Assembly (NCBI GenBank): GCA_964016885.1
Contig: OZ024742.1
Span: 302,932,001 to 302,996,000, forward strand
Length of the DNA stretch: 64,000 bases
Source: Eledone cirrhosa
Lineage: Eukaryota
Direction: 5' to 3'
The notes below the pieces were generated by a model. That model made no database searches. It was not told the origin of the DNA and worked only from the letters and a program-made list of their open reading frames with translations. This document shows, piece by piece, positions 1 to 64,000 of this stretch (position 1 is its first letter; every line of letters starts with the position of its first letter). The translations under genes and the position numbers were made by a program.

Positions 1-28
1 TGTGATGATGTTATTATTTTCACAGTGA

Positions 29-135
29 TCCCGCCGAGGTTAACTTTGCCTTTCATCCTTACCGGGTTGATAAAATAAAGTACCAGTAATGCACTGGTTA
101 ATTGCTGGCCGTGTGCCAAACGTAGAAACAATTAT
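29..135 (+). mobile_element. 5'-truncated tRNA-derived SINE (same family as 1922-2112)
   Basis: CCCGCCGAGGTTAACTTTGCCTTTCATCCTT..GATAAAATAAAGTACCAG body and GGCCGTGTGCCAAACGTAGAAAC tail, repeated several times in the window. Confidence 0.8.
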
Positions 136-895
136 TTTCAGTGATCTTAGAGGAATAGGTTCAGGCAGGCTGTATACATCTTATACATCAGTTTCTGGCA
201 TGCAATAGGTTGGTAGTTTTTAGCGAACTGGGTGTCTTTGTTCTTGGGGACCAGTAATGTTTGTGCTAATGTCAACCATTCTGGTATAAGTGTATCTCCC
301 TTAAGAACTTGTTGGTAGAGGTCAGTAAGATACTTCCGGTAGAATATCAGTTTTTTGTATCAGTAGCCGACAATCATGTCTCTTCCTGGTGTTTTCTCAT
401 CTTGGAGTTTTCATATCCCAGTCTCAAGGGTACCCTCACTTATTTCGTATGTTTTTATTGTAGTGTAGGAACAATAGTTCTTTCGGATTTCTTTCAGCCA
501 CACTGAATCTTGGTTGAAATTCTTCCTTTAACCCTTTATTTTTCTCCAAAAGGAATCTATATCTCTCTGGGATGGCGCCTCAGTGACACTTATTATTTTG
601 TGCTTCAGACTGATGTTTGGTTTCGTCTGAATCTTTTATTAAGCACTTTTCTTTCATCTACCTTCTTCAGGTATCGGCCCTTTTCGCTGACAACTCTCAA
701 TTCTTGTTTGAGGGTGATCAGCATATATTGAAGAGTTCTGGTTCTACTGTTACCAAACACCATCTCGATTTTATTTTTCACTCTTTGTTGGTGAGGCGTG
801 AGGTTTTTTGGTGTTTGTTTGTTTGTAAGGAGCATTGTCACATATCCTATGGTTTTTCGTAGGTCAGCAATCTTTTTTCCTATTTTAGTTATATA
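136..895 (-). pseudogene. R4/Dong-type RLE non-LTR retrotransposon fragment (pre-RT and start of RT), degenerate
   Basis: Minus strand reads IPEWLTLAQTLLVPKNKDTQFAKNYQPIACQKLMYKMYTACLNLFL, homologous to MYKLYTGYLNLFLHDH of the element at 45939-46739; continues at 2356 after a Helitron. Confidence 0.75.
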
Positions 896-1434
896 CTAGC
901 AGAATGGCCCGGCGTTGCTCGGTATTTGCTGTAGGGTTCTTATATATTTGATATATATTTATCCATCTTGAGCCTCGTGAAGTAAATACGATTGTTTATA
1001 TTTTGTTATTGTGTATGCAAAAATATCTGTACACCAATATATAAATAACAGTACAGAGAAGTAAGGAACACCTCGGCCTCGGGTTGGTGTCTACATTTTG
1101 TGCTTATAAAAAAAATTCGTCGTACATTACCAGGGTTTTTTTCCGTTTGAAGAAAATCAATACTTTATCGCGAAATAAATACTTTTGTTTATATGTGTAT
1201 GCAAAAATATCTGAACACGAATATATAATAATATATATATAATATATACGATATTAAATAAATGGAAACTATATTTATAAAACCATATTTATTTCATTAT
1301 ATATATTTCAGGGATATCATATTAACAATATGTTATGCCTTCTTCAGACAGTTTTATATCAGTTATAAATATTTACTAGTTGTAACCCAACAATTTAAAT
1401 ATAACTTTCCATATATAATATATATATATATATT

Positions 1435-1556
1435 TATTAAAATAACAGATTAAAATTTAAGCACAGAATCGCTGCTTTCACCCTTAACGGGATCTTCTGA
1501 AACTAAAATAATATATCTGTGAACGCAGAAGTAAATATTTCGAAAAACGTTACACA

Positions 1557-1557
<1 letters not shown>
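1435..1557 (-). repeat. PLE terminal-repeat-like fragment (also at 10980-11098 and 17888-17935)
   Basis: Reverse complement of TTTCAGAAGATCCCGTTAAGGGTGAAAGC..TTAATCTGTTATTTTAAT at 11030-11098; sits in (TA)n. Confidence 0.5.
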
Positions 1558-1631
<74 letters not shown>

Positions 1632-1636
<5 letters not shown>

Positions 1637-1722
1637 CGGGTAAAATTCCCGAGGTCCATGGACGAGTTCTCTCCAGCGGTCTCTGTCCCTCATTATCGCT
1701 GGCATGTCCTGCATCTCAAACA
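1632..1722 (-). mobile_element. 3'-end fragment of the RTE-X LINE family
   Basis: Near-identical to 36631-36722 (TAAGGCGGGTAAAATTCCCGAG..TCCATGGACGAGTTCTCTCCAGCGG). Confidence 0.85.
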
Positions 1723-1800
1723 GAGGTTATATTTAATTTGTTGGGATATGTATAATAAAATAAATATGGTTTTATAAATATAGTTTCCATTTGTTAATAT

Positions 1801-1841
<41 letters not shown>

Positions 1842-1921
1842 TATATATACATATACACACACACACACACCACGTCATAATGACGTAATGCAGACAGCCA
1901 GGCATACAGACAGATATTATA

Positions 1922-2112
1922 AGGCGGTGGATTGGCAGTATCGGTAGAGGGTCGGACGCCATGCTTTGCAGCACAGTTACGTCCCTTTACGGACTGAGTT
2001 CAAATCCCGCCGAGGTTAACTTTGCCTTTCATCCTTACGGGGTCGATAAAATAAAGTACCAGTAATACACTGGAGTAATTGCTGGCCTTGTGCCAAATGT
2101 AGAAACAATTAT
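1922..2112 (+). mobile_element. Full-length tRNA-derived SINE
   Basis: A box-like TGGCAGTATCGG, B box GAGTTCAAATCC, conserved GCCTTTCATCCTTACGGGGTCGATAAAATAAAGTACC core (resembles the MetaSINE domain, from recall). Confidence 0.85.
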
Positions 2113-2355
2113 AAGGGCCAACGTTATATCTATGTATGTATCTAAAAAGAGAAAGACTAAGAATTATAGAGAGATCACTAAATCGCCTAATGCATCGCCT
2201 AGGGCATTGACAATTTGAAATTTCTTTTGCTCAAAACACTCACGGGTTCATAAGTACTACATGTGTAAAGTTTGTAAAAACTTGTGTGGGTGGTTCTCGA
2301 GGTTTCATGATTGGACAGACAGACAAACAGACATTCTCTGTTTTAGTAATATAGA

Positions 2356-3425
2356 TAATGGTATTTTTTGTGGTGTTTTGTTTTTGTTAATATCCCTGCT
2401 ATCATCAAGATAATGCTTCACTGTCGTTGCTAAGGCATATAAACAGGTGTTGATTTGCCAAAATGTTGGGATTTTATCCGTCGTAAATATTCATCCCCTA
2501 TTTCGTCAATAACACGTAATATTTCATTATTTGTTTTTTTTTTAATTAAATATTGTTGTTTTAATAGAGAAATGTTTATACATTAATTAATTTCTCTCTG
2601 GAAGATTTCGTTGAGGGAAAATTTCAATTGTTTATACTTTTGATTATCATCATTATCGATAGTATTTTCAACAACAGTCCAGCTAGACTCGGATGGTACA
2701 CGCGGTGTCAAATTTCTTCGATTATTGTTATCGATAGTGTTTTCCCCAACATTCGAAGTAGACTTAGATGGTACACGTGGTGTCAAATTTGCTACAGGCA
2801 TAGTTGTTTCAAGGCACTGTTCGACCTGGCTACTAGGAAGACTAGTAGCATGGTGAACTGTAGCACGTGTTGTTGATCCCATGTTTGTTGTGGTAGACTT
2901 ACAATTAATAATATTTATCCTATTTTTACGTTCAACAAACGTCGTTTGTTGGCGTAATTGTTTCACTGTGAAGTGATTTGAATCTGAGTGTATTTCGTCC
3001 CAGTGTAGCTTCATTCTATTCATATAGCCAATGGAGGGATTGTTTTTTGCTATTTTATAACAATTAAATAAATCACTATTAAGTTCGCAACTCTAAGAGA
3101 AATGCGATTCATAATTTCGGTTTCTTCTGTAGCTACAACTGAATAAATGTTGTTTACCTTTCTCGTTTTTCTTCGGTATTCCACTAACGTTGTTGTTGTT
3201 GATGTTGTGTTCAGCCATGCTGTTTGTAGCAAATCCTTGTAAAATGAATTATGTATTTAGTCGGATATCTCTACAAATTAGAATAAAAGGTGTCTTCGGT
3301 GGATATAGTTAGAAGAATAACCAGTTATTCAAAATGACTGGTAGCTGTGGCATTACTGTCGGAGATAGTATTCATCTTAAATTTAATGAATAGTCTCCCA
3401 CACCAAAATATGCGACTGATCGCGT
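2356..3425 (-). pseudogene. 5' part of the R4/Dong-type element (N-terminal region), degenerate
   Basis: ORF 2583-3023 MNRMKLHWDEIH..FTVKQLRQQ resembles the R4/Dong N-terminal motif; internal ~75-bp duplication (NLTPRVPS twice); ends at a (TGTA)-type repeat. Confidence 0.6.
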
Positions 3426-3510
3426 TGACTGACTGTGTATATGTGTTGACTGACTGTGTGTATGTGTTGACTGACTGTGTGTATGTATGTATGCATGTAT
3501 GTATGCATGT

Positions 3511-4110
3511 ATTGGTGCTACTGGTAACATGTATCCCAGTACAACCTGTCTCATGGTCGTGTCGTTGGCGACTGAACTGGAAACCCCACCAAGGTTTCTT
3601 GGCGAGGAGGGTGACTTTGGACATCCTGCAGGACTAAAGACAAAACCTGTCAAAGGGCAAATGAGCTCTTAAGAGTCAATGGCCATCCAAAATCACCGGT
3701 TGAGTTGACCCCTTAGCCTTTGTCAAGGCAGAATTCTAGGAGAAGGAAAACTCTGATATAACACCTGCAACCCTGATGGTATCCAATGATGTTGACTTGT
3801 TCTTCTTTTTGGTAAATATCATCTTGTTTAAGAGAGTGGGACTGGCTTTGTGCAGTGACTTTGCTCACTATAAGAGCCTCACGGCACAGGCATTGCTTTA
3901 TATCTGGAGATCTCTCTGCACTTGTCGTCACATGGTACCATGGGCCCAGCACTATGTGTCAATAATTGTCACCAGTGTAGTGTTTGTACCAGAGTTTTCA
4001 AGTTGCTGGCTGGACTAAAAATCACACTCGTTCAGCGCATCGGTAGGGGTTCTCCTACATGGATATAAAGTAATGGCCGTACTCGAAAACGAGTTATCAG
4101 CCACCATGTA
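3511..4110 (+). mobile_element. Non-autonomous RTE-derived element (RTE 5' UTR joined to RTE 3' end)
   Basis: RTE 5'-UTR motif CTAGGAGAAGGAAAACTCTGAT; 3' stem-loop GGCCGTACTCGAAAACGAG..GCCACC then ATGTA; copies at 43803, 47560 and 48244. Confidence 0.7.
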
Positions 4111-4143
4111 TTATGTTCTTCTGGTTTCCTTATTTAAAACGAA

Positions 4144-4178
<35 letters not shown>

Positions 4179-5185
4179 GAGAGAGAGAGCCTGTTTCTAA
4201 CATAGACACCAGACTCTTTCATTTTGATTTAGACAATACCAACTAGGTGTGTGTGTATGTCTGTGAAGGTGTGGATGTTATTGTATTTATAGATCTACAT
4301 ATTGTGAGTTATACATTGTGAGTTATATATTGTGAGTTATACATGTTTCTATATCTATACGTGTTATAATCATAGATTCAGTTATTTCATACTAAATTTC
4401 TGAAATGTTTTACATATTTCTAAAGTCTGTAGTTACTGTAGTTGCAACTTCCTAACTAGTTGAGCTATTTCTGGTTATGTGAAGCTCAGCTTCTCAAATT
4501 TGTACTGAGGCAGCTTGTAACATATCCAAAAAACCCAATTATTACAGGTGCAAATCTAAATCTATAGTCAGTGTGGAGTATCCGCAGATTCCACATTAGT
4601 TTGGCATAAATATTGTCCTTTTCTGTTAATATCTGCTGGGCAGCTCATTTCTAATAATATGCATGTCTTCTTTTCTCTGTTCCACATGCTTATTTCTTGC
4701 CTGTTATGTTTAGATTTTACTGTGATATCCTCCAGTAATCTTTCATATTACGCGTGAATGTGCTATAACCTTTTATATATTTATTTTCAAGATTATCCTT
4801 TCTACGTATTGCATTGTATAATGTTTTGGCCGTTACATCAAGCTACATAGATAGATAATTGTTTCTACTTTTGGCACAAGGCCAGCAATTATTCCAGCAC
4901 TTTATTTTATCGACCCCGTAAGGATGAATGGCAAAGCTAACCTCGGCAGAATTTGAACTCATAACGTAAAGGGCCATAACTCTATGCTGAAAAGCATAAT
5001 ACCGTAATAACATCATGGAAGAGTTGTTTAGGATGTGGGTGATGTTCCACAGAGTCTACCTTTGTTGTCGCATGTAGGTGATTTGCTTGCCTCTCTGTCT
5101 CTTTTGTACATCAGATATTTCTTTGGTATTTCCTGTTCCTGGATTGCAAAAGCGCATCCTTTAATGTGAGAGCTAAAATAATCAT
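4111..5185 (-). pseudogene. 3' fragment of a second R4/Dong-type element (zinc knuckle/RLE remnant plus 3' UTR), interrupted by a SINE
   Basis: Minus strand FAIQEQEIPKKYLMYKR..CDNKGRLC and EMSCPADIN match YAIQEQELPNKYL..DNKCRLC and EISCPLDVN at 45 kb; 3' UTR recurs at 44274-44580. Confidence 0.7.
4856..5010 (-). mobile_element. tRNA-derived SINE (partial)
   Basis: Reverse complement of the 1922-2112 family (TTTATCGACCCCGTAAGGATGAA..GAATTTGAACTC). Confidence 0.8.
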
Positions 5186-5282
5186 TCTTCTTCTTCTTCT
5201 TCTTCTTCTTCTTCTTCTTCTTCTTCTTCTTCTTCTTCTTCTTCTTCTTCTTCTTCTTCTTCTTCTTCTTCTTCTTCTTCTC
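5186..5282. repeat. (CTT)n microsatellite
   Basis: Perfect trinucleotide run. Confidence 0.95.
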
Positions 5283-5844
5283 ATCAACAGCAGCATCATT
5301 CGCATTGCATTAATCTATTTGATTGTTGCTTTTATTTACCAAAAAATGTATATTTTACACTTCGTTAATCATACATCCTCATTTTGTTGTAGTTATTATT
5401 GATGATGATGAGGAGGGTGATGGGGATGATAATGAAGTTGGGGATGTTGATGGCGAGGATAATGTTGGAGATGTGGGTTATAATGATAAAGATGATGATG
5501 ATGATGATAATGTATATCAACAAGAGAATATCAATGACAAATGAAAGATAAAAATTCCAAGAATCAGAGTTAACAAACTTAATTGACTAACACAAAACAA
5601 AAGTTAGTTTTATGAAGGCTTTAAAAACTATAGAATGAGAGGTGGGCGAGAAGTAAGAGAGAGAGAGAGATAGTGATAGAGTGTGAGTGAGTGAGAGGGA
5701 GAGAGAGAGAGAGGGAGTGGGGTACTGAGAAGAAGTGAGAGAGAGTAGATAGATGGAGAGAAGAGAGAGAGAGTGATAGAGTGTGAGTGAGTGAGAGGCT
5801 GAGAGAGACTGGGGTACTGAGAAGAAGTGAGAGAGAGTAGATAG

Positions 5845-5893
<49 letters not shown>

Positions 5894-6479
5894 AACAAAA
5901 GTTAATGAGAAAGGTATATAGATAGATAAATAGAAAAAGAGATAGAGAGAAAAAGAGTGAAAGAGGAGGAGGAAGTGAGGGAAATAAATGAGAAAGATAG
6001 ATAGATAGAGAGAAAGAGAGGGAGAGGAGGAGAGAGGGAGAGAAGGAAGTGAGGGAAATACAATTACAGAGATTATGGCTCAGAAAAAATGCATATTATG
6101 TTAATGCTTAATACGAAATGAGGAATTCGAAAATGATTAATGCTATTTGACGACTAGATACTAGATAATGAAATAATATGAAAATATCACTTAAGTAACA
6201 TGATAAGACATGCATAATTTTGATGAAATATATGCAAGTGAAATAGCATAATTTCACATGATTAGAAATCAACCACAGTAAGCAGAAGCTAACAGAAATT
6301 TACAACAATACTATCAATATATGGAGGTGCAAAATATGTTTTGACATTTCAGAACGTGGGAGTATATATAATCGTATGTGTATGCATGTATGCGCGCCTG
6401 TGTATTTCTGTGTGCGAGCATGCATGTGTCTATGTGGTGTTGCGTGGGTAACATTGGGGGAGGCACTTTAGAAATTGAG

Positions 6480-6680
6480 GACACAAACCTTGGCATTGGA
6501 GACTTCACGTGTCCTTGGCCCTAGGGCTACCTCCCTACTCACTACAATTGGCGCTGAGCTGGCCAGGCGCAGGTATGAGCTTCGCGACATGGAATGGCTC
6601 TTCAAACGCATCTCCCTTACCATCCTCAGGGGAAACGCCTTCTCCATTCTGTCCGCCGGGTCTGTGGGGAGGCCAGCACA
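6480..6680 (+). pseudogene. C-terminal RLE fragment of a CRE-like non-LTR retrotransposon
   Basis: ALETSRVLGPRA..IGAELARRRYELRDMEWLFKRISLTILRGNAFSIL fits the AxETxGxxG...QRISxAIQRGNA C-terminus of CRE-clade elements. Confidence 0.6.
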
Positions 6681-7289
6681 TGGCACCCCATTTGCTAACC
6701 ATACAGAGAGATGGGGAGGGCGAGAGAGATGGAGGCGATGACATTGGGAGTTCGGCTCATCACGTTAGGACCATATCCTTGTGGTTGTATTTATTATCTA
6801 TATAGAAAATTATTTATTTCTAGTCCGTCAGATACAAAGTAGGAGACAACATACGTAATTCACCGTTCTCCAACATCTCAACGTTCCTCTCTATACGTTG
6901 ATTAGAGTGACAGTTAGGTAGATCAAATCTTTGACAGTCAGTCTACTTTGTTTTTGGTAATGTTGCATCTATAAAAGATGTATCACAGACGACCATCGAA
7001 AAAATTGCTCCACTGGTCGGAATTTTGGCTTTGACCATTTGCAGAGAATTAGACAATCATCTTTAGAAATATGAGAAATAACTAAAATATATTTTTGATT
7101 TTTTAAAGGGATATATGTATGCTTAATACACAATGTAACTTCTTCAGTTTAAACAAAGAGTTTCAGATCAAGTCATTTGACAAACAATTAAAACTCTGAG
7201 ATTATATATACAGTGATAGAGAGAGGGAGAGAGAGATAGAGAGATATATATATATAGAGAGAGAATGTACGAAGCCAAATTTTCGGTTT

Positions 7290-7619
7290 TTGAAGTGCTG
7301 AGAATATATTCCCCCCTCTCTCTCCCCTTCCTTCGCCCCTCTCTCGTCCCATCCACCCTTCACGCACCACAACACCCGTGCCCTTCCCGATCCCTACACC
7401 CCTCTCACATTTTTATAACTTTTATTTTAACTTTTATTTTCCCCTTCATATTTTATTTGTATCTCTTTTTTCTCGCTAACCTCCTTCTCGGAGTTCCTCC
7501 CATCCATTCTCCTGATGAAGGACTTATGCCTGAAACGTCGCACCCCGCCACTCTCACTAAGCGTGAAACTAATACTATTTGTAACATTTATTCCTGCGTT
7601 GTCTGTTTTTTGTATTCCG

Positions 7620-7622
<3 letters not shown>
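7290..7622 (+). mobile_element. PLE terminal repeat remnant with a hammerhead core
   Basis: CTGATGA-AGG-acttatg-CCT-GAAACGTC at 7512-7539 (stem I poorly paired); its 3' end recurs inverted at 11117-11160. Confidence 0.55.
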
Positions 7623-7680
<58 letters not shown>

Positions 7681-7682
<2 letters not shown>

Positions 7683-7846
7683 AACGAAGAGGACCCCGAC
7701 TAAATCTTTAGTCCAGAATTAGCCGTCGAAACGGCTTGAGCTCAGCCGTCGGGGTCCTACTCGTTCCTATTACCCACTCTACTACTCTGAGTATTGAATA
7801 CTTTGGTGCGTTATGGTTCATCTAGTTCCTTACCACACTTCCTTCG

Positions 7847-7848
<2 letters not shown>
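7681..7848 (+). repeat. Fold-back repeat carrying the 3' half of a hammerhead
   Basis: GCCGTC-GAAACGGC-ttgagctca-GCCGTC-GGGGTC preceded by an inverted copy of its own end; relatives at 49436-49643, 57485-57665 and 61801-61998. Confidence 0.6.
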
Positions 7849-7931
<83 letters not shown>

Positions 7932-8006
7932 TATATATATATGAATAAAGTGGTCCTTCATCAGTGATCTTCCAACCATCATCGGTATTTCTTCGCTTTA
8001 AAGACC

Positions 8007-8041
<35 letters not shown>

Positions 8042-8050
8042 GTTTAGAAT

Positions 8051-8144
<94 letters not shown>

Positions 8145-8146
<2 letters not shown>

Positions 8147-10800
8147 CGTTTCTGAATTTGTTTAGCAAGATTCTTTATCTGAAAACGTGTGTTGAAACCG
8201 ATTTTGTTATACTTTGGGAGGGTCATGTTGCCAGTAAGAAACACACGCACCAGTTGCTTTCACTTCAATTTATTATAATAAATTTATAAATTTAGGAATT
8301 TATAATTTCCGGTTGGTTCGTTGGTTCCACAACTAGATGGTTGTTTATATATTGTCAAAGTTCTTTCGTCACTCATTCTGTGACCTCTTCAGTGACTGGG
8401 GGATTCTTTTCTTTGTTTTTGTGCCTCTCCTTTGTTCTGTCCTACGCCATCCTGTTTCTGTGTGTGTGTTGTGTGCTCAGTCTGCGCATGCGCCACATCC
8501 GGGTGTCTGTGTGTGTTTATATTCGTTTATTTATTTGTTTATTTACATGTTACAGGTTGGTTGTTTGTTCTATGTGCGTGTGTGTTTTCATTTTGTCCTT
8601 AATTGTAAGTTGTGATGTTGCTGTTCCACTCATGTTTTCTATTTAATTTTGGTTGTAATTCTTTTATGTTTATTGCCTCTGTGATTTGTCTAAACATTGC
8701 GTCTTTTCTGTGTGTAGATTCTATTTTTATTTCTATGTTCTCTAATTTACCCTTATGTTCTATTTTAGTATGTTGGTAGAGTATAGATGATTCTTTACTA
8801 TCTTGAAGGTCTCGCCAGTGTTCATTTATCCGTTCCCCTACACTACGAGCTGTCTCACCTATATACACTATATTTTTGTCTCTACATTGTCCTTCAGTAC
8901 ATCTTATGCTATATACTACATTTCTAGTTTTACAGTTAATATGGGGGCTTAATTTACAGGTTATACATTTCTTATCTATACAGGGGGGTCTTTGAAAAGG
9001 GTATGTCTTGCTAATAAGTGTTTTTATGGAGGTACCTGGTCTTTCTGCTATCTTAATATTGAGTTTATGTTTATCTAGGGCCCTTCTAAATTTGTAAGCT
9101 AATTCACCTCTAGGGGTTGTATCGATGAACATTACACTCTGGTATTTATTGCTATCATACCATGAGTTTATTCTATTAGCCTTATTCTATTAGCCTTCTA
9201 TTCCAAAATTTGCTCCTATACAAGGGGCAGGTCCCATTTGTGTCATTATTTACCATTTTTCCCATTTGGTTCTGGCTCCTCTATACACTCTAATTTTATC
9301 TCTCTGATTGTAACCAGAGAACTGCATACGGTGGATGAAGTGTTGTATGTGTATCTCTAGTTCTTCGGGGTTGCACATGCGGGACACGTTTCTCATCACC
9401 CGTACCAAATCCGCAATCAGTATGTTGATTTTGGTATGGTCAGATATTTGGAAGTCATGGGTTTGGCATAATGGGAATGGAGGATTTGTTTTTTGTTATT
9501 AATGGTATCTATCCAGAGATCTGTGTCTAGTAATGGTAATCGATGGTTGGGGTGTTTGCTTGGGTAGTCTATAGTAACTCTAATACTCTGATGGATGGAG
9601 TTAGCTATTTGCTGAATGCTTTCCATTGTGTTTTTCTCTAATTCCTGACTGTTCTCTAGTGGGTGTTTTAACTACGATGTTTATATCATCAACGTAGCGG
9701 GAGTACATTATCAGGGTTAAGGGGTCTTTTAATTGTTCTTTAAGTTTAAGTTTAAGTCTACTGTCCCACCATACCATGAATAAGTTAGATATGTCGCCTG
9801 CAATGCTAACACCAATGGGTGCTCCCTCCTCTTGGGCATATGTTTTTCCATTAAATTTGAACATATGTTCCTTAAGGGTTAATTTTATGCTGGCCCCCCA
9901 TGCATGTGCAATCATTTTCTTTAGTTCATCGTGGTTTTCGGGGGTCCGTATGGCTCTGGTCCACCCGTTCCATCTATCTGTGTGGCGTTTCTTGGCCATT
10001 GAGGTAATGGTAGGTGGTCTGCCTCTTGCTGGTCTTGTAGGGCACAGGTTTCTAAGGTCATATGTGTCTACATAATTATTACTATAGGTAAGTTTAAGTA
10101 GGAGTCCAGCTCACTGGTATCAATCCCACGGAACACAACATTGCTCTCACTGATCATTTCTACGCATTTCTCCACAGCAAAATCCACGTCAATAGATGGA
10201 TACAGGGACACAACATCCATACTACCTATTATGCAGTTTGTTAGGTCCCTAGATCGGTTACTCTCGTCGATTCTGCTGAGGAGGTCCTCCGTGCTGTCAC
10301 ATACATCTGGGGACATTTCAATGATGGGGCGTATGATCAGGGAGAGGAAATAGGACAGTCCGTAGTTACTAGCAATGTTAGCTCCACATACTGGCCGTTT
10401 TGGTGGTCCCGTGACAGAGTCACTGCCCGTTTTATGGTCTTTTCGAAGCCCATACAACGCTGGCACGTCATTGTTCCAGGCCTGGAAGTTGTTGGCAGTC
10501 CTTTTGTTGGGCTGCATTATATTTGTCCACATCACCATATGGGCATTGAGGGCTTTTCTCTATCCTCATGCTCTTGTGGTGTTACTTCTGTTGTGTTAGT
10601 GATAATGTACTCCCGCTACGTTGATGATATAAACATCGTAGTTAAAACACCCCCACTAGAGAACAGTCAGGAATTAGAGAAAAACACAATGGAAAGCATC
10701 CAGCAAATAGCTAACTCCATCCACCAGAGTATTAGAGTTACTATAGACTACCAAAGCAAACTCCCCAACCATCGATTACCTGTACTAGACACAGAGCTCT
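8145..10800 (-). mobile_element. Penelope-like element, probably Naiad clade, 5'-truncated and frameshifted
   Basis: RT motifs GSMDVVSLYPSI, GAPIGVSIAG, SRYVDD; GIY-YIG NVVYSIRC..C..VYIGETARSVGERINEH..HTKIEH with CCHH-like residues; terminal repeat 8145-8600; 10600-10800 is an inverted copy of 9514-9712. Confidence 0.85.
8354..8396 (-). ncRNA. Type I hammerhead ribozyme motif in the PLE terminal repeat
   Basis: GTCA-CTGAAGA-G-GTCAC-agaatga-GTGAC-GAAAG-aa-CTT-TGAC. Confidence 0.7.
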
Positions 10801-11098
10801 AGTTAAGATATCATTAATAACCAAAAACCACGTTATACCCTAACGGATAGTACGATCTATACGTGGATATTTTACGTCTTGATGTTGGAGCTAAGTATAT
10901 GTTTTATTTATACCTTTACTTATTCGTATAGCGAACGTTTCCACGAACCAAAGTATCGTCTTCCTGTCTTCCTCCGGTTGCAACGTTTTTTTAAATATCC
11001 AGTTCTGCGTTTACAGATTGACTTTGTTAGTTTCAGAAGATCCCGTTAAGGGTGAAAGCGGCGAATCTTTGCTTAAACTTTAATCTGTTATTTTAATA
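10801..11098 (+). repeat. PLE terminal-repeat-like sequence
   Basis: Three related copies in the window, each ending at (TA)n; hammerhead-like but non-canonical CAGAAGA..GAAA. Confidence 0.45.
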
Positions 11099-11721
11099 AA
11101 TATATATATATATATAGTTCGGAATACAAAAAACAGAATACGTAGGAATAAATGTTACATAAATAAATAAATGTTACATATATGTTACAATATTTGCTTC
11201 CATCACGGAATCATGGATCAACTAAGCACTCTTGCTATATTAACACATTTTGATCTGCTTAACTTCAATGACTTTGCTTGTAAATAACATTATTTTTTCT
11301 TCCACGTTGACTTTTTATGTTCTACACTATGCACGTTTTTTTCCTTTTTCTTTTTTCGTTTCACTTCTTAAACCTTGTTTGTATATAACATTATTCTTTC
11401 TGCACCTTCTGTTTAACATGTGTGACACCACACTAATACATTTCACTATCATTTGATAATGCATAAAAATGCTGAAACCGGTAATAGACAATAATTAAAT
11501 ATATAAATAGATAAATAAATGCCATTGTTAAATAATAAATAAATCAACCAATACCTTAACACTTCACACAAAGTAAAACATTTCGTTTTAATCATTTTCT
11601 AACCCAGAAAAAAGAGAGAGAAACAAAAAAGGAAAAAAATATATTTTTCTTCCTAATAATCGTCTCTTTCTCCCTGTTTTCATATATATATATATATCTA
11701 TATATATATATATATATTTAC

Positions 11722-11798
<77 letters not shown>

Positions 11799-11901
11799 TA
11801 CATATATATATATATAATCGTCTCTTTCTCCCTGTTTTCATATATATATATCTATATAACTATATATTTATATATACATATGTATATATATATATAAATA
11901 A

Positions 11902-11951
<50 letters not shown>

Positions 11952-12043
11952 GTATGTAATAAAGTTTAAAAAGTGTTTATTTTACATTTTTCTGTAAGTA
12001 CTGTAGAAATCACCTACAAACAGTGCCCACATTAACAACAAAA

Positions 12044-12077
<34 letters not shown>

Positions 12078-12091
12078 ATGTTAATAATAAT

Positions 12092-12310
12092 TATTTCTAG
12101 TATAGGCACAAAGCCAGTAATTGGGTGGAGGGGAAAGTCAATTAAATCGACCCCAGTACGTTACTGGTGCTTTATTTTATCGACCCCGTAAGGATGGAAG
12201 GCAAAGTTAACCTTTGCGGGATTTGAACTCAGACCGTAAAGGGCCGTAACACTATACTGTAAAGAATGGTGTCCGACTTTCTAGCGATACTGCCAATCCA
12301 CCCCCGTCAG
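12092..12310 (-). mobile_element. tRNA-derived SINE
   Basis: Reverse complement of the 1922-2112 family, including the head (GATACTGCCAATCCAC). Confidence 0.85.
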
Positions 12311-12327
12311 AATAATAATAATAATAA

Positions 12328-12530
12328 TAGTTTCTTATATAGGCACAAGGCTAGCAATTTTTGGGGAGGGGAAAGTCGATTAAATCGACCCCAGTGCGTG
12401 ACTGGTACTTTATTTTATTTGACTCCGTAAGGATGAAAGGCAAAACTAACCTCGGTGGGATTTGAACTCAGAATGTAAAAAGCCGGAACAAATTCCACAA
12501 TGCATTTTACCCAACACTTTAACGATTCTG
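12328..12530 (-). mobile_element. tRNA-derived SINE
   Basis: Same family; GGATTTGAACTC B box on the minus strand. Confidence 0.8.
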
Positions 12531-12624
12531 GAAATAAAGAAAGGGGAATCAGAAAAGAGGGACAAGCATAACAAACAATAAGAAAAGCAATGATGATAGA
12601 GTGTTAACGGTGTTTCTGATGCTA

Positions 12625-13010
12625 CAGTAAATGTGGTGGTCATGGTGGTAGTGGTGGTAGTGATGTGATGGTAATGGTGGAGGATGTGATTATGATAACG
12701 GTGGTGGTGAATGATTGCGTTGTTCTTGGCAGAGGGGTGATGGTAGTTGTGTTCGTGACAGTAATGATGATGATGATGGTAGTGGTGGAAGTGGTGGTGT
12801 GTGTGATGGTAGTGGTGGTAGTGGTGGAGGGTGTGATTGCGGCGACGGTGTTGGTGAATGATTGCGTTGTTCTTGGGAGAGGGATGATGGTAGATAGTAG
12901 GGGTTGTGTTTGTGTCAGTAATGATGATGATGATGATGATGATGGTAGTAGTGGTAGAGCTGGTTGAAAGCATGTCGAGGATGCTAATGATAATGACAAT
13001 GATGATAAAG
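12625..13010. repeat. Degenerate (GGT/GAT)n low-complexity region with an internal ~160-bp duplication
   Basis: GGTGAATGATTGCGTTGTTCTTGG occurs twice; His/Thr/Val-rich ORFs are artefacts. Confidence 0.8.
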
Positions 13011-13547
13011 ACAAAGCGAGTGAAAATATATAATAAAATAAATAAAAAATATCTTTAAAAGTAACAAAAACAATCAACTAGACACTACTATTTTACTGTC
13101 TCCCAAGATATCAACGACGTTTTCGGAAAGTTCTTTAGGGGCGTCTGTTTAATTCGATTTCATACTTGATTGGCAGCTGCGACCCACAATGAAGGAACAA
13201 CATCTATTTCAACAAGAAAAGCTGATGCAATGCGTGTATGGGAAGATAAAATAAAATAAATGAATAAATACAATAATAAATAAAATCTCTGATGTTAAAG
13301 ATAAAGTTTTGATAAATGAAACAGTAGTGAGGACGGTAACAGCTTCATTCATACTTAACAAGCTGATTAGGATATAATTTTAATTAGTGCCTTTTTTTTT
13401 ACCTTATGATAACGAAAAAAGGAATTTTAACCGAAATAATTATAATCTATTGTGTATTGTAGATAACTAATAACCAACAGGTAGTGGAGGTTTTGGAAAT
13501 TACATCATTTCTATACCAATGTATAAATGTAAATGTGTATAAGTATG

Positions 13548-13611
<64 letters not shown>

Positions 13612-13644
13612 TGTATATTTCTAAGCCATAATATAGATACATCT

Positions 13645-13792
<148 letters not shown>

Positions 13793-13794
13793 TT

Positions 13795-13825
<31 letters not shown>

Positions 13826-13842
13826 GTATGTATATATGAATG

Positions 13843-13891
<49 letters not shown>

Positions 13892-15159
13892 GTATATATA
13901 ATATATGAATGGATATATGTATTTATATGTATATATATATGTATATATATATGTATACATATGTATGTATACATATATATATATATAATATATGAATGGA
14001 TATATGTATTTATATTTATATAAATATACTTATATATACATATATATATATATATAATATATATACAAGATGTATATATATTATGGCTTAGAAATATGTA
14101 ACACTTATCTCAACTTTATGCGTACATTCGTCTAATATATATTTTTAATACCATGAATATATTAGAGATAATATATTTTGTTTACATGGTGTCAAAATCA
14201 GTACTCCAGATGCAGAACAAATGTACGTACAATGCAATAGATATTAGTTTTCTAATAAATCAGCACATACATATTTATATACTCTTAAGGATTCTAACTT
14301 TGCAATGTATTTTTCAACAGCAATGAAGATTGAAAAGCAAATTTTAGCAGTCTTGTTTCTACTGCGTTACTGCGTTAATATCGTATAATCAAATCTTCAT
14401 TCTCCTAAAATCTATATTTGTGTTTTAAGTACACACTATATGTTGAAAACGTTTCTCAAATATGTTAGCTTATATGAATGTGGGTCTATAATTATATCTG
14501 CATGTACGTATGTAAATTGATAACTGCCTCTGAGTTTGTCTAAATATGTGTAAATGTGTAGTTGTCTGAATGTGTTTGTATTTAAGTGTTAATGACACTA
14601 CATCAATTTATTCTGCATAAGTGTTGCCACATTTAGTATCGAGTTAGAAGCAAGGTACATTACAACGCTTGTTCGCAGCGTGCTGTCGAATAATATCTCT
14701 GTCGTACGCTAGCATCAATTTAAGAAATATTGCCGATCTGAAGTTTTATTGCCGACGTTGTGTGAGTCGACATCAAAGTAATTTGTTCAGTCGAATGATA
14801 TCACTTGTCAATGGTTTACAATTGAGCTTAACAAATATTAATGAGCATTTAAATGAAATTTAACCGAGTACTTTACCTTTATTTCGACTAATTCGGAAGC
14901 ATTAGAATTGTTATGGGTCACCAGGCGTGTAGTGGTTTGGTGAATGAGCTAGTCAACAGAATCTCTACGAAGATTCCAGCGAAGATCTATGAATATTTTC
15001 AGTTGAAGATTAACACATTTCAAGAGTATTAACTTGACTTTCTTTAAATATAAACACCACTCCATAAATATCGATTATATAAGTGTGGTGTTGTTGTTGA
15101 TTTCGTGGGTTTATTGTTATCCATATTTCCATGTCAATTTTGATGTAATGTACTTCCCT

Positions 15160-15380
15160 AATGGTTGCTAGCATAGACACAAGGCCAACAATTTTGTAGG
15201 GAAGTAGGATGTAGAGTATGTTGAACTCAGTCATTAACTTGTACTTTATTTTGTCGACATCGGAGGGATAAAAAGTAAATTTAACCTCGGTGGGATTTGA
15301 ACTCCGTAGTTAAAGAGCCGGGAAACATTTGTCCTCTAAACATTTGTGTGATGCCCTAAAATCTCTGCCAAGCCACCACT
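15160..15380 (-). mobile_element. Diverged tRNA-derived SINE
   Basis: TTAACCTCGGTGGGATTTGAACTC and ACAAGGCCA tail motifs. Confidence 0.7.
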
Positions 15381-15899
15381 ATCAAACGACTCTGTGATGG
15401 AAAAGATTTCAGTCGTGATTAAACTGTCATCGTTTTCTCCCAATCATAATATATTCCTGACAAAACTATTTACTGTCTTGCTTTTTGAGGACAGTAGTGT
15501 GCTATTTAATGGAGATTTGGCTGCTATTTCTAACTGAATCGTATAAGTTCAGTTTTTTTTTAATGCATTGTTAATTACGGAGATGGGATAGTTACCATGG
15601 TGCGTATCATGGTTTTCGAAAGTGTTAGTTGGAAGGGTAGGATTTATTTTCAAACTGCTTATCTGTCCTGAATACTAGTAACAGAGTGAAATCCGCTAAA
15701 AGCACCAATGGCTTGTGTTCGGGTTAAACCTTGTGGTGGATTTAGTTTAGCAGTGAAGTATGTCACAATGACATTTAAAATGAAAAGTCGAAAAATACCA
15801 CAAGGTTTATATATACGTAATAAATATATGTGAGAGCATGTGCTCAATTTTAGATGACACATGCAGAAGTGGATGGAATGTGGTAGTTGTAAAGTGTTT

Positions 15900-16230
15900 G
15901 AAAGCCATACCTATTGATTGTATCTGTAATTCAAAGAGCTAGTCATGTCATGCACTCTGTCGTGCTGAATCAACCCGAGAATTACGATAAAGGAACGTGA
16001 ATATCTAGAACTTTCAGCCAATTAAACTGTTTGGAAGCCCGTCAATTGGACTGAATCTACGATTCAAAGGGCCAGCCTTTTAACACACTGTGTTACGCTG
16101 AATCTCTTTGAGAACTAATTTAAGGGTGCACGTTTCTGGGGAATGCACCGTCATTTGAACCTTAATTTTATGAGCAGGTTGTTTCGTTGAACGACCAACT
16201 GGAACCCAAAGCGTCAAAACCGATGGATGT
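15900..16230 (+). mobile_element. Two degraded tandem pieces of another SINE body
   Basis: ATTCAAAG(A/G)GC..GCTGAATC..GAGAA(C/T)TA repeated twice. Confidence 0.45.
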
Positions 16231-16429
16231 TCGCTCCATATGTGTACCTATGTTAATGGGTTTCAGTTCAACACCCCGCTATAGAATTGAAGTACAATAT
16301 TTTAAGGAGCCCTGTTATCGAATGAAGTTCTGTGTAAAATTAATCAATCTGAGTTCAATATGACCACAGTCGATATGTCGGAAACAGCGAGAGTAATAGT
16401 TCAAATGTACCGTGATATATAAATATATA

Positions 16430-16692
16430 TAATAATAAAAGGACGATTTGTTATGTCTTCATTACGTTTATTGGATAGTGACGCGCGTTTCGCTATTGAT
16501 CAGCTCAAGGTTCGATCTGTATCAATCCAGCCCGACTCTGCCATTACCACAGCAGAGGTCCGACGACCTTTTGATTCCCGAGTCAGGTTACATTGATATA
16601 GATCGAACCTTGAGCTGATCAATAGCGAAACGTGCGTCGTCACTACTCAATAAACGTAATGAAGACATAACAATTCGTCCTTCTATTATTAT
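16430..16692. repeat. Long inverted repeat containing a half hammerhead
   Basis: 16430-16527 is an imperfect reverse complement of 16593-16692; contains AGC-GAAAC-GCGC-GTC. Confidence 0.75.
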
Positions 16693-16807
16693 AATTACAC
16701 TCTGCTTAGTTCTACATCTCTTTACTGACTGGACTGGAAACTACGTATCGAGTGCTCACTCAAGTGAACCTACAGTAACTGTACGTTAAATTCCCTATAT
16801 ATATATA

Positions 16808-17807
16808 TATCCGTTTGGACGAAGCTCGTTGAAGAAGTAAATTTCCTGTCCGCTGAATTCTAGAAGTCTTATATATTTATATGTGAGCTGATAGAGAACA
16901 GTTTAAGGATTTACAGAAACCCAAGAAGTTAGATTTAACATCTTCCTAGCGGGTCCGGGTATGTATTTTACATTCATTTAATTTATTGAATTATTGATAT
17001 TTTTTATCTGAGTGTCCCGAATCTTCCGTTATCGTAAATTTTCGATCGTGCGGTTGATTGTAGACTTGTTCTATGTGTGACGGTATTTTAACGATAGTTA
17101 TAGCTCTGATTTATCTAAATCAGTGAGCACTCTGCCGCTCATATCGAATTTTGTTTATCGTGAACTCGTACGCCGATTTTTCGATACTCAATCATTCTAA
17201 TATATTTAGCTCTAGACATAGCTATTGACCAGTTAATTTTATTGTTCATTTTTTGTCGATTCTATTGAGTGATGAATAGCTCCTGTTTATTTTAACATGT
17301 CTATTGAGCACTTTTATTCGATATGTGTATTTCCACATTTTCTCGAATAGTTTTCGCGGATGTAGAGGTCATCTCCCTTGCCGAATTCCATGTGCGTATT
17401 TAGCCTGGGTTATGCCCTTTTATCCGTTTGGACGAAGCTCGTTGAAGAAGTAAATTTCCTGTCCGCTGAATTCTAGAAGTCTTATATATATATATATGAG
17501 CTGATAGAGAACACTTTAAGGATTTACAGAAACCCAAGAAGCTAGATTTAACATCTTCCTAGCGGGTCCGGGTATGCATTTTACATTCATTTAATTTATT
17601 GAATTATTGCTATTTTTTATCTGAGTGTCCCGAATCTTCCGTTATCGTAAATTTTCGATCGTGCGGTTGATTGTAGACTTGTTCTATGTGTGACGGTATT
17701 TTAACGATAGTTACAGCTCTGATTTATCTAAATCAGTGAGCACTCTGCCGCTCATAGCGAATTTTGTTTATCGTGAACTCGTACGCCGATTTTTCGATAC
17801 TCGATCA

Positions 17808-17814
<7 letters not shown>
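16808..17814. repeat. 613-bp-period tandem repeat, about 1.6 copies (family D)
   Basis: CCGTTTGGACGAAGCTCG at 16811 and 17424; flanked by (TA)n. Confidence 0.9.
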
Positions 17815-17881
<67 letters not shown>

Positions 17882-17928
17882 TAATAATGGTGAAAGCAGC
17901 GATTCTATGGTTAAACTTTAATCTGTTA

Positions 17929-17974
<46 letters not shown>

Positions 17975-18059
17975 ATGATACATGACATACCCTGACATGT
18001 TAGATGGTTAAGATGAAATCTTAACCATCTAACACGCATACATACATATATATACACAC

Positions 18060-20140
18060 ACATAAATATACCTACTCCTTCCAACACAACTTATACCAAA
18101 CTGCTTATAGATAAAATCGAACAAGTCGTTAAAAGAATGAAATGGAAGGCAATGGTTTAGGATGGACTATTCAGTGCTATTGCAAATGGTTGTTTTGACA
18201 TTAAATCCCGCAAATACCCACTTAGAATTAAAGACATGGCCAACTTCGAATTGGACCTTGTTAATTTAATTAGTGAAATTAAATTTCGTAAGTACAACAA
18301 TAACTTTCAAACTAAACTTTCTAACGATATTTCTAATTTTAAAAATTCTACAAACACTTTTTATTCTTTCCGATAAAGCTAAAAATCTCTTTGAAGTAAA
18401 TAGTATTTTGTATAACCAACTCCTAACAGATAGTATCACCAACAAATATCAATTAGCTAACAATAACACCTACAATAAAGAAGCTAAAAACATAGCTAGT
18501 ATTTTAAAAATAGACAACCGGATTGAAAGCCTAGCTAAACGTAAATAATATATTACCCTTAAAGACCAAAAATCAGACTTCCCTAATCGACCTAGCTGTA
18601 GACTAATTAACCCGGCTAAATCTGAAGTTGGCCTTGCAAGTAAAAAAATCTTAAGAAAAATAATACTGCAAATTAGAACTAAGACTGACTTATCACAATG
18701 GTTAAATACATCCTCTGTTATTTCTTGGTTTAATAATATACAAGGTAAAAATAAGTGTAGATTTACCCAATTTGATATTGTTGATTTTTTACCCCTCTAT
18801 TACTGTTACCTTATTAACAAAAGCCTTAGATTTAGCAAGACCTTTAATTAATATTTCTAAATTAGAAGAAGACAATATCTTTCATGCTAGGAAAACTCTA
18901 CTCTTTACTAATGAAAGTATTTGGGTTAAAAAGTCAAGCCCTGAACACTCTTTTGATGTTGCGATGGGTTCATATGACAGTGCTGATGTGTGCGACTTAG
19001 TAGGATTATTCCTTCTCCACACCCTTAAAGAAAAATATCCTTCCCATAATATCGGTTTATACCGAGACGACGGATTGGCAGTTTCTCATACCATCAACGG
19101 CCATAACATTGATAAATTCCGTAAAGATTTAATCAATACTTTTGCTAACCTAAACCTTAAAATTACTAATGCTGACTTTCTTGATATTAATCTTGATCTA
19201 CTTACTGCCTCTTTTAAACCTTATCATAAACCTAACGAGAATCTAAGATATATACACAAAGAGTCGTGCGATTCCCCTATAGTTTTAAAATATCTTATTC
19301 CTAATATTAGCCGTAGGATTTCTACCTTACCTTCGTCTCTAGACATTTTTAACAAAACCGCCCCTTATTATAATAAGGCCTTCAATAACAGCGGCTTTAC
19401 AGGACATATTAAATATTTACCTACTCCTCCCTCTAAAACTAATCACAATAATAGGAAAAGGAAAATGATTTGGTTTACACCCCCCTTCTCTCTACCTGTC
19501 AAAACTAATGTAGGAAGGGAATTCTTCGACCTCCTAGACAAACATTTCCCCCCTAATCATAGATATAAGATATTTAATAGAAATGTAGTCAAAATCAGTT
19601 ACTCTTGCTGTCCATCAATGAAGACTAAAATTACCAACTCTAATCGTATGAGAGTAAATCCAGGATGCAGTTGCAGGAAGCCGGAAGAATGCCCATTACT
19701 TGGCAAATGTAATACTAGTTCCGTCGTGTATGAGGCCAAATTGACACCGTTGATTAACAACCAGCCAGTCAGGAGTGAACGATATGTTGGCATGACTCAG
19801 GACAGGTTCAAAACCAGGTTTTATGCACATGTCGAGTTAAACAAGATTCAATGAGTACATCAAAGAATGAGTTTTACAGTAGATTGGAAGCACTCTACCG
19901 AAAAATATTTTCCAGAGTTATTAATATTAATTCAAATATTAACAAAATAGATATTCTTGTGATCAATTAAATTGTATTATACATATTTCAGAAGTACTGA
20001 ATCAAGTTCAACATGTCATGTACCATTTTATTTTATCTGATGAGGACGTACTGTTGAACTTGATTCAGTACCTCTGAAATATGTATAATAAAATTTAATT
20101 GATCACAAGAATATCTATTTTGTTAATATTTGAATTAATA
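18060..20140 (+). mobile_element. Penelope-like element (YRDD type, probably Nematis-like), degenerate
   Basis: ORF 18772-19854: MGSYDSADVCDLVG, GLYRDDGL, WFTPPFS, CSCRKPEECPLLGKC, VVYEAKL..YVGMT (GIY-YIG); upstream frames TLKDQK..CRLINPAKSE; inverted terminal segment 19925-20140. Confidence 0.85.
20031..20093 (+). ncRNA. Hammerhead ribozyme motif at the PLE 3' end
   Basis: TTTTAT-CTGATGA-GG..GTACTG..CAGTAC-CTCT-GAAAT-ATGT-ATA-ATAAAA. Confidence 0.6.
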
Positions 20141-20499
20141 TATATATATATATTTATTTTATTTTGTTTTGTGCATTTGCTTACCATGTGTGTTTGTTTA
20201 TTTATTTTTATTAGTGTTTTTTCCTCTTTCGTATCGCTGTCAACTTGCTAATCTTTTATTTTTTTATTTTTATATTTGACTTTATTTTTTATATTTATTA
20301 TTTTGATTTCATGTATATGGATTTATCTTTGCCAGTTGATGTGACTGCTTATTTTAGTATATGCGCATGGACGAGTATGTATATGTTTGTTTATTTATTT
20401 TTATTTATTTTTATAATTATGTGTGTGTGTATATATGTATGTGTATATATATATATGTATATATATATATACATGTGTTTGTGTATTTATGTGTATATT

Positions 20500-20560
<61 letters not shown>

Positions 20561-20666
20561 ATATACTTATATATTTATAATCTTTCTTTCTTCTTCCCTC
20601 AGCCTCACTTTCATATTTCTTATATTTTTGTTTTCAAATCCACATTCAATAAAAACACCAGGATTT

Positions 20667-20726
20667 TTTCATTCTGACGACTGAAAGCAGATTTGTTTGC
20701 TTTCAAGAAACCACTGGTAAATGAAA
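20667..20726 (+). ncRNA. Type I hammerhead ribozyme motif
   Basis: TTTCATT-CTGACGA-C-TGAAAGCA-gatttgtt-TGCTTTCA-A-GAAACCA-C-TGGTA-AATGAAA; all three stems pair. Confidence 0.75.
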
Positions 20727-20755
20727 TAATTATCTTATGTTGTTTATTACATAAC

Positions 20756-20792
<37 letters not shown>

Positions 20793-22271
20793 TTGTGTAT
20801 ACACCTTTTTAATTTACCTTAAAATCTCTCCATTTCCTTCTTTTAGATTCATTTCGAATTGTATGCAGTGATGATGTACCATGACTCGCTACCATCATTA
20901 ACGAAGAGAAATTTTAATTATCACCTACATTTGACCACATTCAAACAATGAGTACATGACAACACAATAGCGGTACTATATCTGAACACATACTTTAATT
21001 AGTGTCAATACAATGGCAGATTGTGTAACTTATTTGTTACAAAATTTAATGAAAGTCTACTAAAATTCATGAATAATGTATAGAAAGACAAGTGTAGCAT
21101 AAAGACGTATGTTCGCGGTCTGTACCTACGAATCTATGAACAAAAGCTCTGTTCAAATGTATTGAAATATATGCTTTCCTTCATTGTATTGAAGCGAATT
21201 AGTGCGCTTGACTTACAGATTTCTATATCTATAATTCAAATTAATTGAATATCTTCAGTATCCTTTTCACTACACATTCATTAGGCAACATTTTATGCCG
21301 TTCTTTAAACCATGTAATATCTTGTACGCAGTTAAATCGAGATGTATTTAAACAATTTATCGCAATATGAATGTAAGTATATTCGTTACGAGGTCAATAG
21401 TTACGAATCATCTTAACTGCTTTATTCATGATTATTCTTTTATTAAACTGTAAGATGGAAACAATCAGATAATTTTGTATTATCAAATAGGTTTGTAGAC
21501 AGATGTTAGGGCTTAATATTAATATTAATAGAGTTATTATCATTCACTCGCCTCATATTGATTGCACTATAAAGAAAATCTTATTTAGGTGTTGATATAT
21601 TTTGATATATTTTGATAACATAAACATTTAAGCAATACAACCTGAATTTAAAAAGAAATCTACAATATTTGATTTCCCCCCGCAAAATTAGAAAGAGCAC
21701 CGTGAATTGGATTGGCCGTTGCAGCGGGGTCTCTGGGTATTCTTTACGGAATTGCTTAGGCCATCATGGTTTTAGGGTGCAGCTAACGTATACCACATAA
21801 ACAGAGATGCAGAATTTATCCTCCCCCTCCTATTCCTCTTTTAATACATTTTATTTATCTCCCCTTGAATCTCAATTAGTTCTACTTTTCCTGTTTGTTC
21901 TGTTAATCAATTATAAGAAATACGTTCATCATGGTATACTTCGATTCAACAATAAATAGGTAGGACTTTTGCCTTATAAATTCTTATATACTTTTCCAAA
22001 TCTGGATCTATAGTGAGGACCGCACATTTAATATTCCACAACGCACCAATGAATGTATGTATCAAATGTAACATTACTATTTTTAAGGGTCTAACTATTA
22101 TCAAATAACCTCTCACTTTTCCATATACATATGGTAATTTGGCGGAAAGAATATCTTGTTGCGCCTAAGTACGCGACAAGTTATTCTCTCTACCAAATTG
22201 CATATGACCATATTTACCAAGTATCCACCGCAAAAAATAATTTATGATTAGATATATATATATATATATAT

Positions 22272-22336
<65 letters not shown>

Positions 22337-22357
22337 CAGAAACACACACACACACAT

Positions 22358-22400
<43 letters not shown>

Positions 22401-23019
22401 TCCTTATTAGTTGATGCTGTAGCGGTGTAGTACTACGACAACTCCCACAGTTAATTCAACACTATTCGCTCAACATAGCTGTGATCCTCAGATACAGTTA
22501 TTGATTGTCTGTGATAAATTAGTTTGATCGGCATATCTGGTGAGTGTAGTTGTCAGTAAAACTGAAGGTATGTCTGATATAGCCACTGTACAGCAATGAT
22601 CACAGATGAGTCTTATGAGTAACTTCATTTACAAACTATTTTCAATATATAGGGCACAGTTTGCTGCAACTGCTGGACCTCAATCTCTTAACAAGTCGTG
22701 CTCCCTTCTTCTAGTGTTCCAACTATTACAGAACCGAGCTTATCAATTCCTAATGTTGATCTATTGTTTTTTTGTTTGAATAGCGATGAATTTTCAACAA
22801 AGAATTGGTTTCATGAGTTCTATCAGAGACGTAATGAAGGCTTATGAATTCAGCCTCTCTCTCTCTCTCTTTACTCACGTACACAGACAGACACAGACAG
22901 ACACACACAGAGAGAAACAGAGAGAGAGAGAGACACATATATATTGGTGAGGATAGATGGAAACAGAAAGTGTGAAGGATGTGGAAGGAGGAAATCGAAC
23001 AAGGCAAGCTATCATGTAT

Positions 23020-23200
23020 AACACTCTAATATGAAATACGTGACAATGTAGTTTATAAAATATAATTCCTTGATCAACCTTTTCGAAGGCATCTGCAAGC
23101 TGGAGATATATCACATCCACGTTTTAGCGGTTTAGCAACGGTTTCGGTACTCAGTGATATTGGTATAAAGGCTGTGGTAGGTAGCTTTTTCCCAGACGAA
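23020..23200 (-). pseudogene. Old CR1-group RT fragment
   Basis: DVIYLQLADAFEKVDQGIIFYKLH resembles DVIYLDFAKAFDKVDHGMICHKLH at 32.5 kb. Confidence 0.65.
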
Positions 23201-23274
23201 TAATGATGAGACAAAGTGAAAATAAATATGAATATATATCTGCACGCCATTATGCACTTGTGCACATGCATTTG

Positions 23275-23387
<113 letters not shown>

Positions 23388-23445
23388 CACATACATACAC
23401 ACACACACGTACACATCTATATATATATATATTATTATTATTATA

Positions 23446-23494
<49 letters not shown>

Positions 23495-24226
23495 CTCTAT
23501 TTATGCGTGTATGTGTATGTCTGTAAGCATCTTTGTATATTGTATTTTCTTTTCAGACAACGTCACGTTAATAAATATTGCTTTCATATAGTAGTTGCCA
23601 GGGTGAGATGATAATTATACACCTTCTCTATTGATATTTCCCATTCTATGAAGTGTCCAATCAACGGTCTTCAATATTGTAACCAATACTGTTATTGCAA
23701 ATGTATTTTCAGAATATTGACATTTAATACAACGAAAATTCTAATTATCATACTCTCACTGCCTGGTATAGAATAATTTTAGATGAAATACTTTTTATTT
23801 ATTATACTGTATTATGGGAGATATATTTTCGTCAATATTGAAATAAGTATAGTATTATATTCTCCTAAAAATGTTTGTTGTCCAAATTGCAAATTTTCCT
23901 GTCTGGAATATACGTATATATCCTTGGGAAGAATGTATTGGGATTATATTTTATCTTCTTATATACCACAATCTACTAGCATATAATTTACAGTCGTTAA
24001 AAGTTACGTCACTATTTACTTTTATAATAAACAACACTTATAGAGTTTCTCTTTTCAATCTGGCGCAGGCATGGCTTTGTGGTTAAAAACATCGTTTCAC
24101 TATCACGTGCGGTGCCGGTTGGATTGGTCGTGTCAGGTTATAACTGGGTAAAATGTGACTGTAATTTGAAAGATGAAAAACATACGTACATGACATGGAC
24201 CTCACCTCATAATAACATTGAATGCA

Positions 24227-24284
<58 letters not shown>

Positions 24285-25352
24285 ACGCACACGCACACGC
24301 ACACGCACACGCACACACACAAATACACACACACGCACACACACAAACAGACAGACACACACACACACACATATATATAGCTAAATGATGAGGCTTGTTA
24401 CACTGGGGTTATACCTGTCGCGCTTGATGATCCTAGCGATGCTCAGAATAACTCCAGAATAACAAGACACACCACTTAGCCATAATACAAATATTTAGAC
24501 TCTACTTCGGTATTGAATACTCATTCTCACGTCCATCAGTATTAACTGGCTGAAGAAAACATAGGTCAGAAAGGCACGAGGCAGAATGGTTACTAAAGCA
24601 AACATGCGCATACATTTTTCCAACACATAAGACCAGTTTGGGAGGAAAACTCTGAAAACTCTAATCGTTTGTTTGCTTTGTCTTGAACAGTTTTAGCTTC
24701 GCATCTGAAAATGGGGTAATAGTCCTGAAATATACTGCTAAAATATACTCTAAAACATTATTTGTTTTGTTTTCTTTCAATTACCTTCATTTTCCCTTCG
24801 TATTTCTTACCGCATTGTACAGCCTTTTCAAAAGCAGTCCGTCAATAAATCGACAGCTGGGTGAGCGGGGACTGTAGTGTAGAGGGAGACAACGTCGAGG
24901 CTAAAAGCGTATTTATTTAGTTTAAGTTGTTCTGGCTGGAGTTGGTATAGTCTACGTATAACTTCGTCGGAGCTACTGACGTGCCCGGGGAAGGTGGAGA
25001 GTAGAGGCTTGAGGACCTGGGAGAGAAGCCAGGAAATTTTGTATAGGGGTCCTTCTATGCTAGAGACGATGGGTCTTATTTGCGTCTTAGTGCTATTCTT
25101 GTGGGTCTTGATGAGGTGGTAGAAAGTGGGCAGTCTGCTATTTCTAGTGGTGTAGTTGAGCTTAACTGAAATGCCTACCAACTGAAATGGATATCGACTC
25201 TCGACAACAACACCACGGAATCCACCACACCCAGATTCCCGATATACCAACTAGATCGCCCACTCTATCCACCGCCCGCCAACCGCGAGCTGGAAGAAAA
25301 ACTCTCGAGACTAAAACATTCCGTATTTAACATCTTACGGAAACAGAAGAAG

Positions 25353-27075
25353 ATGGCCCCAAACCTCTCCAGGACACAACAACTCGCCCTGAAGAACCTA
25401 CGGAATAAGGAACTTATTTACTTACCATCCGACAAAGGTAAAGAGTTCTGCGTCATCTCTCAAGCCACGTACAATAACCTAGCCTTCGAACACCTTAGCG
25501 ACAGTGAATTATACACAGTGATCCCGGACATGACTGCAGCCCAAATCGAAAAACAGACCAACTTCATTTGGTTCGATATCTGTAGGAGAAGACAACTCCC
25601 GAATAAAGTTAAGCTCAACTACACCACTAGAAATAGCAGACTGCCCACTTTCTACCACCTCATCAAGACCCACAAGAATAGCACTAAGACGCAAATAAGA
25701 CCCATCGTCTCTAGCATAGAAGGACCCCTATACAAAATTTCCTGGCTTCTCTCCCAGGTCCTCAAGCCTCTACTCTCCACCTTCCCCGGGCATGTCAGTA
25801 GCTCCGACGAAGTTATACGTAGACTACACCAACTCCAGCCAGAACAACTTAAACTAAATAAATACGCTTTTAGCCTCGACGTTGTCTCCCTCTACACTAC
25901 AGTCCCCGCTCACCCAGCTGTCGATTTATTGACGGACTGCGTGGTCGCAGAGAACATCCACTGCTACGGCCTCCACCCGACGGACATACACCAGCTTTTG
26001 TCCTTCACAGTAGACAACACGTACTTCACCTTCCACCACCACACATACAGACAGACAACAGGATTACCCATGGGATCCAGCCTTTCAGGCCTGCTGGCCA
26101 TCACCTACATGAACCAGCTAGAATGCCGAGCCCTCAACACCTGCCATTCCCATGCCTTCTTCACCCGATATGTAGATGACATACTCATCCTTACATCATC
26201 CCGTGAGGGGGCAGAGAAAATATACACAACATTCTCCAGCATGGACGCCAGTATAAAGTTCAGCATGGAACACCCCGATGACCGCGGATCTCTATCCCTA
26301 CTGGACTTCCAACTCAGGGTAACAGAGGAAGGCAACATCCACACCTGCTTCTATAAAAAATCCGCCAGCAGGGACCTGTTCGTGCATTTCAGATCGGCCC
26401 TCCCACTCGGTGCCAAGTTCGGATACATAAAGAACGAACTGGCACGTATCAAGAACAAATGCACCGACGCCAGAGACCGAGACACACACACCATACATTT
26501 CCTGGAAGTACTCAAACTGAACGGATACACGACATCCACCACAAACCGTGCCAGAAAGAACAGAGGACACCACACCCGAGGCACTAACACTTGCTTCCTG
26601 AAGCTCCCACACTTCAGTGAAAAAAACAACAACAGCCATCCGCAGAGCCATCAGACGAGAGGGACTGGATATCCAACTTGCCCATTCGGGTCCTCTGCGC
26701 GGACGGCTGGCCAAGAGACACTCCACCAGACATGACAACTGCTGCAGACTAGCCAACCGCCCCATCAACGACACAGACCTATGCCACCAGGCTTACGTAG
26801 TATACAGACTAGAGTGTGACAAATGCAACAACTTCTACGTAGGTAGCACCACCAGACCACTCCACATAAGAATAAAAGAACACCTCAATACTAACGCTTC
26901 CTCATTTAAGAAACACCTAGTTAAATGCAAAAACACCGATAAAAACATAACAGTTAGGATAGAAACTAAGGAAAGAAACCTCGGCAATCTTAGAATTAAG
27001 GAAGCACTTATTATAGATAAAACACATCCACCAATCAATAATAGACTAGAGCTCAACACCCAATTTATAACCTGA
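25353..27075 (+). pseudogene. PLE reverse transcriptase and GIY-YIG endonuclease, one frameshift near 26620
   Basis: PSDKGK, IRPIVS, SLDVVSLYT, GLPMGSSLS, TRYVDD; second frame VVYRLEC..YVGSTTRPLHIRIKEH..KEALII..N. Confidence 0.9.
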
Positions 27076-27467
27076 TAGGGCCTCTAGCCCCATATTTACA
27101 CCCCCCCCACACGCACGCGCACACACACACGCTTACACCTCCACTTATTCTCTCTCACACATACACACACAAAACCAGTTCTAACACCAGATAACACCTA
27201 CCCCCCACTTTTACGAATAGACCTATCTTCCCACACTCACACACACACACCCACATACCTTCTCCCACACACATATACAGGCACGTATATAAAATAAAAA
27301 AAAAAAATAAATAAATAAACCCTAAACAAACCCCTCTTAAAGGGAGACTACTCTTTTTCCACCTAATTTTAATTCTTTGATATTAGAGTTAGAACAGATA
27401 CTCTATACTATTTCCGGTCAGAATGGCTTGGCTAGAGATTTAAGACGCTGGTTTGAGACCTTTATTT

Positions 27468-27504
27468 CCCTCCGAAGAAGAGATATTATCTCGAAAATTA
27501 AGGA
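27468..27504 (+). ncRNA. Variant hammerhead motif (CCGAAGA core) in the PLE 3' repeat
   Basis: CCT-CCGAAGA-A-GAGA-tatta-TCTC-GAAAATTA-AGG. Confidence 0.5.
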
Positions 27505-27921
27505 CATTTAAATAAATTCAAGGTGAAAGACGAATTCTTTTACTATTGCATTCTTTTTTCTATTCTCCATACCTGCATTGTTTTGGCCTTATTACACATA
27601 TTCAAACGTTTATATATATATATATAACTAAGACTGTATATGTCTTGACTAGAACGTAAATAAATTTAAACGAAGTCGATGCCAGCCGCGAACACATGCA
27701 AATGCAAGACACAATCATAAAATCACACTTTCCCCAAACTGTACCATAACAGCCATAAATTAAATTAATAAAGGTTGTTCAAATTTATATCCCAGCTCCC
27801 TTAGCTAAAAAACAACCGACCTGCACCAATTATTCGTGTAGGGTTGACGGATATCATTAGCCTGCAAACGACGTATTACATAATTTCGATGCTACAGTGC
27901 AGCGACTACAATATATATACA

Positions 27922-29716
<1,795 letters not shown>

Positions 29717-30023
29717 ATAAATTGAAACAAAATGAAAACGAAATTTCATTTCTCACTCTTAGTATGGCACTTACTTAAATGTAAGTATGCATGTATACGT
29801 ACATACATATATGTATACAGACGTACAGTAGCATGCACATATATATATATATACATATATATATACATATGCATACAGGTACACATACATATATGCACGT
29901 ATCAGTTTAGCGGCGCTTATTATAACGTCGCTTTGTTCGTTTGTAAACAAACTGAACAGCCTGAATTTATGCCATACGGTGTTAAGGCAACCACGTCACC
30001 TTTTTGTTCAACACTGACACAGG

Positions 30024-30068
30024 AACGATGTACTAGTTTCAAGCTAGTTAGCTATCATCAGCACCGTT
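30024..30068 (-). ncRNA. Type I hammerhead ribozyme (family A, copy 1)
   Basis: AACGGTG-CTGATGA-T-AGCT-aact-AGCT-T-GAAACTAGTA-CATCGTT. Confidence 0.85.
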
Positions 30069-30096
30069 TACCCATCTGCCAGATAGTTGAACTTTT

Positions 30097-30149
30097 GAAA
30101 GTATATACTTTCCTTATGAAAATTAACGGCTGAGCAGCCTAATTTGCAT
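30097..30149 (-). promoter_or_regulatory. Putative octamer plus TATA promoter module of family A
   Basis: Minus strand ATGCAAAT, 30 nt, AAAGTATATA upstream of the hammerhead; same layout at 62321-62369. Confidence 0.35.
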
Positions 30150-30495
30150 ATTGAGTGAGTTAAATCGGTCAGGCATACCGAAAACGATAAATTGAAACAA
30201 AATGAAAACAAAATTTCATTTCTCACTCTTAGTATGGCACTTACTTAAATGTAAGTATGCATGTATACGTACATACATATATGTATACAGACGTACAGTA
30301 GCATGCACATATATATATATATATACATATATATATACATATGCATACAGGTACACATACATATATGCACGTATCAGTTTAGCGGCGCTTATTATAACGT
30401 CGCTTTGTTCGTTTGTAAACAAACTGAACAGCCTGAATTTATGCCATACGGTGTTAAGGCAACCACGTCACCTTTTTGTTCAACACTGACACAGG

Positions 30496-30540
30496 AACGA
30501 TGTACTAGTTTCAAGCTTGTTAGCTATCATCAGCACCGTT
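30496..30540 (-). ncRNA. Type I hammerhead ribozyme (family A, copy 2)
   Basis: As copy 1 with loop II AACA. Confidence 0.85.
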
Positions 30541-31024
30541 TACCCATCTGCCAGATAGTTGAACGTTCGAAAGTATATACTTTCCTTATGAAAATTAACG
30601 GCTGAGCAGCCTAATTTGAATATTGAGTGAGTTAAATCGGTCAGGCATACCGAAAACGATAAATTGAAACCAAATGAAAACAAAATTTCATTTCTCACTC
30701 TTAGTATGGCACTTACTTAAATGTAAGTATGCATGTATACGTACATACATATATGTATACAGACGTACAGTAGCATGCACATATATATATATATATACAT
30801 ATATATATACATATGCATACAGGTACACATTCAGTTTGTTTACAAACGAACAAAGCGACGTTATAATAAGCGCCGCTAAACTGATACGTGCATATATGTA
30901 TGTGTACCTGTATGCATATGTATATATATATGTATATATATATATATATGTGCATGCTACTGTACGTCTGTATACATATATGTATGTACGTATACATGCA
31001 TACTTACATATATATTTATATATT

Positions 31025-31123
<99 letters not shown>

Positions 31124-31124
31124 T

Positions 31125-31177
<53 letters not shown>

Positions 31178-31194
31178 ATATTTATATATATATT

Positions 31195-31291
<97 letters not shown>

Positions 31292-31366
31292 ACTCTTTTA
31301 CTCTTTTACCTGTTTCAGCCATCCGACTGAGGCCATGCTGGGGCACCGCCCTTGTTGCTACACATT

Positions 31367-33059
31367 TTATCTCCAGCCTGTATAGGTTGGCCACTGGTGT
31401 AGGAGGGAGTTTGTTGCTGCTGCCCTTAGGTTTCCCTCGTGTCTTGCTGTGGGCTCATCCGGGATCCTGGATAACAAGGTGTCGAGATGTTTCTTAAAGA
31501 CATCCACCTCCACGTCATGCAAGTCTCGCAGATGCCCCGGCAGCCTGTTGAAGAGTTGAGGGCCCTTGAATCCCAGGCTATTGCAATACCTGCTCCTTAT
31601 TCTAGATGTGGAAGACGGGACCTTTGGCACCACACAGTGACGTCCTGTTCGACGGTTGGTCCAGCTCCCAATGCCAAAGTTTGGTGCTAGTCCCTCTAGG
31701 ATTTTCCACATGTAGATCACTGCGTATCTCTCCCGTCTTCGCTCCAAGGTTCAGTTCCTTCAGCCTCTCCCAGTAGCTTGTCTCCCTCATCTTGGCAATC
31801 CTCTTGGTGTAGCTTCGCTGGATTGCCTCAAGCTCTGTGGTTAGTTTGACACTATGGGGTGACCACAGCTGGGAGCAGTAGTCCAGGCGGCTTAGGACAA
31901 AAGACCTCCACAGTGTCAACATGGTGTCTCGATCTCTTGTAAGGAAAGTCCTCAAGATCCAGCCAGCGAATCGTCTACATGCTGTCGCCACCTTCATGAT
32001 GTGTGAAGAAAAAGATGCATCATCGCTCATGTCTATGCCCAGGTCTCGTATCGATTTTGACACGGGGATATCGGTCCCTCCTGGTCCTGTGTAGCTGTGT
32101 TCCGCTATATTTGTGTTTGTGTTTGCAGGTTTGTATTGTAGGGCTTGGAATTTGCCAGCATTAAACTGCATGTTGTTTTCTTCCGCCCATCTGTATATGG
32201 CATCCAGATCCTGCTGTAAGAGGGCAGCGTCAGCCGGGTTTTTGATTGCCTGTGCTACCTTAGTGTCATCAGCATAGCTAGTGAGGGATGTTGTTGCATG
32301 CACCACAGAGGGCATGTCCGAGAGAGCCACCAAAAACAGTAGTGGTCCCAGGACTGTCCCCTGAGGCACCCCACTTGTTATCGGTGTTTCCCTCGAGAGG
32401 GCCCCATTTGCTGCGACTGCCTGGCTTCTGTCCCTTAGGAAGCCATGCAGCCACTCACCTACTTTTCCAGTTATGCCGAGTCCGTGTAGTTTGTGACATA
32501 TCATTCCGTGGTCGACCTTGTCAAAGGCCTTCGCAAAGTCAAGATATATCACGTCTACATGTGAGCTGTCTAGTAGTTGTCTCAGTACCCAGTCGTAGTG
32601 ATGTAGCAGCTGTGTAAGGCAGCTTCTTCCTGGGCGGAAGCCATGTTGCGTGCTAGTCAGGCGGTCATTTTCTTCGAGGAAAGTGATTAGTTTCTTTCTG
32701 ACAACTCGCTCCATGACCTTACTGATATGCGACGTCAGGGAGACTGGCCTATAGTTCTTGGCCTCCGCTCTACTACCTCCTTTATGGATAGGGCATATTG
32801 TGCCTTCTTTCAGCTCCCTGGGTAGTACACCGCTAGCCAAGGAGCTTCTGAAGAGCATCTTCAGTGGAGTTGCTAAGGCCCGCTTACATATTTTTAGGAG
32901 AACTGCTGGGAATCCATCAGGTCCAGCAGCCGAGTCTGTTCTAATTTCATCAATGGCGTACACCACATCCTCCTCCGTTATGTCTATGTGGTTGATGGTT
33001 GCCATTTCTTGATGTAGTGTTGTGGCATCAAAGAACTCCTCTGGCTTCGTTATTTGCAT
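31367..33059 (-). pseudogene. LINE reverse transcriptase (frameshifts near 33060 and 31747)
   Basis: AAGPDG, NYRPVSLTS, QHGFRPGRSC, LDFAKAFDKV, GVPQGTVLGPLLF, YADDTK, ERRRERY. Confidence 0.9.
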
Positions 33060-33064
33060 GTGCC

Positions 33065-35263
33065 TCAGTGGAATGTGAAGACACTTTTGTACTGTTCGTT
33101 CAGTATTTCACATATCTCTTGGGGATTTTCGGTTAATGAACCGTCCGTGTGGAAGAGTGGTCCAATCTTGCAGTGTACTGAGGCAGTTTCTTTTGCAAAT
33201 TTAAAGAAGGCCTTAGGGTTTGTTTTAATGTTTTCTATGGCCCTGTTCTCTTTCCTTGCCCTCTCATTCTCATGTGAAAGCTTGAGTGCAATCTCGGTGT
33301 CAAGTAGTGCACGTTTCAAATAGGATTCCTTCTTGTTTTGGTTTTGTTGACTATTCAACTGGTTTGAGAGTTTAGTTCTACGTCTCATAAGGATTTTCCT
33401 ATCTCTGGGAATAAGATTTTTGTGTCTGTTTGCCTCTTTCTCCGGGACACACTTTTTGCATATGGTGTGTATCGTTGTCATGAAGTGTTGAAATTGTGTG
33501 TTAGTGTCTTGTGTGGCGATGTTTGCACTCCATGTTTGCTTCCGGATTTCACTCTTAATCTTTTTCCAGTTAGCCTTGTAGAAGTTAAGGTTGGATAGCG
33601 TCCCGGAGCTTCTTGGTGGTTTTGTCTCTGTTGGTTCTCTTGGACCACATATCATTAGCTCTACTAAGTTATGATCCGAGAGAATTGTTGGTGTCACCTT
33701 TACATTGTGGATGAGCACTTCGTTGTTTGTAAAACAGAGGTCCAGGACATTTTCGCCTCTTGTTGGGAGGAGTATTGCTTGCTCCATGAACAGCCTGTGT
33801 GTGAGGGCCAGCAGGGATTCCGTCTGTCTCTGTTCTATTGACGTCATTCCAGGGAGGAGGTGGCCCTCAGGCCATTTGACCTTTGGTAGGTTGAAGTCTC
33901 CCAGCAGTAGGATGTTGAGACCCTGGTCCAGTTTGTCAAGGACCTCTTCTATCCTACTTAGGCTATCCTCAAATTTACCCTCATGACTGGGGGCATCGGG
34001 CGGCCGATATGTGACACATATTACCGTCTGTAGTTGCTTCATATGTATTATCAGTGTGTCACAGACTGAGTTTGAATGTGTCAACAGTACAATTGGTGTG
34101 ACATCTTCACGGATATACAGAGCAACCCCACCATGAGTTCTCTCCTTCCTGTCCGAACGAAATACAGTATATTTCGGTATATGTATTTCTGCATCTGCTA
34201 TACTGCTTGTCAGGTGCGTTTCGGTTAGTGCCATGCATAGTGCTTGATTGCTTATGGCTAAGTCTCCCAGGTAGGAAATTTTACTCATGTTGCTGAGTTT
34301 CACCAGGCCCCTGACATTCAGCAGCAGCACTGGTGTGACTTTTGGGGTGCCAGTAATGGCTGTCGGTATGACACCTGGTCTGGTGTCAGCGGCGGCCACT
34401 CTGGGTCCCTTAACTGCGGTGGTCTCGAGTGCTGGTGTGGATGACCCTGGCTCTGGAGACGATGCAGCTAGGTCAGCTGTCCCACAATCTTCTCTGCCAT
34501 CACTAAACAAATTTTTCTGATCTGCTGCTGCCATCTGTATCTCGTCGGCATGTGCGTGCCTTCTCCTTGTTGGTGCAGCACGCGCGACATCAGCATACTT
34601 CTGGAGCGGCTTATTTCGGCTTAGGCTGGGGCATGTTGCGCGAGTATGATGGGCATAGTTCGTTTGAGACCTAGGGTGGGCGAATCTGCATCCCATCCCT
34701 GTCTCTCCATGCCAGCATGTCCCGTTCTTGAAAAACTTGCACATTACTTGGGGTTTTTTGCTCCCAGTGTCTCGGTGCTTTCTGTTCTTTCTTTGAACAG
34801 TTGTCCACTGGTCCCTCTGCGCTTGGTTCTCCTTCGGAAGGTGATTTCGCTTTTCACCTTTGCCCTTAGCTTGTTGGTTGCCCGGCCTGCCCTCCCTGCC
34901 TGTAGCGGAGGGTATATCATTTTCTTTCAGGTCCGTGCTTGTGCTCTCCTCCTTTTCTTTTTCCCTTTCTTTTTCCTCTTCCTTTTCCCTCTCCTTCTCC
35001 TCATCCCTCCCTTCGGTTTTCTCCTCCCTGAGGACACGGCTTAGCATCGCCATATGAGGCGCTATGAGGACATACGCCTTCTCAATTTCTTTTCTCTCTC
35101 TCTCTATCTGTACCAGGGTCCTCAGAAACCCATGGCTCTTCAGGTTCTCCGCCATCTTTTTGCTTGGTGGAGACCCATCAGCCATAGTCCACCCCTTGAT
35201 CAAAACCGCTAGTTCAATCTTCGACCAGTTTCGCTGACTCCTGATTTCACATTTTTCCTGCAT
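33065..35263 (-). CDS. LINE ORF1-like region (CCCH zinc finger) in frame with APE endonuclease
   Basis: [23 protein letters not shown]; NVRGL, LTETHL, GGVALYI, YRPP, GDFNLP, LDLCF, SDHN. Confidence 0.8.
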
Positions 35264-35268
35264 ATATA

Positions 35269-35449
<181 letters not shown>

Positions 35450-35655
35450 ATTTTTTTTTTATATATATATTTATATATATATATTTATATATATATTTAT
35501 ATATATATATATTTATATATATATATATATGTGAATATAGACATAGAATATTCGAAAATATTCTGTATGTTTATAATAAACATTTTGAAGACCTAATCGC
35601 TATAGAATAGAATACGTCACGTATTACAATTAGATTCTCGATAAAAGCAAGGGAA

Positions 35656-35698
35656 GTAATCTACGCGTTTCATTCTTGTTAGAAATCTTCAGGACTAC
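35656..35698 (-). ncRNA. Type I hammerhead ribozyme (family B, copy 1)
   Basis: GTAGTC-CTGAAGA-T-TTCT-aaca-AGAA-T-GAAACGCGTA-GATTAC. Confidence 0.85.
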
Positions 35699-35965
35699 AT
35701 ATCCAGTGCTTTTATCGAGAATGACACAGCTAGAGACTTATAGAATACTTAGCTGTGTACAGGAACTGGTTTGAAAGAGCGGTTGCCGGTCCGGCAGAAA
35801 TTAGAAATTGGAATAAATGCTCTGAAATAGCGATATATATGTGAATATAGACATAGAATATTCGAAAATATTCTGTATGTTTATAATAAACATTTTGAAG
35901 ACCTAATCGCTATAGAATAGAATACGTCACGTATTACAATTAGATTCTCGATAAAAGCAAGGGAA

Positions 35966-36008
35966 GTAATCTACGCGTTTCATTCTTGTTAGAAATCTTC
36001 AGGACTAC
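35966..36008 (-). ncRNA. Type I hammerhead ribozyme (family B, copy 2)
   Basis: Identical to copy 1. Confidence 0.85.
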
Positions 36009-36270
36009 ATATCCAGTGCTTTTATCGAGAATGACACAGCTAGAGACTTATAGAATACTTAGCTGTGTACAGGAACTGGTTTGAAAGAGCGGTTGCCGGT
36101 CCGGCAGAAATTAGAAATTGGAATAAATGCTCTGAAATAGCGATATATATGTGAATATAGACATAGAATATTCGAAAATATTCTGTATGTTTATAATAAC
36201 CAGTTCCTGTACACAGCTAAGTATTCTATAAGTCTCTAGCTGTGTCATTCTCGATAAAAGCACTGGATAT

Positions 36271-36313
36271 GTAGTCCTGAAGATTTCTAACAAGAATGAA
36301 ACGCGTAGATTAC
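36271..36313 (+). ncRNA. Type I hammerhead ribozyme (family B, inverted copy)
   Basis: Same motif read on the plus strand. Confidence 0.85.
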
Positions 36314-36630
36314 TTCCCTTGCTTTTATCGAGAATCTAATTGTAATACGTGACGTATTCTATTCTATAGCGATTAGGTCTTCAAAATGTTTATTATAAAC
36401 ATACAGAATATTTTCGAATATTCTATGTCTATATTCACATATATATCGCTATTTCAGAGCATTTATTCCAATATATATATATATTTTTTTATATATATAT
36501 TTATATATATATATTTATATATATATATATTTATATATATATATATATATATTTTTTATATATATATTTATATATATATATTTATATATATATATTTATA
36601 TATATATATATTTATATATATATATCTATC

Positions 36631-40171
<3,541 letters not shown>

Positions 40172-40242
40172 ATATATATATATTTAAATGTAAGTATGTA
40201 TGTATACGTACATACATATATGTATACAGACGTACAGTAGCA

Positions 40243-40303
<61 letters not shown>

Positions 40304-40461
40304 GCATACAGGTACACATACATATATGCACGCATCAGTTTAGCCAACGTTTATTATAACGCCGCTTTGTTCGTTTGTTTGTCAACAAACCGAACAGCCT
40401 GAATTTATGCCATACGGTGTTAAGGCAACCACGTCACCTTTTTGTTCAACACTGACACAGG

Positions 40462-40506
40462 AACGATGTACTAGTTTCAAGCTTGTTAGCTATCATCAGC
40501 ACCGTT
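40462..40506 (-). ncRNA. Type I hammerhead ribozyme (family A, copy 3)
   Basis: AACGGTG-CTGATGA-TAGCT-aaca-AGCTT-GAAACTAGTA-CATCGTT. Confidence 0.85.
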
Positions 40507-40740
40507 TACCCATCTGCCAGATAGTTGAACGTTCGAAAGTATATACTTTCCTTATGAAAATTAACGGCTGAGCAGCCTAATTTGCATATTGAGTGAGTTA
40601 AATCGGTCAGGCATACCGAAAACGATAAGTTGAAAAAAATGAAAACGAAATTTCATTTCTCACTCTTAGTATGGCACTTACTTAAATGTAAGTATGTATG
40701 TATACGTACATACGTATATGTATACAGACGTACAGTAGCA

Positions 40741-40807
<67 letters not shown>

Positions 40808-40965
40808 GCATACAGGTACACATACATATATGCACGCATCAGTTTAGCCGACGTTTATTATAACGCCGCTTTGTTCGTTTGTTTGTCAACAAACCGAACA
40901 GCCTGAATTTATGCCATACGGTGTTGAGGCAACCACGTCACCTTTTTGTTCAACACTGACACAGG

Positions 40966-41010
40966 AACGATGTACTAGTTTCAAGCTTGTTAGCTTTCAT
41001 CAGCACCGTT
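40966..41010 (-). ncRNA. Type I hammerhead ribozyme (family A, copy 4)
   Basis: As above, stem II AAGCT/AGCTT fully paired. Confidence 0.85.
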
Positions 41011-41089
41011 TACCCATCTGCCAGATAGTTGAACGTTCGAAAGTATATACTTTCCTTATGAAAATTAACACCGTATGTCATAAATATAT

Positions 41090-41167
<78 letters not shown>

Positions 41168-41199
41168 AATATATATATATATATATTTATATATGTATA

Positions 41200-41268
<69 letters not shown>

Positions 41269-41286
41269 ATATAATATATATATATT

Positions 41287-41319
<33 letters not shown>

Positions 41320-41322
41320 AGT

Positions 41323-41404
<82 letters not shown>

Positions 41405-43035
41405 TGTATATATATGCCTCACTTAAGACACGAAAAATAATGGGAAGTAAAAAACAATCGAGGTTATAAGAAAAATGCTCTTGAAATGATAGAGATAAAA
41501 GAAGTAGAGTTACTTGTTTTCAGCAGAGAAGAGAGAATGTGTGTATGTGCATTAAGGAATATAACCATGTGAGACTATAGTGAAGCAGACGACAATAACA
41601 TCAACAATACCTCCAATAGCACAAACAGCAACAAATCTACCGATCTGTAGATAGAGAATAATATATAGTGATGTTTGAAAATAATGAGGTAACAATTTAG
41701 AATGAAAAAATGTTTTCTTTTCATTCGATTTTCCCCATCATTAGGGTCGGGGAGTAAAACGATCAAACAAATATAGAAAATAGAAGAACAAATATGAAAT
41801 AAGCGAAAGAAAGAAAAAAGAAATGAAATAAGGAAGGAAAAAAAAAAACATGATAAAAGGAAAGCAAGATGTAAAGAATGTCATTGTCATAAATATTATG
41901 AGGATATCCATTTGTTTCAAAACTATTCCTTGTTTAGTATATATATATTTACAAACAATTTTCGATATCGTAAATACGGGTGTATTTACCGTAAATATGT
42001 TCGTGCTTTTAAGTTACCTTCTTTTTTTCTTTCTTTCTTTCCTCTCTCTTTCTTTCTTCTTTCTTCCTCGGTTTCCTACATTGTTTTATTTTTCTTTCCC
42101 ACTTTTTTTTACTTTATTCCTTAAATTTGTTCTTACCCCTTTACGTATTTTTTTACGTCTTTGATTCTTAACCGACATGACAGCAAGTATTAATCGATTT
42201 ATTTTCTAAGGAGAAAATATTTTTAAAATGAAGATATAAGGTAAGACGAAGCGAAAGAGCTAGAAATAAGAAAAGAAATAAAATAAAATATATTAACACA
42301 AAAAACAACACAAACGAGCCATAAATTATAGAAACAAACGATAGCAAGAAAAAAGCAACAAAACAGACAAGGAAACAAAATGTGCATCTCTAAATGCCGA
42401 ACCTACAAAGCGAAAAGCTTGATAAAATAAAGCGTGAAAAATGATTACTATTTTCTTTTCTTATCATTTTTGTTGTTGTAGTTGTAGTTATTGTTGATAT
42501 GTTTGTTATTGTTATTGGGGTTGTCTTGTTTGTTTCTTTCAACCCAACGAATTCAATTACTATGTTATTTACAGGAAATTCTCTGTTTCGAATCAAAAAT
42601 ATATATTCAGAAAAAAAAAAAATATATATATGTCGTTGAAAGTCCTATGTGAATAATTATATTAAATGTGAAGAGCACGTACAGTTTAAATATTGCTGGT
42701 TGGGGTGTGGTGGTGATGGGGGAGGTGATTTTAATGTTATATTCTTGCCAGAGATAGATATATAAACACGCGGAGTGATATAGTGAAGGGTATGTCGTAT
42801 TTGTATATATACATGAACATATACATAGGAAAGTTTGTATAATTACAGTGCACATAATACACACATAACACACACACACACATACACACCTCACATACAT
42901 ATATATATATATATATACATATTTACATACTTGCATACATACATATACATATACACGCACATATGCACACACACAAACACAAACACACCTGTATATATAT
43001 ATATAAACGTTTGTATGTGAACTGGGCCTGGCTCA

Positions 43036-43133
<98 letters not shown>

Positions 43134-43802
43134 CGGCCTTGAAATAAATACCCCCTCCGCCTTTTGTGGTATTTTTCTCTTGGTTGTAAGAGGCTTAGCT
43201 CAGTTTCTTGACCGCTGTATCACGTGATAAGTCCCCCCTCCGGATTCTATCGGGATTCTATCTCACGTCCTACGGACGTGTTTTGAAACTCTAAATGAGG
43301 TATCCTCTTGATAAGTCGGCAAACCTCACAAAAATACTGCATCTCTAATGATGTAATGTTTTTGCATAATAGCCACGAAACTACGTAGTCGTTCATAATG
43401 AAGGAATTTAGGTATATTATATCTTTTTATTTATATCCAATGTTTCTTCTTTCTTTATAATGTATTATATGTATATATATTTATTTCACAACCATGCAAG
43501 AATAAGAATTGCATTGGGGAACATGCCTAAACTATCAAAATCACACAACACGAATTCAATACCAAGTTAAACAAAATTAAATTAAAGGCATAACAGAAAA
43601 CGAGTCGTACTACATACCTTTCATGGTCAACACAGTATCGGACGCATGGTAAATTTATAGACATCATATAATTTCTCTTTACACAAACCCACCAAACAAT
43701 TATGCATATGTGTATGTATGTATGTATGTATGTATGTATGTATGTATGTATGTATGTATGTATGTATGTATGTATGTATGTATGTATGTATGTATGTTAT
43801 GT

Positions 43803-44081
43803 TAGGTCACCAGTTGGTGCTACTGGTAACATGTATCCCAGTACAATCTGTCTCATGGTCGGGTCGTTGGCGACTAAACTGGCAACCCCACCAAGGTTTC
43901 TTGGTGAGGAGGGTGATTTTGAACATCCTGCAGGACTAAAAACAAAACCTGTCAAAGGGCAAAGGAGCTCGTAAGAGTCAATGGCCATCCAAGAACCCCT
44001 ACTCGTTCAGCGCATCGGTAGGGGTTCTCCTACATGGATATGAAGTAGTGGCCGTACTCGAAAACAAGTTGGTAGCCACCA
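43803..44081 (+). mobile_element. Internally deleted RTE-derived non-autonomous element
   Basis: 5' and 3' parts match 3511-4110; flanked by (TGTA)n. Confidence 0.75.
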
Positions 44082-44273
44082 TGTATGTATGTATGTTTGT
44101 ATGTATGTATGTATGTATGTATGCATGCATGTATGTATGTATGTATGTATGTATGTATGTATGTATGTATGTATGTATGTATGTATGTATGTATGTATGT
44201 TTGTATGTATGTATGTACGTTTGTATGTATGTATGTATGTTTGTATGTATGTATGTATGTATGTATGTATGTA

Positions 44274-44580
44274 TGTTCTTCTGCTTTTATAATTTCCCAA
44301 TTTTTTTCCCAATAGAGAGAGAGTCGGTTTCTAACATAGACACAAGACTCTCTCATTGGAATTTACACAACATCAACTAGGTAGATTATGTATGCATGCA
44401 TGCATGTGTAGATATGGATGTTAATGTTTGTGTGGATGTGTTTGTTTTGAGTTGTATGTGTGCATGTGTATATGCTTTGTATCTGTACATGTGTATATGC
44501 AGTTATTAAATGCAAAATGTTTGGAATGTTTTACATATTTTTACTGATCTTGTAATTTCCTAACTAGCTGTGTTAACTAG
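44274..44580 (-). mobile_element. 3' UTR fragment of an R4/Dong-type element
   Basis: Matches 4111-4460 (GTTTCTAACATAGACAC..CAACTAGGT). Confidence 0.6.
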
Positions 44581-44726
44581 TTGTATGTATGTTTGTATGT
44601 ATGTATGTATGTAAGTATGTATGTATGCATGTATGTTTGTATGTATGTATGTATGTTTGTATGTATGTATGTATGTATGTATGTATGTATGTATGTATGT
44701 ATGTATGTATGTATGTATGTATGCAT

Positions 44727-47537
44727 GTTATTATCTCTTTCTCTTAATTTCGAGTATATTTTTTTGACCGGCCACCTTCCTGGTGGCAAGGTTGTAAAAG
44801 AAAAGAAATTGTCATTGAATCGCAAGAATGTTTTGCAAATTTTGAAGGTGCCAGCTATCGCAGCCATTTGTAGACTATGAATTAGGGAGCTGCGCTTTTT
44901 GTCCGCAAATCCAAGTTCAGTCATACTTTGGTCCAAGCGGGTTGGTATATAACCCGTAGCTCCAATAATGATGGGTATGAAGCTAAAGGTGTATCTTGGA
45001 TACTGGATATGGTCCGTAGATGTCCTCGTTCTCCTGATTTTTCTGACAACGTTTACATCAAGTGGGCAGCTGATCTCCACAACAGAACACGTTTTCAATG
45101 TGTGGTCCCAAACAACAATATCTGGCCGGTTGTGCTTTAATTTGGTGGCAGTTTTTATTTCAGGTACCACCAGTATTCCTTAGTGCCATCTGTCTCAATA
45201 TATTCTTCCTCGTTTGTTAATTTTGTTTTCCGAAGTGCATTCCAGATGGTTCTAGCTATCCCATCGTGTCTCATGGGGAGGTAGTAGCGAGATGACATTC
45301 TTTCGCAGCTGGCAACAATGTGGCCTACATCTTCGATCTTTGTTTTACATAGCCTACATTTATTGTCAGTTGATGGCCCTCCTCTTTTGTGTAGCAGATA
45401 TTTGTTAGGGAGTTCTTGTTCCTGTATTGCATAGAGATATCCCTCAAGGAGTGATGTTATAAACTTGTCGGAACTCCATGCCAAGCTTTTTGAGTGGTTT
45501 ATCCACTCTATGGTCTGTGTTTTACGTCTCAATTATCCTTGCACAACATTTTCTGTAAATTGGTCAAATTTTTCCATATCTCTCCTCCAGATCAGTGGCT
45601 ATCCTAATGATATTTTTTCATGCTCATAAACCTGGGCAAGATGGCTGTCAACCTTTTTCCTCTGTTGAAGATGTTGCTTCAGTGTTACTATCCGGGTCTC
45701 ATATGATGTTAATATGGATTTTAGACCCTGGCCACCTTCCTTGCGTGAGAAGTATAGCCTATCCACATCACCATTGATGTTAAAGTTCCCAGTAACACTG
45801 AGAAGTTTGCGAGTTCTAACATCCAATCTCACTTAGTTTTTGCAATGACCAGTTCAGCAGGCCAAATGTTGGCGTTAGAATTGGCACAGCATAAGTATTG
45901 TGGGCAATGTATTTGATGTACGCTGACAGTTCTGATGATCATATTTTCTTTACTCTTCTGAGGTATTCAGTTCTGGTTCTCTCCTTATTTATGGGTACAT
46001 CATATCTGACATTCTCATCCTGTCCAATATATCTGTAGTTGTCACCTGACTGTAGAGGTTGTATTGTCAGGCCGTTCATCTCTAGATTTCTAGAGGAGGG
46101 CACAGCTCTTCCACGTTTTACTGCCATATATGCACACTTGGGCTCACCAAATTTCATTTTGATGTCTGTTGAAAATTGTTTAATGAGGTCCAATTGTTTC
46201 TTGATGTCATTGATATTTGGCCCATACAACTTCAGGCCATCAACAAAGAAAAGAGGGAAGATACTTCTGGACCCACTTCTTTGTCCACCTTGTTTCCTGA
46301 GTAGGTAACATAGTGGATTTAGTGAGAGAACGAAGAGTAGCACTGACAAGCTATCACCCGGAAAGATGCCCTTCTGGTAATGTATCTTATCAGTCTTAAC
46401 TTGCTCCTTCTCACCTCTAAGGATCAAATTGGTGTACCAGTTCTTGGTTAGACGTTCACCAGCAGCTACCAGTGGTTGTGGAACTTTGGCTAACTGTAAA
46501 GCCTTAACAATCCACCCATGAGGTACACTATCAAATGCTTTTTGATAGTCCAGCCACACCACAGTCATGTTTCTGAGATTCTTTGTTGTTTTTTCTTGAA
46601 TCATTTTATTAGTTAGTAGGTGATCTATGCAACCCCACACCTTCCTCTTTCCACCAGCTTGCTCGGGTGTTATGATGTTGTTGGTAGCACAGTGATCATG
46701 TAAGAACAGGTTAAGATACCCGGTATATAATTTATACATGATGTTTTGGCAGACTATTGGGCGGTAATTTTTAACAAGGGTGGTTTGGCTATGTTTGAAA
46801 ATGAGGAGAGTAGTGGCAGTTGATAACCATCTGGCAGTTCTTGTGTGCCTTTAATGGTTTCTGTAAACAGCCGTATGAGATCTTGCCGATAGAAAGTGAA
46901 ATCTTCAACCAGTATCCTGTAATGAGGTCTGGGCCTGGTCATTTCCTGGTGATTTCCTGGACATGTTGGCAGTAGTCCTGTTCCAGTTCTTTTAGCCATT
47001 TAGTTTGTCTGTTGAATCCGTCATCCGTTTCCCATACAGATCTCCAGTAGCTCTCAACCTGTTCTTTTGAAGGGGTGTCACTTACAGAGATTGAGCTTTT
47101 GCCACCGAAGTTGCGATAAACTGATTTAGGATCTCTGGCAAACAATCTATTTAGCACTTGTCGTTTATGTGCAGTTGACTTATATTTTAGTCTTTCTGCT
47201 GTAGCTGTGAGTTGTTGTTTCAAATGGTGTAATTTGGAGTTTAAAGATTTAAATTTTGTATCTCCAAATCGTCTCTCTAATTTTTTTTTAGGTCTTCCTG
47301 GTGTCGTTGCTCTCTATGTTGCATTTCATAATGACTGCGATGTGTGAGATACTTCGTCTCAGGGACAAAATTTTGCTTTTTAAATTTCTCATCCACGCTG
47401 GTTCAGGCTTTCTGTTTGTATCTTGATTGCGTGGTTTTAGATGTTTTTTTTATATGATAGCAATGTGACAGCTGAAACATATAACAAAATGTTAAGCGTT
47501 TCAAATGTCGTTTCTACACCTTTAGATCGTATAGCCT
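44727..47537 (-). mobile_element. R4/Dong-type RLE non-LTR retrotransposon, 5'-truncated and degenerate
   Basis: RT WLDYQKAFDSVPH, GIFPGDSLS, FVDGLKLY; RKEGGQGL; CCHC CRLC..HIVASC; RLE HNRPDIVV..VEISCP; in (TACA)n. Confidence 0.9.
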
Positions 47538-47559
47538 GTGTGCATGTATGTATGTTTGT

Positions 47560-48154
47560 ATGGTGTTACTGGTAACATGTATCCCAGTACAACCTGTCTC
47601 ATGGTCGGGTCGTTGGCGACTAAACTGGCAACCCCACCAAGGTTTCTTGGTGAGGAGGGTGACTTTGGACATCCTGCAGAACTAAAAACAAAATCTGTCA
47701 CAGGGAAAAGGAGCTCTTAAGAATCAATTGCCATCCAAAATCACCGGGAGAGATGACCCCTTAGCTTTTGTCAAGGCAGAATTCTAGGAGAAGGAAAACT
47801 CTGATATAACACCTGCAACCCTGATGGTATCCAATGATGTTGAATTGTTCTTCTTTTTGGTAAATATCATCTTGGTTAAGAGAGGGGGACTGGCTTTGTG
47901 CAGTGCCTTTGCTCACTATAAAATCTTCACGGCACAGGCATTGCTTTATATCTGGAGATCTCTCTGCACTTGTCGACACATGGTACCATGGGCCCAGCAC
48001 TATGTGTCAATAATTGTCACAATTGTAGTGTTTGTACCAGTGTTTTCAAGTCGCTGGCTGGACTAAAAAGTCACACTCGTTCAGCGCATCGGTAGAGGTT
48101 TTCCTACATGGATATAAAGTAGTGGCCGTACTCGAAAACGAGTTGGCAGCCACC
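47560..48154 (+). mobile_element. RTE-derived non-autonomous element
   Basis: Colinear and highly similar to 3511-4110; (TGTA)n tail. Confidence 0.8.
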
Positions 48155-48243
48155 ATATATGTATGTATTTATGTATGTATTTATGTTTGTATGTATGTTT
48201 GTTTGTATGTATGTATGTTTGTATCTATGTATGTATGTATATG

Positions 48244-48845
48244 TCGGGTCACTCTTGAATGCTACCGGTAACATGTAACCCAGTACAACCTGTCGCATGG
48301 TCGAATCGTCGGCGACTAAACCGGCGACCCCACCAAGTATACTTGGTGAGGAGGGTAATTTTTGACACCCTGTAGGACAAAAAACAAAACCTGACAAAGG
48401 GCGGAAGAACTCATAAGAGTCAACGGCCCTTCCAAAAGTGTGTAAATATGTATATACACATGTACATATGTATGTATATGTGTATATATACATGGGTGCA
48501 TGTATATGCGCAGGGACATAGAAATAGTCGGGCTGGACACCCGATCGCGCGGTTAAACCACTGGGAGTGAAGGGCCCCTAGCCTTTGTCAGGGCATTCTT
48601 CTAGGAGAAGGCAACTCAGGTAACTGGGATAACTCCGATATAAAACCTCCGGTTGAGTAGTTACCGATGATGTTGATCTTTTCTTCTTTTCGGGTTATAG
48701 CTACTGTCACTCAGAGAGTGGGATTGGCTCAGTGCACAGTCTTTCCTCACTTTAAAAAATATCTTGCACGATGGAATTAATTAATAATTATTAATAATGT
48801 TATATCGTGCAATGGCCATACTCGATAGCGAGGGGGCAGCCATCA
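48244..48845 (+). mobile_element. Diverged subfamily of the RTE-derived non-autonomous element
   Basis: Same 5' hairpins, CTAGGAGAAGG motif and 3' GGCCATACTCGATAGCGAGGGGGCAGCCATC plus (ATGT)n. Confidence 0.7.
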
Positions 48846-48903
48846 TGTATGTATGTATGTATGTATGTATGTATGTATGTATGTATGTGTATGTATCTAT
48901 GTA

Positions 48904-48945
<42 letters not shown>

Positions 48946-48947
48946 GA

Positions 48948-49060
48948 AGGCGCGTGGCTGAGTGGTAAGTGAATTGAACTCTCAATCGTCACGTTGTGAG
49001 TTCGATTCCTGGACCGGGCGATGCGTTATGCCCTTGGGCAAGACACTTTATTTCACGTTG
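48948..49060 (+). mobile_element. tRNA-derived SINE head of a second family
   Basis: A box TGGCTGAGTGG, B box GAGTTCGATTCC, then CCCTTGGGCAAGACACTTTA. Confidence 0.7.
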
Positions 49061-49143
49061 ATCCTTCTACCTGGAGTTGCGACCGATAGATAGTATTAGC
49101 AATTGGAAAGACCAATGGAAACATTGTTTCCTCGGTTCGACTG

Positions 49144-49186
<43 letters not shown>

Positions 49187-49335
49187 CTGATGCAATACCT
49201 GAGGCCAGGGAGATCCATAGTTGTTGTCAATGTGCGAAGGAGTGCAACTTTCTAGCAGGCTTGAAAAGCCATACCCGAACGTCACACATTTGAATCTGAC
49301 AAGCGATTGCAATACTCTTAGTAGTTTGCCGCCAT

Positions 49336-49374
<39 letters not shown>

Positions 49375-49435
49375 AAACGTAATGAAGGAGTAACCACTCG
49401 TCCTTGTTTTATTTTATTATATATACATATATATA

Positions 49436-49641
49436 GGAAAAAGTATGACTCCGACGGCAGAGCTCAAGCCGTTTCGACGGCTATTTCTGGACTATTTATG
49501 GCTATTTCCAGAAATAGCCGTCGAAACGGCTTGAGCTCTGCCGTCGGAGTCATACTTTTCCCTATTACCCACTCTACTACCCTAAGTATTGAGTACTCTG
49601 GTGCGTTATGGTCCATCTGGTTCCTTACCACAATTTATTCG

Positions 49642-49643
<2 letters not shown>
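49436..49643 (+). repeat. Fold-back half-hammerhead repeat (family of 7681-7848)
   Basis: Inverted arms around 49495; GAAACGGC..GCCGTC. Confidence 0.7.
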
Positions 49644-49723
<80 letters not shown>

Positions 49724-49773
49724 CGTTTCTGAATTTATTGGCAACATGACCCTCCCAAAGTATAACAATATAT

Positions 49774-49836
<63 letters not shown>

Positions 49837-50142
49837 ACAATTCCTATATATATATATATCACACATCAATCTAAAACTACTTTTCATATGTTGATTTAAA
49901 ACTGCACTATTCACAAGTGTGTTTTAACCTTCATATCATGTCTCCCTATTTTATCTACACGAAAACGCAAATGTTATTGCATGATGATATTTGTTTTTGA
50001 AATGCGCATAATAAAATACATGGAACTCTTTTAACCATCTTTTGATCTTATATATTATTTATACTCCAGTCCTACAAACTGTAGAGTGCTACTTATCCGA
50101 TATCTGCATTGCTTTAATGTACTACAATAAAACTCACCTCCT

Positions 50143-50199
<57 letters not shown>

Positions 50200-50205
50200 A
50201 CAATT

Positions 50206-50269
<64 letters not shown>

Positions 50270-51428
50270 ACAATTCCTATATATATATATATATACCAAT
50301 GAAGGTTGGAAGAACACTGATGAAGGACTAATTTTATTCATATATATATATATATATATGTGTGTGTGTCTGTGTGTATGTGTGGCCAACGTGTTAGCGA
50401 AGGGGCTGGCGCTTGTCATCAGACGTCTGGTAGGAGAGGCACACACATTCCGGATAGATCCATTCAAGACAACTTTAACCTTATCGATACATCATAGGGA
50501 GTGTGGCTAAAGAATCTTGTTTTCATGGGACTTTGATCAACTTAGATCAATCGAAATCTTTTGCTATATTCGGCCGTTGATATTTGGCGGGCGTCCTCAA
50601 GTGACCGGGCTTCTTGTCTGATTTCAGAGGAAGGTTTGATACAATACAATGTGACATCTGTTCAGTGGTCCGAGTGAACGGTCACATCACGTAACCATTC
50701 AACATTATGCGCCCGGTCCGTCAATGTTACTTCATGTCTCTGTTTTGTGTTAAGAAGAAACAAACGTAGATGACACGTTTTTTTTTACCTGTTTCAGCCC
50801 TACATTTGAAAAGTAAGAAGCACGGGACTGCGTACGGTTTATAATTCTTTTATCCCCTTAGTAAAATAAGTTGGATTACTTTGAATAAATAATGAATGAA
50901 TATTACATAATTTATCTACTAAATTTTGTGGCTGTTCATTAAATATATTTTATTACTTATTTAAAGATTCACTTCTTTAAAATTTTAAAATATCAACACT
51001 TCCGGTTAGCGATCGTTTAAATTCATATATTTCTGTCACTAAGTTTTTCCTAATTCATTTTATATATAATATCGTCTTTTTTAATATATCATGGATTACT
51101 TTACTGATTACAGAAGAGAGTGTAACGCATCTTCGTTCAATTTCTGTGTATATTGTCAATTACGATTTTATTTGATGTATTATAACTACATCTATATATA
51201 CTTGCGTATAATATCTATATACACACTACACATGCTAGCAGAAACCACCTGAGGGGTGGCTTTTCCGCTAGTAGTGTTAAAATATCATGTTGAAATACAA
51301 AGTATAAACATTATCTTGTTCTGTTTTATTTGTCATAATTTTGCTTTTGTATTTTTCTACCGCGTATTATAGGTATTTTGAAAATTAGCGATCTTTTATT
51401 ACATATATCACAATGCCTCGTATTAATT

Positions 51429-51469
<41 letters not shown>

Positions 51470-52151
51470 CATATTTATATATATATGACTATATATATAA
51501 ATCAAGATGGATACAGTAAAAACTGGTTAGACTATTACCCACCATAGTACTTGATACTTGGGGTAGTAGAGAATGGTTATATAAAAAAATCGTGACCCCG
51601 ACGCCCGAGCCCCAGCCATTTCAACAGCCAGCTCCAGTCTGTTGAAACGGCAAGGGTCCAGCCGTTGGGGTCCCGACACTTATATATATATATATAATTC
51701 TTTATGATAAAATATTGATAAACCGGTGTTGTGTATTCAACAATCCGATTAGCAAGCAATGATGCATTTTGCGAGTCCGTGACGGAGTATACGTTCTATA
51801 AAGATAATTGCGAAGGCCAGATGTAGGTATTCACAATTTCCTTTATTCATAATGTGCCATAACACATATTTCTAAGGCTTTAAAAATTACTTAATGCTGT
51901 CATTACACAACCACCAACGCAACTTCATCGGGCAGATTATTTACACGTCGGCTAAGCTGATACTGTTTCGATAGTAAATCAGAATTTATTCTGATTTAAT
52001 TTCATTAACGTCTATATCATCGGGGGTGGAGCTATATCATGATTGACAGTTGGAGGACTGCATTGGGAAAGTAGAGGAGAAACCTTCAATGAAACCAAAG
52101 AGCGTAAAAAGTAAAATATATAATAATCAAGAGGTCAAAATGTGAGTGTGT

Positions 52152-52223
<72 letters not shown>

Positions 52224-52276
52224 AAATGTATATATATCTATATCTATATATATATGTATCACTTAAGGCTTTCTCT

Positions 52277-52320
<44 letters not shown>

Positions 52321-52581
52321 CTATATATATATATACGCATAATTGCATACAGAAGCGCACCCTTATATATATATATTTATATATTTCATATATACGCACT
52401 TGAAATCCTGAGTTGTCGACAAAAAAGTGACTGAGGTGGAGGTGAAATATTGAGACTGAAGCTAAATTTGATATAAAGTGTTTGGGAAAAATACACAAAA
52501 GCAAATTTCAAATACGTACCAAAACAAAATACAACCCAAGACATTGCAAAATCAAGAAACCCAAAAGGGCATGTAATAGCA

Positions 52582-52652
<71 letters not shown>

Positions 52653-52680
52653 TATGTATATATATCTATATAAATATATA

Positions 52681-52740
<60 letters not shown>

Positions 52741-52766
52741 TATGTATATATATATATGTTAATATG

Positions 52767-52830
<64 letters not shown>

Positions 52831-52892
52831 TATATATTTATATATATATATATATATGTTAATATATATATATATATGTTAATATATATATG

Positions 52893-52969
<77 letters not shown>

Positions 52970-53325
52970 CACGGCATTATTATAAATAGCAACGACACCA
53001 TTAAAAAGAACGTCAAAAACAACAACAGTGAAATATAAATTAATAAACAATACAAACAACAACAGAACTGAATTATCCGATTTTTGAGAATAAATGTTAT
53101 ATCGTGTAGATAAATATAACCAATGCCTGTAAAATATAATGTTTGAAATCTTAAAGAAATAAAAATAAGTTCGTCACCATTACCTCCACAATCACCAGCC
53201 CCATCATCACAATAAACACATTCACTATATAAAAAAAATAATCATAGAACCAAATGTGTGTTTTTTTTTCTTTTCAGGCGATGAGAGAAAACGAAACTGG
53301 AATTTTCGTATGAAAATTACTGCAG

Positions 53326-53363
<38 letters not shown>

Positions 53364-53609
53364 ACAAACACATACACACACACACATTTACACGCACACT
53401 CTCTCACACACATACTCACATACAGTTATTTCAAAAGATCTATTTAAATGTCTATAAATATATATATATATATTTATAACACTTTCTTATCTATATCTAT
53501 CTATCTATAAAAAAAATAAAGAAATATATCTATCTATCAAAATATATATATGCATACAATATTTTCATATATATATATATAGACGTATCTGGGTATTTAT
53601 ATAGCATAC

Positions 53610-53649
<40 letters not shown>

Positions 53650-54190
53650 GTGATCATTCTTCTCTCCCCTTCTACCTTCCTATTTCGCTACTTTCTACTC
53701 TCACCCCTCTTTCTTCCCCTCCCTTTCACCCTATCTACTCTTACCCCACTTTCTTCCTCTCCCTTTCTCCCTCTCACTTTCACCCCCTCGTCTGACCGCC
53801 TAGCAGTTCTCTTCTCACTTACAACTGCGGCGATATGACGTGTGTCTTTTCTCTCGATTACTCGGTCTCGAACTTAAGTTCAAATCGAGTTTCCTACCTA
53901 TAGTTGCTCGGACAAAGCTCGGTTTGTGTTTATTTTTCGATGTTTTCTTACTGTGTGTGTGTTTCTCTTTTCTTCCCCTTTGCTTTCCTTCCTTCCTTCG
54001 TTTTCCCAATAACTAATCCTGGGGTGAAGTGGTATTTTGTCTTTAAAGCGTAAAAATATCCTAGACCTCCAGTAGACAACTGATGCGGACCCCCCCCCCC
54101 CCCCCTGTTCTTGCTTACTTCGTATTCCCACTGCATTTTAAGTTACCTTAAATAGCAACTACACAGCCATTTCTATTCTCCATATATTTC

Positions 54191-54221
<31 letters not shown>

Positions 54222-54226
<5 letters not shown>

Positions 54227-54928
54227 TATGCTTACGTACATACATATATGTATACAGACGTACAGTAGTATGTATATATATATACATACATGCACACATA
54301 TGTATATGTACGTATGGATTCAGCGAACATTTATTATAATGCTCGGTGTGTTTGTAAACAAACATCCCGTATTAAGCCGTAGTGTCTAGCAACCATCGTT
54401 GCTCGTTTGTTCAACACTGACAAAAGAACGCTGTACTAGTTTCAAGCTTATTAGCTATCGTCAGCAACGTATACCTTCCTGCCAGATGATTGAACGTATG
54501 AAAGTATATACTTTCCTTATGCATATTAACGGCTGAGTAGCCCAATTTGCATATCGAGTGGGTTAATCGGCCGGGTGCACCGAAAACGATAAACGGAAAA
54601 AATGAAACGAAATTTCATTTCCCACTCTTAGTACGGCTGTTACTAGCTTGAAACTAGTACAGCGTTCCTTTATCAGTGTTGAACAAACGAGCAACGATGG
54701 TTGCTAGACACTACGGCTTAATACAGGATGTTTGTTTACAAACACACCGAGCATTATAATAAATGTTCGGTGAATCCATACGTACATATACATATGTGTG
54801 CATGTATGTATATATATACATACTACTGTACGTCTGTATACATATATGTATGTACGTATACATACTTATATTTAAGTAACAGCCGTACTAAGAGTGGGAA
54901 ATGAAATTTCGTTTCATTTTTTCCGTTT
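54222..54928 (-). mobile_element. Diverged family A monomer plus inverted partial copy
   Basis: Colinear with the 470-bp unit; inversion from ~54643. Confidence 0.8.
54428..54470 (-). ncRNA. Type I hammerhead ribozyme (family A, diverged)
   Basis: ACGTTG-CTGACGA-TAGCT-aata-AGCTT-GAAACTAGTA-CAGCGT; compensated stem I. Confidence 0.85.
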
Positions 54929-54931
54929 ATA

Positions 54932-54981
<50 letters not shown>

Positions 54982-54990
54982 CATATATAC

Positions 54991-55063
<73 letters not shown>

Positions 55064-55355
55064 CATACATACACACACATATATATATATATATATATGT
55101 AGATAAATTTACCAAAATATACGGTGGTGTCCAATCCGTATGAAGAACTCAAAGTAATCCAAATATCATGAAAAGAAAAGATGTATTCAAATTTTTTTTC
55201 GATGAAAATCACTGGAAAACAGAGTCAAGATAAATTAATAAAAACAATGAATAAAAAGAAAGAATATTTTAAAGAATTTTTTAATATAAGTTCCTTATAT
55301 TAAATAATTTTAATATAAGGAACTGTTTCTTTGTTTTTATTCATTGTTTTTATTA

Positions 55356-55396
<41 letters not shown>

Positions 55397-55591
55397 GAAA
55401 AATAAAGTTACGGGCGAAAGAGAAGAATATCCGTCATCAGTTGTCTACTAGGAATCATAGGTATTTTTTCGCGTTAGAGACAACTCCTTTATACCTCAGC
55501 CTAGGGCGAAACAATAACTAAAATAAGTTATTGGCATAAAAGAAAGGGGGGAGCGAAAAACATGTAAACATACACGAAGTGTGAAGCAATG

Positions 55592-55672
<81 letters not shown>

Positions 55673-57484
55673 ACACCTAACGTGTTTTCTCCATCGGTCC
55701 TCCTATTTTATGTCCCGTATCACAACACCACTGAAATGCTAGAATTGGCTTGTCTAGTGTTGTGCATAGATGTGTTTACTTGAAGACCACTAAGTTGGGA
55801 TGTGCTTCTCCTCTTCCTGATGTGCAGCGTGGGTCGAGTGCCTAATATCTGCTGGCTTTGGGAGGCAATTCTCTACATATAACACTTTTAGTAACAACTG
55901 TTCTAGGCAAAATACTTCATAGAACGGTAGCTTCCGGGACTATGACGTGTAAGAATCATCCCCAAACACAGCATTCTTACTAATTAAATGTAAGTGTTCT
56001 GACGAATCGTTTGAATTTTCTCACTTCCAAGTCTATTAGATCAGTGACTAAGTGCTGGCCAGAGCGCGCCGAAGTAAATTAGGTTAAGCACTCGATGCTG
56101 TTACAAGGTCTGTCTCGTGTTGCGTTGTGTTCCAGAATTGAGGTAGCTGTAGCGTGTTTGCTTATGCAGATTTACCCAAACGTCATATCGACACTATTTA
56201 TAAAGCCAGCGCTGACATTGTTTATGTCTCTTATTTCGACAAAAGTATATACGACACTTAAAAAATATAGTATCGATACTGGATCTATTTCATCACCTAC
56301 ATATTTGTAGTTTTTAAAATACTCCCCTCTTATATATTTCACAATGTTTCCTTCACATGACGATAATAAGGGACAATTAAAAACCCTCTCCATTGTTACC
56401 TAACATTCTAGCAGTCTTCTGTTATCATGAACCACATATGAGGAGGGCTACATACGTTACAAATTCGTGTGATCCTCTGAGCATTACTTTCTAATGCCTT
56501 CATGAATGGGGACGCGCGTGATTAAGGTTATAATTAATGATATCTCGCCCTACATTTGCCTAAGATACATAGAAATGTTAATGGAGGAACACGAGAGATG
56601 TGGTTAAAACAAAGTCAACCACTCTCCAAATGTGGGTAGATAAACTATAGCAGCTGCAAATGCTGCTCACCCCTTGGGCTTAATATTAGTTACCGAACAC
56701 AACACAAACCTGGGGAACACATTAGTGTTTTAGTGGAGAGCAGGAGGCTTATGTGCTACAAGTGTGTTAGTATTAAATACTACAAATCCTTTTTGTTTTC
56801 AAATCCGGTGGATGAAAACTTTACTGCTAACATCACGACTACAACAACAACAACAGCAGCAACAATTTCAAAAGCAAAAACAACGTGAGAGTACAACAAT
56901 AACAACAGTAGCAACTGCTGCAATGAAAGCAACAACAACAACCGCAAAAGCAGCGACAGAATCTTCAGCACCAACAAAAACAGCAAGACAAAGAACAACT
57001 ATACAAACTTCACAAAAAGAAATACCTAGAACAGCAACAGCAACAACGCAATATGACACTCTACCCATCCACCGAATCCTTTTTTTCTTCCACCCCAACC
57101 TAATATAAACATACATACATATGCAGACACCTCGTCACCCCTTCTCTGTTTCGCACACACACTTGCCACGCTCTTTCCCTATGGTGATCTATGTTTGAAA
57201 CGTAATTCCTTCGTTAGTTCTCTCTCCCTGACCCTCTCTTTTAATCTTTTACTTTCTCACATACACCCATAATTCTTAGCAAAAATTCCCCATAAATCGG
57301 CGTTGCTGCCGCTGCCACCATCACCGCCATCCTGACCACATCCATCGTCCTTTTCTTTTTCGATCTCTCTCATTCAGAAGCACACATTTACTTACCACAC
57401 TGTTTCACACCATGACAGAATTTTTACGCCACAGACACAACATTAAAATATATGTATATGTAATCATATTCCTTTTATATATAT

Positions 57485-57665
57485 AACAGAGAGGGTGTAG
57501 TAAGATATCAGGTGGACCCTGAGGCACCAGAGTACTTAGGGTAGTAGAATGGGTATTAGGTAAAGAGTCAGGACACCGATAGCCGTATCGACAGCTAGAT
57601 CCGAACTGTTCGGATCTAGCTGTCGATATGGCCGGAGCTCAGCCGTCGGGGTCCTGAATCTTTTC
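57485..57665 (-). repeat. Diverged fold-back repeat (family of 7681-7848)
   Basis: Palindrome ATCGACAGCTAGATCCGAAC-T-GTTCGGATCTAGCTGTCGAT; CTTAGGGTAGTAGAATGGGTA shared with other copies. Confidence 0.6.
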
Positions 57666-57671
57666 ATATAT

Positions 57672-58307
57672 ATATTGTTATGCTTTGGGAGGGTCCTGTT
57701 GCCAATAAGAAACACACGCACCAGTTGCTTTCACTTCAATTTATTATAAATTAAATTTATAAATTTAAGAATTTATAAATTTCAGGTTCCATAACCGGAC
57801 GGTTGTTCATATATTGTCAAAGTTCTTTCGTCACACATTCTGTGACCTCTTCAGTGACTAGGGATTCTTTTCTTTGTTTTGTGCCTCTCCTTTGTTCTAC
57901 CCTACGCCATCTTGTTTTTGTGTGTGTTGTGTGCTTAGTTTGCGCATCTGTTACATCCGGATGTAACACATGCGCAAACTAAGCACACAACAAAAACAAG
58001 ATGGCATAGGACAGAACAAAGGAGAGGCACAAAAGCAAAGAAAAGAATCCCCAGTCACTGAAGAGGTCACAGAATGTGTGACGAAAGAACTTTGACAATA
58101 TATGAATAATCGTCTGGTTGTGGAACCAACCAACCAACCGGAAATTTATAAATTCCTAAATTTATAAATTTAATTTATAATAAATTGAAGTGAAAGCAAC
58201 TGGTGCGTGTGTTTCTTATTGGCAACATGACCCTCCTAAAGCATAACAATATCGGTTTCAACACACGTTTTCAGATAAAGAATCTGGGTAAACAAATTCA
58301 GAAACGA
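57672..58307. mobile_element. Inverted pair of Naiad-like PLE terminal repeats without coding sequence
   Basis: Both arms match 8145-8500; centre CATCCGGATG near 57958; hammerheads at 57816-57858 (-) and 58054-58096 (+). Confidence 0.85.
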
Positions 58308-58336
58308 TATATATATGTATATATATATATATATAT

Positions 58337-58468
<132 letters not shown>

Positions 58469-58538
58469 TATATATATATATATATATAAATATTATATAT
58501 ATATATTATATATATATATATATATTATATATATATAT

Positions 58539-58763
<225 letters not shown>

Positions 58764-58803
58764 ATAATATATATATATATATATTATATATATATATATA
58801 TAT

Positions 58804-58880
<77 letters not shown>

Positions 58881-58936
58881 AATATATATGGATGTATATA
58901 TATGTAATTATAATCATATTCCTTATCTATCTATCA

Positions 58937-58969
<33 letters not shown>

Positions 58970-59008
58970 GATACATATATATATATAAGTATATATATAT
59001 GTATCTCC

Positions 59009-59059
<51 letters not shown>

Positions 59060-59062
<3 letters not shown>

Positions 59063-59497
59063 CACAGTTTTACCTGCAATGTTATATGGCAGTGAAACTT
59101 GGGCTACACCGAAGATAGAACAGAGGCTGGTAACGTCTCAAAGAGCCATGGAGAGTTCAATGCCAGGAATCTCGTTGAGAGAGCACATCAGGAGCGAAGT
59201 CATCAGACAGAAGTCCGGCGTGAGGTACGTCATCACGGAATATATGCACAGCAAGTTCAGATTTGCTGGAGACGTCGCCCGGTTCACCGTTAATCGGTGG
59301 ACCCGCGCAGTTGCCGAGTGGTACACGCGCGAGCGGAAACGACTACTCGGAAGGCCTCCACGAAGGTGGAGTTACGATTTTAAGAATACGATTGGGAATG
59401 CATGGATGAGGAAAGCACGATCCAGAGAGGAATGGACGGCGTGCTGTGACCAGCGGCGCTTAATGGACGTCCGACAGATTGGTTGGTCAAGGTGATT
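59060..59497 (+). pseudogene. 3' fragment of an RTE-1-type LINE
   Basis: [41 protein letters not shown]. Confidence 0.8.
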
Positions 59498-59521
59498 AAT
59501 GTGATATATATATATATATAG

Positions 59522-59600
<79 letters not shown>

Positions 59601-59697
59601 AAATTACCCCCTGTCATTGTTTCATGTGTTTATTTTAAATATATATATATGACAATCAATTTCTAGTTGATATATATATTTATATATATATATGTAT

Positions 59698-59768
<71 letters not shown>

Positions 59769-61155
59769 TTGTGTGCATGCGTGTGCGTTTACACACACAT
59801 AATATATATATTTATATAATTCGTTGATATTAAATTGTTCTTCATATGTATTGATATTTTATTGTTAGTGTTATATTCAACGTAAGGAGTAAATGTTACC
59901 AGTTGTCTGTCGTGTTTCTGGTTTTTGTTGTTACTGTTGTTAAATCTATAACCGGTAACAGAAGCATGTTTATATTTAGTCAACATCAGTGATATATAAC
60001 CTCCAGCTAATAAAAACAAAACAACAACAAATGAATCACTAACTGCTAAATAATAATGAACAAACAGACGAGAATAGTCAACAACTGACGGCAAATAGAA
60101 ATAAATACGAACGTTAGGTAGAAAAATATACAAACTGACAAAGACAACTTAATGATTTATACAGTAATAATAACTGTGATTTCAGCAACAATAGCTATAA
60201 CAACAAAGCCAACATAAATGTTCACAATGAATTCTGAAGCATTTCTTTCTTTAAACAGTTTAGTGTTTGTTCAAGGCTTTCCTTTAGGCTACTGTTTTGC
60301 TAACAAATGTCATTACTGAAAGAACAGTTGATTGTTCACTCTCCCAATGCCGACAATGTTAGATCGTTGTGGCACACCGATTGAACAATTTCATGCTAGA
60401 TTAAGGAGGCAACAATTTCTTCTCAATTGCTTGCGCCTTTCTTTATGTTATATGTGTATACTTTTTCTTTTTCTTCTTATTGCATTACTCTAATTTTTCG
60501 AATGCTGAGTGAGTAAATGCTTCTCACTTTGGTAATAATATCTCAGAAGATCGGTTTCGACAAAAATCCCTCTTTCTGAATCTCACTCTCTTCACTTTCT
60601 TTGCACACACACAGATAGACAGACAGACACAGACACACATACAGACACACAAACACAAACATACTCACACACACTTACAAACAACCACACACACATTCAC
60701 AAACTCATACACATTATATGCGCTAAATCTTTAATGCATGAAATTGCGTAATAACAATTTGTAATCAAAGTTGTAGGTACAATCACAGATCTAGAGATAT
60801 AACATATTTCATAGCCATAGGGTAAATAGTTCCGTTGAGAAAATACATATATTTAATATTTTCTGTGAATCCAATTCGGGATATTTTCTGGAACTTAATA
60901 CTTTGGTTTTAGCAAAAATAATACACTCCGCATCCATGCTGCAATGATTGCATGGGTTAATATTTCTTAAAATGGCTTAGCTCTAGAAAGAAAACTTCAT
61001 TTTTTGTACCGAGGTTTCCTTTAAAGACCAACTGTAGGAAGTTAATGTAGTTTGTATGATTTCGATAGGGCTGCTAAAAGAATGTACGTGTTAATAGAAT
61101 CCTGATGTAAATAGTTTGTTACCGCACCTTTGTATGATTTAGAGGTATTATTGAA

Positions 61156-61378
61156 GGGCAGCGGATTGGCAGTATCGGTAGAGCGTTGGACAACATGCTA
61201 CGCGGCATAGAGTTACGGCCCTTTATGTTCTGTGTTAAAAAAAATCCCACGGAGGTTAACTTTGCCTTTCACCCTTACAGGGTCGATAAAATAAAGTACC
61301 AGTCACGCACTAGGGTCGATTTAATCGACTTTCCCCGCCTCCAAAATTACTGGTCTTGTGTCTATATAAGAAACCATT
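61156..61378 (+). mobile_element. tRNA-derived SINE
   Basis: GGATTGGCAGTATCGGTAGAGCG head and the same core as 1922-2112. Confidence 0.85.
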
Positions 61379-61733
61379 TTGATGGCGTCTAGACATTGAT
61401 ATATGATGCCCTTGAGCATGTACTTAGATGGCAGGGACAGTTGTTGGTGTCATGGGAGTTGTGAGGTATATTGTGCTTTTGCTCAATGTTGTGTTTAACA
61501 AATTATGGTTGATGTAATGATGCTAAATTACAATTAGACTTTGGTGATGTGAAGTACAAAATGTTAAGGGTATTTATATTAAATATTCGAGAAATATTTA
61601 CACAATCATTCACGTACATAAACACGGATACCCACAAAAATACACAAACATGAACATACATATAATCACACACACACATATATAGATATGTCCTTCTGTC
61701 CATTCACACACTCATACATACATAAAATATATA

Positions 61734-61800
<67 letters not shown>

Positions 61801-61802
<2 letters not shown>

Positions 61803-61998
61803 CGAAGGAAATGTGGTATGGAACCACGTGGACCATAACGCACCAATGTACTCAATACTTAGGGTAGTAGAGTGGGTAATAGGAACGAGTAGGACCCCGA
61901 CGGCTGAGTTCAAGCCGTTTCGACGGCTAATTCAGGACTTAGTCCAGAATTAACCGTCGAAACGGCTTGAGCTCAGTCGTCGGGATCCTACTCGTTCC
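61801..61998 (-). repeat. Fold-back half-hammerhead repeat (family of 7681-7848)
   Basis: 61880-61998 is a near-perfect palindrome centred on GGACTTAGTCC. Confidence 0.75.
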
Positions 61999-62216
61999 TA
62001 TATATATATATATATATATATATGCATTTCTCTCTCTTCCTTCGAGTCAACTCACATCTAGTCGCTGATTCTTTCCTTCGAGGTAATATTTTACCCAAAG
62101 CCGTTTCGACGGTATTTTGGTGTTCTAACAGCTTCCCTATGCCGAGTTTTCCAATTTTCCTGAGAATCCTAAAACACTCGCGTCGTCTTAAAACTCTTAT
62201 TTCAAGTTAATTTGTT

Positions 62217-62256
<40 letters not shown>

Positions 62257-62320
62257 CATATATTGAAGCGAAATCCTATTTCTTTTTTATTATAAGTTGA
62301 ACCAACTTATGCAGCTTCAT

Positions 62321-62369
62321 ATGCAAATGAGATTAATCACCTCATTTACACAGACGAGAAAAGTATATA
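62321..62369 (+). promoter_or_regulatory. Putative octamer plus TATA promoter module of family C
   Basis: ATGCAAAT, 31 nt including TCACC, then AAAGTATATA. Confidence 0.35.
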
Positions 62370-62413
62370 TTCTCATCTGTCTTCTAGTCCAGCAGTCGCA
62401 AGCAGTGGGAGGG

Positions 62414-62457
62414 ACCGTCCTGACGAAGGCCAATTAAGCCTGAAATGCATAGACGGT
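62414..62457 (+). ncRNA. Type I hammerhead ribozyme (family C)
   Basis: ACCGTC-CTGACGA-AGGC-caattaa-GCCT-GAAATGCATA-GACGGT; stem I extends over 62381-62491. Confidence 0.9.
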
Positions 62458-62583
62458 TGTCCCCCTTGCTTCTGCTGGACATCACCAGAAGGCGTTAGCC
62501 CCCCCCCCCATCCCGCAGCCGGTGTTTACATAGCTACGGCTTCCTAAAGCTGTATTTCTTTGGAGATACGAAATATTTATACA

Positions 62584-63109
62584 TCTATATATATAAAGCT
62601 GTGGTTGTCTGTCTGTCTATCGATTTTTGGCACACATCTCCTCTTAGAATCTCTGACGGAATTGCACCGAAATTGCTATACTTGTACATTGAGCTCTAGC
62701 GAAGACATCGGAAAAAATAATTTCAAATTGACCCACCCTATGTGACGAAATCGAATCTAATGTATCGATTTTTGAGCGTAAGTGACGAGTTATTTCCCTT
62801 TGTTCTGTTTACATTGAGCGTCTTACGTTGTTTTTCTCTGCGTTGCAGTGTTTACATTTTCGATCTTTGTTAATAAATAACCAGTGCAGTTTTTATCCCC
62901 AGCATCCTCTTTTGTTATAACATTCGGGTTATCGTTATGTTTTCTTAACTTCATAAGGCATATTGTTGGTTGAGGGAATATTAATCAAAAACACCACATG
63001 CAAGTCTGCACAGTAGACACTACAGTTTTTAAGCCAAAAAAGAAACTTAACATTGTAACTTTAACACAGCTACTGAGCGACCCCGAGCAACGCCGAGCTT
63101 TACTGCTAG
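62584..63109 (+). mobile_element. Non-autonomous Helitron
   Basis: A|TCTATATATATAAAGCTGTGGTTGTCTGTCTGTC ... CCGAGCAACGCCGAGCTTTACTGCTAG|T; 3' end shared with the 896-2355 element. Confidence 0.85.
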
Positions 63110-64000
63110 TATTGTATAAAGCTATGCTTGAAGCGAAATCCTATTTCTTTTATATATATATATATAGAGAGAGAGAGAGATATATATACACGGGTGTGTA
63201 TGATTGTGTATAGAAGATTATATTAATAAAAGGAATTCCAACTTTATCTGATTTACTCGTTTTATTTACAATCCTTTAAAATTTATAATGGTATTATAAT
63301 GAAATAGTATGATAGAATATTAAATGTTAAGTGTTAATTGAACAAGTACTTTCATGCTTTCGCAATCTTCAGGTTCATAATGTGTGGTGACAGTCAAGTT
63401 TGCAATTTTCAACTGAAAATGTGCTTGAATTGATACCTTCATATTTCAAACCAAATGTTTACTGTTTATCTTATTCTTACGGCTGGAAAATGAAACAAAA
63501 AAAAATATTCGATGTTATATGATATACCGCATTAAGACATGAAAATATCGATTGTTTGATTAAGCTTAGTAATTGAGTATATTTTAACTCACAAGCTTCT
63601 TCACATATTATAGGTTTGATGGATATTCTAATTCCTCCTTCAGCAGGTCTTGTGTACGGTTTTGTTTTCAAACACGATCTAGGCAAGTTGAAAAAAGAAG
63701 AATTTTGTTAGATATTATTTATTTACACCATTATTAAATAAAAATGGCGTAGACATTACAGTACAACGGGAGGAAACATCATAATACCACTGATGATGTC
63801 ACAGATGTGTGACGAGAGACATATATATATATATATTTATATCAGTATTTTTAACCGTTGGTCAATCAATGATAAACATTGATTGTCAGATAAGTTAACT
63901 ATGGAGATATAAAAGATACAGAAGCGAAAACCAATCCAATCCAAACTGAGTGTGTTTTGCTATTATTTCTGGCAATATTATAACAATATGATCCTCCCCA

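Follow-up and report, generated by a model that had tools for sequence, protein, structure and literature searches.

Which enzyme moves animal retrozymes, and where on their RNA does it start? The class is known from many animals, with LINEs or Penelope elements named as candidate movers in a 2020 paper (PMC7229834) and a Penelope partner argued from co-occurrence and from likeness to pseudo-LTRs in a 2026 preprint (10.64898/2026.07.22.740005). The question is raised by a locus of Eledone cirrhosa at which a 339-nt hammerhead unit, ordinary in itself, is bounded by a 24-bp repeat and split by a Helitron. The stretch of 64,000 nucleotides that was analysed (the window) holds two more hammerhead families, A and B, beside this one, family C. 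We consider it likely that the family C locus is one Helitron-split copy of a many-copy 339-nt hammerhead family, probably written into (TA)n by Penelope machinery. Direct support comes from the 24-bp repeat, the empty sites, the head-to-tail junction, the homology with family B and the geometry of the A and B ends.

A 339-bp monomer split by a Helitron

The original prediction described a retrozyme monomer masked by a Helitron and bounded by a 24-bp direct repeat. The repeat is exact (62263-62286 and 63128-63151), and its 24-mer occurs at just these two places in the window, where the 25-mer is unique; the number of exact 24-mer pairs expected within 1 kb over 64 kb is ~3e-6. The predicted Helitron at 62584-63109 was confirmed as well: it spans 526 bp, starts with TC, ends with CTAG and lies between A and T with no duplication. 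Its removal leaves 363 bp, which is 339 + 24 and agrees with the 339-bp monomer claimed, and it restores, as foreseen, a hairpin at the empty site, an 8-bp stem (62576-62583/63113-63120) of which 7 pairs are found in the plus-strand fold. Four of eight public runs (X1, X4, X5 and X6) were aligned to 62263-63151 at 85% likeness, and the layout of the locus is as follows.

62217 to 62262, no strand: left (TA)n tract in the sequence, the presumed insertion target.
62263 to 62286, plus strand: first copy of the 24-bp terminal redundancy, with a 5-bp hairpin (62270-62282) whose homologue precedes two family B ends.
62263 to 62583, plus strand: first 321 nt of the retrozyme monomer, with depth in all bins of X1, X4 and X6, and collinear with family B (z 5.4-8.0).
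62321 to 62328, plus strand: ATGCAAAT, which we take to be an octamer-type motif, kept in three of four aligned family B units; a possible internal promoter element.
62360 to 62369, plus strand: TATA-like block, common to family B and within a hairpin loop.
62387 to 62480, plus strand: type I hammerhead whose stem I is extended; core 62413-62458, helix III of 1 bp, palindrome 62445-62450, predicted cut after 62451.
62584 to 63109, plus strand: 526-bp non-autonomous Helitron with TC...CTAG ends, an A/T site, no duplication and a decayed 3' hairpin; its empty-site joint is found in X1, X5 and X6, and there are unrelated flanks and head-to-tail reads.
63110 to 63127, plus strand: last 18 nt of the monomer, completing the Helitron-broken hairpin.
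63128 to 63151, plus strand: second copy of the 24-bp repeat, at which the insertion ends 3' and reverse transcription presumably began; with the Helitron left out of the count, this end lies 174 nt downstream of the ribozyme cut.
63152 to 63187, no strand: right (TA)n/(GA)n tract in the sequence.

The insert behaves as a mobile element of its own in X6, where 1075 reads have unlike flanks before 62583 (agreement 0.47), 499 have a different CTAG end before 62584 and 31 join 63109 to 62586, that is, one Helitron head-to-tail with another. Its subterminal hairpin is weak in this copy (-2.4 kcal/mol); a G stands at 63096 in >99% of the X1 depth, with a stem that is longer by inspection. A related Helitron 3' end lies at 896-922 of the window, and we presume a likeness of the insert to Lep1-type Helitron elements. 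The 5' end of the Helitron (62592-62607) resembles the target just past its 3' end (63115-63130) in 14 of 16 letters, a resemblance that is either chance or target preference.

The unit itself, with 339 nt and 43% GC, fits the 150-450 bp and GC <50% expected of retrozymes. No open frame of at least 110 aa overlaps it, and no LTR, PBS or PPT was seen in it. It is non-coding and of a known kind, that of the animal non-LTR retrozymes. A plant LTR retrozyme, which would have LTRs of ~350 bp with type III hammerheads, a PBS, a PPT and a duplication of 4 bp, was also considered and is ruled out by the type I motif and by a 24-bp repeat that carries no ribozyme. The locus has a single hammerhead core, where the 2026 preprint counts two in tandem as 'active'; solo monomers are counted there as retrozyme derivatives, and are common (10.64898/2026.07.22.740005). 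The family C locus is such a solo monomer, a predicted inactive dead end.

To the left, the flank at 62249-62262 ends in TATACATAT, which is also found at the Helitron site of the unit and at the position homologous to the first end site of family B. Because TATACATAT is present at 22 of the 188 TA-tract ends in the window, we kept the left boundary of the element where it is; an overlap that was once longer and has been deleted in part is possible on this side.

Helitron-free and head-to-tail copies in public runs

The Helitron-free joint from 62583 to 63110 was found in 17 X1 contigs, in one X5 contig and in 102 X6 raw reads from 6 starts, and 17 further X1 records have monomer sequence directly before 63110; in X4, it was absent from the 15 of 43 joints listed. 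Among the joints listed, two contigs carry the head-to-tail junction, one of them by arithmetic; a further 28 joints and 473 loose ends lie beyond the listing. The first, X4 record 10, is 124 nt long, accounts for a depth of 132.8 of the 164.7 at 62276, and has 47 letters before 62264 (the 30 displayed are the monomer end) before continuing to 62340. The second, X5 record 17, has 64 unaligned letters before 62263 and a depth of 6.95, which is that of the X5 empty-site joint, whose short side is 18; here the head-to-tail path follows from arithmetic (46+18+84=148, the length of the record) and not from a printed alignment. X5 is organism B with a share of words of 0.05, from which a single contig was used, and the X4 record serves as sequence evidence and not as expression, the kind of X1 and X4 not being on record. 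Such short contigs show a junction and not the length of an array, and tandem arrays and permuted monomers look alike in them.

Since one X4 contig, and one X5 contig by arithmetic, read from the monomer end through the 24-mer into the monomer start, the 24-mer is element sequence. Helitron-free and head-to-tail forms in other runs thus bear out the masked retrozyme monomer, and they are the opposite of the case named beforehand as its refutation, in which the 24-bp repeat would be a target-site duplication around a monomer never seen in tandem or permuted form.

Family C is many-copy and diverse: 5381 X1 contigs align, monomer and Helitron together, spread over four likeness bands from 85 to 100%, with the summed contig depth not being a copy number. 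The copy studied here differs from the X1 majority at no fewer than 11 monomer positions among 40 of 187 rows listed, and one X1 contig joins opposite strands within the family (62389/62430). No further family C copy was found in the window by blastn or nhmmer. Pattern scans gave 0 and 0 matches in viral contigs, 0 in prokaryote genomes and 0 and 1 in metagenome contigs; the single metagenome match, on a GC-rich contig with no hammerhead around it, was set aside as chance.

A hammerhead of the dimer-dependent type

The ribozyme comprises CTGACGA at 62420-62426, stem II at 62427-30/62438-41 and GAAA at 62442-45, with the cut predicted after 62451. The region 62370-62500 folds with a z of -4.4 (0 of 200 shuffles as stable), and the hammerhead stems have pair probabilities of 0.96-1.0. 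In helix III, the palindromic tetraloop UGCA closes a single A-U pair, whose pair probability in the monomer is 2e-5, and two copies of the palindrome can pair as a 6-bp duplex of -4.7 kcal/mol (computed). The ribozyme is thus, as modelled, of the dimer-dependent type, and because helix III is of this type a lone copy would be unable to release a monomer. The core had been called canonical, which holds for its letters and not for activity as a monomer, given the one-pair helix III and its palindromic tetraloop. The extension of stem I that had been proposed with it is real, with two of the three outer stems optional on folding: AAGCA/TGCTT is a minor register (pair probability 0.11 vs 0.88 for GCAAG/CTTGC), and CTTCT/AGAAG forms in the local fold but is absent from the fold of the circular monomer.

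As a circle, the monomer folds with a z of -4.9 and with stems I and II formed, compared with z of 0.9 to -1.0 in four of five controls; the fifth (52800, z -7.0) was dropped for its TA tract. The strand opposite the ribozyme folds better still (z -8.1 vs -4.9), which counts against the preferred reading. There are 13 A-C oppositions on the ribozyme strand, two of them at the 11 tested sites where the X1 majority letter differs, and the better reverse-strand fold is explained only partly. No Rfam hammerhead match reached the gathering score in the window, and at E<=10 the scan yielded microsatellite-driven noise alone.

Changes between families keep the pairing. Each of the three has a palindrome in helix III, spelled differently (CGCG in A, CTAG in B, TGCA in C), and in 4 of the 12 ribozyme pairs both letters differ between B and C (reached by 0 of 500 shuffles; at most 1 in each of 6 slid controls), a count from 5 distinct rows and two families and so from few independent events. 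Within family C, stem II reads GAAC/GTTC instead of AGGC/GCCT in a sister subfamily of 45 X1 contigs (agreement 0.69), three of the four pairs being swapped with pairing kept. In four of the five family B cores, stem II has a mismatch of T with T at its base. A main X4 variant over 62377-62521 (depth ~130) is 9 nt shorter in stem-loop II, at 62433, and has 8 nt in place of the 48 nt after 62472; it is not among the variants listed for X1 or X6. Predicted dimers need not cut in practice, since of nine Xenopus dimers one was cleaved and eight were not (10.64898/2026.07.22.740005).

Family C is a sister of a tandem family in the window

On alignment, family C proves to be collinear with the 472-bp tandem family B and its sister at ~60% identity: the two agree in 59-61% of letters over 284-297 nt with z of 5.4-8.0, against -0.2 on the wrong strand. 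The likeness is significant upstream of the ribozyme alone (0 of 500 shuffles, twice) and not downstream of it (357 and 75 of 500 shuffles reach the score). The shared blocks come in the same order, namely the small hairpin in the 24-mer, ATATGCAAAT, the TATA-like block, whose G is C in 72% of the X1 depth, and the ribozyme. Conservation of the octamer alone would be weak evidence in a 60%-identical alignment, and its interest rests on the fact that 4 of the 6 octamers of the window fall in B or C units. The claim of a third retrozyme family is hence right as to sequence, given the ~60% identity to family B, and wrong as to an independent kind, given that family B is its homologue.

Family B has a 472-bp hammerhead unit that is tandem and ORF-free and has an internal TA-rich stretch. 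Its insertions with inverted arms lie at 29717-31012, 40181-41084 and about 54225-54930, where the ~14-nt arm at 41071-41084 and the arms near 54250 and 54930 were placed by eye. The arm ends of the first insertion are 59 nt apart, and five B arm ends fall at two sites of the unit 55-60 nt apart, about 253-261 (3 arms) and about 316 (2 arms). Family A, at 35523-36472, has a 310-bp hammerhead unit in 2.2 copies on the minus strand and a 275-bp inverted arm, with arm ends that differ by 26 nt, or up to ~35 given TA ambiguity. Its units are 99-100% alike, the circular fold has a z of -4.3, and the CGCG palindrome of its helix III loop is of the same design as in C. Insertions of both families sit in TA tracts.

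Insertion junctions point to a probable Penelope partner

Inverted arms, a preference for (TA)n and a tail of 30-40 bp at a single end have been described for Penelope-like elements, and the tail has been traced to two internal start sites of the reverse transcriptase (PMC8557442, PMC11167929). Families A and B have these hallmarks, with (TA)n targets, inverted arms and a tail of 26–59 nt at one end, and we match them to Penelope because the arm-end offsets of A and B and the two end sites of B resemble the Penelope tail and its two start sites. For family C, one locus with known ends, the flanks and the 3' end fit the same pattern. The insertion ends 4 nt after the small hairpin, whose homologue lies 15 nt before the second site of B. 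When the end motif of C was compared with the B hairpin 15 nt before two B ends, none of 2000 shuffles reached the score in the last 50 nt of B, and 13 of 2000 reached it anywhere in B. Since the C end is 174 nt from the ribozyme cut, the start of reverse transcription would be internal. The fit is looser elsewhere: the 24-nt overlap of C is shorter than the 55-60-nt tail of B, its 5' end lies ~20 nt from the position homologous to the first site of B, and compared with three Penelope-type terminal regions in the window it had no likeness (z -0.4 to -1.7), so that the likeness to pseudo-LTRs was not found. On balance, Penelope-driven insertion of family C is probable.

The window, with 35% GC and 8.7% TA tracts, contains elements with enzymes of this type. 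A broken Penelope-like element at 8146-10559 on the minus strand has the RT, the CxxxxCxxC linker and the GIY-YIG domain and ends on (TA)n, and LINE-type RT and endonuclease frames are present too.

Other elements were noted in passing. The hammerhead-like terminal region (8392) of the broken element recurs as an inverted pair, at 57854 (minus) and 58058 (plus), within 57672-58307. A second broken Penelope-like element (24834-27075, plus strand) has RT at 25170-26735 and GIY-YIG at 26602-27075 in different frames and a 334-bp inverted copy at 24834-25167 that is 99.4% alike. At 7512, a minimal hammerhead-like motif has almost no helix III, in a region that ends on (TA)n near 7622. A ~200-bp repeat at 61800-62001, with a near-perfect 61-bp hairpin and TA-tract flanks, has copies near 7708-7849, 49433-49644 and 57448-57675, and a 15-nt piece of it recurs at 62098-62112. 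Finally, a 382-aa open frame at 18706-19854 has no Pfam match and a YRDD motif and is RT-like by eye.

For family C we infer cleavage, a circle, the partner enzyme and a promoter, and the copy would have arisen as follows. Tandem copies elsewhere would be transcribed; two hammerheads would pair via the AUGCAU palindrome and then cut, and ligation may close the monomers into circles. The nick in (TA)n would come from a GIY-YIG endonuclease of Penelope type. Reverse transcription by the Penelope enzyme would begin within the unit, immediately 3' of the small hairpin of the 24-nt segment and not at the ribozyme cut, and would run for one unit and a further 24 nt along a circle or a multimer left uncut. 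The Helitron would have inserted later, at an AT in a hairpin of the unit.

For transcription, the octamer and the TATA-like block might tentatively be read as an internal promoter of the snRNA type, by analogy with newt satellite 2, for which such a promoter is known (cited in PMC2220036). Both blocks also sit at hairpins, and they may therefore be features of the RNA instead. A broader proposal, which we regard as rather doubtful, is that B and C parasitize Penelope elements and drive their own transcription from an internal octamer/TATA promoter of the snRNA type, that a small hairpin common to both fixes the start of the Penelope reverse transcriptase, and that the 24-nt overlap in C is the fixed one-turn product of a circle, ending at the hairpin. 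If it were true, some of the 'large target-site duplications' of animal retrozymes would be such overlap, and the geometry of a junction would directly name the partner enzyme.

Alternative origins of the copy

The cDNA reads through the cut site without a break, and its template would thus have been an RNA circle closed by ligation or a multimer that had not been cut. The retrozyme model in print derives more-than-unit cDNA from a circle (PMC7761336, PMC7229834), and we see an even balance between a circular template on one side and an uncleaved multimer or array collapse on the other. The strongest alternative accordingly keeps the same element and lets the 24-nt overlap be a chance truncation, either on a linear uncut multimeric template or in a longer array that lost whole units through recombination or assembly collapse. 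This would give the identical 1.07-unit product, agrees with the fractional arrays of the neighbouring families (1.9-2.4 units), and is in line with Penelope insertion in vitro, which proceeds without need for cleavage and for which, in the Anolis element, uncleaved RNA was the main substrate (PMC8557442, PMC11167929); an overlap of 40 nt or less would follow from a uniform truncation point in about 1 of 8 cases (40/339). Against it, by analogy, the retrozymes of coral, mussel and axolotl occur mainly as circles, and a dimer-type helix III would suit multimers that are cut and monomers that are stable. We hold this alternative to be a serious one, of slightly less than even probability.

LINE-type mobilization or amplification as a DNA satellite, with no role of Penelope for C, could draw on the LINE-type RT and endonuclease frames in the window, on the absence from C of a sequence match to the Penelope termini tested there, and on TA tracts that make up 8.7% of the window, so that landing in one is not rare. 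We find it unlikely, as poly(A) tail and target duplication are both absent at C, TA tracts lie on both of its flanks and the homologous family B has the paired tail and no-tail inverted arms of Penelope-like elements.

The unit might also be a pseudo-LTR remnant of an autonomous Penelope element and no stand-alone retrozyme: pseudo-LTRs carry type I hammerheads, some with a palindromic helix III, and of 57 Xenopus retrozyme families 24 resemble known transposons, 21 of 22 Penelope-like (10.64898/2026.07.22.740005). In family C the monomer end joins the monomer start directly, with no space left for an ORF, stems I and II have the canonical and not the minimal size, and the sister family B is ORF-free and tandem, which makes such an origin very improbable. 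A host target-site duplication of 24 bp around a 315-bp element, conceivable in that large duplications are mentioned in the literature on animal retrozymes, can practically be dismissed, as the 24-mer is joined to monomer end and start elsewhere (X4 record 10; X5 record 17, by arithmetic) and the X1 depths of its two copies (14,070 + 74,317) add up to the depth inside the element (88,819 at 62301).

Comparison with known systems

The preferred reading, of a Helitron-split retrozyme copy probably written by Penelope machinery, places the locus beside several known systems. The insert has the 5' TC, the 3' CTAG, the A/T site without duplication and the head-to-tail junctions of non-autonomous Helitrons, whose subterminal hairpin is weak in this copy (PMC4778049, PMC4038834). 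With the metazoan non-LTR retrozymes (PMC7229834, PMC7761336), family C shares a non-coding unit of 150-450 bp with GC <50% and a type I hammerhead, and also many copies, head-to-tail junctions, a well-folded predicted circle and coexisting Penelope-like elements, so that all testable features of the class are present except two ribozymes at the locus. It differs from them in that here there is a single, Helitron-split copy of 1.07 units, known from sequence alone, and in that the terminal repeat is element sequence and not a target duplication. The unit is similar in length to newt satellite 2 and to the axolotl HHR_Amex1 repeat, ~330 bp, and has the same helix III of one pair and a palindromic tetraloop, theirs being active as a dimer (PMC7229834).

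With Penelope-like elements (PMC11167929, PMC8557442, PMC4209133) and Xenopus retrozymes (10.64898/2026.07.22.740005), families A and B share (TA)n targets, inverted arms and an extension at one end, and family C its (TA)n flanks and a presumed internal start downstream of the ribozyme; unlike Penelope-like elements, family C has no ORF and its overlap is 24 nt instead of 30-40 nt. In the open-licence literature (the supplements of the 2020 paper and of the preprint lying outside this scope), we found no description of tails or paired start sites in non-LTR retrozymes. All three families of the window are ORF-free retrozymes with the junctions of Penelope, which in C are seen at the flanks and the 3' end, and they single out one hairpin as a candidate for the start. 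The locus thereby adds evidence on the partner enzyme at the level of junctions.
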